A stretch of DNA of 63,358 nucleotides, counting the filler, from Folioceros fuciformis (Eukaryota): NCBI GenBank assembly GCA_049999805.1. It is 13 parts of 13 records of this genome, joined end to end, with 100 filler letters (N's around TTAATTAATTAA, not from the genome) between each part and the next. Parts side by side here need not be neighbours in the genome. Positions count along the whole stretch, not along the records: positions 19,509 to 27,244 come from JBNGIO010005666.1; 12 more parts are not named here. The stretch is one strand, 5' to 3'. The notes under the pieces are model-generated. The model ran no database searches and was not told the origin of the DNA. It saw only the letters and a list, made by a program, of their open reading frames with translations. Both the position numbers and the translations under genes were made by a program. This document shows positions 1-63,358 of this stretch, in pieces (within the stretch, counting starts at the first letter, position 1; the number at the start of each line of letters is the position of its first letter).

Positions 1-1193
1 CGGTACATACAACACATCAAAGAGCTGCAAGGAGGTGCCATCCAACAGTGGTATGTTAGCCTAACCACTTCCTTCAACCTCAAGTCCCCTATAGTCACCA
101 ACATATACAGTATGAAAAGGTGTCTAATAGCTAAACATAGAAAATAGATTCCTGTTATTGTAGATGTGCGAAGTGGACTTGGAGTCCACAAACCACATGG
201 AGGAGTTCTCCTTACTTGAGGTGAGACAAACAATTAGAATAGAACTGCTACTCTTGTGCTGCTGTACTCCTGAAGGTGCTCCCTTGGTACTAACTTGAGC
301 CACAGGGCGACCCTCCTTCTTTGGTTCACCTGCCTTTTTCTTCCTACAGTCACGTTCCCAATGCCCTGGGATTTGACACCAATTGCAGGTGCCCTGTCGC
401 TTCACAATAGGGGAGGAAGATTGACCAGGTGAGTATCCCTCCTTTTTGTTCGTATTGCTGCGTCCTGGACCTTTTCCTTTTGAAACGTAAAGCACCTTCT
501 CTCCCCAAGGCGAGACGAAGGCCCTGACTTCTGGCGGCTCTGTTCCTCTTGCACGAGGACCCCAATCAAGTCATTCAACGTTATAAGAGAAGGTTTACCA
601 GCACTCACAGCCTGATAAGAAGCTTGAATGGAGGTATTACGGCTTGACACAAAGTTTTGATAAGAAACTGAAAAGCTGGAAAATAGTTGAGCAACCACAT
701 CCACTTTAGTCATAGTGCATCCAAGAGCAGCTAGTTGAGATCATAGATGGCGAAACTTCACAATATGTGGTCCCACTGGATCTCCATTGTGCAACTTCAG
801 GCCATAGAATTCAATTCTTACATGTATAAGTGTAAGAATATTTTGGACCTGGTAAGTGTCCTTCAACTATGTCCAAACTTCTACTGCAGTTGGCAAGGAC
901 TCAACTTCAATCACTGTTGTCTCATCCAAGCCTGAGAGTAGAATAACAAAGGCTATTTTATTTCCCTTCTTCCACTTATCAATCATGTCTTGTGTAACTC
1001 GTGGATCAGTAGGATCAGGCTTGGGAAGTGATCTGTCAACATACTTCCACACATCCCTAGCGTCCAAGAAGGCTCGCATCCGAGCACGCCAGCTTTCGAA
1101 TCAGGAGGATTTCCCATCAAACCTATCCTTTTCTTTAAATTCACCTGAATAAGTTGCTCCAAAAGAAGTCGAGGCACCATTGGCTGATGTCAT
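1..1193 (-). pseudogene. gag: Copia gag-protease, frameshifted
   Basis: ORF pieces 867-1079 (MRAFLDARDVWKYVD, Copia gag N-terminus), 402-713 (LVQEE) and 124-495 (CX2CX4HX4C knuckle, WFVDS). Confidence 0.9.
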
Positions 1194-2470
1194 GTTGAAG
1201 GGAATAGGAGCAACTGGTTGAGAAACAGGAGGACTAGAAATTGATCTAGCAAGCTCTTGTAGTGTCAAAGTAATTTGGGTATTTAACCTAATTTGGTCTT
1301 CAACTTCAGAATCGGTAGTGGCATATTTGTCAGTAGAATCAGGCTCAACTACATCTTTTGACTCACTACTAGAAGAGTGGGCAGACATGCACAAAGATGA
1401 AGAGTTAAAACAAACAGAAACCAAAAAAAACTTAATTAAGGTTTCCTTTTTTTTTTTAAGTTTTAACTAAGTACCGGTTCGAAATACCCAGAAAACTCAA
1501 AGACACCAAAGCCGAGACATGAAAGGTCACAACTCAAGAAAGGGAGATGCTACACGGGAGGCAGGCATGCGCATGTGGCAGCGCCACGAGAGCTCAGGGC
1601 TAAGTCTCGATCAAGGCACAAGCTCCAAACACGCCGCATCAAACCTCGACACCAGAACAGCAGGGGCCGTCGCCGCAAGTGCAGGAGCAACCGACAGGGG
1701 AAACCCCACCGATCAGCACCAGCCACTCTCGCCCTAGCTTGAGCGCGCCTCTTCAAATCTGAACTGGTCAGAGCAAGGCTGGAGCTCGTGACAGAGCGCG
1801 AGGCGGCCTTAGGGACGAAAGATACATTGCCACCTTGGAATCGCAAGCAGAGACAGTAGATTTCGAGCACTCGATCAGCAGCAGCAACTCTTGAGCAGCA
1901 GAGCAATTCTAGGCTACCACGTCTTCAAGAGATGTAAATCTCTGACTGATCATAGGCATGAGTTGTAACAGCATCTGCTTGGTTCTGTGCACCTGTGTTT
2001 GCAGATCCAACAATGGCAACAAGGATTCCCGAAACTCATCACAAAGTTGTTGACACCGCTCCAAGACACCTACTCGATTCACTCGAAGCTTGTGTTCCCT
2101 TCGAAAACATCCAGGTTGTCTTTTCTTTGTTGGAAATCGGGCACTCTTGAATAGATTCCTCACATCTCTCCGTCTTGGACATGCAGGCAGATCACAAGCA
2201 ACTTGTTGCAGACTGAGGTAATCGGGATGAAGTGATTCAAAAACCCGACACCCTCTAAAGGCCTTTGGCCATAGTGCCTTTGCCTCATGTGGCTAATCTA
2301 GAAAAATTATTTAGGAAATTTTCCCTAGGCACCCATGAACATCTAACACTTCGAAACTTTGTAAGTTCTGATCAGAACCTTAGCACACTGAGTTCCCATT
2401 CAGCAAATTGCTCAGCAAGACTCATGTGCACAGGCATATGACCAATACTACAAATCAAAATGTTGTTTAA

Positions 2471-2482
2471 GCTCTGATACCA
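2471..2482 (-). promoter_or_regulatory. Primer-binding site, tRNA-iMet
   Basis: The minus strand reads TGGTATCAGAGC immediately inside the LTR. Confidence 0.93.
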
Positions 2483-2646
2483 TGATACGCTGCGGAAATA
2501 TTTTGTGTACAAAGAGAATTGTGAAAAAGCACTTGAATAATGAATGAGATCCAAATATATACAAATAAAAGTATTAACTGTAGTTATGGTAATTAACCAC
2601 TAACCTAAGTCATGTTAACCTAGGGTAAAAGGCATTTACTCTAACA
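2483..2646 (-). repeat. 5' LTR (164 bp)
   Basis: AT-rich, TG...CA termini, abuts the PBS. Confidence 0.8.
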
Positions 2647-4473
2647 GTTGAGACCTCGTCTCCCTTTCTGGTAAGATGTTGCTAAGTTGCAGCTATAAAT
2701 GTGGATGAGGTTGGGGTTTGCTGGCTGATGGTGCAAGTGTCCATGGTTGTTGTCCCTACTGTTCCTGCATGCTAGTCTTGCTAGTGTGTTGCTGGCCAAG
2801 GAGACTTGGTGTCTGGTAGGAGGTAAGGTCAGGTGCCATCAATTTGTGGGGTAGCGTAGGAGAGTTCTGACCCACGGGGAGGAGAACAAGTAGAGGAGTA
2901 GAGGTGAAGGTCATTGTAGTGTTTAGAGTTGCAAGGCACCGAGAGTGCTCAAGGCCTGGCAAGGAGCTTGAGGCTGTGGTTCCTCAAATTTGCCCTAATT
3001 GGTGTCTGTGTTTCTGATGTGGCATTGGCAGGATCTGATGGGGGAGGGTTGCAACCTGGTTGTAGCTTCCTCCTACAGGTTCTGACTTGTGGTTTCCAGT
3101 ACTTGGAGTGAGGGGGCTGTAGGCAGTACCAGCTACAGCAGCTGAGAGTGTGAAGATCTGTCCATAGGTCGGCAGTGGCGACCTGAACCGTTGGTAGGGT
3201 AGCAGTGACAGTCCTGACCTGTCTATAGTTGGCAAGTCTGTTAGAAATTGAGTAGTACCTCTGACCGAAGATAGCAAGGTCAGAGTAATTTGGATGGAAG
3301 AGGGATGTGAGATGTGAGAAGTGTGAAGTGGGAGGTTGCGTAGTCAGGCCAAGGGTGATAGACCTGATTTGTCTGCAGCTAGACGAGTCCTGACTAGGGG
3401 TCGCAAGGTCAGGAGTAGAGGGTCAGCAGTTGGATGTAAGAGTTGTGAAGTTGTGGAGTTAGGAGAAGTCATCTCATACACTACAGATTGGGAACACCAG
3501 CCACTCTTTGGTGGGATCGAAATCCATTCTATACTAACGATAGTGGGATAAGTATGGCCACTATAGGACGGAGCTTAGGGAGTCCCACTCCCCGAGATTT
3601 GGCCGCCACACCAAGTGTCTGCAAAGAAAGACTGAGCAACCTGGAACTTAAGTGAAACAGTAAGTACCTCTTCATGACGGTTGGTTTTCAGCTGAACCCT
3701 AAAAACAAAAACTGAATGGACACTCTTGACCTCAAAACGACCTGTGAACGTACACAAATTTGCTAAGTTGGCTGCCAAGATGAAGGGACAAGATTGATCT
3801 TGACAACCCTTGAGATCCAAATGCTGCAGCGCTAGCACTTAATCCAAATGCTGCAGCGCTAGCACTTACAAATGCGCCTGAACTGAGATTAGAGTGAGGT
3901 CGAGCAAATCTGCTCATGCACGAGGATCTTCACAGGAGATTGAATTGATGCTAAATGATCCCTTGCTAAAATTTCACTTATGTTGCTCGCAGATGCGCCG
4001 CACAACAACTCCAAGAAATTGGAAACGGAATTGCGAATTGCTGAGATCCAATTTGTCAGCAATCCCTAGTGACAACAAACGAAAGCAAGCGCAAACTCCT
4101 CTTGGTCAGCAATTGTTGTCACAAGGTGAGCCTCAATAATTAACGGGCATTACTCCAGCATTCTTACGAAAAGATCTAAATTCACAAAACTGGAATTTCC
4201 TAGTTTTAGATCTTCCTTGTCTTTTGAAAACTGAGATTATCTGAAAATGTGATTGCAGCGGCACTGCATAGTAGAAGTTCTTTGCCCTGTTGAATTTGGC
4301 TGAAAACATCTCACAAGCCGGGTTTGAAGATCCTAGAAGAACTGATTCTCTACTTGTATAGAGAACACATTAGGGCGCCTTACTCCCCAGTGTGCCATTG
4401 CGAAACTAGATTTAGGATCATTTGTAGTTTTTCATAGAATTCTTACTTAGAAGTTTTATGAAGAAACTACTTA
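2647..4473. mobile_element. Unclassified retroelement-derived sequence (LTR/leader-like), host of two Copia insertions
   Basis: TATAAAT at about 2694. 3500-3570 loosely resembles 50370-50430 and 34203-34262. A PBS-like GCCACACCA sits at 3605-3613. No recognisable protein domain. Confidence 0.4.
3815..3868 (+). repeat. 27-bp tandem duplication
   Basis: ATCCAAATGCTGCAGCGCTAGCACTTA x2. Confidence 0.9.
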
Positions 4474-4707
4474 TGTTGATAAAGAATATGTACCCAAAAC
4501 ATCAGACCACCTCACGCATACACATGAAAGCACAAAGAAGTGTATTCTTGCATTGAAACAGCGATACAAAAGGGCTCTGTTCGTAACCATCTCAACCCTA
4601 ACTTAAAACACGAAACGCCATTTAGCGAAATGCTACACTACGTAACGCTCCACTTAAATACCAAACGTTATTCCATATTAGGGCTGGTATACCCTAGTAT
4701 TTTAATA
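4474..4707 (-). repeat. 3' LTR (about 234 bp)
   Basis: Follows a polypurine tract. The + strand starts TGTTGA and ends TTAATA (probably CA mutated to TA). Confidence 0.72.
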
Positions 4708-5268
4708 CCCCCTCTCAGGCCAAATACGCAAATCAACGGTTAAGGCCGTGTGGAGCGGTGTCAGGATGAGCAATGACACTCGTCTCAACAGCACCGCCCC
4801 GTGCCTTAGTCTTACCCTAACGCGTGCCGCCCTACCAAGAGATTGCGCCTCCGCCCGAGATGGCTCCCGCCGGATTCCTCTGCCGCTAGGGAGCTGCTGC
4901 TGATACTGCCTTGCTACAGCACGCAACACGCCGAGCAGGAACAAGATACACAGCTACCTGAGGAAGAGCACAATGCCCTGTTGCGCAGTGTGTTTACGCT
5001 GCCGTGCGAGTATGGAAGGGAACACCAAATGGCCAGAAAAGGAAAACTGAGCTGAGCATCCATACGGGTAAGCGACGCCATCAGCTGTGTCTGATTGTGT
5101 GGGGAAGTGTGAGCTTCATCCAAGCCACAACTGTGGCTGCTGACGTCTGTCCCATGATCGCTTTTAGGTACTCCAAAGGTACAGATCGAGTGCTGGTGGC
5201 GTTCGCCGTGGCGGCACAACAAGTTTGCTGGGCGCCCTAACCGCCACGCGCGCACATGCTCGCGGAGC

Positions 5269-8200
5269 TTAAGAAGGTGCCACTTGATTAATGGCATCGG
5301 GGGTAGAGCTGAAATAAGTTTTGTGTTCTTCTAACCCCAGTGACAGTCGATGTTGCTCATGTAGTAGCTTTGACAATCCTTTTGTGAGCATATCTGCCAA
5401 ATTCTGAGCTGTAGGAACATAGACAAGCTCTATGATCTTCCGCTCTACTGCCTGTCTGATGTAATGGAACTGGATTTCAATATGTTTGGAACGGGCGTGT
5501 AGGATAGGGTTTGCAGATAGTGCGATGGCAGATTGGTTATCGCACTGCAAGGTTGTAGGCGAGCTTTGCTGAACTCCGATCTCTGAGAGAAACTGACGAA
5601 TCAAGCATATTTCCCTGGCAGCTAATGACAGAGCACTGTACTCCGCTTCAGTTGAGGATAGGCTGATGGTGGTCAGTTTCTTACTTTGCCAGCTTACTGC
5701 CGATCCACAGAGGAGGGTGCAGTACGCTGCAATCGACCGTCTACCATCAATGTCACCGGCCCAATCCGCGTCGGAGAAGCAAGTAAGTGCGAGGTTGTTG
5801 CTTCTTGTATACTTGAGGCAGAGATGCCTAGTTCCTTTTAGGTAACGCAGGATCCGTTTTACAGCAATCTAGTGTCTGCTGCCGGGGTTTGACAGGTAAC
5901 GGGATACGACCCCTGTTGCTTGAGAAATGTCTCGTCTGGTCCAACATGCCAAGTACAGGAGGCTACCCACAACTTCGCGATAAGGTATGTGGGCCATCTC
6001 AGCCTTGTCTTCATCTGATGTAGGACAGTCTTGTACAGACAGCTTCTCTCGTGCTGCAACTGGAGTAGAGACAGGGTTGATGTCTTGTAAGTTGAACTTG
6101 GTGAGGATCTGCCTGATGAAGTGCTCTTGGTGTAGGGTGACTGAACTGTCAATATGATTGAAAGAGAACTGGATACCAAGGGCGAACTGAAGGGGACCGA
6201 CATCAGTCATATCCCATTCATCCGAGAGCTGCTTCTTAACTCTGGTGAGTATGCTTTCGTTGCTTGCAAAAATAAAGTTATCATCTACATAGAGTGCAAT
6301 GATGCAAAGGGCGTTGGTGGTCTGCAGAATATAGAAGCGGCAGTCTGCCGAAAGTGGAACGAAACCAAGTGAGCGAAGCTTTTTGTCGGCTCTCCCGTTC
6401 CAGATACGGGAAGATTGCTTCAACCCATAAAGCGACTTCAGCAGTTCGCAGACCAAGGTAGGATCTTCAATGTAGCCCTCGGGTTGCTCCATGTAAATAA
6501 CTTCGTCCAATGGCCCATTTAGAAAAGCCGTTTTGACGTCCATTTGATGGACGATAAGGTGATTCTGAATTGCATAACACAGTAGAATCCGCATAGAAGT
6601 TGGTTTCACTACAGGGCTGAAAGTCTCATTGTAGTCTAGTCCTTGGACTTGGGTATAGCCTCTGGCTACTAAGCGTGCTTTGTACCTAGCCACTGATCCA
6701 TCTGGGTTTGGCTTAAGCTTGAAAACCCATTTCGAGGTGATGGGTTTGCGTCCTGCAGGTAATTTGACGAGCTTCCATGTCTGGTTATCAATTAGTGATT
6801 TATACTCGCTGTCAATTGCCTTCTGCCATTCTGATCTTTGTGGGGACTGCAGGGCTTCTTTGAAAGACATTGGCGTGTCTGGAGGATCCATCACGGCTAA
6901 AGCCATATGGTGTGCCATTTGAGCAAGGCTAGCGCGTACATTGTCAGAGGCAGCAATTGAGCCAGAGACTAAGCTGTCACCAAGTTCATAGGGTGGATCT
7001 AGCCATTCTGAACGGGAACGATGAGTCCTATCAGATCTGTGGAGAACTGGTGGAATGTTCATCACTGGTGGTAAGGGCTGATCCAAACCATCTTGTACTG
7101 GTGCATAGTTGGCGTCGGAAGTGTTAACAGCGTCACTGTCATCAGGTGCGTGGTCCTCGGGGGGTAAACCCCCGTTGTCTGGAATTCCTAGCGGATCATC
7201 CTCATCAGGTGTAAGGGCTGGAGTATCAACCACAGTCGCTGGTTGAAGAGGTATGTCGTCGTGTGAGTCATAGGAAGACTGCTGGTAATCAGAGTAAGTG
7301 TCGGCATCCTCTGTTTGGGGTACTGGTGAGTGACCGTATACTGTTGGTGACGTTGGGAGTTCGTGGCTTGTAACAAAGCGAAGATGGGAGTTGAGGATAA
7401 AGGTTTCATTGAAGCTTACGCTCCTTGCTATAGTTAACTCCCTTGTTAAAGGGTTATATATCTTGTATCCCTTAACTACGTCGGAATACTCGACGAAAAC
7501 ATACTTGCTTGCTCTGTTGTCCATCTTTTGTCTTTTGTCGGAAGGAATGTAGGCATAGGCTGATGCACCAAATATCCGCAGGTGTGATATGCGAGGTTTA
7601 TTTCCAGTCCACCTCTGATACGGTGTGGTGTCATACAAAGGCTTCAACGGCAGTCTGTTGGTGATGTAGTTCACTGAATCGACTGCTTCTGCCCAGTATG
7701 CCCGGGTAAGTCCTGCCAGTGCCAATGTTGCTCTTGTCCGTTCCTATAGTGTCCTGTTGTAACGTTCTGCAAAGGCATTCTGGGGTGGATGGTAAGGTAC
7801 CGTCAATTGGTGAATGATGCCTTTCCTTTTGCAAAACTCAGTGAACTCAGCACTAATGTATTCCTTGGCATTGTCGCTGCGCAGGCGTTTAATCACATGG
7901 CTAGTTTGTGCTTCCGCCATAGCTGTGTATTCCACAAACTTGGCAAAGGTCTGCTGGCGACTATGCAAAAAATAGAGTTGGCAGTAATGACTCCACTCGT
8001 CCATGAAAGATAGAAAATAGATAGCTCCACCAAATGATTGTGTGGACATGGGTCCACAGATGTCCGTATGTACAACTTCTAGCAAGGCTGTAGCTCGAGT
8101 TGGTGAAGGATCGTTATACGGTTTTTGAGTGAGTTTTCCGTACTGGCAGCCTTCGCAGAACAATGTATCCTCAGATTGAAAAGTGAGCCCATCCTTATAC

Positions 8201-9363
8201 ATATCCTTGCTCTTGGTTATGTGCTTTATATAGGATAAGCTTGGGTGGCATAGTCTACAATGCCAGAGGAAAGTCTTGCTAACATTTGGTTGTGCGTCAG
8301 CAACATAGGTTTGCTGCTCAGTGGGCTGATCTTGACTAACCTTCAGACTGTACAGGTCATGGAAGGCAACCCCCTCTCCCAATGGAGGGGAAAGTTCCTG
8401 TGAAGAGGAGATAATACAGGAAGTTGGTCTGAAAAGGACTTGGAGGTCATGCTCAGTAACAAGCTTTCGGATGGACAACAAGTTCTTCGTCATCTTGGGG
8501 ACATGTAGAACGCCCTTTAAGGTAATCCTATGTCCATGATTGAGCATGAGTCTCACAAAACCTATCCCTAGAATGGCGAGGCCACTGTCATCTCCTAACA
8601 ACACAAACTAACTTGTGGTAGGTGATGAATAAGTGAAGAACATCTCCCGAGTCTGACATATATGGTTAGTAGCACCTGAGTCCAGGAACCAAGTATGTTT
8701 GTCAGCATTGGTGAGTGACAGGCAGGTCACTAGGATAGCAGGTGCTTTTTTGTTTCCACTGCCGCTCTGTGGTCTAACAGCGACATGTGTCTCGAGTGCA
8801 GGCCGCCTAGGCTCTCCGGCCTGCTTTTTTCGACATTCATTTTCATAGTGCCCGGGAATGCGACACCAGTTGCAGGGACCCTTGACCCTTCGAGGCCCAG
8901 AGGTACTTCCTGAACCATTATAGGGGCGTCTAGCGCCATTGTGTGGTCTATAGGCTCCTCGGCCTCGGCCTCTCCCTCTCCCTCTGGAAGTGTATAGGAT
9001 CTGATGCTGTTGTTGGGGTGCAGGCCGCCTTGTTCCCAACCTGCTGGACTCCTCTTCGAGTAGAGCGCCAACTGTTTCAGATAAGGTAATGGTAGGTGTT
9101 GCACCTGTAGATGCTGCGTTAACAGCTTGTCTAATTATAGAAGCTTGCGAGCTGACAAATGTCCGGTAGCTTGTAGGCAGGGATGTAAGTAGAGCTGTTG
9201 CTGCATCCAATTCTGAAATGGTTGCCCCTGCTGATGCTAATCTTGCACGCAGAGTTCGGAATTGGTGCACATGGTGCTCGATTGTATCGGATTCCTTCGT
9301 CCGGAGGGAGTAAAAAATACGGGTGGCATTTACAAGTGACATGGCATCTTTTGCAGCAAACAT
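5269..9363 (-). pseudogene. pol: Copia gag-pol polyprotein, one frame broken only by in-frame stops
   Basis: ORFs 8608-9363, 7744-8604, 5869-7725 and 5269-5604 share one frame. Motifs: CNWCRIPGHYENEC, WFLDSGATNH, LWHCRLCH, HTDICGP..SDNAKEY..AERYNRTL, YKARLVARGY, QMDVKTAFLNG, LYVDD, DADWAGD, ADMLTKGL. Confidence 0.96.
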
Positions 9364-9437
9364 GTCCTTGAATACTTTCCATACAGCAGCTGTTAAGTTC
9401 GCATGTAGCGGGAGGTGAGAGCCGGAGGGCGAGAGAG

Positions 9438-9537
9438 NNNNNNNNNNNNNNNNNNNNNNNNNNNNNNNNNNNNNNNNNNNNTTAATTAATTAANNNNNNN
9501 NNNNNNNNNNNNNNNNNNNNNNNNNNNNNNNNNNNNN
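9438..9537. other. Artificial contig-joining linker (N44-TTAATTAATTAA-N44), first of 12
   Basis: The identical 100-nt linker, with stops in all six frames, occurs at 9438, 19409, 27245, 30785, 34268, 37939, 44855, 48732, 51832, 53337, 57138 and 59152. Plain 100-N gaps occur at 57714 and 60660. Confidence 0.97.
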
Positions 9538-10790
9538 ATCCACCTCTTCATGTTGCCGTTGATTCTGAACCCGTTGTTCTTGCTGACAATGATGGTCTTG
9601 ATCCAAATCCAGATCTTGATCGTGATGATGAGGATGTACCAGAACATGTGTGCTGTTATCCTGCAAGAGAAAGATGGGCACCAGACTATTATCAGTCTCA
9701 AGATTCCAGGACACCCTCTGTACATGCTATTGCTCTTGATCCCATAGAGCCTCAGTTTTATGAAGAAGCCTTGAGTAGCCCTGATGCTGCAGAATGGAAA
9801 AAGGCCATCCAATCTAAATATGATTCATTGATCAAAAATGGAATATGGGAATTAGCTAAGTTACCTCATGGACGCAATCCTGTATCTTGCAAATGGGTTT
9901 TTAAATTGAAAGTTAAAGCAGATGGCACCTTTGATTGTTATAGAGCTCGACTTGTTGCCTGAGGCTTCTCTCAAGTGCCAAGTCTAGATTACCTAGAAAC
10001 ATATGCTCCTGTTATGAAGTTGGCCACCTTTCGTACTATTTGTGCACTTGCAGCACACAATGATTATGAGTTAGATATGTTTGATGTAAAGATAGCTTTC
10101 TTACATGGAAAACTGGACACTGAAATTTACATGCAACAACCACCTGGGTATGAGGTGAAAGGAAAAGAAGACTGTGTCTTACGCAGATTAAAACCCTGTA
10201 TGGGTTGAAACAATCTGCCCTTGAGTGGAATGCTGTTCTTGATGAAGAACTGCAATCCCTAGGTTTTGTTAAATGTGTCTTAGATAGAAGCTTATATGTT
10301 TACAGATCTAAAGTTGTAGTATGTTACCTGGCTGTATAAGTAGATGATCTTATATTGGCTTGTAACAGTCCTACCTTCATCAAAGACATAAATAAGGTGT
10401 TATCAACCAAGTTTGAGATGACACACCTAGGTGCTCTACAAAGTTGCTTTGGTATATTGATTCAGCGTGACAGGCAAAAAAGGACTATTTCTTTAACACA
10501 GCCACGTCACCTGTTAAATAGTGCTGAACAACTTGGTTTGAAGGATGCCAAACCATCAACTACTCCTTTACCTTGTGAATTGAAAATGAGCAAATCAATG
10601 TGCCTTGACACACAAACAGAAAAAGATCAAATGAGAACAATACTCTACCGACAGGCTGTAGGAAAACTTATCTATGCTGCAAATACTACAAGACCATAAG
10701 TAGGTTATGCTACAAGTGTGCTTTCATAATATATGGAAAATCCAGGTCAAACACACTGGACAAGTGTTAAAAGAGTTTTCAGATATCCAA
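9538..10790 (+). pseudogene. pol: Copia reverse transcriptase fragment, decayed
   Basis: EPQFYEEAL..WKKAI, CKWVFKLK, YRARLVA, DVKIAFLHG, YRQAVGKLIY..TRP; multiple stops and frameshifts. Confidence 0.93.
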
Positions 10791-10829
10791 TGACAATAAG
10801 GGCTAATGTGGGCCTTTTGGTGATTGTTG

Positions 10830-12290
10830 GGTTGAAAGGGTCACTCCACAGCACCAAATGATCCAGCCTCGAAGACTAGGAGGATTAGGGCTAGTGGATC
10901 CCATATGCAAGTCTAAGGCGCTACATGCACAGTGGCTCATCAAGGCAGTCGACCCATCCCCTTATCCATGGAAGAGCTTCATCACTCAACATCTAGAGCG
11001 CACTCAAGCTGTTCCACAGGGGAATCGATGTGTAGACAACATCTTGGCAGACAGGCCTATATTGGATACTAGCAATTGCTCCCCACTTTTCAAGGCGATT
11101 TGGTCTAGCTATCTGGAGGTTAAGAATCTCCTATGCCATGCTCATCCTCTCACGTTGGATGACGTGCTGGGGTTTCCCCTACAGGGCTTTCAAGAGTTTT
11201 TCTCGTGGGTTAATCAATCCCAAATATTCAGCAGGGCTGGTAGACAAGGCCTCGTGCGAGTGGGCCACCTATGGAATATGTATGAAAACTGCTGGAAGGA
11301 TATCGACGTGTTGGAGGAGAAATTTGGTCTCCCTACCCACCATCTAAAGATCATGTTTAGCTGTTGTAGAAATGGTATGGCAGAAAGTGGTAGATGTGCA
11401 TTATGGGCGCAAGCAGAGGTTGGTACGGACTTGTGAGGATCTTATGCGATGGAAGGCAGGGACTACTAGGAAGATGTAGGGGATGAAGCAGTCCTCCCTA
11501 ACTTCGACCAAGCAATCTATATCTCCAGACTGAGCCATCAACCTGTCGCCATATCCTTTCCTGCTGTTTCTCCTACTAGGCTACTAGAAGGACATGGTAG
11601 AAAGGATAGGGACACTAGCAATGGAGCCCTACGACCAATCATGATTTTGTCCCGCTCCATCAGAGCGGGCAAGTGGCTTACTGGTGACGAGCTTCCTAGG
11701 GGCCAGCAACCTACTACCATAAACAGGCAAATCTGTTGGTTTTGGCTTGCAAAGAACTGAGAGCTCACCATGCGCCCTAATCTCTTCCGGTGGCCCAACC
11801 GATCAAAGGGTCCCACAAAGTCTTCACGTTCCTTCTTTAATGTAAGCATTGTAGATATTTACCAATGGTTCATCAAGAAACAAAGGAGTAGCAAGCGTAA
11901 TCCGGTGGCTCCTAGATTCAGACTACCGGTTGCTTGGCGATACTCCGCAATCAAGCTCCTTTGGACGGCTGTAGGCATCCCTCCTAAGGTCAGGTTACTG
12001 GTTTGATGCTTGTTTCAAGCTTGTTTACCTACGGCGGACCAGTGGGATGGTTTGCTTGTTGCAACAGGGGAGGAATTTTGTAGGATGTGTACCCTTGATG
12101 CCCCAGCAAAAGCCAACATCTATTCTTCCATTGTGCCTATGCTCAGGAAGTCTGGGGGGAAGTCGGCAGTTTGTTGCAGCACATCTTTCCAACAGCAAAT
12201 GCTGATATTACGGAACAGACATCAATCTTCGGGCTTAGGGAACCTTCTAGCAAGCCTCTTTCCCGGTTCCAATGGTGGAATTTAGAAACC
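10830..12290 (+). mobile_element. Non-LTR (L1/Tx1-like LINE) ORF2 C-terminal remnant with zf-RVT-like domain
   Basis: QPRRLGGLGLVDP..KALHAQWL..W matches the post-RT PxxxGGLG motif. LW..GIPPKVRLLV*..LPT..CRMC followed, after a frameshift, by LFFHCAYAQEVW matches the CCHC zf-RVT signature. Confidence 0.82.
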
Positions 12291-12316
12291 TATGGGAAAA
12301 GAAAAGATAGATTTAT

Positions 12317-12509
12317 TGTTGAGGGCCTGTTTCATATAGCCCTAGTTTGCGGTTAAACCGCCACAGTTAAACTGCCTAAACTACTTAATTGTTTTGATTG
12401 TCTTAACTATATCTAATAACTACTTAGGTTAGTTATATAACCCTAAACTAAACCGTGCCCGAAACTTCTCTTACTCCTTTCTGTCGGTGCCACCTTGGTG
12501 GTAGCAACA
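12317..12509 (-). repeat. 3' LTR (193 bp)
   Basis: TGTTGA...GCAACA next to PPT GAGGGGGAG on the minus strand. Confidence 0.82.
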
Positions 12510-15500
12510 CTCCCCCTCGCCGCGGACAAGGAGTGTGAAGGAGAACGCTCAGTCTCAACGGGATGTCTTGTTTGGTGCATGCTTGCGTACAGCTCCTTCT
12601 GTGCGTTCTTTCTGGTTTGTGATGGCTGCTTTAGCTCGTGAGTTGCATTATCCAGCTCATAAGCGAGGGAGTGGAGAGTCTCGAGCGGGCTGGAGCCTGA
12701 AGACCCAAGTTGGCGAAGGAGCAGCGCAAAGATGGTGTTGTGGCTATTTGTGTGCGGAAGGATGCGGCATGAGTGCTAAGAGGTTTAGGACTGCGACGAT
12801 ACTGCCTCTACCAGACCAGATGGTGCTGCCATTGCGAGTGCTCCCCCTATCTTTGACTGCTCGGCTGCCTCAAAATAAGTCTCTTTCTTGAGTAGGCCAA
12901 TGCCTTGCGTGTGTTTGAGATGGAGTTGCTTTGTGAGTCCTTTCATCAAGAGGTCAGCTATGTTCTCGGTTGTGCTCACATACTTGAGCTTGACGTGCTT
13001 GTTAGCCACCACTTGTCGGATAAAGTGGTGCTGGATCTCCACATGCTTCGTTCTTACATGCAGGATAGGGTTCAAGGTCATAGCGATTGCTGATTGGTTA
13101 TCGCATTGCAGCTCTGTGGGCTGTTCCTGATCTTCGTGTATGTCGTGCAGGAACTGGCGGATCCAAAGTATTTCTTTCGCAGCCAGGGATGTGGCAGCAT
13201 ACTCCGCCTTCGTCAATGACAAACACACTATCTGCATTTTCTTGCATGCCCAGGAGACAGCACTCATGTTTATCATCATACAATATGCAAAGGTGGACTT
13301 GCGAGCCCAATCTGCGTCTGAGAAAGAGGTTAGTAGGCACTTCTTGGTATTGGGATCGCTTCTGTATGCTATCCCAAATGATTTCATTCCCTTCAGGTAA
13401 TGTAGGATCCTCTTTACGTAGGTCCAGTGTGCGATGCCAGGGTTCAACAGATACCTCGACGTCACATTTACTGCTTGAGCGGTGTCTGGTCTCATCCAGA
13501 TAGACAGGTAAAGCAAGCTCCCTACAGCTTCACTGTAGGCACGTTCGCCATTTCTTCTGCTTGCTCGGGTGTTGTTGGAATGTCCAGGCTGACACCTTCT
13601 GTCCTGTGGCCATGGGAGTGGATACTGGCTTTGCGTCTTGCAGGTTGAACCTAGTGAGGAGTTGCTCAATGTAGTGCTCATGATGTATGAAGAAGGAGTG
13701 CTCATCCGTGTTCCTCTCGAACTGGACTCCTAGGGTTTAGGGTTCCCAGGGTGCCCATGTCAGCCACCTCATACTCTTTGGTGAGTAGGTTCTTAACATG
13801 TTGAATCAACAGTGGGTTAGTACCGAAGATGAAATTATCATCCACGTACAAGGTAACAATAACATACTTGTCTTTGTCCTTCCTTAGCGTGTAGATGCTT
13901 GAGTCAGCTGAGAGGGGTGTGAAGCCGCATTTCTTGAGGTACAGGTCACTATCTCGTTCCAGACCTGCGTCGATTGCTTGAGGCCATAGAGTGATTTTAA
14001 CAGCTTGCAGACCTTTCGATGGTCCTTGATGAATCCAGGCTGCTGCAACATGTATATCTCCTCATGTCAGGTTCCGTACAGGAAGGCTGTTTTGTTGTTG
14101 ACCTGATGAATGTCGAGTCTGTGTTGTGCAGCGAAGGCCAAGAGGATTCTAATTGATGTTGCCTTCAACACTAGACTGAAGAGCTTGCTTTCTTCATAGT
14201 CGAAGCCTGGGATTTGTGTGAATCCACGGGCTACCAGCCTCGCTTTGTGTCTTGAGACACTTCCATCAAGATCCAGCTTTCTTCGGAAGGTCCATTTGCA
14301 GGAGATAGGCTTTCTGCCATGTGGTAAATTAATGAGAATCCAAGTTTTATTAGAGATGAGTGAATCATACTCTGATTGCACTGCTGCCTTCCATTCAGGT
14401 ATGCTTAGGGCTTCTTCAATTGTTAGAGGAACTCCCTGCATTTTGATAGCTGAGTATGCCTTGTGAATGATGAAGTGCAGCTGATCCACTTGCTCATGAG
14501 TGTCTGTGGATGTAGGCTCTGCTAAAGGAGGAGTTCTGCCAATCATCGTGTCTCCAGGTGTGTAGGGAGGATCCTTCCACTCTTCTCTTGGTGGCCTGCT
14601 CCTCGAGGACCGCCTAAGGGTCTGTGCATCCTGAGGAAGAGGCTATGATGGAGCTAGATGGGCTACAGGTTGGTGGGGAATTACCTTTGGTGCTTACTGA
14701 TTTACCTGGTCTTGTGCTTGCTGATTTACCTGTTTGGGTGCTAACAGTTCGTCTTGTTTAGGTGGAGGAACCTCTTGATCTTGAAGAGATGAGGGGTGTC
14801 ATCATATGTGCCCTCCTCAAGGTCAAGAGGGGAAGGACCAGTCGTACCAGTGGTGGGAAGTGGTGAAGAAGTTGTGATACTGTGAAGGTAAGTGTGAAAA
14901 AATGTGAGATTCATTGAAATGCACACTGCAAGAGAGGGTTACCTCTCGGGTGGAAGGGTCGAAGAGTTTGTTGGCTTTGACCTGGTCTAAGTATCCTATG
15001 AACAGAAGCTTTTTGCCCTTGTCATCCCATTTTCTTCTAATGTCATCTAATATGTGGGCAAAAGCTGGGCTACCAAAGATCCGCAGGTGGGAGATATGAG
15101 GCTTGTGGCCAGTCCAACGCTCAAAAGGTGTGGTGTTTGGTAATTCCTTAGTGGGCAGATGGTTCTTCTGGTAGATAGCGATGGAAGCTGCTTCTGCCCA
15201 GTAGCCTCAGGAGAGGCCCGAAAGTTTAAGGAGGGACCTAGATATCTCGAGTATGGACCTATTGAGCCTTTCTGTGAATGGGTTCTATTGAGGTGTATGA
15301 GGTACTATGTACTACCTTGGGTTTTGCAAATTGCTGGAAATCATGACTGATGTATTCCCCCCCACGTTGTCTGTACGTAGGGTGGAGACTTGGAACCCAA
15401 TATGGCGTTCAGCTGACGAGACAAACTCCTGGAAGTGGGTAAGGGCCTCACTTTTGTATTTCAGGAAGAAGATGTAACAGTAGCGACTCCACTCATCAAG

Positions 15501-16334
15501 GAAGGTAATGAAGTACTGGTGCCCTCCGAAGGAAGTAGTGCTCAAAGGGCCGCAGATGTCGGAATGGATGACCTCTAAGAGTTTGCGGGCACGAGTTGGA
15601 TTTGTATTTGTGAAGGGGAGTTGGTTGAGTTTTGTGTATTGACATACTTCGCAGAAGAAGTATGAGGGGACCTTAAGTTTGACAGGGTCTCTGTACATAT
15701 CTGGGTTTGCAAGCTGATTTAAATATCGGGGGTTCATGTGTCCAGCTCTGCAGTGCTAGAGGAAAGACTCGTTGTGTGGGCTGTAGGATGTTCCATTGGC
15801 GAGGAGAGAGGAGAAGGACTGTATGTTCAGGAGATAGAGGTTGTTATAGGGAAGGCCATGAGCTAAGGCTGTGCTACCACGGTCACTTGAGTGATAAATA
15901 GTGCAGTGATTACCTTGGAAGATGATTACTAGGCTATGTTCTGTGGCAAGCTTCCTGACTGAGAGCAAGTTCTTTGTCATCGTGGGGACGTGGAGTACAC
16001 CATTGATGGTAAGTGTTTCTCCATTTAATAGTTTGAATTGAATGTCGCTGGTTCCTTTGATTGAGAGGGCGCTATTGTCTCCTAGCAAAACGTGCTGATC
16101 AGAATGCACGTCATGGTAGGTGTTGAACATGTCCTTACAGCTGCAGATGTGTGTTGTGGCTCCAGAGTCGAGGGACCATCTCGTCCTGTCTGTCCTTGTA
16201 AGCGCGAGGCACACGGCCAGGATGGAGTTTGTTGGAGTTGGCTTCACTGTAGTGAGGTGGGACTCAATTCTGGGTACGTCTCTCGTTGGCTCTCCATTTT
16301 GCTTCTTTCTGCATTCGTACTCAAAGTGGCCTGG
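12317..16334 (-). mobile_element. Ty1/Copia retrotransposon (end of gag to 3' LTR), decayed
   Basis: PGHFEYECRKK knuckle, WSLDSGATTH, HSDICGP, HKARLVARGF, DADWA, ADLLMKGL. PPT 12510-12518 and TG...CA LTR 12317-12509. Confidence 0.94.
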
Positions 16335-19300
16335 TATTTTAAAAACGTAGATGTGATCGACTAGAGAAGAAATTTTTAGAGAGCATTTTGATTAAAGTCG
16401 TGTGTCCTTTTAAGGTGTGTGAGGGACACCGATTCCAGGTGTCCCGTGAAAGTGACGGTTAGGATTTTGGGACACGACCCTCAAACGTAGCTATTTAAAT
16501 CTAATGTTTCGATTTAATGCATTAATAAATGCTGGCTATTAATTTAAGTTATGCAACCCTAATTACTTTAATTTCTTTACTCCCACTTAGCCTGCATTCA
16601 CTCTTAGTAACTCGGCATATTTACTGGTACAGTCGGCTAGATTGTTGCGCGGCCGTGAAACAAAGCCGTCCTTGCGCTGAGCTTGAAACGTTTCTCTCGA
16701 TGATCTCCTACTGTTAACTTGCCTCCTGTGCCGAAGGCGTCCATGCAAAGTTTGTGCTGGCTTCTGGCAGCTGTATTCCCTTGAAGAAGAGATGGAGATA
16801 GCTCACACAAGGTTGCGATCAATCAGAGACTGCCACGGCTCGTCGCTGATGCTCCCTAGAGGTTTTCTCCCAAATTGCATGGATCGATTCATATACGCTG
16901 AAGTGATTTCACCGATGAAGGCCGCCTCATCTTGAGATATGGTAGATTGGCGCTCCAGGCTGACTCCCACTGCAACAAGAAATAAAAAAAAATTGCGCTA
17001 TTTGCTAACCGACTGCTTATGTGGTGGCAGAACACTAGTGGCCATGTGCAACAGAGATGCCACTGCGCCGATTCCAGCCGAGCTAAGGATTCCTGCAAGC
17101 ATAGGGGTTAGACTGCCCTTGAGGCAATACTGCTCACGCTTCTGGGTTGGCTGTTAAGCCCATTGCCTTGGAGAACTTATTGTGTTTGTCTCTTGGCAAG
17201 GCTTTAGTTAGAAGATCAGCCACATTGTTGTCCGTTGGGACATACTGCAGGGTTGCTTGGCCTTCATAGATGACTTGGCGTATGAAGTGAAGTTTTATCT
17301 CGATATGTTTTGTCCTCGCATGCATGATAGGATTTTTCGCCAAGGCTATGGCCGATTGATTGTCACTGAGGAGTAGGGTTGGTGCTGCTTGTGTCTCTCC
17401 CAAGGATGCAAGCAGTTCTCGGCTATGAATTATGTCTTGGGCTGCCGTCGTTGTGGCAATGTACTCTGCCTCCGTTGAGGAGAGAGCAACCACTTGTTGC
17501 TTTTTGCTATGCCATGTTATTACAGTTGAGTTCCATTCATCCTTTCCTAACATCAGGCAGTGTGCAGAGATAGACTTCCTACTGTCGGAATCAGAGGCCC
17601 AATCACAGGTGAGAACGTCTCATTGTAGTCAAGGCCCTCGACTTGGCTGTAGCCTCGTGCCACTAATCTTGCCTTAAATTGAGCCACAGCTCCTTCAGCA
17701 TTAAGTTTACGCTTGAAGACCCATTTGCAGGTCACTGCTTTGCGTCTAGGTGGTAAGTCTTCCAGCACCCATGTTTTATTGTCCACAAGTGATTTGTATT
17801 CAGACTGAGTTGCTTCCTTCCACTTTTCTCCATCAGGTGAGTTGAGGGCAGCTTGGTAATTGGGTGGATCTCCCATATCCAGAGGAGCACCATCATCTTG
17901 CACAAGGAAGGTTTGTGGTGAGTAGGGAGGCTGAATCCATTCGGATGGGGAAGTGGTGTGCCTCCTTGTTCCCAAATCCGTCCCTCTGCGCAATGTTATT
18001 GGTGGTGCACTGTGTATGAGAGGTTCCTCTGTGACAGGGATCAAGTTGCCATGTGTGTCACCTTCGTGTCTAGCTGACCCCACCTCGTTTTGGCTTTCCA
18101 GGTCATCATCAGGAAACATGGTTGGTTCGTCACTTACCCCTGATGGTATTTGGGCTGACTGGTCAGGTGGTGACTGTACATGTGCTGACTGGACACGAGG
18201 GTATGAAAAAGATCTATAATCATCTTCTTCATCTGCAGGTGGCTCGCTTGAGGAGGCTTCTTCTCTAAACCTATCTGCGGGTGCTGAGGTAAGAAGAAGC
18301 TTCTCATTAAATATGACACTACGTGCATGTGTAGTGGTTCTTGTGTTGGGGTCAAAGAGCTTATAACCTTTTATCCCCTCTGTATACCCAATGAAGAGGT
18401 ACTTCCTTGCCTTATAGTCTAATTTGACTCGCTGGTCTTCAGATAGATGTGCATAGGCAGGAGCTCCAAAAATTCGGAGATGATGAATACGTGGCTTGTG
18501 TGCTGTCCATCTTTCATATGGAGTGGCACCTTCAAACACACTAGTTGGCAGCCTATTGATAATATAGGCTGCTGTAGCCACAGCCTCGCCCCAATATCCT
18601 CTTGAAAGACCAGCTAGCTTGAGCATGGATTTGGCAGTCTCTTGGAGTCGGCGGTTGTTCAGCTCAGCAATCGGATTCTGCGATGATGTATACGGTACAG
18701 TAAGTTGGCGTGAGATCCCCAACTCCTTGCAGTAATCTGAAAATGCGTCTGAGCAATATTCGCCACCGTTGTCACTGCTCCAATCATCAATGAATGACAA
18801 TATATATTTGGTGCCTCCAAAAGGTGGATGTGGACATAGGCCCACAAAGGTCAGAATGAACAAGTTCTAATAACTTAGTTGCTCGTGTTGGGTTAGAATC
18901 TTTGTAGGGGAGCCTATGATGCTTCCCGAATACGCAAGCTTCGCAAAACTGCTTGTCTGCGACTTGGAGCATAAATTTCTCTCGATAGAGGGTGTTGCTG
19001 GCCACCATAGCTTTTAGTTTGTCAAAGTTCACATGCCCCAACCGGCAATGCCATAGCATGGCATCATACTGATGTTGAGAGGCCTTGGTGACATGCACTT
19101 GGGGTTGGCACAGCTTAGAAGAGAAATCTAACTTGTAGATGTCGTTGACTGGTGTGCTCGTAGCCCTAACGTTGCCCTTGAACTTGGGGTCTGAGATAAC
19201 GCAAGTGGTGCCACTAAAGGCTGTATCCAGGCCTGTCTCTATAGAGAATTTGAGCAGGGCAACTAAGTTTTTGACCATTGTAGGGACATGAAGTACATCT

Positions 19301-19408
19301 TGGAGGTAAAGGGTGGATTTGTCAGCTAATAGAAGAGTAATTGTCCCTATTCCTGCAATAGGACTGCCTCTATCATCACCCATAAGCACAACCTTACCTG
19401 GTGGTATT
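16335..19408 (-). mobile_element. Ty1/Copia retrotransposon with internal deletions (PR-IN-partial RT-RH, 3' LTR)
   Basis: LWHCRLGH, HSDLCGP, SDNGGEY, FKARLVARGY, ADLLTKAL. PPT 16580-16590, LTR about 16335-16579. Inserted into the gag of the previous element. Confidence 0.92.
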
Positions 19409-19508
19409 NNNNNNNNNNNNNNNNNNNNNNNNNNNNNNNNNNNNNNNNNNNNTTAATTAATTAANNNNNNNNNNNNNNNNNNNNNNNNNNNNNNNNNNNN
19501 NNNNNNNN

Positions 19509-21404
19509 TCTCTGGAATACTTAGTTCTGCATTGTCATCTTCAACTGCAACAATTTCTAGAGGTGCATCCGTTTCTTCAACTGCAATGACAGCAGGAGTG
19601 TCTTTCTTTACCCCCTCTATGTCAGAAAGTTGAGAAGGTGCAATAGGCAATGGGGTAAATTGTCTAAGGCTGTTATGAGCGTTAGAATCCCTGGTGTGGT
19701 TTGTGTCAAACGACAGGGAATCTTGCAAGATGAAGGGTGAGGAAGTGGTGTCTCCCATTCCACTAGTAGGTTCGGCGACCTCATGAAAAACAACATCTCG
19801 GCTAAAAAGTATCTTCTTTGTGGTAGGATTGTATAATCGGTAACCTTTAACCTCATTAAAATAACCAAATATAAGGCATTTGATGCCATGTGGATCCCAC
19901 TTGGTCTAGTTGGCCTTCGGAACATGAGCGGAGTGGATCCAAAGATCCGTAGATGACTGATGTCAGGTTTTATGCCGGACCATGCTTCCTCGAGAGTCAT
20001 GTTGGGTACAGCCTTTATTGGAACTTTGTTGAACACATAGGTTGCTGTCATAATAGCCTCTCCCCAAAAACAAATTGGCAAGGCATTTTGATGGAGCATG
20101 CACTTAGCGCTTTCGACAAGGCTCCGTATCTTGTGCTCTGCCACTCCATTCTGTTGAGGCGTGTGCGAAATTGGGAGTTGCCGTTTGATGCCGTTCTCCT
20201 TGCAAAAACTCTGGAACGAAGAAGAGACATATTCTCCCCCATTGTCGCTATGAAGTGTCTGCAAGCGCTCATCACGTTCTTTCTCAACCAAAGCTTTCCA
20301 CTCCTTAAACATTTGGAACACCTGAGATTTCTCCTTCAAGAGGCAAGTCCATACGTTTCATGTGAAATTGTCGACAAAGATGAGAATACAGCGGGCGCCA
20401 TCCTCAATAGGGTTTTTCGTTGGCCCGCACACATCAGTATGCACTAGCTCTAGTGCCTTGTGCGCTCGATGCACAGTAATTTTAGGAAACTTGGTGCGAT
20501 GTAGCTTCCCCATCATACATCCTTGACATAATTGTGTCTCATTGATCTCCTTCAAATCCAATCCCATCACCATATGGTGGGTTTTCATCAACTTGAGCCT
20601 GTCAACTCCGATATGCCCCAAACACTAATGCCATAAATCAACAGATACGATACAATCTTGTGAACTAGTTATAGATGTACAAGTTTGCTTTCCCATAGAA
20701 GCACATAATTTGTACAGGTTTCCCACACGAACACCATGAGCAATGATTGAATTGTGAGGTGACTCAAGTTGGACAAGTTGAATGCGACAACCTTGAGAAT
20801 TGACAATGACCTCATGACCTGTATCTGTAATCTTAGCGACAGAAAGAAGATTTCTTGTGAGATTAGGCACATAATACACATCTTGAATTTGTGCAGAGGT
20901 TCTACTCTACAATTGGATTTGTAAAGAACCTTTTCCCTTGATGTCTTGTAACGTATTATCACCCAATGCCACAATATGACCCGTCGGGAGTTGTGCATAA
21001 CTAGTAAACCAAGGAAGGTTATAGCTGAAATGTTGAGTTGCGCCAGATTCAAGATAAAGACTCTCATCCTTCTTTGATGAGTTGGCATGATCTCCATTCA
21101 TAAAGCACATAAATGTCTGTTCATGTTGGATCTTATCACTAACTTGATTAGCTTAAGATTATTTCTCCTTCTTCAAGTCTGCCAACCTAGTTTTACATTC
21201 TTTTGCATGATGACCTGGCTTCCTGCAATAATAGTAGGATCCTTTCACCTTACTTTTTGTGCTTGTATCCTTCGTCTCGTCTGTAGATTTGGGTTGCATG
21301 CCCTTATGGCACGGTGCACTCTTCTTGGAGAAAAATAACGAGGCTTCGCCCCCCTATGCCTAGGAAGCATTATGAAGTTCCTCCTGCAAGAGGATTGCAA
21401 CCGC
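19509..21404 (-). mobile_element. Ty1/Copia fragment (end of gag, PR, IN), decayed
   Basis: AILLQEE (gag), YLESGATQH, HTDVCGP, HSDNGGEY, PQQNGVAEH. gag stops abruptly at 21404 where the next element begins. Confidence 0.92.
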
Positions 21405-22128
21405 TGTCGTGGCACCAGACTTGTTTTACAAGAATATATGTAGTAGCCTAGAGGTAGGCTGGCTATATATGTGATTTTGGCCATTAGGAAATAGCTATTA
21501 ATTAGCTTACCCCATATGAAGCTATTTAGCTAACATTATCAGGATAGGTTATTAGGCCATTTAGGTCATTTCTAGAACCATGGCTGCAAACCTGGCAGGT
21601 GGCTCGTGGGCTACATCATGCAGCCCGCTGCTGCAACGGCCAAAGGATCACGTAAGGTGGTGGCCTTATCACCCCGAGAGGGAGGTGCTAGCTCATGATG
21701 GCTGCCAAGACCTCAAGACTGGCGATGGCAAATGCAACAACCAATTGTCGAAGTCAGTGGAAAGGGAATGTTGCTGAATTTTTGATGGGAATGCAAGGTT
21801 TTGGTGTGCATGTGGCTCAGAACGATTGCAATGTGTGTGGGTGCTGCGGCAGGTCACGGATTTACCAACTCACGGCAGCCCGTGGAGGGCAACCCTTTTG
21901 ATTCGTATTTGCACCGAAGTGCGCCACAGCACATGTGAGCGCTATTGGCTTGTCTACTTTGACAACTGCTTTCAATTGCTGGAGCTCACGTGTGAGTGAG
22001 TTCCTCAGCCAGATTTTTTGAGTCCTCGCATGTGAGTGAGGTCTCTGCCAAGTTTGCTTAGTGTCTGGAGGTCATGTATCCAAGGGCGAGTGAGCTAGTG
22101 GAGGCGGCCGTGCAACTCTAGCAAGACA
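21405..22128 (+). repeat. Putative 5' LTR of the DNMT-bearing element
   Basis: TGTCGTGG...GCAAGACA imperfect inverted termini, TATATAT at about 21464. The right boundary is uncertain because there is no second LTR to compare. Confidence 0.45.
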
Positions 22129-22596
22129 GCATCCCCCACACGCCTTGATTGTGCCGCGGAAGCAGCTGCATTTCATGTGCATCAAGCTGCCCAAGTCTTC
22201 CAGCGTTCATAGCGCTCGCCCTAGTGGTTAGTTGCCGCCGATTTTTATACCAGAGTGTTTGCCTTGTTGAGATAAATCTATTGGTACCATTTTTTTTGTC
22301 TACTTCTGAGTGCAATCCAAGGACTAAATGCCTTAGAGAGGTTGGGCACTTAGGGTTCAGTTGGGGAAATTGGCTATTTGCAGCCATCACTTCCCTTGTT
22401 GCAGCATAGGTGCTAGGATAGTGATCTTCTAGGTCCCTTTTGCTTAATGAGGAGAAGGATCAGAGTTGCAACGTTGGTGTGTTCAGGAATTTTGCGTTTC
22501 ACATTGATTCTGTGGCTGGGGTTTTTTTCTTTCTCGGAGGCTGCCTTGCAGCACTTGCTTACCTTGCTGGTGGCTGATCTCTGGCGTGCTGTCTAC

Positions 22597-24392
22597 ATGG
22601 GCAATGCTCTCTGACAAGGGGGAGGTAGCCCACACTATCAACTGAGGACAAGGGACGTGCCAGCCAGGGTCTTTGCAAGGAGGAGGTGGCCAGCACAACG
22701 GCAACGGCTGTCTCTAGGAGGAGACCCAGTGGGAGCAAATCCTGGTGCTGAGCAGCTACAACCTACTGCAGACACAAGTTGGTCCCCTTTTGCTAACCGG
22801 GCCCCCGATCCAGTTGCACTAGATTTTGGTGACTTCAGGCAGGATAGTGGAGGCCAGGGTGCTGACCATTCATTGGTGATTTCAACAGCACAAGGAGGAT
22901 AGACTAAAGCTGACCTCTTGGAGGGATCTGATACCATGGAGTCAAGACCATCAAGTAGGCACGAAAAATTCTCAGGTAGGCTTGGGACTATGTCGTTGAG
23001 AGATTTCCGCCTACGTGTAAGTAAGGCAATCAACCGGGTGAAGTTCAAGCACAGTGCGTTGTACAATCACATGTACATGTTTGAACAACTATTTGCCTAC
23101 ATGGCTAATGAGGCATTGGATTTGTACGAGGCTCACCAAGCAGATTTGACTGCCACGGTGCATACCTTGAACCCTTTGCACCAGGGGGCGCTGCAGCTAG
23201 CCTATAATGCCAAGTTGTAGGCCGCCATTACAGCTCATCAACAGGCCATTGCTAATGGCATTGTTGCTGCCACCGTGCAGCCTCCTACAGTGGTGAGCCC
23301 CCTCACCCCAGCGGAGAGGACAACAGAAACACAGGGGATTGATGAGTTCATCCAGACTCCCAAGCATGCAAACCCCGTGGAGGAGTTTCTGAAGATTCTG
23401 GAAAAGGTCTTTCCCCTCAAAACTCCAGAGAAAATCGCTGAGTTCGCTACTTTGCGAGGAAGAAAGGGGAGACAGTCCAGATGTGCTTCCGTAGGCTGCA
23501 AAAGCTACGTGAGGGTACTGGCATGTTGACGGATTAGGAGGCAGCGGAGAAGTTCTTAGTTGCCCTGGAGGCTGATTCTCTTTTTCACTTCCAGCTTGTG
23601 TCCTCCTTGGTGGACAAATATGGTGATAACTACACCTTGGAGCAAGTGCATGAAGAGGAGGAGAAGAAGGAGATCGCCTACTCGGTGTTCTCCTCCAAGC
23701 ATGCCAAGTCCTTCCATCACTACCAGTCCATGTTCACCAACAAGGGGTCAACCACGCATGGGGGAGCTTCCTCAAGGGCAGGGCCAGCTAAGCCAGCCAA
23801 GGCAGGGGCAGCAGCTACTACAGCAGTAGCAGCACCTGTGGCAGCCTTATGCAATTACTGTGGCAGTCCAGAGCACTTGTCCACTGCATGCAAGTGTCCA
23901 TCGGAGGGTTTGTTCTGCACTCACTGCCAGAAGAACGGTCATGTTGTCACGGTCTGCTTCCAAAAACATCTGAAGAGACGGTATCAGAAGGCAAAGGCTG
24001 AGGCTAGTGGGACAGCAGTGGCACCTACAGCTGCTGCTGCTGGAACAACAGGGCCTTCACAAAGCAAACAGCAACGTGACAAGGCCAAGGCCAAGAATAT
24101 TGCCAATGCTGAGAAGGTCACAACTTTGGAGGCACAAATGGCAGCATTGGCCACGCAGGTGGCCAATCTCTCTAGTGCTGGAGGAGCCAAACCGGTTGCA
24201 GTAGTAGAACTTGTTGCAGTACCTGAAGGAGAGGACTACGGCCTGCCACATCAGGTCTTCATAGCGGATAAGGCACCAAGTGATAGCCAACAGGGATTTG
24301 TTGTGATGCCGACCTGCTGGGTGGGGCATGTGCTCCCAAATACCACGCTGGACATTACATTTGCAGCTACTAGACCTGTCACTAGGCAATGA
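22597..24392 (+). pseudogene. gag: Gypsy-like gag with two zinc knuckles
   Basis: ATG 22597 is in frame with ORFs 22657, 22918 and 23275. One frameshift at about 23460 leads into 23598-24392 with CNYCGSPEHLSTAC and CTHCQKNGHVVTVC. Confidence 0.8.
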
Positions 24393-24797
24393 CGGGCGAG
24401 GGCAGTGATGCCTCAATCCTATGTGCCATTGCCGCCAAGTTCTGCCATTCCGATTTGGGGGCAGAGCCATTCTTCATCCAGGTCCGAGCCAAGTGGATCA
24501 GCCCCTCAAAGGGGCCAGGGCATATCACATGCGGAAAAATTGTACTTGTTTCCACAGGCTGTCACTGCTGAACAGGTGGCTAAGAGGCTCACAGAGATCC
24601 CCCTCTTCACTCTCCAGGAGCTTGGACTTACACCCAACCGGCTGCAGCAAATGATGTAGACACTAGAAGTTGTGGCCACATGCAATGAGCTCGATCCTGT
24701 GGTTGCTCATGCCCGATTGTGGGAACTCCCACCAAACAGATCGTCACACTATGACAGCAGCCTTCAGCCCATGGAGTAGCCATGAATACATTCCGGC

Positions 24798-25277
24798 TTG
24801 CTGGAAGGAGTGTGCAATGTACAGGTGGCAGGCCAAGTTGGTGACAGCCCACGAGAAAAGCCCACCAACAGGCTCAACACCCGGGTTAGCAACGCTATTG
24901 TTGATAATCGAGCAGGGCACGTGATAGTGAATGGTTATGCACCCAGGGTAGTGCTGCTTGACACAAGTGCACAGCCAGTCATAATCGGCACAGTGCTGGC
25001 AGCCGGGCTGCATCTGAAGGGTGATGCTCTCCGCACATCACCCTGGAACATCAGGACTGCTTCCGGGGCAATTGAGCCAGTGTATGGGGAAACCATCCAA
25101 CCGGTGGATATTACCCTTAACACGGGCATGCCAGATGAGATGACCTTGTCATTGCCCTGTCTTATGACCACAGCCACCAACTATGATGTCTTGTTGGGTC
25201 AAGAATTTTTGTACCCACCAGGCATTGGCGTGGACAACTCGACGAAACAAGCCTTTTACAAGCCTTATTGGAGGTAG
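24798..25277 (+). pseudogene. Retroviral-type aspartic protease
   Basis: VLLDTSAQPVII (D-T-G/S-A), flap-like IRTASG, and C-terminal YDVLLGQEFL. Confidence 0.85.
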
Positions 25278-25616
25278 GGGGGGCTCCGTATGGCGCATCT
25301 GCCACTGGACCTTCATGGTAAAACAGTTGCTGATGTGGCCTCACTTGTAGCCTGCCAAATGGTTTGTGACATTCAGTCTTGCAACCTGGGCGAGCTATTG
25401 AGGGACACTACCCATGTAGAACGGCAGCTGGAGTCTGCAGCTGATGAGGATTCACTTGGCAGTGGTAGCACTTTGTCTCAAGCCATGGCTCATCCAGACT
25501 ACCCTGCTGAGGTGGCTACACGTTTGCATAATGCCAAGGCTCAATTGCAACGTGTCCAGAGCCTTGTGGCTACAGGGTTGGTGAATCCCACATAGGACAA
25601 GCTGCTAAACTGCACT

Positions 25617-25925
25617 GTGATCACGTGGGCACCCTCTCAGCCTGAACTAATGGTGGTAGAGCTGTTTGGGGGTATCTGCACTGGGCTAGAGGCTTTGCTG
25701 CTGACGGGGCTCACTATCCGGCGCTATGTCTATTGTGACAAGGACCCAATAGCCAAGAACATTGTAGCCTTCAGACTGCTTGGGCTGCAACAGCACTTTC
25801 CACAGCAACTACCCCAAGAGGCCACTCAGAGCATTTTTACGGCCTGGCCACAGGATGTGCAGTACATCCAACAGGCCCACATCCATGCTTTGGGACCTGT
25901 GGACATGGTCATCGCTGGCTGGGAA
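25617..25925 (+). pseudogene. DNMT3-like cytosine-5 DNA methyltransferase, N-terminal half of catalytic domain (motifs I-IV), truncated by insertion
   Basis: VVELFGGICTGLEALLLTGLTIRRYVYCD parallels DNMT3A [53 protein letters not shown] parallels [26 protein letters not shown]. DNMT3A sequence recalled from memory and aligned by eye. Confidence 0.88.
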
Positions 25926-26134
25926 AGTTAGAATTGCTAACGCAGAAGCAGATGCATTGAAAATTATCTATTAGCAAATTAATTAGGTGGATACAAAGGT
26001 AGCCCTTAAGTAGTAGTTTACGAAGGGGTGTGCCCTTTGACTAACCTGCAAGTTAACTAACTACACTTATAACTATACCTAGTTAGGCTAACCAACGTAA
26101 TACAGAACCACGTGGTCTGCCTTATATTCCAACT
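25926..26134 (-). repeat. 3' LTR (209 bp) with AG...CT termini
   Basis: Inverted termini AGTTAGAAT / ATTCCAACT, bounded by the PPT and the DNMT break. Confidence 0.75.
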
Positions 26135-27244
26135 CTCCCTCTCAGACACGTGCTGATTGCTGTTAGAAGAGAGCTCCTAAGTACAAATGGAGATCACTGC
26201 TGTTGACGCCAAGCTTTAAACATCTTCAAAATGGCTATCACCTGAGTCTGTAGTCTATAGGATCTCACAAAGTAGAACACCACTCCAGTGACCAGAAGAG
26301 AAGCATGCCAATTGCTTCATATCATCAACCTAAGTGACGGAATATTTGTGTAGTGAAAGGTCCTACCAAATAAGTGATTTGTCTAGTGTCATGTATCTAC
26401 TACAATCCACCAAACCAAGCCCTTCTCTGTGAAAACAGTGTTTGAACTTAGGCAAGGACTTGGTCAGGACATCTGCTGTGTTGTCGTCGGTAGGTATATA
26501 TTGAACCTTGACGATACTTCTCTTAGCAGCATCCCTAATATAATGATGTTGAATTTCTATATGCTTGGTGCGTGCATGGAAGACGAGTTAGCAACCAAAG
26601 AAAATGCTGACATGTTGTCACAATGCAAGACTGTTGGCCCTTCTTGCTTCATACCCAAGTCTTCACAAAGCTTCCTTTCCCACTCAGCCTCCTTAGTGGC
26701 TTCGGTGAGTGCCTTGTACTCAGACTTTGTGGAAGACAGGAGATGGCTGCTTGTTTTCTACATGACTAGTTAACTACAGAGGAGTTGGCCAGAGAACAAT
26801 AAGCTGATATACTTTTTCGGGTGTTTTCATCGGAAGCCCAATTTGCATCTACATAACAAGTTAGCCGCAGATGCTTCTTCCCGCTTGGCATATAGCAAAG
26901 GCCATAATTAGGTGTACCCTTAAGGTACCTCATAATTCGCTTGATACCAACCTAATGATCCTTTCCTGGGTTTCCAATGAATTGGGCAATAGCATTGACT
27001 ATGTTGGATATATCGGGTCTTGTCTGACTACTCATGAACATGAGGGTGCCAACTGCCATGTGATAAGGAATATCCTCCATCTCCTTCTTGTCTTCTTCAG
27101 ATTGGGGACATGAGGCAGATGAGAGCTTGACTCCACACGCACCTGGGGTGGTTGACGCCCTAGCATTCTCCATGTTGAAGCGTTTGAGCATACCGGCTAC
27201 ATATCTACCTTGGTGAAGATAGATAGCACTTGTGGTATCCCTAT
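25926..27244 (-). mobile_element. Ty1/Copia 3' part (RT end, RH, PPT, 3' LTR) inserted into the DNMT
   Basis: PYHMAVGTLMF..TRPDI and RNase H remnants. PPT CTGAGAGGGAG (minus strand, 26135-26145) followed by a 209-bp LTR at 25926-26134. Confidence 0.9.
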
Positions 27245-27344
27245 NNNNNNNNNNNNNNNNNNNNNNNNNNNNNNNNNNNNNNNNNNNNTTAATTAATTAA
27301 NNNNNNNNNNNNNNNNNNNNNNNNNNNNNNNNNNNNNNNNNNNN

Positions 27345-30300
27345 TGAACTATTGCAACTCCTCTTTCTGCCACATCTCTTATATAATGGTGATAAAGCTC
27401 AATGTGTTTTGTGCGTGCATGGAATCTGGGGTTGGCCACCAGTGCTATTGCAGACATATTGTCACAGTACAGCTGTGTAGCACCTGGCTGGGTCATGTGG
27501 ACAGAGTTGAGAAACTGCCTTTCCCACTCCAACTCCTTACATGCATCAGTCAAAGCTTTGTACTCAGCTTCTGTGGATGAAAGTGCTAAAGACGTTTGCT
27601 TTTTACATGACCAGTTAACAGCCCTAGAAGCAAGAAGGCACACATAGGCAGAGAGGCTGCGACGAGTATCTGAGTCGGAAGCCCAATCTGCGTCTGCAAA
27701 AGCTGTAAGTAGGAAGTCTCAATTTCCACTGGAAGTATAATGCAAGCCATAGGTTATGGTGCCCTTTAAATAACGATAGATATGCTTGACAGCTGCCCAG
27801 TGTGGAGGCCCAAGGTTCTTCAGAAATTGAGCAACAACACTAACAGCAAATCTGATGTCTGGATGGGTCCAATTGGCCAGAAAAATCAGGCACCCAACAA
27901 CTTCAGCATATGGAACACTAGACATATGATCTTCCTCCTCTGCTGTGCAAGGTGATTGATCGGCTGTGAGCTTCTCACCAACGACATAAGGAGTAGACAC
28001 AGGACGAGCCTCATGTAATTGAAAGCGTTTTAAGATCTCCTTAAGATACTTGGTTTGATGTAAGATAACAGTGCCCTAACTTCTGTCCCACAAAATCTGT
28101 ATGCCCAGACAGAACTGAAGAGGGCCTTGATCTGTCATTTCAAACTCGCTGCGAAGGAGGGCCTTAACCTTGTTGAGCTGGACCAAACTGTTGCTCAGAA
28201 GTATGGCATCATCAACATAAAGGGCCAGCACTACGAACAAGCCTCCCTCAGATAAGTAAAAGACATTACTGTCACCAGGAGACTGCAGAAAGCCTGACTT
28301 CATAAGGAACTTCATAATACGCTTGAACCATGCTCGTGGGCTTTGCTTCAAGCCATATATTGTCTTAAGCAATTTACAAACCTTGTTGGGCCACTGCTTG
28401 CTAACGAAGCCCTCGGGCTGCTCCATGTACAGAACCTCCTCTAGTTCACCATGAAGAAATGTTGTACAGACATCCATCTGGTGAAGTTCTAAGTCGAGTT
28501 CTGCTGCCAGGGCAAGAAGGATGCAAACTGAAGGAGGTTTCACAACTGGTGAAAAGGTGTCACCGTAGTCGATGCCAGGTATCTGTGAGAACCCCCTCGC
28601 AACAAGACTGCTCTTGTAACGAGCTATTGTTCCATCCGCTTTTAACTTGGTTTTAAATACCCACTTGCAGGTAATAGGCTTCCTGCCTGGCAAGAGATCA
28701 ACAAGTTCCCAGGTGTGATTCTTGATAAGGCTGTTGTACTCATCATCAATAGAGATACGCCAATGAGCACCATTAGGCCCATTCAAGGCTTCGTCATAAG
28801 ACTGAGGATCAGGCCTTACGTCAGGAACATGTAGGTCAGTAACATGAGCTGCTGGCCTTCTAAAGTCGATTGATTGGTAAGGAGCCTCCACCCACTGATC
28901 TCTTGGCCTCCTTTCTCGTGTAGGGTATCGAGGTGAATCAGGAGCCTGGACTGCTGGAAGGTCAGCAGGTGCTTCCTGCTGAACATCATCATCACTGAGA
29001 GCACCAGCTGACCCAGCATCATGATCCGAGAAGAAACCAAGGTCATCATCAGTCACCTCCTCTGCGGGGTCAACAGCAATTGCATCCTGAACAGGTGGAG
29101 CATCCCCCTCGTACGCAGCATCAGCTGGCAGGGAATCACCTGGAACATCATGTGCAGGATGAACAGGAGGCTGCTGGCCTAACATGTCATCTACACCAGC
29201 ACGATCTGTGGAGGTGGGAGCCTCACCATCAGATCGTGGATAATCAGATAAGTTCCCCACGACATCTGGAGTTGCATCTCTGTCTGGATGTATAAGTGGG
29301 TTAGGTGACAGTGCAGTCTGGGGACTGTGCAGCTCATCAAATGTGACGCTACGTGCCAGGGTTATCTTAGATGTTTCAGGATCAAGTAGCTTGTAGGCTT
29401 TTGACTCTTCTGAGTAACCTACAAACACTAAACGCTTGGCCTTGTTTTCTAACTTATTGCGTTTGACTTCAGATATGTACGCATATGCAGGAGACCCAAA
29501 AATACGTAAGTGCTTCAAACTAGGCTTTCTACCCCAAAATGCTTCATAGGGAGTTTTGTTAGGTACAGCTGATGTGACCAAACGATTGTGTATGTAGGTA
29601 GCAGCCACCACTGCCTCTGCCCAAAAAGACTTTGGCAAAGAGGCCCAAGACAACATGCTCCTAGTCATTCCCATCAACGTCTGGTTCTTCCGTTCAGCAA
29701 CTCCATTCTACTGCTGCGTATAAGGAACAGAGAGCTGCCTTGTGATTCCATACTGCTCAAAGAGATCATCAAGGTTATGACCTGTAAACTCCCCTCCGTT
29801 ATCGGTTCTAAAACACTTGAACAACTTTTAGTCTGTCTTTGAACCATGGGGATCCATTTGGAGATCTGTTCATAGACATCACTCTTCAGCTTGAGCGGAA
29901 AGGTCCAAGTGTATCTGGAGTAGTCATCAGTCAAGGACAGATAATATTCAGCGCCACCCAAGCTCTTAACAGGTAACTTTCCTGCTATGTTTGCATGTAT
30001 AAGCTCCAGAATTTCTTTAGCACGTGTTGGCTCTTTATTTCTGAAGGGCAGCTTCTTTTGTTTTGACCGAATGCAAGGAGCACATGTCGACAAATGCTTG
30101 AAACAGCTAGGCAACTTTTCTCGATAGAAGTTTGAGCTGGACATGAGGTCTAACTTAGATCTGTTCACATGCCCAAGCCTAGCATGACAAAGGTTAGCCT
30201 GAACATTAAAAGCAGCAAATAGCGCTCTAGCCTTGGACTTAGCAACTATAACTAGTTGATACAAGTCATTTACTAGAATGGCCTTTGCTATGTGCTTATC

Positions 30301-30784
30301 AGGGTGTGACAGGTGATACATATAGCATTTGTTGTCCTCAAAATGGAACCCATACAACTTACTTTGTGCAATGGCTCTTATGGACAACAGATTTTTATTC
30401 ATGGCTGGAACATACAACACATCTTCCAGATGCAAGGTGCTGCTGTCTAACAAAGGTATGTTAACGACACCCACCCCTTTTACCTCAACACCACAAGAGT
30501 CGCCAACAAACACCGATTGTGGCATTGTCCGTTTATGACATGTTGAGAAGAGCTGACGATTATTGCACACATGCGTAGTAGCTCTAGAATCAAGAAACCA
30601 ATGGTTCGAGTGCTCACGATAAGAGGTAAGACAAACAGTTAGAACTGAACTGCTGCTCTTGTGTGCTGTGTTTGTATGCTGACCAGCCTTAGCTGCCACG
30701 TGAGCTTCAGGTTTGGATTCCCGCTTCGGCTCACCCCGTTTCTTCTTCCGGCAGTCCCTTTCCCAGTGACCCGGAATACCACAC
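27345..30784 (-). mobile_element. pol: Ty1/Copia gag-pol fragment (knuckle, PR, IN, RT, RH), decayed
   Basis: PGHWERDCRKKK, WFLDSRATTH, HARLGH, YKSSLVARGF, LYVDD, HARTKHIEL. Confidence 0.95.
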
Positions 30785-30884
30785 NNNNNNNNNNNNNNNN
30801 NNNNNNNNNNNNNNNNNNNNNNNNNNNNTTAATTAATTAANNNNNNNNNNNNNNNNNNNNNNNNNNNNNNNNNNNNNNNNNNNN

Positions 30885-33060
30885 AGGCAACCTGGTAGCT
30901 GGCGGGTGGGTGACCTAGTAGGCACGGCGTCGGGATCCAGGCAGCCAGGGCTGGCTGGCCAGGATCGCGAGGGGGCTAGCTAGGGGCTACAACAAGCGGC
31001 CCCGTGAGCGGGCTGCTTGGCCAGATCCAGGAGAGCGGGCAGGCACCCTTGCGGCGCGGGCAGCGCCCGACCAGCAGCAGGAGCAGGCCGGCGGGCTGAG
31101 GGGAATCCTGGCCAGGGAGGATCTGCAGGCTGGTAGACGGAACCGGCAGGGCCAGATCCCGAAGCCATGCAGGTTGGCCGGGCTGGCTGGGGCTAGTCCA
31201 GCCCAACGCAGTCAGGCCGAGCATGTGGGTGGCCTAAGCGAATTGGCTAGGAGGGCGGTGTGTGGCCTTGCTGGTAGGCGGATCCAGCCAGGCAGCCAGG
31301 TAGCCACCTGGCCGGGGAAGGCAGGCCTGGCTGCCAAGACAGATAGATAGAGGGCCGGCCTGGCTGCAGCTAGAGGCAAGGCTAGACAGCCTGAGGCAGC
31401 GTTGGATCGTAGCTAGACGGGCCTTGGGCTAATTTAGGCCGTGCTGGCCAGCAAGGGAGGCTCAGGCCGCCGACAGGCTAGCAGGGAAGCTGGCTGTCGG
31501 GGCGGCTGGCCGCAGCTATTGGCTGGTGGCGGGCTGGTAGGAAGAACCTAGCAGCAGGTAGGCGGCCTGGCTGGAGGTGGCAGCTGAGAAGCCTAGACCG
31601 GTAGGCGGCCAGCCAGAGCGAGATCCAGGCCAGGCCCGGCTGCTGGAGATCAGGTAGGCTGGCGGGCGATGGCAGCTGCAGGCAGGCATCAGACAGCCGG
31701 TAGTGGCTAGCAGGGCCGATGGCTGGGGGATTCAACGGGCTAACGGGCCGGATTCGAAGGCCAGCAGCGGCCCAGCTGCTTGTGGCTGGTCTGGGTGGAT
31801 CCGGGTAGCCAGGTCGACTGGTTGGACCCTGGCCAGACAGCGACCTGGCTGAATCGAGGCATGGCAGGCCAAGAAGGCTGGCGGCTGGTAGGCAGGGGGG
31901 TGGCCGACATGCGGGCAAGAGAATGGAAGGTAGGCAGGCCAGGGTGGATACAAGCAGCCGGGAGGGGTCTAAGGTAGGCAGGCGGGTGCCAACGTCAAGA
32001 CCGGGGCGAATCAGGTGGACCAGATCCAAGCGGTTGGTTGGCTGCCAGGCGAGCAAGCAAGCGCCCTGGCCTAATCGCCACGGTAGGCGAACCCAGGCAG
32101 GCAGGTGGCTTGGCCTGATCGCCAAGGCAAGCAAGCAGGTTGGTTGGATCGTCATGGCAAGGTTGGATCTCGAAGTCAGGCAGCCGCCTAGCGGCTGGCT
32201 GGGGAGAGTCCGCATTGGGGGGAAGGACGGATGGTTAGCAGGGGGTAATCATGGATGGCCGACCCGAGCAGGTAGTTCGGCTAACGGCTTGGTGGGCTGG
32301 CAGGCCGGATCGAAACCGTTGCAAGGGATGCGCAACCTGGTAGCAGGCTGGATCACGGCCAGGCCAACCCGGCAGGGAGCATGGCAGTACCTCGCGACAC
32401 GGATAGGCTGATGAAATCCAGCAGGTAGGAGGTCGGCTAGCAGGCGGGTTGCCCGCGAAATCCAGGCAAGTAGGTGGAGCCAAGACGTGCAGAATCGTGC
32501 TTAACGAAATTGAGGCAGGCAGGAGGCAATCTGGGGCGGTCGAGTCCTCCAAGCGGATCAGAGGTGGGCGCTAGCGTCCAGGCGCCCGACGCTCCAAGTG
32601 AGTCTGTGGTGGATCAAGGAAGGTGGATTGGCCAAATGAGAAAGGGCCAGGCACGAGATCCAAGCAGGTGGCCCTTTCTCAAGGGGTTGAGCCAAGAGGG
32701 GCAATTGGGAGGAGGTTCGTGGCTCCAGGGAAAGAGGCATCAATGTTGCTATGGGCCTTTGGAGCAGTCAACCTGGGTAGCACCGAATGCCTCGTGAACC
32801 ATGTATGGCTACTTCTGCAACTAGATTGGGACCAGAGCAACGCACCTCCCCTACGGGTAGCCAGAGGACATAACTAACATTTGGCTGTCCGCCGATGAGC
32901 AGCGTTGCTCGCAGGCGGAAGATCTGAATACAGACGTACTACTCACAGATGGAGAGCCAGATGGTGGGAACAAGGCTGCTCCTCAAGGGCATCAGACGGG
33001 TAACTGGGCTGGACCATGGGGCCTCCTTGGCCAGCAGGATGGGGAGTAGACGATAAGAGG
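30885..33060. repeat. GC-rich, G-skewed low-complexity block (GGCTGG/GGCAGG/GGATCC motifs)
   Basis: Same motif vocabulary as 42520-44567; runs into the LTR-like repeat at about 33070. Confidence 0.7.
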
Positions 33061-33069
33061 AAGGTGGAG

Positions 33070-34267
33070 GCTTGAAGGGTTGCAAGATTATTCGTGGGAA
33101 AGGGAGGATCTGAGGGAGGAGAGGAGAGTGTTGAGGAGCACTCTGGATTCTTGCTAGTTGTGAGAGGCTGACAATGTTGGATAGAGGGCAACCAGTGGTG
33201 TCCAAGGGGGTAACGGGCAATTAGGTGCAGGTTAGAGTTAGGCTTGGGTTAAGTTGCGATCAAAACTAGGCCTGACTATATTTAGGTCTGTTTAGTTTTA
33301 GGTCAGACCTAGGCTAGGTTTAGGTCAGGCCTGGATTAGGTCTAGGTCAGGCCTAGATTAGGTCTAGGTCAGGCCTAGATTAGGTCTAGGTCAGGCCTAG
33401 ATTAGGTCTAGGTCAGGCCTAGATTAGGTCTAGGTCAGACCTAGGTTAGGTTTAGGTCAGAACTGGATGTAGGATGGTTTAAGTCAGAGAGAGAGATGGT
33501 TAGGTAGTTGACTCAAGTTAACCCTAGTAGACAGAGAGGAGGGCTAGGCAGTACAAGAGGGGAGGCCTGCCATTGAGAGGAGGGGGGTCTACAGTGTGAT
33601 GTCCCCGGACCTTGTGTGCGGAACTCCTGGCTTAGGGCGCTGAGCCGGTTGAGACCGAACCGAGGTCCTGATTCCCCTTGCCACTAGGGGAACGTGGAGA
33701 TCCCAAGACTGTCAAAGATCTGTGTGGCCGGATCCGCAAGGGCTGAATGATTTGCAGGCTGGCTAAAGTGAAGGAATAGGACCGTGAGCTGGAGGGCTAT
33801 CCAGTCCTAGTGTCCACACTATGCTTGGAGGCTGTAGGGAGTGAAGCCATTGTGTCCCAATTTCCAGGAGCGGCTGAAGAAAAGAGAGGAAGAGTTGGAG
33901 TGAAATGCATAGAAGTGAAGAGTGAGCTGCTGAAGTGCAGGAATGTGTGTTGAAGTAGAGGGTGGAGGACTGAAGTAAAGAGGGAGGGACTGAAGTGGGA
34001 ATTTTTAAGAGCTGAGGTGAAGGAGGAAGTGGCTGAAATGGGAATCAAGAAGAGCTGATGGACTGAAGAACAGGGGTGTGAGTTGGGCGAGCTGACTTAG
34101 GGGGTAGGTTAGGCTTCTAGCCTTTTTGTTGTGTGTGTATGGACAGGCCTATAGACCGGCTGATAGGTAGAAGTGTGATAGGTAGTGTTCCTTGGCACTA
34201 CTTCACTCCCTTGGGAGCGAACCATAGGACTGCAACGACAATAGGGGAATGTGTGGCCCCTTGGGTG
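33070..34267. repeat. Large LTR-like repeat, copy 1
   Basis: Collinear with 49268-50432, e.g. GAACTCCTGGCTTAGGGCGCTGAGC, CCCTTGCCACTAGGGGAACGTGGAG and CACTCCCTTGGGAGCGAA. Confidence 0.85.
33299..33460 (+). repeat. 22-bp minisatellite, about 7.4 units
   Basis: TAGGTCAGGCCTAGATTAGGTC, four identical central copies with divergent flanking ones. Confidence 0.95.
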
Positions 34268-34367
34268 NNNNNNNNNNNNNNNNNNNNNNNNNNNNNNNNN
34301 NNNNNNNNNNNTTAATTAATTAANNNNNNNNNNNNNNNNNNNNNNNNNNNNNNNNNNNNNNNNNNNN

Positions 34368-37300
34368 TACTGCTCTAAGAAAGGGCATATAGCCCCAGAA
34401 TGCAGAAAAAGGCAACGTGACAGAGCTGCTGGAATATTTAATTTCCAAGGGAGTACCCCTAGCACATCTGCCTTAGCCACAAGTTCCAAAAATACTTACC
34501 TCTTTACTGCCACCTCTGCCTTGGGTACCAGCTCCATACTCCCATATACTTGGCTCCTTGACTCTGGGGCCACTGAACATATGACACCAAGAAAGGATTG
34601 GTTTTCTAAATATTCTACTCTGGAAGTACCCCTACCTGTTCTCATGGGTGATGATTCTACTCATATGGCTGTGGGTCAGGGTACCATCCAAATACAAATA
34701 CAAGACCTCACTGCTCATGTTAGAAACGTCCTACATGTTCCTGGATTATCCAAAAACCTACTTTCTGTGAATCAAATCGTCAGTAACCCCAACTCCCAAG
34801 TTACCTTTAACCAGTATGGATGTCTGATCCATACAACTACCTCAGATGGCCACGCAAGATGTATACAGTGTCCTCATACAGGGGGATTGTTTCCATTGGG
34901 CATCGGGATTTCTACACCTGCCCAACCAACGAGTGTAAGCCTCACTGCCAATCTGAACCACAATCTATCTGCTAGACTCTGGCACCTACGACTCGCCCAC
35001 TTACACTTCCAAGGAATAAAACGTATGCAAGCTACACATATGGTCGAAGGTCTCCCTAAAAAATTTTCCAGTGATCTACCCTTATGTGAAGGTTGCTTGC
35101 TAGGCAAGCAGCATACTCAACCTTACCCTAGATCAGTGAGCACTACCACTAGTATTCTTGAACTCGTACATGCTGACTTGTGTGGCCCTATGCAAATAGA
35201 ATCCCTCACAAGCAAACTACACATGTTCGTCCTCTTGGACGATTTCAGTCATTACACATTTCTGTCCTTTCTACGGCACAAGTCAGAAGCCTTTGCCTCC
35301 TTCCAGATCTATAAAGCGTTAGTGGAAAACCAGACTGGGAAGCTCATCAAAATTCTTAGAACTGACAACGCAGGCGAACTTACTTCTCCTGCGTTAGAGG
35401 CCTATCTATCCACCCATGGTATTTTGCACCAAAAAATCGTGCCATATGCCCATGCCCAATTAGGCAAAGCGGAAAGAAGACATCGCTCTCTTATGGAGGC
35501 CACTAGGAGCTCTCTTGCCACAGCCGCTCTACCCAACGTCTTGTGGGCTGACGCTACGGCAACTGCTTGCTATGTACAAAACCGATGTGGCACCTCCACC
35601 CTACCAGACAAGACGCCTTGTGAAATCTGGACAGGTAGAAAGCCACAAGTCAGCCACCTTCGCATCTTTGGTTGTCCGGCTTACAAACATATTCCAACGG
35701 AAGGGCGTCGAAAATTAGATCACCGATCTGTGAGACTTACTTTCATTGGCTATGGCGAAAGTGACGGGGTGAAAGGTTACCGACTACTTGACAGAGCCAC
35801 TCGTAGGGTTACCTTGGGCAGAAATGTCATCTTTGATGAAGCAGCCCTCCTTTTCCCTTCAGGGGGTGCCCTAGATTCCGAGCGCATCTCTGCCCTGGAT
35901 TTTCTCCCTGCTACCACCCCGGCCCCTCTCGCTCTGGATCCCTCTCCATCTGCAGCCTTGGCACCACCCATGCCTCCGCTCCCACCACCGGCTGCTCCTA
36001 CCCCGGATGATGACCCCGGTCCGGATTGGCCCATGGATCCTCCCTTTGGTTCCATTCCGCCTTTACCCCCCGGCTGTTCCGCTATGACTTCACCGTTAGC
36101 CTCTACACAGGCGTTCCCTCCATTGCAGCTCACAGGGGGAGCGAGTAGCGAGACTGGTAGTGAAACCAATACACCTGATCTGCAATTCCCTTCACGCCAA
36201 CTTGCAACAGGAACGAATCAGGAGGACGCCCCTCTGGAGCGAAATACACCAGTTCCTAACCCCCCTCTCCGCAACTCTTCAAGGACCACAAAGGGAATTC
36301 CCGGCACCAAATTCCATGACTTGGAATTTCCCACAACACGCGGTTTAGCAGCTCATACGGCTGACCGACCTGACATAGTTCCAACCGATGAAGCCCTAGC
36401 TGGACCTAAAGCAGCAGCTTGGATAAAGGCCATGGATAGCGAATATCAATCCTTGGTCAACAACAACACATGGAGCCTTGTACCTTTACCCCCGGGACGC
36501 CATGCCGTGGGCAGCAAATGGGTATTACGCAAAAAGTACAATGCCGATGGCCAAGTCTCGAGACTGAAGGCCCGATTCGTTGCCCGGGGTTTCACTCAAA
36601 GGGATGGAATCGATTATTATGAAGACAGGGTATACACTCCAGTCGTGAAACTAACATCACTTCGCCTTATGTTAGCCTTGGCAGCTTTGCACAACCTTCA
36701 CGTTCATCAGCTGGACGTGCAAACTGCGTTCTTAAATGGAATACTCCAGGAAGAGATATAACTGCGTTCTTAAATGGAATACTCCAGGAAGAGATATAAC
36801 TGCGTTCTTAAATGGAATACTCCAGGAAGAGATATACATCCAACAGCCGAATGGGTACATTGCACCTGGCAAAGAACACTTGGTCTGTAAGCTTCACAAA
36901 ACCTTGTACGGCTTTAAACAATCTGGTAAGGAGTGGTACGAAGAATGTTACAGATCCCTCAGAAGGTTAGGATACACCAAGAGTAATGTGGACGCCAGTG
37001 TATTCATCAGAAACATAGATTCTCGAATGCTGATGATGGGCATCTATGTAGACGATGTTATTATGATATCCAATAATGAGAAATACTTGGCAGAATCTAA
37101 AGCTGAACTTATGCAGCAATTCTCTATGACAGACAACGGAATTATGCAGTTCTGCTTGGGTGTTCAAGTGAAGTATAACCCAACTCAAGAGAGCATTTTA
37201 CTACACCAGGAGCGCTACATTCTGGATGTACTTGATAAATTCAACATGTCAAACTGCAAACCTGCTGACACTCCAATGCAGACAGGTCCTCGACTTAGCA

Positions 37301-37938
37301 AAACGATGTGCCCTCAAACTCCTGCAGAAGTAGAAGAAATGAGCTCTGTCCCCTATTCAGGAGCTGTGGGCAGTCTCCAGCATCTCGTACAAAATACTCG
37401 ACCGGACATAGCCTTACCAACTTCATTGACTTCCCAATTCCTTTCAAATGCTGGTCTACCTCACTGGGTTGCTGTAAAACGTATCCTCCGATACCTACAA
37501 GGTACGAAGAAGAAGGGTATTAAATACCATGGTGGCCCAGGAGCTCAAGACAAACTGATTGGCTGGACTGATGTAGATTGGGCCGGCGACCCTGATTCTC
37601 GTAGGTCCACAAGTGGCTACGTTTTCTTACTCGCCGGTGGAGCAATCAGTTGGAAAGCAAAGAAACAAACTTCTATAGCTCTCAGCTCTGCAGAATCGGA
37701 ATACATTTCTGCCGCCTCTGCCGCCAAGGAAGGTTTGTGGTTAGTCCAACTGCTAACTGACCTTGGCTATCCACATCAAGGACCAATCGAGCTGCGCTGT
37801 GACAATCAAGCTACGATCTCTCTATCCAAGGATCTGAGATTTCACGAGCGCTCAAAACACATTGAGCTCAGATACCATTTTCTGCGTTCCAAAGTTGAGA
37901 GTAACGAAGTGCGCTTAACGTATGTACCAACCGAGGAA
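34368..37938 (+). mobile_element. pol: Ty1/Copia pol, essentially intact apart from one triplication
   Basis: Open from YCSKKGHIAPEC through WLLDSGATEHM, LWHLRLAH, HADLCGP/DNAGE/AERRHRSL, LKARFVARGF, IYVDD, DVDWAGD and HERSKHIEL. Confidence 0.97.
36722..36835 (+). repeat. 38-bp perfect tandem triplication inside RT
   Basis: AACTGCGTTCTTAAATGGAATACTCCAGGAAGAGATAT x3; adds 76 nt and causes the frameshift between ORFs 34521 and 36736. Confidence 0.97.
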
Positions 37939-38038
37939 NNNNNNNNNNNNNNNNNNNNNNNNNNNNNNNNNNNNNNNNNNNNTTAATTAATTAANNNNNN
38001 NNNNNNNNNNNNNNNNNNNNNNNNNNNNNNNNNNNNNN

Positions 38039-38982
38039 CGCTCTCGCTCCCGTGCTCTCTCTCCCACAATCCACACAATGCGAAAATCAGAGTGTGTAGG
38101 AACTGGAAATCTTATCGGCACAGTAGGCCTATAGTCAGAATCAGCATACGCGAACTCACCAGCTTTGAAGCGGAACTTGGCACTTTGATCCCTTGAAAGA
38201 GACTTCTCTTTAGGGGTAGCCGTCTTGCGGGGAGCTGCCTTACACGCAACAGCAGCCTTTGTCTTTTAGGCTGTAGTCTCTGACGAGCGCCGCTGATCAA
38301 GAAAAGCTTTGGTGGTGCCGCGCGGCCTCCCTCGCGAACGCCTTCCGCCGCTGCCACCTTGAGCAGCAGGAGCAGGCATCTTTGCCGATCCTTGCTGCTG
38401 AGAGGAGGCGGCTGTTCTAGTCGGCTTGCTCACAAACCGCCCTAGCTTGTCACGATGGCAGACACGGCGCTTTGCAGGAGGGGAGTCAGTAGCTGAAGAC
38501 GACATCTTGAGCTCAGAGATCCTACGCTCCAACAGCTTACAAATAAAGGACTTGAAGCGAGGAGGGATGCTATAAGGGTCGCGACGCACCTGCTACCCAA
38601 GTTTGTGCAGATACGCTCCATCGCGTTTCTTTAAAGGCAAAGGTGTCGGCGCAACCCAGTACATGCACACAGCGGAGCTTTCAGCTCAGCTCACAGTCTC
38701 ACACTCGACCCGTGTTAGAGAAGGCGAAGAGGAGACGTCCGAATCGTCATAATCCAACAAGTGGGAGTGAAGGAGTATTGATGTTGGCATAATGAGATTA
38801 GGGTTATATTATATCCAGTTTCATATTGTGTGTATAGTTTAAAATGACTTACCTCTTCGCTAGGGTTACGACTGTTAGTAATAGTCACACCCATTCATGA
38901 ATAGTTAAGTTTAAGTTTTAATGTTTTACTTACTCTCTTTTTTCTTGAATATATACAATGTTATTTTTATAATAAATCTACA
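38039..38982 (+). mobile_element. 3' end of a Copia-like element (3' region, PPT, 215-bp LTR)
   Basis: PPT AAGTGGGAG (same as at 16580-16590) then TGAAGG...TCTACA, an AT-rich LTR at 38768-38982. Confidence 0.62.
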
Positions 38983-41900
38983 TCTGCATGTAATTTCTTA
39001 TATTGGTGGTTATGTTATTTGTGACAGGTTGCCCAGCCATGGTGTTCACTACGTGCGCGGCTAGTGCAGCCCTTGTCGCTTGAGCTAGTCGCTCGGTGCT
39101 TGTTGACTGTGCACTCTTTGTAGCGTGTGCTAGCTGTGCTAAATGTACAAGGTAAGAGGGAGGGGGAGATGTACTGGACTGTGAAGAGGCTGTCTGGTCA
39201 AGTGTTTGAAACAATGAAAAGGGATCTTCTGGTAGGGGATAAACCCTTGATTCTTCACTTGTATCGCTTCGCCCTCGGCCAATCCCTCGACTTGATCCGG
39301 CACCACGGTTTGGTTTGTGACGGCCGCGATTGCCTCTCCCGCCTTGTGACATGTACGGCCATTGTTTTTTAAAAAGGTCGAGCAGCCCTTGCGGCACACG
39401 CCTCCGGATCCTTGCACTCAATCTTGGCGGCTTTCATGTTTCTTGATTGCATAGGTGCTGATGCTCCAAAAATGGTGCTCTCACATTGCGTGTTGGTTCT
39501 TGGGTGTGCAGGTATAGCCAGCAAGTTCAACTGACCTTGTACAAACAGTGCGTCTAATTTGATGTTGGTTGTGGCTGGCCTATCCGACAGATTAGAGATG
39601 GTTTCTTTTATGCATTGGGATTGCAGCCTGACTTGGTCATGAACCTTTGCAAGAAGCTGGTCAGTAGTGGATGGAATGGTAGACTGCTTGGCTACGCAAT
39701 TGTGACACAGTGGGTGAGTGTTGCGTGCAAGTTTTTGCTGTTTTTAGACATACACTAACTATGCTCGAGCAATGTCACGGCTTACTTGTGCGCGTAGACT
39801 GTGCAGGGGATCAGGCCTAGTTTGTTGTAAGTTCTGACCCTGGAATGGTGCGCATGACTACTGATACAGGTTTCTACAGTGCGAACTGAAAAATTGGTTC
39901 AATCTACAATGCTGTGATGCAACCGATTCTCCTGGTGCGCCTACAAACGGGTCAGCAGTTTCTGGCAACCTTCTACCTCTTCTCCTCGGCATAATGCAAG
40001 ACGCTAGCTGTAATATTGCACAACGGCATCTGCAAGAAAAGCATCTGGCATCTCCGAAGCAATGGCTACTACGGTGCATCTTATTAATAGATCTCCTAAT
40101 AGGGCTGTGGATGAGCAGGTTCAGGAGGAGATGTGGTTTGGAAAGAAGCTGTCATACAAGCATCTACGAGTGTTTGGCTGCGAGGCATACTACCATGTTC
40201 CTAAGGAGTTTCGGGACAAGTTGGCACCCAAGTCCAAGAAATGTATTTTTCTTGGCTATGGTGAATCTGGTGAGATGGGATACCGTCTGTGGGATCCAGA
40301 GGCCAAGAGAATGGTTTGCAGTAATGACGTGTTCTTCAATGAGACCAAGATGCACAAGAAGCCTACTCCAACTGTGGAGGTGCGACGGGTGGTGTTTCAA
40401 GAAGATGGATTTGACCGTCCTGCGCAGGAGGAACATCGTGATGTACAGGAACAAGTTCCTCCACTTGTACAAGAGGAGAGAGTGCAACCAGCTCCGGTCG
40501 AGGCGCCATTGCTTCATAGGTCAGGAAGGATCTCACGTCCTCCTGACAGGTATGTTGCATCTCTTGATTATGTCATGCTGACGGATTGTGGGGAGCCCTC
40601 TTGTTACCAAGAGGCCATGTCAGTGACTGCCAAGGACAAGTGGGAGGAAGCGATGCAGTCACAGATGGATTCACTCCACAAGAACCAAACTTGGGAGTTG
40701 GTTCGGTTGCCTAAGGGCAAGAAGGCGTTGCCATGCAAATGGGTGTATAAGATGAAGGACATACCCCATTATGGCAAACCTAAGTACAAGGCACGATTGG
40801 TTGCGAAGGGTTTTAAGCAACAGCAAGGTATTGACTTTGATGAAATTTTCTCACCGGTTGGCAAAATGACCACCTTGCGATGTGTTCTTGGTCTGGTTGT
40901 GAGGCTCGACATGGAACTTGTCCAAATGGATGTGAAGTCGTCATTTTTGCATGGTGATCTCTAGGAAGAGGTATACATGCAGCAACCAGAGGGTTTCATT
41001 GAGAAGGGCAAAGAAAATCTAGTGTGCAGGTTAAAGAAAAGCCTTTATGGTTTGAAGCACGCACCCAGGGAGTGGTATTTCAAGTTCCACTCATTTATGC
41101 TTTCTCAAGGCTACAAGCGTAGCGATGAGCATCATTGCCTCTATACGAAGCAAGCTAAGGATGGAAGCTTGCTCATTCTGGTCCTCTATGTGGATGATAT
41201 GCTAATTGCTGGGACTAACAGTGATGAGATTTCAACGTTGAAGTCAAAGTCGAATGGTCGCTTTGACATGACAAACTTGGGAGAGGCAAGCCATATTCTT
41301 GGCATGCGTATTTGTCGAGACAGATAGAAGCGTTTGTTGTACTTGTCTCAGACAGAATACATTAACAAGGTGCTTCAATGTTTCAATATGGAGAAGGGGA
41401 AGGTATTAAGTACTCCGTTGCCTCCATATGTGAAACTGTGTAGCAAGGATTGCCCAAGCTCTGCGGAGGACAAAGTTGAAATGGAGAACGTTCCATACTC
41501 ATCAGCTGTAGGGAGTTTGATGTATGCAATGATTGCTACACGTCCTGACATTGCCTTTGCAGTGGGAGTGTTTAGCAGGTTTATGTCAAACCCTGGCAGG
41601 AAGCATTGGGAGGCAGTGAAAGGAGTTATGAGGGACTTGAATGGTACGAAAGCTTTGTGCTTATGTTTTGGGAGTAAAGATGCATCTGTCATGGGATATA
41701 CGGATGCTGATTATGCAGGGGATGTGGACAAAAGGAGGTCCACATCAGGTTACGTCTTCATGTGCACAGGAGGGGCAGTATCATGGCGATCTCGTTTGCA
41801 ATCATGCATAATGTTATCTACCACAGAGGCCGAGTATGTTGCAGCAACTGAGGCATGCAAGGAAGCCATATGGCTTGCTCGTCTAGTGGGCGATTTAGGG

Positions 41901-42213
41901 ATCAAGGTTCAGCTGCCAGTGTTGCATTGTGATAGCCAGAGTGCTATTCAATTGTCAAAGAATCTAGTGTTTTATGCGAAGACCAAACATGTGGAAGTGA
42001 AGTATCACTTCATTCGAGAGGTGTTGGAAGACAAAAGGGTACAACTTGTCAAAGTTCACACCAGTCAGAACCCTGCAGATGTTCTTACCAAGGGGCTCTC
42101 TTCGGAGCAATTCGCACAAGCTCGGACACTCATGGGCGTGAGGTAGACTACTCCCCTATGAAGGTAAATTGGCCTTTAAGGGGGCGGTTGTAGGGTTATT
42201 AAAGCCCAATGTG

Positions 42214-42284
42214 CTTAGACTAATCACATTAGTCTAATTAAACTAGTGTGATAAGTTTAATTAGACTAATGTAATTAGTCTAAG
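42214..42284. repeat. Inverted repeat (31-bp arms, 1 mismatch, 9-nt loop) in LTR U3
   Basis: CTTAGACTAATCACATTAGTCTAATTAAACT / AGTTTAATTAGACTAATGTAATTAGTCTAAG. Confidence 0.93.
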
Positions 42285-42391
42285 ATTAGTGTTTAATTAA
42301 GTATCATTAGCTTAAGCTAATATTTAGGAAGCTTCCTGCATAGCTTCCTGTGAGCTTCTTGTGAAGCTTCCTTGGGAGCTTTTCTAGAGGG

Positions 42392-42399
42392 TATAAATA
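42392..42399 (+). promoter_or_regulatory. LTR TATA box
   Basis: TATAAATA flanked by AGAGGG/CCCTCT and followed by a CT-rich tract. Confidence 0.65.
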
Positions 42400-42519
42400 C
42401 CCTCTTGAGCTCCCTTTGCAATAGAGCTGTGAGAGACACTGTGAGACCTCTCTTTCTCCTCTCCTCCTCCCTTCTTCTCTCCTCTCCTTCACCATGCTCC
42501 TCTAATGATCCTTTCACTA

Positions 42520-44567
42520 TGGTGGATTCCGACAGGCCGGCTATTCGGCTAGCCATGCTGTATGGCTGGCTGAAGCTGGAAGAGGGGGCGGTGTGGACCC
42601 CGTCGGATGTCTGAAGGCAAGGTCAACGCCAGTGGCCGCGATTAGGGCTGCTGGCCTGGGTCATGGTGAGCGGGCGGCAGGTCGGGCAAGCGGAGGGACT
42701 GTGTAGCAGGCCGGGGCCCGGTTGAGGACCCGGCGGGGTCTAGCAGGCAGGTGGCGGTGCGGATCCTGCCAGACGACTGCAACCAAGCAGCCCAGTTTCG
42801 GTTGCAGACGGGCAGCTTGGTCTTGGTGCAAGCAGGCAGCCTGGCCTGGCTGCAGGCCGCCAACCACTGCAGGAAGGCAGCCTCGCAATGGTAGTAGGGA
42901 CAGGGTGGTGTGTGGTTTTGGCCAGAGGGTAGATCCGCCTAGGCAACTAGCGGGTTGGGGGAAGTCCTAGCCGCAGGGAGCGTCGGATCGGCCGGCTGGC
43001 TGCCTACCAGATCCGGAAGGCAAGAGGCCGGTTTGTGGCCTCTGGGGATGGAGGAGCCACGCGGCGGTGCTAGATCTGCGGGTGTACCAGGCTGGCTGGC
43101 AGGTTGGTCGACCAAATGGGCGGTTTGCCTGGGGGAGCCGGCAAGCCGGGGTGCAGGCGGCCTGGCTGGGTGCTCGGGGTTGGCGGATGGAAGCTGGTTG
43201 GAAGGGGTCCTGGCAGGGGAAAGAAGGCTGCTGAGGAGCAGGCAGCTAGGCGGGCTAGGCAGGAGGCAGGCAGCCCCGCAGCGGTGGAGGTAGGCCAGAT
43301 GGGGGCAAGGCGCTCCGAGGGGCTGTGGCAGGTCTCCGAGGCAGTCTATGGCAGACCGGTGGCCAGCTGGTGGTCTAGCGGGCTTTTAAGGAGCCTAGCC
43401 AACAGCCCAACGTTCTAGGCAGCTAGGCTGGGCAGGCTGGCTGGCTAGTCAGATCTGGAAGGCAGACAGCCAGACAGGCTGTTGGAGCGCTGGCTGGAGC
43501 ATGGCCAGGCAGCCAGGCAAGGCTGCCAGATCCAGGCAGATGCTAGCCGGATGGCCAAACAACCCAACCCGGCCTGGGCAATAGGAGGTCGGCGGAGCTA
43601 GGCCAAAGCCAGGAAGGCTGGCGGCTGGCCGGATTCAAACCAGCAGCGCAGGCAGGCCAGGTGGGTGTGGTTGGCCTGGCGGGACGCTAGAGGCGGGCTG
43701 TTGGTAGGGCGCTCTGGGCAGGGCTGAGGCAGGCCGCGTGGCGGTGGGTTAGCCGGATCCGCAGGGGTGGCAGGTTGGGAGCCTGATATGGGCTACCGCA
43801 GCTGGCCAGTGGGCTCAGGCGGCCCCCTAGCTGGATCAGATGGCAGGCTGGCTGCGGCTGGTCGAGCTAGGGCCAAGCAGCCGCTGGGCGGCTGGCGGCC
43901 GGCTGGGGGAAGTCCAGGCTGGGGGGGAATCCTAGCAGGTGGCTGGCCTAGCAGTAGCTGGTTGAGGAGCGAGCAACCCAACCCGGCTAGGCAGCCAGGC
44001 AAGGCTGCCAGATCCAGGAGGCAACCAGAGTCCAGGTCGCAAGTGGTCGAATCCAGGCAAACAGGGGGTCGCGCATCCAGGCTGGTGCAAGCAAATTGAA
44101 ACCAGACAGGCGACTGGCTGCAGGGGGCAGGATTTGGTGGAGGCAGGTAAGTTGGTCAAGGCCGGGTAGAGTAGGCCAGCTTGCGGGCAGCCTGGCTGGT
44201 CGACGAGTAGACCGGCTGTAGGGGAATTCAGCCAGACAGCCGGGCCGATCCGGCTGGCTGGCATGCGAATCCAAGCCCGGCCGGATCGCTAAGGCTGGGC
44301 GGGGCCGGGATGGCAGGATCCAAGCAACCATGGCAGGCTGGCCGGGATCGCGTTTGGGAGGTTGGTTGGCTAGAAGGCAACGAGAGGCCTGGATCGGGAT
44401 CTAAGCAGGCGGCTGCTAAGCGGGCGGACTGGATCCAAGTGGTTGGCTAGCCTAAGCAGATGGCAAGGTGGTGGCGACGCAGCCAGGCTGCAGGACGGCT
44501 AGGCAGCCGGGCAAGGTTGCCGGGTCCTGGGAGACGGGGCTAGAAGTTGGGGATTCAGGGTCAAGGT
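42520..44567. repeat. GC-rich, G-skewed low-complexity block
   Basis: GGCTGG/GGCAGG/GGATCC-rich, with an internal repeat CAGCCAGGCAAGGCTGCCAGATCCAGG at about 43510 and 43992. Confidence 0.7.
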
Positions 44568-44854
44568 TGTGAACCTCCAAAGTTTGGGGTAGTAGTTTGT
44601 TTTGGTTGAAAAAGGGTTAATAGTGGTATGGTTTGGTTTTCTTTTTCAACTTATTTTCCCTAATTTTCCTTGATTTTCTGGTCATTTTTCCTATTTTTCT
44701 TTGTGCTAATTAGGTTAATTGACCAGGAAATCATTAGCTTGGTTATAAGAGTGGGTATAGGTTTGGTCCCAGACCTGGGAAGGTTTAGGTTCGGTACCAG
44801 GCCATAGGGTTGGGTGATTAGTTTAATATTAATTAAAGATATATAATATTAAAT
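44568..44854 (+). repeat. Terminus of LTR family TGTGAACCTCCAAAGTTTGGGG
   Basis: The same 22-nt terminus and AT-rich continuation occur on the minus strand from 62672. Confidence 0.8.
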
Positions 44855-44954
44855 NNNNNNNNNNNNNNNNNNNNNNNNNNNNNNNNNNNNNNNNNNNNTT
44901 AATTAATTAANNNNNNNNNNNNNNNNNNNNNNNNNNNNNNNNNNNNNNNNNNNN

Positions 44955-47900
44955 GCTCTTGAATTCGGCTTCAGTACTTGACAGTGCGATTGTTGTCTAC
45001 AGTTTGCTACTCCAGCTAGAATTGTAACATAACTGGACACACTCCTCCTGCTATCCGAATCCCCAGCCCAGTCGGCATCACTGAACGCTAGAAGAGTAAG
45101 TGCCTTGTCAGCCTTCTTGCTGTACAGAAGCCCCCAGTCTTGTGTTGCTCCAATGTACCGATAGATTCTCCTCATCAAGCCACTGTGTGACGAATTGGGG
45201 CTTGACACAAACCTGGATGCAAGTCCAGAACTGAAGCTCAGGTCAAGTCTCGTCCCAATGGTCAAATGCATTAGGCTCCCATTTCTGGACGGATAATCTG
45301 CAACCTCATCATACTCATCTTCACGCTCCCACTTGAGTTGTATACTTGGTGTTTTGCTCGATAGGAGTAGCTGTAGGTTTGTTGTTTTGCATCTCGTACC
45401 TTTCAAGGATTTGGCGTGCATATTTAGACTGATGCAAGAATATTGTGTCCACCTTCCTATCTCTCACCAGCTGCATGCCAATACAGTATTGCAGAGCACC
45501 AGCATCTGTCATGTGGAACTCGCTACTCAGCTGGCCTTTCAAGGTATGAATCATTCTGAGCGAGTTGCTCATGACGATAATATCATCTACATAGACTGCC
45601 ACTGCAACAAAATTTGTGCCTTCTCGCTTGATGTAGACATTGCTGTCTGCATGAATACTAACATACCCTAATGTCTACAGGTAGGCATCTATGCGAGCAT
45701 ACCAAGCTCTCGGACTCTGCTTCAGACCATATATGGTCTTCTTCAGGTGGCAAACACGTCGAGAGATGTCAGTTGGTATAGGTACTCCCTCTGGCACTTG
45801 CATGTAGATGTCTTCTTGCAGTTTTCCATACAAGAATGTCGTTTTGACATCGAGTTGCTCAAGCTCGAAGTCATGTATGACTGCTAGGGCTACAAAGAGG
45901 CACAAATTTGTAAGCTTTACAACTGGACTGAATGTATCATCATAGTCCACCCCTGGAATCTGTGAGTAACCCTTTGCCACGACCCGTCCTTTGTACCGGG
46001 CCACTAAGCCATCTGCCTTACGCTTAATTTTGAATACCCACTTGCTTCCCAGAGGTTGCCTTCCTCCAGGCAAGTTGGTAATTGTCCAGGTCTCGTTTTC
46101 ACCCAAAGATGCAAGCTCAAAGTCGATGGCAATTTACCACAGTGCAGATTCAGGACAGGTAACGGCTTCCTTATAAGATTGTGGTTCGTAAAGCTGGGTA
46201 GTAGCAGCTAGGCAGTATGTTAGGTGGGACTTCGGATGTCGATAGTCCTCAGAAACATAGTATTCAGGTGGCCTTGTATGCCTACCAGATTGGCATGGAG
46301 CTAAGTGTGCATGCTTAGCTTTCCTCCTCGAGTGGACAAGACTAGGAGTGGTAGCAACCTGTAAATCTTCGTCCAGGTTGAAAGAGACATGATGTGACGG
46401 GGTGTCATTCAAGTCTCTGTTGCTCAAAGCTCGGCCAGGTGTCCGCAAGGGTGTGAATACAGCTGGAGACTGTGGGTGCACTGTTGGGACAGGTCCTACT
46501 GCAGGTATAGTCGGTGCAGGGACCACAGGTAAGGGAACCGGCAGCTAGCCAACTAAGAAATCGCCCCCATCCTCTGACAAGCTGTCCTCCGAGCTGGAGC
46601 TATCTGGAACACGAGCTCCCACTTGCTGAGCAGACTCCACACCCTCAACAAATATGACGCGAATGAGTGACTTGCAGAGTTCTTTTGTTCAAAATTTTGT
46701 ATCCCTTAATGCCTTCAGTAAATCCAACAAAGATATGTGGTGAAGACTTGGGATCAAACTTCCTACAAAGGTCCTTGTGAACTTGGGCATATACTGTGGA
46801 GCCAAACACTCGAAGGTGGGATAGGTTAGGCTTCCTCCAAGTCCACAGCTCGTAAGGGGTCTTCCCTCGAACAGATCAATGCGGTATTTGATTCTGAATG
46901 TACACTGCATAGGAGATGGCTTTGACCTAGTAACATTTGGGCAACTTAGCATACTGTAGCATGCTTGAACCAGAGGTCTCCAAGGCCTGGTTCTTTTTCT
47001 CCGCGACCCCATTTTGTTGGGGGGTGCGTGCATTTGTTAACTGACGTCCTATGCCATGTGTGGTGCAGTAAGCTGTGAATTCTGCAGATAGATATTCTCC
47101 GCCATTGTTCGAACGAAGGTTCTTCAACCCATGGCCAGTCTGCCTCTCTGCCCATGCCCTATATTCCTAAAAGCATCCAAACGTCTCTGACTTGTGCTTC
47201 AGGAGATAGACAACGCAAAATCTGGTGAAGTCGTCTGTGAAGGTAAGAAAATACTCTCTACCGCTAAGTGACTTAGGCAATGGGCCACAAAGGTCATTGT
47301 GCACGAGTCCTAACACTTCAGTGGCTCGTGTGGCTGTGTGAGCAGGGAATGGAGCACGTTTGTGCTTCCCAAGAATGCATGCCTCGCATGCTCCAAAGTC
47401 GTCCAAGTGATCCAAGATCACACCATCTACCATCTTCTCCTTGTACATTTTTACCAACTTCTAGAAGTTCATGTGGCTTAGACGCAGGTGCCATAGGTAA
47501 GTCAGTGAAGGCCTTGCATAGTGGGCATGCGTAGAGGCTGAGTTCGCCTGCTCCTACTCCTTCTTAATGTCTAAGTGATAGAGGTCATCACTTTGCAGGT
47601 GCCCAGTTGCAAGGAGTGTACCATCAGCTGTTTCAACAACACATCTTCCGCCTCCAAAGCATGCATAGCAGCCAGACTCATCTATTTTCTGGACTGAAAC
47701 CAGATTTTTGGTCAAACCTGGAACATAAAGAACATTGGGGATCTCGAGATGTTGATCCAGCTCTAGGTCAAGTTGAATGGTCCCTTGACCCATAATCTGA
47801 TGTGTCGTGTCGTCTCCTAAGCACACAAATTCTGCAGCGGTGCTTCCATCCAGTGCAGTAAAGTAAGCTTTGTGAGGGGTCATGTGCTTTGACGCCCCAC

Positions 47901-48731
47901 TGTCTATGTACCACGCGTGTGATGGCTGATTTGCAAAGCAAGTGACAACGTTGCAAAAGGTACGTGTCGATGACTCAGATGAGTCCTCCTGCTGCTCCTT
48001 CTTGACATGTGTGACAAATGCACGGCTGTACTTGTGCATAGTAACAGCCAGGTGGCTTGATGGCTGACCACCTTCTCCAGCTAACCTTTTACGGCAGGTT
48101 TCCCATGTATGGTTTGCCATTCCACAATGACCACATGGAGGCCTTGGCCTTGAACTGCCTCCAAACTGTTGGGGCCTAGCGCCACCACGGCCACCTCGAC
48201 CACCACGGACCCCTCTCGCAAAGGGATGACCTCGTCCGCGTCCCCTGGAAGGTTTGTTAGCATATAGTGCTTTGTCACTTGAAGGATATAATGAGGTACT
48301 TGCCATCTTCCTCCTAGACTCTTCAATAAGCATGGCTGCTATTACCCGGTTAACTGTGACTGTTTGAATGTCTTGCAGACCCTGTACAACCCCTGACCAG
48401 GTTTCGGGGAGTGTGGTTAAGAGAATGACTGCCAAAAGTTCTTCCTCCAGGTTAAAGCTTGCTGAAACCATTTTTCCTCTCCAATTTCGGAACTCCAGTT
48501 TGTGTTTATCAACATTGTTGGTCTCTGTCACCTTGAGTCCTAAGAATTTCTTGAGGACTAGAGTCTGCAGCATCATATCTTTGGAATCATAAACCAGCTT
48601 AACCTGCGTCCACCAGCCAGCTACAGTTTCTCCAGCACCCTGGAAAATCCCAATATGCGTACTCTTGATGCTAAAGTGCAACAGGGACTTTGCCTGCTGG
48701 TCTGCTTCCTCCCACTTGGCTATGTCTTCAG
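44955..48731 (-). mobile_element. pol: Ty1/Copia gag-pol, decayed
   Basis: gag MLIEESRR, CGHCGMANHTWETC, WYIDSGASKH, HNDLCGP, NNGGEY, YKGRVVAKGY, YVDD, DADWAGD. Confidence 0.95.
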
Positions 48732-48831
48732 NNNNNNNNNNNNNNNNNNNNNNNNNNNNNNNNNNNNNNNNNNNNTTAATTAATTAANNNNNNNNNNNNN
48801 NNNNNNNNNNNNNNNNNNNNNNNNNNNNNNN

Positions 48832-51831
48832 ATCCACAGCAGCAAGGAACCCCATCGCTCCTTCGTGGGAACGAAACCCAATGTCTCAACGACAGTGGGA
48901 TAAGTGTGGCCACTAAAGGTGGAACCCATTGGCAATCAGTGCCCGGGGTTTTGCCTCCACATCAGGACAGGTCAAGAGGACAGGTGCCTGCAATTGGTGC
49001 GGAACCCCTGGTCATTGGGAAAGAGACTGTAGAAAGAAAAAGGCCGGAGAACCTAAGAAAGCCGAGAAGGCTCCACAGGCTAATTCGGTCTCCAAGCCTT
49101 CTAAGGCCAGCACATCTGGCAAGCCTCTTGTGGACTCCACTTGCTGAATAGGTCCTTGGAAAATGGTAGGATTTCTCTTTTTGGGAATCTCTAAGTGAAC
49201 CCTGTGGTGAAATGGTTAAAAGATTAGGTTAGATTAGTAGCTAGATTAATGGTGAGGCGAGACGTGTCTTTGAAGGGTTGCTGGAATGATATGAGAGAAG
49301 GGATGGAATGATTTGAGAGAGAAGGGAGAGGGTTGAGAGGCACTGACCATTTTGGTAGTCTTGAGAGGTTGGTCAATTTTGGTAAGGGCACCCAGTGGTG
49401 TCCATGGGACACAACCCCTATCAGGTCAGAACTAGGTTTGGGTCAAAGTTAGGGTTAGGTCAGAGTTAGGTTTAGGTCAGAATTAGGGGCGGCTTAGGTC
49501 AGAGAGAGATTGTTGGGTGGTTGATTGAGGCTAACCCTAATAGATAGAGATGGAGGTTTGGGCCAAGGTAGTATAAGAGGCTAGACCTGCCATTGAGGAG
49601 GGGGTTGTCTACGGTGTGATTTCCTTGGACCTTGGGTGCAGAACTCCTGGCTTAGGGCGCTGAGCTGGTTGAGGCAAAACCATGGTCTTGATTTCCCTTG
49701 CCACTAGGGGAACGTGGAGGATCCCAAAACTGCCAAGATTCGTGTGGCCGGATCCGCAATGGCTGACCACCTTGCATGCTGGTTGAGGTGAGGTTGCAGG
49801 GCCGTGAGCCAAGGAGGCTACCCAGCCCTAGGCCTCACCTCTGCCTTGAAGGGAAGGTTGCAAGAGGGAAGGCTGTTGTGTTCCAAATTGCAGGAGAGAA
49901 GGGTTGAGTTGCAGATTTTGGAAGTGGAAGTGTTGAAGTGAGGAGTTGAGCTGAAGTGAGGGGCTGGAGGGTGAAGTGAAGTGCTGAAGTGAAGGACTGA
50001 AGTGCTGAAGTGAAGGACTGAAATGCTGGGGTGAAGTGCTGAAGTGGTGGAATGAAGTGTTGAAGCTGGAGTGAGGAGCTAGCTGAAGTTGAGGTTCTCG
50101 TTCAGCTGCGGAGATAGCTAGCACTACGTGCTGAGAGTTGGAGGCCAGACTTGGGGCTGGAGCCTCCTCTCAGCACTGAAGTGATTGATACTTGGACTTG
50201 GAAACGAGGGCTGAAGACAATGCTGGAGTTCTCATTTTGTTGAGGCTGGGGTTGGTGTTGTGGTAGGAGCCGAAGACAGGACTGAGAATTCTGACCTATT
50301 GCTGTAGCACTTGGTATATGCTGATAGATAGGGTGAGATTAGGGAGATGTAGGTAACCTTGACATTAGTTCACTCCCTTGGGAGCGAATCATAAGACTGC
50401 AACGATAATAAGGGAAAGTGTGGCCCCTTGGTGGTTCTGGGGTGTGCAAGAAATCACTCCACACCTCCCGTTGTTATGACAGTTTGCCTTTCCACTGCTT
50501 CCAGGGTAGATGACGCCTGGTACTTGGATTCTGGAGCAACGACACACGTCTGCCACAACAAGTCTTTGATGAGCAACTTTGTCCCGTTGCACACTGCTGA
50601 ACGGGTACTTTTGGGAGATGAGCATACTAGAACAGGACTCAAGATTCTTGGACGCGGCTCCTGCTATTTTCAGCCATCTCATGGAGAGCTCCTTCGAATC
50701 GACAACGTCCTCTATGTGCCTGATATGGCCAAACACATTCTGTCAATAAGCCAGCTTATGCAGCTTAAACGTTTTCAGCTAACATTTACTTCTGATGGAT
50801 GCATGCTCACTACATCTAGTCCTTCACCTTCTCTGGTTGCTAAGGGCTTGCTAGAGCATCGTTTATATAGGCTAGATATGTCTTGTGTACCTGCTAAGAG
50901 TGCCCGTGTGGCTGAGAGGTCTCAGGCAGCTTTAGCTCAGTTGTGGCATGCCCGTCTGGGCCATGCTCACAAAGATAAACTTATTACAATGTCCAATTTA
51001 GAATGCTATAGAAAACCACTACCTAAGTGTTTTAAGGCCCTTCCCCTTTGTGATGCTTGCATAGTATCCAAGCAAAAAGAACTTCCGTTTCCAAAAACTG
51101 TAGCTACACGCACTACGTCCGTCTTAGACCTAGTTCATGCAGATACCTCTGGGAAAATACATGTTCCTTCTTTAGGTGGTTCCCTCTATTACCTCACCCT
51201 TACGGATGACTTTAGCCGCTATTCTTGGACTTTTCCTATGAAGAAGTCGGACACTTTTGTCTATTTTCAGGAATGGCTTACCACGGTTCAGAGACAGACA
51301 GGCTGCTCTCTGAAATGCTTGAGGTTGGACAATGGTACGGAGTTTGTGAATGGCCCTTTCGATGAGTATTTATCCAGCCAAGGGATCATTCGGCAACTTA
51401 GCCTTCCGTATACTCAGCAACAGAATGGTGTTGCTGAGCGCCGCAACCAGACTCTGCTTAGCATGACTCGGAGTATGCTAGCTTGGTCCGGCCTGAGCAA
51501 GGCATATTGGGCAGAAGCAGTTGTGACTGCCACCTGTATTCTTAACAGGTTGCTTACCACAGCTGTTCCTGATTGTACACCTTTCGAACGGATTTGGACA
51601 CACAAGCCAAGCTTGCTTCATCTTCAAGTGTTCGGCTCCCCTGCCTATGCTTATATCCATGAGGAACAAAGGAAGAAGCTGGAAGATTGAGCTCGACCCC
51701 TTATTTTTGTTGGATATGGTGAGGAGACGAAGGCCTACAAGTTGTACGACCCTTCCACCAGATCTTTAATCTTTTCTCGGAGTGTCACCTTCAAGGAGCT
51801 CACTCAACCAGCTACAACCACTTCTGACCCT
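48832..51831 (+). mobile_element. Ty1/Copia gag-PR-IN fragment interrupted by a 1.3-kb insertion
   Basis: CNWCGTPGHWERDC before the insertion; WYLDSGATTH, LWHARLGH, DNGTEF and NGVAERRN after it. Confidence 0.94.
49124..50450. mobile_element. Solo-LTR-like insertion (large LTR-like repeat, copy 2)
   Basis: Splits the Copia gag/PR linker and is homologous to 33070-34267. GCAAG is repeated at 49119-49123 and 50446-50450; TG at 49129 and CA at 50448. Confidence 0.78.
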
Positions 51832-51931
51832 NNNNNNNNNNNNNNNNNNNNNNNNNNNNNNNNNNNNNNNNNNNNTTAATTAATTAANNNNNNNNNNNNN
51901 NNNNNNNNNNNNNNNNNNNNNNNNNNNNNNN

Positions 51932-53336
51932 ACACCATCAGCCCTGACAGTCGGGACTAGAATGTTTTCAAGTCCACTGTTGCTTCCCATTTGTCTTTCT
52001 ACAAAAGCTGATGTTAAGCACACATTAGAGTGGTACTTCGACACAGGTGCCACTGCGCATATTTGTTTTAACATAAATGCTTTTAGCACATACAGGTCTG
52101 TTCCATATCAGTGTGTCTACCTTGGAGATGACAGATCTCTTGTTGCACCTAGTCGAGGCACAATTGAGTTGAAAGTGCCTTCTGGCATCAAATTGCTTCT
52201 CAAGAATGTCTACTATGTGCCTGACATGACAAAATCTTGATCTCAGTCAAGCGTTTAAATGCTGATAACAACAGTCACGTTGTCTTCACTAGAATAGATT
52301 GTCAGATTGTAGATGCCTTTAACCCTAGGAAGGTACTTGCCTATGGATCTTCAGATCATGACCTGTTCCGTCTTCATCTTCATAGTGGACTAGCAGAGTC
52401 AGACCAGCCATCACCAATTGTCTCCTTGGCCTCTGCACAACAAGTTGAAAAATCAGAATTGTGGCATTCCCAGCTTGGTCATCCTCACATGGCAAAATTG
52501 CAGAAGTTGGCTGTAAGTACTTTATATCAAGATGGCCCTATTGGCCCATTAGCTGCTAGTCCCCTATGTGAAGCTTGTGTATTATCTAAGAAACACCAAG
52601 CAGCATTCAAGAATAAAGCCCCTTACCACGCAACATATATTCTTGAGCTTGTGCACACAGATATGTGTGGACCCCTGTCTCAAACAGTCCATTGGTGGTG
52701 AACGTTATTTTCTAACGTTTACCGATGACAAAAGCCGTTTTGTCACCACCTATGTTCTAAAACACAAGAGTGAGTGCTTTTCCTATTTTAAGGAATATAT
52801 TAAGTTTGCTGAACGTTGGACAGGTAAACAACTTAAGACACTAAGATCAAATAACGGTGGTGAATTCATTTCTAATGAATTTCAAAGCTTTTGCAAGGAT
52901 GAGGGCATAGGCCGTCAACTTACTGTTGTGTATACTCTGCAGCAGAACGTCTGAATCTTACATTGCAGGAAATGGTTTCCTCCTTGTTGCATGATGCTGA
53001 GCTACCACTTCCCTATTGGGCTGAAGCCCTTATGACCTCCACTTACCTGCGCAACAGGCTGCCAACAAGTGCAGTTGCTGATAAAACCCCCTATGAGGCC
53101 TTTACAGGCCACAAACCATCTATACAACATTTAAGAATGTTTGGTTGCCTAGCCTATGCATTTATTCCTAAAAGAAAAGGAGTAAACTTTCAGATAAAGC
53201 ACGCAAGTTGCTTATGCTGGGGCTATACAGAGGGGATAAAACCTTACAAGTTGTATGATGTTCCTTCTAACAGAGTGATCTATGCTCGAAGTGTGACATT
53301 TGATGAAACCAGGACTTGGGCTTCAGTGGGAGCTCA
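51932..53336 (+). pseudogene. pol: Copia protease-integrase fragment
   Basis: WYFDTGATAH, LWHSQLGH, HTDMCGP, SNNGGEF, HLRMFGC. Confidence 0.94.
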
Positions 53337-53436
53337 NNNNNNNNNNNNNNNNNNNNNNNNNNNNNNNNNNNNNNNNNNNNTTAATTAATTAANNNNNNNN
53401 NNNNNNNNNNNNNNNNNNNNNNNNNNNNNNNNNNNN

Positions 53437-54603
53437 AAAGGGGGATAGTGCAAGTGCAATATGTTAGTATAGATGAGAACACAACTGATGTTTTTACTAA
53501 GGGACCCTCCAAGGAGAAACATTACAAGCATCTAGCAGCTTTGGGTTTGAGGGTTTTCACCATCCCTACACCTAGTGCCTAACCTACCCAATTTGATGCC
53601 ACAAGGCAGGAGTATTGTCCGAGCAATCAATCCCCACTAAGCTAGCCTAGGTCAGGACTGATTTTCTCTCTGCCCTGCACATTGCATTTCAAAATATGGC
53701 ACACTCAGTGGATGAAGTGAAAGGTTTAGAATCAAGTCATGAGTTGTGCCATAAGTCTTACCTTCCTACATGTCATGTTGCTTGTTCACTGGAGGTTTGC
53801 AAACGTAGCCAAGGCTCTCCATTTCTCTCGCCATCGCCATGCACTCTTCAAGAGTCATTACTCGAGATTCTTCTAAGCCTGTAGGCTCGTTTACTGACAG
53901 TTCCTCTAGCTCGCGAGTGCGCACCCTAGCTGCCTTGAGTAGGTTTCTTAGTTTGTCGCACGTCTCCAGGGTCTTGTGCAGATGCCACAGTAGGTCTCTG
54001 TTGGCTGTAGTCAGTGGTCATGTTTTCTTTATTCCAGGAACTGATGCTGAGGGAGCTGTGGCGGCGGCAAGCCTAATGTGGGGAGTCTCCATCCTGCTGG
54101 CGATGTTCTTGCTCACTACCTCTAGCTCCAATGTCACTCCGCCACTCTCCTTCAGCTGCTGAATTTCTTCCATCGCATTCTACACTCGAAGTTAGAATCA
54201 CAAACAAGACAACTGCAGTTGTTCCCCCCATGGCTAAGCTTGGTATTTCAAGAGCGTTCGCCATTATTGAGGCAGCCTAAGCGACAGTCACAAGAGAGTT
54301 GTTCAAGTTGGGCGCTCAAGTGAAGTGTGCGCTTTTAAGACTCTTTGTTGTAACCTTCACAGGTTAAGAGGGAGTGTTGAAGTAATCATTAGTTTAACCT
54401 GCTTAGGTTACACATACATTTATACTTAGGTATAACCCTAATTAGGGTTATCCATACTTTTGGCTATTTAAACTTTATTCTTCTCAGTTATTAATTGAAT
54501 TGCTATTATGAGCAAAAGTGTCTAGTCTATCCTTAGATATTTACACTAAGAAATCAAACCGACTGTTCTATGGCTGAAACTGGAGACTGCTGATATTCTC
54601 ACA
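53437..54603 (+). mobile_element. Copia 3' end (RH tail, 3' region, PPT, LTR 54375-54603)
   Basis: DVFTKG..KHYKHLAALGL, then PPT AAGAGGGAG and TGTTGA...CTCACA. Confidence 0.82.
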
Positions 54604-55744
54604 CAGTATGTGTGCACCTTAGTGGCCATTGCCACTGTTACGACGAAGAACAGCTTCAGGCTTACAGCCATCCTACAAGTGAAGGTCAGATCTTAGGTTA
54701 GCAGTGTCTACATGCGTGTCTGGAGGATGAAGCGTTAACTTGGAATCAAAACGCAGACATGGCGTGCAACAGGTTTAGTTAGGAAGTTCACCTCTCTTAG
54801 CTTCTTCCCACAAAGAGGGCACATACGGCTACGGTGCATACACACGCTGCAATCTCGCTTTCTCCGAGCTATGTCAAAGAAGGCCTTGTTGGCGGCTGCG
54901 TTCGCTACGGCTTCTTCAACCAGAGCTGCCTTCTGCCTGATTACCTTAGTTTTCTTCGTATCCAACAGCGCCTCCATCTTTGCCAAGGTTGCCATGGCAG
55001 CTACGACCTGCTGCTCCAACACAGGAGAAGTGGGAGCTACGTCTTCGTCTCCGGCTTGGCGACTGGAGAAGTCTTCCACAACATTCGAGTTCTTGTTGAT
55101 GTGGGTCATGTCGGGTTTAGACTCTGAAACTCTAGCTCGACTATGGTTGGAGCGGGTGGCAGAGCTCTCACTAGGCGGTGTTCATCGATTGGTAGGGCGT
55201 TAGGTGCAGACATAGCAACTTGGAGTATTGCTCTATGCGTTGCACAACGACCTCGTGCTCCACCTCCGCTGTTGCTGATTGAATTCTTCATGCTGATGCG
55301 CCGAGGACTCTAAACAGGGCTGGCGCCGCTAGAGGCTCCAGAGTGGCTTGCGCCGCCAGAGCGAGTCTTCATCTTTAGGTCTAAGCAAGGGATCGATGTG
55401 CTTAGCAGATAGCAAGCGCAACAAATAAGTAAGAAGGTCAGGAGTTCCATGCCGAATTTGGTGGGAGTACGATTTCGCGCTGGACAATGCAACAATTATG
55501 CTTATGAACCATCTATGGTTGTATAAACCATGTTGGTTTAGTGGGAGTGTTAAGAATGAAACCCTAACATTGTTTATACCTTAGTTGATAAACTAGGGGT
55601 TAGTTATTAAACTCAAAAGACATCACAAGTTTTGTATATAAGAGGTTCTATCTTAATTGAAACTACTCTTCTTTGTATTATGTCTTTTCTAGCTAAATGC
55701 ATGATATAAAGTAAACACGTAGCACGGCTTACTATGGCCTCACA
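54604..55744 (+). mobile_element. Second Copia-like 3' end (3' region, PPT, LTR 55548-55744)
   Basis: PPT AGTGGGAG then TGTTAA...CTCACA, an AT-rich 197-bp LTR. No pol is visible. Confidence 0.62.
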
Positions 55745-57344
55745 GCGAGGTGACGGTACTCATGTGCTGGACCGAGTTCCCCTCCTCTCGAGTGCTCATG
55801 CTTTGGTCCTGTGATGCGAAGTCAAACAAGCAGGCTTCCGGGCTGAGAGCCAGGGTGTTCGGTGGCTGAGTTGTGCTCCTCAAGGTCAGTCACCTGGGTG
55901 TGGAATCTGTGCCGATTGTTCTCCAGGACGTGCAACGGGAGCTACGGGGGTGGCGAGCCCACACCGAGTCTTGGCCCTCTAGATCCCTACAGCCCACGGT
56001 CTTAATGTGCGACCGCCGGATTGCTAGTATCCTTTTAGCCTGAATTTTATTGCCAAGAGTCTTGAGGTTGATCGTCCAACAACTAATCTTGCTTAGACCA
56101 AGTTTGGACTCCAAATCTCTAGTCGGACTTGCATGGTTTGCCATTGCCAACCTAGCCCTGTCATCGGCCTAAGGCAGAACTACCTTATGCGCACCAGGTC
56201 CGTTAGGAGAAGTACTCTCATCAGCCTCAAAGAACCGCATGAGCAGCCGCCGTTTCCCCTCGTTCAAGCTGGGTCTTGTGCATGGCACTCCAACTCCCGG
56301 CTGCTTGTGCAACTTCGCTCCTACTGCTTGACCCCTCCAACTCACGGCGCACGGTCAGTGCTTAGTCACAAGCTTGGTACCGCAGCATGCCGGAGTTCCG
56401 CCGGTTGATCTTCACCAGCTCCTCCCAGTTTTGGTAGCCGCAACCACACACTCCGCAACATTCATGCGTACCACAGCTGCCACTAGAAGGTTGCACTTCA
56501 GACAAGTGGCAATGATCTGCAACACGGACTGTAGAAGCTTAGGCTCCGAAGACTCTCCTAACGTCGAGCCCGCGTTCTTCTCTCTGCCCGCGTCCACTCA
56601 AGCGAACCCGATGGAATCCACAGAATGCTGGCCTAAACACTCCGCAGACCCGCTGTAGCAGCCCCATGACCCGCGTCAGGCCCTTGCAATGTGCCAATAG
56701 CAGCTTTCGTAGTGGGGAGCTTCAAGATGGCACGGATATGCCCATGCCCAAGCTGACACAATTGTCCCCGGCGATAGCCTGCTGGCAAGACCCCTGAGCC
56801 GCAAGCGTTTCGCAATCACCCAGTAGGAGTCTGTATAGAGGCATATCCTTAGGACAATCCTCCGGCGTCTTCCACTCAAACTTGGGACTTGATGATGGGG
56901 AAGTAGTTGCCGAAGACGTAGCCGATTCTTGTGCAAGCCCGCACCGCATATGGCAACTTGTCGAACACCAGCACCTTCACGATCGAAGACATGATAAGGC
57001 GCTCCGAGATTTGCGAGAACATGCCTCTGGGCTTCAGCAGATTCGCTATGTGGCCTTGCTATCCCCCAAGACAGACCCCTGCGAGTGTGTGTCTATAGCG
57101 AATCCACATTCAGGAGTTCGTCTATGGTTTACTCTCGNNNNNNNNNNNNNNNNNNNNNNNNNNNNNNNNNNNNNNNNNNNNTTAATTAATTAANNNNNNN
57201 NNNNNNNNNNNNNNNNNNNNNNNNNNNNNNNNNNNNNTTCTTAGATGGTCAGTGCCCACACATTTGTCTACACCTGCAACAACAGTAGATTTTGTTAGGA
57301 AGCATATTTTTCTCTGGCACCCATCTGTACCCTTACCTCTTTTC

Positions 57345-58266
57345 CTACTCACTTTTATTATTTCCCTCTATCATTGCTGTTTCCGTTTTGATTATCTCCC
57401 CATTGTCAAGAGGACTATTAGCACTAGGGTACGACCTCCAGCTTGGACTTCCCTCACATATCGCTGACTTGGGGTCTATATTATCTGTTGCGGCATACCC
57501 GGACTCCTCCGACTTTTCCTCTATTTCGACGTTGTCGAATTCAGGATATTCTGCAGATGCTGCCTCAGCACATTTATTTATTGGGATCCCGTCCTTATGG
57601 AGAGTGGGAGCTATCGGCTGCTGCCCTATGATTTCAGCTGCATTTTCGATAATTTTATTATTCTTCAGCAATATATATGGTGCTATTATTACAGCTTAGT
57701 ATTTACTTACTAGNNNNNNNNNNNNNNNNNNNNNNNNNNNNNNNNNNNNNNNNNNNNNNNNNNNNNNNNNNNNNNNNNNNNNNNNNNNNNNNNNNNNNNN
57801 NNNNNNNNNNNNNAGCAATATATATGGTGCTATTATTACAGCTTAGTATTTACTTACTAGTCTCTATGGTATTTTTGATTTCCTTTACTACCACTTCCGT
57901 GTTCCCTATGTGGGTTTGGATCACCAATAGATCCTCCTCTTCTACTTCTTCGACATCACATGTGTTAGCAGCCAAGGCACATACATGCAAGAAATCAGCA
58001 TCAAAATTAGGGTCATCTTCACCCTCTTCTATATGTCGCCCAGGACCAGATGTTGGTATTTTCTCGTATCCCAGGATGCGAGCATGCGCCGCTTGGCGGT
58101 TTAAGGCACCTTTCTCCCTCCTTGCCGCTAATTTCTTCCTTCGGCTTGTCTTCCTTTTTCTTTTCCCGTCCCTCGATGCACCGGGGGGGGCATGGGCACT
58201 TTCACTTTCCATCATGTGATGCATCGCACGACGGGGTCCTGCCACCATTATCAACATGAAAGGCAA
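57345..58266 (-). pseudogene. Decayed ORF (basic NLS-like then acidic low-complexity), probably retroelement-derived
   Basis: ORFs 57850-58266 (KRKRKTSRRKK, acidic tract) and 57345-57671 become near-contiguous once the duplicated overlap around the N-gap is merged; no domain recognised. Confidence 0.3.
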
Positions 58267-59262
58267 TATTAAGGAGTGTTGCGGCTACTCACCTTTTGCA
58301 CACAGCAAATTCAAATACAGCTTATTAGCAACAGGATTGGCAGCAATCCACTCGCGCTCTACCCTCAGCATAAAATTTGCATACACTGATGAATAGTGGC
58401 AGACTTTTACCGATCTAGCAACAGCCCAATCACTGCAATACAGGAGCAATCCAGGTGCTGTCCAGGCGCGCGGCGCGGCGCGGCAGTATCTTCTACAGCG
58501 GCGTGGGAGTACCCTCTACAATCAGCGCGCATCAGCGGGATTCCAGCCTGATCAAAAGTGCAACCATGGAGCGCGCCTCCAAATTCGGGGAAGGCCGATA
58601 ACGACGGCTTTCCCTCTTGGCGCGCTCCTCGTGGCCGGCCAGCACGCTCCTCGTGGCCTGTGGCCGGCCATAACTAATGTACCGGTTTTTCCCGCCCGCC
58701 AATCGCGTAGCGGGGTCTTCTTTTCAGCCTTATCCTCCTTTATTACTATTTAAGGGCCTTTTTGAGCCCTTTTCATTATTCCTATTTGGGGGGCTCCAAT
58801 CAATGGTCCCCATCCCGGTACTGATTCATCAGGAAGGAGCTTAACTGTGCATATTATGGGTTTTCAAAACGTGGAGCAGTCACCAATCCCCCATCCGAGT
58901 ACTGATCCGGGTAGTGGGGTACTTAACTACGGAGTTCTGATTCAGCCCGATATATTGACACCCTATCTTGCCACACCATGCTATAAGATGCATATAGTAT
59001 TATTTTCTTTTCTTTTCTTTACCTAAATTATCATCACCTATGAGCTTATATATGTTATAGGCCTCATTTAAAAGCTAGAATTCATCCCTGCATTCATAGT
59101 GAGTGGGAGTGATGAAATAAGTCTAGATTTAGGGCACTATTCATTAGGGCCNNNNNNNNNNNNNNNNNNNNNNNNNNNNNNNNNNNNNNNNNNNNTTAAT
59201 TAATTAANNNNNNNNNNNNNNNNNNNNNNNNNNNNNNNNNNNNNNNNNNNNTGCCTTGCAGA

Positions 59263-59847
59263 ATGGCGCGACCCCAGAGCTCGGCCCCCACCCATGTCAC
59301 ATGGCTGCGACTCCTGCCGGCGCTAGCGCTGCTGCTCGCATGCAGCTGCGTGGGCGCACTGCTGCAGGCGCCGGGAGCTCTTGCCGCGACCTACGAGATA
59401 GTGGACATCGCCAGCATTGTTGGCAAAGGGGAAATCCAGATCAAGCTGGAGTACCCCGCGGCATACCTGAACGGCTTCGGCAGCACGGTGTCGTACACGA
59501 CCAGTGCCACCGACACCAGCACCGTGTGGCAGCTTGAGCAGTACATCATCGGCGGCGTGCTGGACAATTCCGTGTACATCAAGCACCCAGGCACCGGCAA
59601 GTATATCACGTACGTGGTCGGGGTGCCTTTCATCACCGACGAGGGCTTCAACCTCCAGATCGGGCCCAACCCCTTGTTCGGCCGCTGGTGGTTCTACTCC
59701 ATCGACAAGACCTCGCGCTTCAAGGTTTGCAGCGCCAACAACATCTTCTACTGCCTAACCTTCACTGCCTCCTCTTCCAAGGACGGCGCCACCGTCTTCA
59801 CCGTCGCCCCAGAGGCCACGTTCAATCCACTCATAGAGATGGCTTAA
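59263..59847 (+). CDS. Putative secreted beta-trefoil (ricin-B/RICIN-like lectin) protein
   Basis: Hydrophobic signal-like N-terminus ending ALA, strongly GC3-biased codons, trefoil-type motifs (TVWQL..VYIKHPGTGKYI, RWWF..FKV, YCLT..SSKDGATV), and an acceptor-like TTGCAG just before the ATG. The fold call is by eye. Confidence 0.7.
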   Translation: MARPQSSAPTHVTWLRLLPALALLLACSCVGALLQAPGALAATYEIVDIASIVGKGEIQIKLEYPAAYLNGFGSTVSYTTSATDTSTVWQLEQYIIGGVLDNSVYIKHPGTGKYITYVVGVPFITDEGFNLQIGPNPLFGRWWFYSIDKTSRFKVCSANNIFYCLTFTASSSKDGATVFTVAPEATFNPLIEMA

Positions 59848-60335
59848 GATGATAAGGCAGACGTACCCACCTTAGTATTTACGGTGTGGTGTGGCCTACA
59901 AATTAGCACCTAGCCTTTCTAGAGGGAATACCTAGACTAGCAAGAAGTAGTATAAAGCCTTGGCCTTCGTAGCCATGGTCAAGCAGAGGGCCTATACGCC
60001 TGTCTCTGCTCCTAGATCTTGTCATACCATCTTGTCATCCATTTATGGATTGTGCTTTGGAGTCAGTCTAGCAGCCTTGTGTTTTGTTGACCCAACGAAA
60101 TGTGCGTTCCGCTTTCTGTACACCACGTGATACAGCACCATGGCTATGAAACTTGAAGGATCAAGGAAGGAGTACAACGTCAGCAACTGAAGGCGTCCTG
60201 TCGCACCAATCCCACCATGAGTTCCTAGCCGCAGTATCACAAAGTGACATATCACTGATTCGGAACCTTATGCCTTTAAGAGCATTGATTGTTAGTCTGT
60301 GTAGGGGGCCTGTGGTCCTAAGGAGGCATAGTCCA

Positions 60336-60401
60336 TCGCTGACCTGTGGAGTGGCATTCGCTGACCTGTGGAGTGGCATTCGCTGACCTGTGGAGTGGCA
60401 T
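60336..60401 (+). repeat. 22-bp perfect tandem repeat x3
   Basis: TCGCTGACCTGTGGAGTGGCAT x3. Confidence 0.95.
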
Positions 60402-60550
60402 ATGCCTAGTAGATGTCTACCTTCTAGAGGTATCTCCAGAGCCATACCCAGCTAACAACATAACCAGCATCTCACAGGACGAGTTAGATCCACTCAAAGG
60501 ATAAGTTAGAGAAAACACACTACATTGTTGTATGTCTCATTCAATCCCAC

Positions 60551-60659
60551 TGATAAAATATAGTGAGTGGGAGTAATATAATATAGTGAGTAAAATATAG
60601 TGAATGAGAGTAATAAAATATATTGAGTGGGAGTGATAAAATATATTGAGTGGGAGTGA
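60551..60659 (+). repeat. About 23-bp minisatellite running into an N-gap
   Basis: TAAAATATA(G/T)TGAGTGGGAGTGA-type units. A single related unit with a similar flank (ACTATTCATTAG) is at 59096-59151. Confidence 0.85.
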
Positions 60660-60803
60660 NNNNNNNNNNNNNNNNNNNNNNNNNNNNNNNNNNNNNNNNN
60701 NNNNNNNNNNNNNNNNNNNNNNNNNNNNNNNNNNNNNNNNNNNNNNNNNNNNNNNNNNNGGGTACTATTCATTAGCACCTATAAATTTCTAGAATTTATA
60801 ATT

Positions 60804-61305
60804 AATTAATTTCTAAAGATAGAAGTAATTTTTTAGGAAGTTATTTAAGTAGTTAGTAGTTATCTATTGGTTATAACCACCTATAACCATTTCTACCACA
60901 AAATAGTTGAAGCAATATAATCCATGCTAAGTACATTTTACAGCAACTTATGATTATCACCCATTCTCAATTCGGCATCTTACATTATTAATTTATAACT
61001 AATTTTTAGCCTAGAGCAGTCTTGCACAACTTGTTCTCAACTCTTAACCTTAAACAATTAATTTCTAAAGGTAGAAGTAATTTCTTAGAAAGTTATTTAA
61101 ATATTTAATGGTTATATATTGTTACAATCACTTATAACCATTTCTACCACAAAATAGTTGAAACAATATAATCCATGCTAAGTACATTTTACAGCAACCT
61201 ATGATTATCACCCATTCTCAATTCGGCATCTTACATTATTAATTTATAATTAATTTTTAGCCTAGAGCAGTCTTGCACAACTTGGTTCTCAACTCTTAAC
61301 CTTAA
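60804..61305 (+). repeat. About 252-bp AT-rich tandem duplication
   Basis: Units start AATTAATTTCTAAAG at 60804 and 61056, with near-identical 3' halves. Confidence 0.93.
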
Positions 61306-61419
61306 GTAACCTTGCACAAGTCTTAATCTCACTCTTGAAAACCTTTCCACAACTTTGATGTCTAAGCTTGGAAACTTGAGTGAACTCACATGATTCTTAA
61401 TTTTCCGCTTACCTTCCTT

Positions 61420-61481
61420 CACATAAGTCCCTCTTCAAGGAAGGGTGTAGATACACTCTTCCTTGATGGAGAACTTATGTG
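61420..61481. repeat. Imperfect hairpin (29-bp arms)
   Basis: CACATAAGTCCCTCTTCAAGGAAGGGTGT-AGAT-ACACTCTTCCTTGATGGAGAACTTATGTG; 24/29 complementary. Confidence 0.85.
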
Positions 61482-62672
61482 GGAAGTTAGGTGGGGCAAA
61501 GCAAGAGGAGGTGCATGTGGGGCGAAGCTGATAATAAGTGGAGCTGTGCAATGGTGAATTCGTGGTAGAGGGGAAGAGATTCGGAGTGGATTCCGCCAAG
61601 GTAGGGAAGCTCACACAACAAGATAGGGATTGGGATGTAGGGAGGGAAAAACAAAAACATTGGAGATTCTAAAAGGAGGAGGAGGTGGAGATGGACAGTG
61701 TGCTGAGTAGGGCGAGAAGAAGGGGGAGGGGTGGCCATTGTTGATCATAGCCAAGCGCGCCCTCCCCAACAGCGATTTCCAGCAACTTGTGAGTTCAACT
61801 TGCTGATCTTTGAGTCTTGGTACAACTTCTAGCATTTCCACAACTCTAGTTCCATCTTGCAGCTACCAGTTCCTCTCCAGTAGTTCATGGCAGTGCCGAG
61901 CAGTGCAGCTCCAGCTTGCTAATGTTCGCTGCACCAACAGTTGCCGACCACCTACCCAAGCCCATGATCCCCCAACCATGCTCCAGTTTTGGTTGGTAAT
62001 TCCTAGTTTGTGGCCAGCGTTTATGTGGCAATTACAATGAACTCCTGCTGATCTCAATGCTCTCAATCAGCAACCTCACAATTCACATTGAAAAGGCTAG
62101 ATAGCCCCTCCAACAGCGCTGATCCATGCTGGCCCCCGGCTCCCGGCTATCGGTAGCATGGTCCCTTGTTCATAGCTCACCAGCTCACCTTCCTCCTCAT
62201 AGCTTACCATGGCTTGAGCCCTTAGCACCGTAGGCAGTCGTTGGCTTATTGCTATCCTTATGTTTGCTCACAATAATGTGCCCTAGCAACTGACACAGCT
62301 AGTCCTCACCTATCCAATAGTAAGAGACAACCCACATGCATAGATTTGCCCTCCATTGTAGCTTCTTGTTCAAACTATTACTTTAACTATTTAATTATTA
62401 TCTAACTTAACTAAATTAATTATATAATTATTATTACTAAGCCAAAAACCAAACCTATATTCAGACCTATGGTCTGGTACCAAAGCTAAATTTAATAACC
62501 ACACCAATTATTTTCTAGTCATTTAGCCTAATAAGTAAGAGGAAAAATAGAAAAGATAATAACCCAAAAATAGAGAAAAATAAATAAAAATAATGAAAAA
62601 AACCATACAGAAGTTGTCTGTAACCCTTTTTTAACGAAAACAAACCATTGCCCCAAACTTTGGAGGTTCACA
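61478..62672 (-). repeat. LTR-like element of the TGTGAACC family (left boundary uncertain)
   Basis: The minus strand begins TGTGAACCTCCAAAGTTTGGGG as at 44568. No TSD found. Confidence 0.55.
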
Positions 62673-63358
62673 TATGTTGGGACATCTATGAGCCTTTTAA
62701 GATAATTTTATCCACATGTGCGTATTATTGGGTGTTGCATCATCTCAGCATAGAGGAGTACCTCTCCAAGAATTTAGTGATGTGATCAGCTTGTATTCTT
62801 CCTCCATAATTATGTGTGAGAGTATGGAGGCAAAAACTATGATAGGAAGTATGCCTTCATTGACAAATTTAAGTTGGCTTTCTCCGTATCACAATCAAGG
62901 GGGCTAAATATTCAACCTTCTCTTTTTGGACTTTCTTACAACATTGCTCTCACGATGAAGATCTTCCTCATCTTCCACTATCTTCTTCCTTCCTATGGCC
63001 TTGAGCTTCATAGCATCTCGTCTCTTCAAAAGCTTGTCTTCAAGCATGGTATTGGCCTACGGCTCAACGGTTTCTTTTTATGTCATTCTCAAAATTTGTG
63101 GATCTAACAGTGGCTATTCCACAATGGCTTCTACAATACACTACTAGAATGGAGCATCATTTATGATAGAGGTATTACGATGTGGAGATCGTCTCTCTCA
63201 TTCATGTATCATTAGTTGTGTCACAATTTGCAGAGAGTATAACAATGATGGCTAGTGTTATCACATCCTCAGTTGTTGTTGCTGACAAGTAGGTTTATGG
63301 TTCATCTAAGTCCATGGAATGACCACCAATTCCAAGTTATGTTTCTTTCAAATCACGT

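Follow-up and report, generated by a model that had tools for sequence, protein, structure and literature searches.

Positions 21405–25925 of a 63,358-nucleotide stretch of Folioceros fuciformis DNA (the window) very probably represent what decay has left of the 5′ part of a DNMT3-bearing LTR retrotransposon of Ty3/Gypsy type, a class assignment that rests on relatives at most 38% identical to it and not on its own reverse transcriptase (RT), RNase H (RH) or integrase (IN). Cytosine methylation is the host's main transposon-silencing tool; a transposon with its own de novo methyltransferase therefore reverses the usual picture. The copy in the window is a dead fragment, and its value lies solely in pointing to a family.

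Results

The window consists of separate contigs chained by N44-TTAATTAATTAA-N44 linkers. The element lies wholly inside one contig, 19509–27244 (Table 1), as the original prediction had it when it dismissed a concatenation artefact. The parts present are a non-coding leader, gag with two CCHC knuckles, an aspartic protease (PR), a linker, and methylase motifs I–III with the start of motif IV. Translation of the window gives one frame running over 23538–25928, and the CCHC, protease and methylase I–IV motifs that had been predicted to share one stop-broken frame are all in place, with six stops in the span. Two features of the class are thus at hand: an intronless DNMT3-like domain in frame with a retroelement polyprotein, and a gag with the CCHC nucleocapsid knuckles of Ty3/Gypsy elements. 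No Gypsy-type RT, RH or IN was found by tblastn of relatives anywhere in the 63-kb window. Nor does the window hold a second LTR; the contig includes just one terminus of the element, the 5′ one (TG at 21405), and attempts to place the end of the LTR and the primer-binding site were not decisive. The stretch 21405–22935 has no gag-like or Copia-like coding.

Table 1. Features of the contig at 19509–27244 (window positions).
Feature	Position	Strand	Remarks
Copia element 1 (gag C-terminal part, protease, integrase)	19509–21404	-	gag interrupted by DNMT element
DNMT element 5′ non-coding part, presumed 5′ LTR and leader	21405–22935	+	begins TG
gag	22936–24170	+	ATG 22936; frameshift ~23450; two CCHC; stops 23218, 23535
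CCHC knuckle 1, CNYCGSPEHLSTAC	23850–23891	+	spacing C-X2-C-X4-H-X4-C
CCHC knuckle 2, CTHCQKNGHVVTVC	23916–23957	+	spacing C-X2-C-X4-H-X4-C
Coiled-coil-like stretch in gag	24081–24170	+	
Retropepsin-type aspartic protease	24921–25277	+	LLDTSAQ 24954–24974; YDVLLGQEFL 25182–25211
Protease–methylase linker, about 113 aa	25278–25616	+	stops 25275 and 25593 at its ends
DNMT3-like C5 methylase, N-terminal third	25617–25925	+	motifs I–III, IV up to residue before catalytic Cys
Methylase motif I, ELFGGICTG	25659–25685	+	
Methylase motif II, RRYVYCD	25719–25739	+	
Methylase motif III, QDV	25851–25859	+	
Methylase motif IV start	25893–25925	+	
Copia element 2: RNase H end of polyprotein, 3′ UTR, 3′ LTR	25926–27244	-	inserted in methylase domain; contig ends inside

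Copia elements lie on either side. Residues about 191–717 of Copia polyproteins P0055, P0061 and P0083 align on the minus strand from 21305 down to 19780 (tblastn), with residues 1–190 missing and with Pfam matches to rve and gag_pre-integrs. The RNase H end of the second Copia polyprotein (residues about 1041–1354, tblastn) runs from 27242 down to about 26405, and its 3′ LTR terminates at 25926. The best Copia matches are fern and angiosperm proteins at no more than 39% identity. At the borders of the DNMT element, an X3 contig (record 17) begins to match at 21403 and differs before that point, word depth in X1 rises at 25926 from about 76 to about 1480, and three X2 contigs carry sequence before 25926 that is unlike the window. 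The nested Copia LTR truncates the element at 25925/25926, inside methylase motif IV.

The window copy is dead, as predicted. Six in-frame stops (24390, 24657, 24777, 24783, 25275 and 25593) fall inside 23598–25925, another, at 23535, abuts the 23538–25928 frame, and the one at 23218 lies in the upstream gag frame. To these eight stops are added one frameshift, DTS in place of DTG in the protease, and the Copia truncation. The observed/expected ratio of CpG is 0.36, and at 132 places an A or T of the window stands against G or C in X3 contigs, with the reverse at 28. We envisage that the DNMT element would have inserted into the gag of one Copia element, then been methylated and decayed through transition mutations, and finally been split within motif IV by the second Copia element, its remainder presumably lying beyond the contig end.

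Could assembly have joined gag-PR and DNMT from separate repeats? The contig is short, unplaced and made wholly of nested repeats, all of which would suit such a chimera. However, a 7751-nt X3 contig under another species label (record 19) spans 22293–25925 with 172 differences, continues into the catalytic Cys motif and extends about 4.1 kb past 25925; together with several X4 contigs it is collinear with the window over that interval at about 95% identity. Moreover, proteins and loci of unrelated origin share this order. A misjoin is thus highly improbable.

The gag and protease assignments draw on family proteins and on Pfam. Residues 42–219 of P0006 align at 22951–23481 in frame 1 (tblastn, E 7e-6) and residues 210–385 at 23451–23969 in frame 3 (E 2e-12), with a one-base length difference between the window and other copies at 23450. 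The profile searches proposed with the original prediction had mixed outcomes. No Pfam gag family matched the window gag, where zf-CCHC reached E 0.004, under the Pfam cut-off. The retropepsin search gave PF13975 at E 3.7e-6 (27.9 bits, just under the cut-off of 28.2) and PF13650 at E 1.4e-4. The active-site triplet is DTS where relatives, aligned through LDTGAQ of P0006, have DTG.

From protease to methylase the window behaves as a single block. A single BLASTP alignment to P0006 covers 362 aa at 38% identity (E 4e-57), with the two linkers collinear, and the unbroken PR-linker-DNMT block aligns in 13 of the 34 proteins compared, among them proteins of Closterium sp. NIES-54 and Marchantia polymorpha; identity over PR-DNMT is at most 38% to every protein compared. 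This bears on the idea that a fragment of a host DNMT3 gene or pseudogene came to lie, at one locus, beside an unrelated gag-protease remnant. Juxtaposed fragments do abound in TE-rich DNA, and the methylase is represented by its first third only, which Pfam does not call. Chance fusion is nevertheless close to refuted: PR, linker and DNMT share one frame and align as one block to 13 proteins, and the contig with another species label crosses the same junctions. Moreover, 106 of the best 150 family representatives join DNMT to retroelement domains; the other 44 (43 short DNMT-only proteins and one protease-only) include none long enough to show a host architecture.

The 111-aa methylase piece is 47–48% identical to P0002, P0003 and P0004 (E 4.6e-21 to 5.1e-18 in a search of 5.8 billion proteins), which are intact proteins carrying PF00145 (DNA_methylase). 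Motif I, with its AdoMet loop (F-x-G-x-G), and then motifs II and III stand in canonical order and align to DNMT3A residues by phmmer and to the family. A DNA_methylase match in this piece had been set as a decisive check, and Pfam gives none for 25596–25928 even at E≤1. That null is uninformative, because PF00145 in relatives mostly matches from motif IV onward, the part cut off here. In P0006 it matches over profile positions 49–113; scores in relatives are 26 bits (P0006), 46.1 (P0160) and 51.1 (L001 ORF1), against a cut-off of 22.

Which methylase is it? The best PDB matches of the window piece are DNMT3A, at E 0.005. For P0006, all 27 matched PDB sequences are DNMT3A/B/C, and so are the top 29 matches of the family profile (5.8e-16 to 2.8e-12). 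Next come M.HaeIII and M.HhaI (about 1e-6), tobacco DRM (2.6e-6), DRM2 (0.02) and DNMT2 (0.13), with no DNMT1 at E≤1; DNMT3A/B/C thus lead M.HaeIII, M.HhaI and DRM by some ten orders of magnitude. Judged by these PDB profile and sequence matches, the methylase appears to have its nearest affinity with DNMT3, ahead of DNMT1, DRM, DNMT2 and bacterial enzymes, and the predicted DNMT3 character is supported.

The window copy ends one residue short of the catalytic Cys, and the residue before it is Glu, not Pro. The X3 and X4 contigs continue with C-Q-G-F-S-R-A-G-R-G. Among 138 family proteins where motif IV can be read, 80 have ECQ and 52 have PCQ. Motifs VI (ENV), VIII (RxR), IX and X, before which the window is truncated, are collinear in relatives and, unlike those of DRM, not circularly permuted. 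A real element could still carry a module that is no longer a DNA methyltransferase, with Glu-Cys as the sign that its chemistry has altered or gone (it might methylate RNA, say, or have a purely structural or DNA-binding role). Besides the motif counts, two points in the accessible part of the published work (PMC5890265) would fit this: the K. nitens retrotransposon enzyme, there the sole published streptophyte enzyme assay, gave no methylation in yeast, a result its authors call inconclusive, and the authors raise RNA methylation for a LINE-borne enzyme. We nonetheless consider it unlikely. The catalytic Cys, ENV and RxR are kept family-wide, and PC and EC forms switch at least five times on the family tree without loss of other motifs. 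Moreover, the methylase of relatives is under selection as strong as the protease's: in three pairs of L001, L002 and L003, dN/dS is 0.10–0.13 for DNMT, 0.08–0.12 for PR and 0.25–0.37 for the linker.

The family comprises 573 clusters (50% identity) at E≤1e-30 and has two domain orders, type A (PR-DNMT-RT) and type B (RT-RH-DNMT-IN-PHD). The element's named relatives come from Closterium and Marchantia. The intact type A order is gag-CCHC, PR, DNMT3-like methylase, RT, RH, IN. A single protein of 2188 aa, P0160, has CCHC, PR, DNA_methylase, RVT_1, RNase H, Integrase_H2C2 and rve by Pfam, and L001, the sole complete and Pfam-checked locus, has the same set plus PHD in one frame. In P0015, P0022 and P0030, too, DNMT is followed in the same frame by RT-RH-IN. 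Of 60 metagenome loci fetched, 17 long ones were examined; 16 have PR-DNMT-RT, and direct repeats flank the coding part in three of the 17 (L031, 342 bp; L006, 307 bp; L035, 169 bp). Intact gag-CCHC-PR-DNMT proteins align collinearly with the window frame, which bears out the predicted place of the methylase after gag-PR and before RT. The suggested chromodomain after IN was not seen; relatives have a PHD finger there instead. Because relatives show the full order gag-CCHC, PR, DNMT, RT, RNase H, IN in one reading frame, the putative membership of the element in the streptophyte "Gypsy-DNMT3" kind (de Mendoza 2018) is supported.

Many family proteins stop after DNMT (P0006, P0016–P0019, P0023–P0025) and no RT is seen in the window, as would be expected of a non-autonomous or domesticated gag-PR-DNMT unit that ends naturally after the methylase, whether a co-opted host gene or a parasite of full elements. 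Such a unit is very unlikely, given that loci with DNA continue in the same frame into RT-RH-IN right past the stop, that the break in the window is the end of a high-copy Copia LTR, and that the X3 contig runs on well beyond it; eight stops and a frameshift also speak against a maintained host gene. We are highly confident that the element is a DNMT3-bearing Ty3/Gypsy-type LTR retrotransposon.

The stop between DNMT and RT has a conserved context. In all eight loci examined, a stop at the homologous place is followed by CAA or CAG; three of the eight match CAR-YYA in full, with UAG-CAR-YYA in L001, L002 and L004, and five protein clusters terminate at this place. Type A relatives without a DNMT/RT stop exist (P0015, P0160, P0030 and P0164), and the leaky-stop scheme is therefore not universal. 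The chance that the element's own lineage has it we put at somewhat below even.

Discussion

DNMT3-bearing Gypsy-type elements are far more widespread than the 2018 report suggests. The window adds one more host to these retrotransposons, and its relatives make up a streptophyte-type family of hundreds of 50% clusters in two domain orders. Of the predicted "precedented but rare" class, the precedent holds and the rarity does not.

We propose that the methylase would be translated within a Gag-PR-DNMT precursor, as the relatives suggest. In several of these, the precursor would be the main product, with RT-RH-IN made only by readthrough of the conserved leaky stop; a methylase upstream of that stop would be as abundant as Gag. 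The RNA would be packaged together with this precursor. Once freed by the element's protease, the methylase could mark newly made cDNA or the DNA flanking an insertion that has just occurred, and the copy would then be methylated from its entry into the genome. Self-methylation of cDNA or insertion site is a possible function, which we advance tentatively. These features of the family bear on an open question, namely what a retroelement gains from methylating DNA.

A bolder reading, which we regard as doubtful, would place the element in an undescribed type A branch in which a conserved leaky stop resembling that of TMV lies after the methylase, placing it with Gag, so that it is made at Gag level and packaged. 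This branch would have a Glu-Cys catalytic motif and be spread over streptophyte algae, liverworts and this TE-rich host, and a near-identical copy of high contig depth, under a sister species label, may be transcribed. If true, a de novo methyltransferase would be delivered with every particle, and elements could themselves contribute some of the TE methylation of the host.

Gammaretroviral gag-pol is made by readthrough. CAR-YYA after UAG is the readthrough signal of TMV, as described in the accessible part of PMC2754532; likewise, in L001, L002 and L004 an in-frame UAG-CAR-YYA separates the upstream product from RT-RH-IN. In the relatives readthrough at this stop is predicted from sequence, and the window copy ends before that point.

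In the structural database, the best matches, and the only strong ones, are the catalytic domains of mammalian DNMT3A/3B/3C (for example PDB 2qrv, 6brr, 6kda, 8tci), with motifs I to VIII and IX–X collinear, including the ...AHRxRxxW.N... stretch. In contrast to these enzymes, the element methylase has no PWWP or ADD, is embedded in a retroelement polyprotein, has, in this lineage as in the ECQ members, Glu instead of Pro just ahead of the catalytic Cys, and is of low sequence identity (phmmer 20–34 bits for single sequences).

Retrotransposon-borne DNMT3 has been known since 2018 from one charophyte and dinoflagellates (PMC5890265, as far as the accessible part goes). The charophyte case, KnitGypsy-Dnmt3 of Klebsormidium nitens, is a DNMT3 in a Gypsy-type retrotransposon already published for streptophytes (PMC5890265), named "streptophyte Gypsy-DNMT3" in the available portion of bioRxiv 10.64898/2026.05.21.726589. 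Compared by published description, both are intronless DNMT3-type methylases with non-rearranged motifs in a Gypsy-type polyprotein of a green-lineage host, and both show purifying selection (Ka/Ks < 0.2 in that paper, 0.10–0.13 in the relatives of the window). The paper describes DIRS-like repeats, whereas ordinary direct repeats flank three of the relatives here, and the host in the present case has a TE-rich genome.

SymbioDIRS-Dnmt3 of Symbiodinium is likewise a retroelement-borne DNMT3, reported as an independent capture (PMC5890265). It differs in its carrier: a DIRS element with a tyrosine recombinase there, an LTR element of Gypsy type with a DDE integrase here. In the part of that source available, it is the only retroelement-borne DNMT3 shown to methylate CG de novo, and it is therefore the working model for the methylase module.

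The EpiLTRs of Cymbomonas and Euglena (same portion of bioRxiv 10.64898/2026.05.21.726589) are also LTR retrotransposons with a cytosine methylase and chromatin-reader modules. Their DNMT is sister to DNMT4 and occupies the 3′ end of pol, alongside a chromodomain and a DAM adenine methylase; by contrast, the methylase described here is DNMT3-like and follows PR, and its relatives carry a PHD finger.

Results

The decayed LTR retrotransposon at window positions 21405-25925 encodes, by its sequence, part of a real DNMT3-type C5 cytosine methyltransferase (DNMT). The original prediction, a retrotransposon with its own DNMT3-like methylase after gag and protease (PR), is confirmed as an observation and supported in the core of its interpretation; every motif that it named was found at its place. 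Between 23538 and 25928 the sequence keeps to a single frame, interrupted by stops at 24390, 24657, 24777, 24783, 25275 and 25593; an additional stop, at 23535, lies directly before it. This frame contains two zinc knuckles, the protease signature, methylase motifs I, II and III and, up to 25925, the beginning of motif IV. Gag starts at the ATG at 22936, upstream of the frame originally described and in another frame; its N-terminal part is interrupted by a stop at 23218 and, near 23450, by a frameshift of one base. Pfam placed the protease just short of the curated cut-off (PF13975, E 3.7e-6), gave weak support for a knuckle (E 0.004) and returned no gag family match on the window pieces. P0006, the nearest full relative, is similar at the place matching the coiled-coil-like stretch 3′ of the knuckles, so that this stretch seems conserved within this gag.

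The 111-aa methylase piece matched three intact proteins among the 346 candidates scored (E 4.6e-21 to 5.1e-18, 47-48% identity), one of which combines a gag-type protease with PF00145. In the PDB, DNMT3A chains match the piece best, at an E-value of only 0.005. The proposed check against the Pfam DNA_methylase model failed on this piece, with no match even at E≤1, because the piece is truncated: P0006 (1283 aa), which scores above the Pfam cut-off, matches the model from motif IV onward. At E≤0.01, all 27 PDB sequences matched by P0006 are DNMT3A, 3B or 3C, and the alignments extend over motifs I-VIII and IX-X. Moreover, a seven-member family profile ranked 29 DNMT3 sequences top in the PDB (5.8e-16 to 2.8e-12), with M.HaeIII, M.HhaI and tobacco DRM near 1e-6, DRM2 at 0.02 and DNMT2 at 0.13; DNMT1 was absent at E≤1. 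This sequence-profile evidence for the methylase fold is decisive.

Collinearity of the read-through frame with P0006 extends over gag, PR, linker and DNMT. Gag matches P0006 at E 2e-7 (BLASTP) and at 7e-6 and 2e-12 (tblastn), and the PR-linker-DNMT part at 38% identity over 362 aa (E 4e-57). The unbroken PR-linker-DNMT block aligned in 13 of the 34 proteins compared; 14 were matched by the DNMT part only (some with a separate PR match) and seven were unmatched. A mis-join of gag-PR and DNMT is ruled out by independent contigs of sequencing runs X3 (which bears another species label) and X4 that cross and pass 25925. X3 record 19, a 7751-nt contig, spans 22293-25925 with 172 differing letters and three gaps; past 25925 its translation, like that of one X4 contig, reads C-Q-G-F-S-R-A-G-R-G, which in relatives is the segment of motif IV with the catalytic Cys. 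Since these contigs continue, the break in the window copy falls exactly at 25925/25926. The copy under the second species label is ~95% identical, has high depth and reaches ~4.1 kb beyond the break; the RNA label of run X3 is tentative.

Nor is the element a concatenation artefact, as had been correctly stated: it lies entirely inside the single contig 19509-27244. The contigs of the window are linked by N44-TTAATTAATTAA-N44 joints and are not one chromosome stretch; each linker is a stop in all six frames, and features spanning a linker are not true neighbours. One open frame elsewhere, at 59263-59844, scores 0.91-0.93 against ricin-B-type lectin clusters, a weak lead; it may rank among the few non-TE genes of the window.

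The element is flanked by two others, Copia 1 (left, 19509..21404) and Copia 2 (right, 25926..27244). The best matches of a Copia ORF from the window, to fern and angiosperm proteins, reach no more than 39% identity. In the simplest history, it would have inserted into gag of Copia 1, with the TG at 21405 as its 5′ end, and Copia 2 would have inserted later into its methylase domain. An X3 contig whose match starts at 21403, with unlike sequence before, supports the left end. On the right, word depth is about twenty-fold higher from 25926, and other contigs are unlike the window before that point; the contig ends before the end of Copia 2 is reached. Neither an LTR/leader boundary nor a primer-binding site was found in 21405-22935 by a search for inverted repeats and a 12-nt terminal motif, which gave 49 matches against 43.7 expected, the chance level. 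The leader contains a short tandem duplication, at which the other species label is without 89 nt.

The claim that this copy is dead holds: it has stops in frame, a frameshift in gag, and DTS at the protease active site against DTG in relatives. CpG observed/expected is 0.36 in the element, with TpG and CpA in excess, and 0.38-0.58 in the Copia pieces on either side and in other contigs. The window has A/T against G/C of the X3 contigs at 132 places and the opposite at 28. At the two of the eight stop sites for which the comparison is listed (24390 and 25593), every other aligned contig covering them has a sense codon, and most contigs covering 23450 differ there by one base in length. A silenced copy whose methylated cytosines were deaminated would be expected to show this pattern. 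The window copy is a dead, truncated fragment, and the interest lies in its family.

Features of the window and of related proteins (P) and metagenome loci (L)
Feature	Position	Strand	Remark
Copia 1 polyprotein, residues ~191-717	21305 down to 19780	-	first 190 residues missing
Leader tandem duplication	21985-22043 and 21995-22085		units ~40 nt
Two zinc knuckles	23850-23891 and 23916-23957	+	canonical C-X2-C-X4-H-X4-C
Coiled-coil-like Lys/Ala-rich stretch	24081-24170		bZIP_2 E 0.0017, below cut-off
Protease signature	24954-24974 and 25182-25211	+	
Methylase motif I	25659-25685	+	
Copia 2 3′ UTR and LTR, ~480 bp	ends at 25926	-	
Copia 2 polyprotein, last ~300 residues	27242 down to ~26405	-	
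N44-TTAATTAATTAA-N44 linkers	9438-9537, 19409-19508, 27245-27344 and 10 more places		
Plain N100 gaps	57714-57813 and 60660-60759		
Open frame, signal-peptide-like start	59263-59844	+	nearest atlas clusters ricin-B-type lectin families
DNMT/RT stop	L001 5083-5085		
DNMT/RT stop	L002 4661		
DNMT/RT stop	L004 4509		
DNMT/RT stop	L005 4430		
DNMT/RT stop	L006 12119		
DNMT/RT stop	L008 3208		
DNMT/RT stop	L010 12119		
DNMT/RT stop	L011 3631		
PHD finger after integrase	L001 8035-8193 and 8 other loci; P0014 3236-3280		
Type-B C-terminal conserved domain	P0014 residues 3330-3524; P0010		P0010 245 aa

With the P0006 DNMT region as query, 22 proteins were retrieved at E≤0.001; they include Marchantia polymorpha Mp_8g15430, with PR and DNMT, and a Closterium sp. 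NIES-54 protein in which CCHC, PR and DNMT are accompanied by the beginning of RT. When a profile was run against 1.84 billion representatives, 10,600 matched at E≤0.001, 2,230 at 1e-10 and 573 at 1e-30. Sorted by BLAST against domain references, the best 150 comprise 33 with the window's own order (type A: PR-DNMT or DNMT-RT), 73 of type B (RT-RH-DNMT-IN, mostly with a PHD finger), 43 short DNMT-only fragments (211-740 aa) and one with PR only. None of these 150 exceeds 36% identity to the window over PR-DNMT. The complete type-A order is present within one protein, P0160 (2188 aa, Pfam).

A metagenome scan yielded 60 loci, and we looked at the 17 longest. PR-DNMT-RT is found in 16 of these 17, a PHD finger follows IN in nine, and direct repeats flank the coding part in three. 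In locus L001, CCHC, PR, DNMT, RT, RH, IN and PHD share one frame whose sole break is a TAG between DNMT and RT. The predicted order gag-PR-DNMT-RT-RH-IN(-chromo) thus stands in relatives up to the chromodomain, in whose place there is a PHD finger; from this order in P0160, L001 and the other loci, the element is very probably of Ty3/Gypsy type. The PHD finger follows integrase in both domain orders, at the place where chromoviruses have a chromodomain, and its position suggests chromatin-guided integration.

Type-B relatives end in a further conserved domain with sub-threshold likeness to D12-class N6-adenine methyltransferases (PF02086, E 0.18; PDB 'Methyltransferase', E 0.11). As a lead only, this domain might represent another methylase, a feature also of the recently described EpiLTRs. 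A quick family tree (25 rows, all kept) places the 111-aa window piece with type-B methylases (SH-aLRT 99); constraining the piece to type A gave a higher likelihood, and by the AU test that placement was not rejected (p 0.59).

The stop between DNMT and RT recurs at the homologous place in eight of eight loci, which represent about three lineages rather than eight independent cases, and the codon after it is CAA or CAG in every case. The full UAG-CAR-YYA is present in L001, L002 and L004, and CAA CCC in the other five. CAR-YYA after UAG is the readthrough signal of tobacco mosaic virus (PMC2754532). Five protein clusters terminate at this position, and other type-A members lack the stop. In elements that have it, translation would mainly yield Gag-PR-DNMT, with RT-RH-IN as a predicted readthrough product.

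Motif IV is readable in 138 of 174 family proteins: 80 have ECQ, 52 PCQ (the canonical form), four SCQ, one CCQ and one LCQ. The window lineage has ECQ (25920-25925 plus the contig continuation), and at least five changes of state are seen across the family tree. Beside these motif states, a methylase with changed chemistry or a non-catalytic role has to be weighed; we consider it improbable. In relatives, the DNMT module lies in frame behind PR and is maintained by selection. Pairwise dN/dS among L001, L002 and L003 is 0.10-0.13 for DNMT, with dS saturated in two of the three pairs and a value of 0.119 for the pair with dS 0.28; the same pairs give 0.08-0.12 for PR, 0.25-0.37 for the linker and 0.24-0.53 for the tail.

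Discussion

We propose that the methylase would be made as part of Gag-PR-DNMT and released by the element's own protease, and that the freed enzyme may target the element's cDNA or the DNA at a new insertion. Such self-methylation is a possible function, which we hold only tentatively. De Mendoza et al. argued for cDNA methylation from the active SymbioDIRS enzyme; in yeast, no signal was seen with the Gypsy enzyme of Klebsormidium nitens, a result that those authors judged inconclusive (PMC5890265).

Within the text accessible to our literature searches, no descriptions of such elements were found beyond PMC5890265, bioRxiv 10.64898/2026.05.21.726589 and one sentence in PMC12344493, and neither the PR-DNMT-RT order, the leaky stop nor the Glu-Cys motif was found described. 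The accessible text of PMC5890265 does not say how the domains of the K. nitens element are arranged, so type A cannot be called new. The published element of the same kind is KnitGypsy-Dnmt3 (PMC5890265), cited in the available text of the bioRxiv paper as 'streptophytes (Gypsy-DNMT3)' and named in that one sentence of PMC12344493. We regard the window element as a further case of this already published kind.
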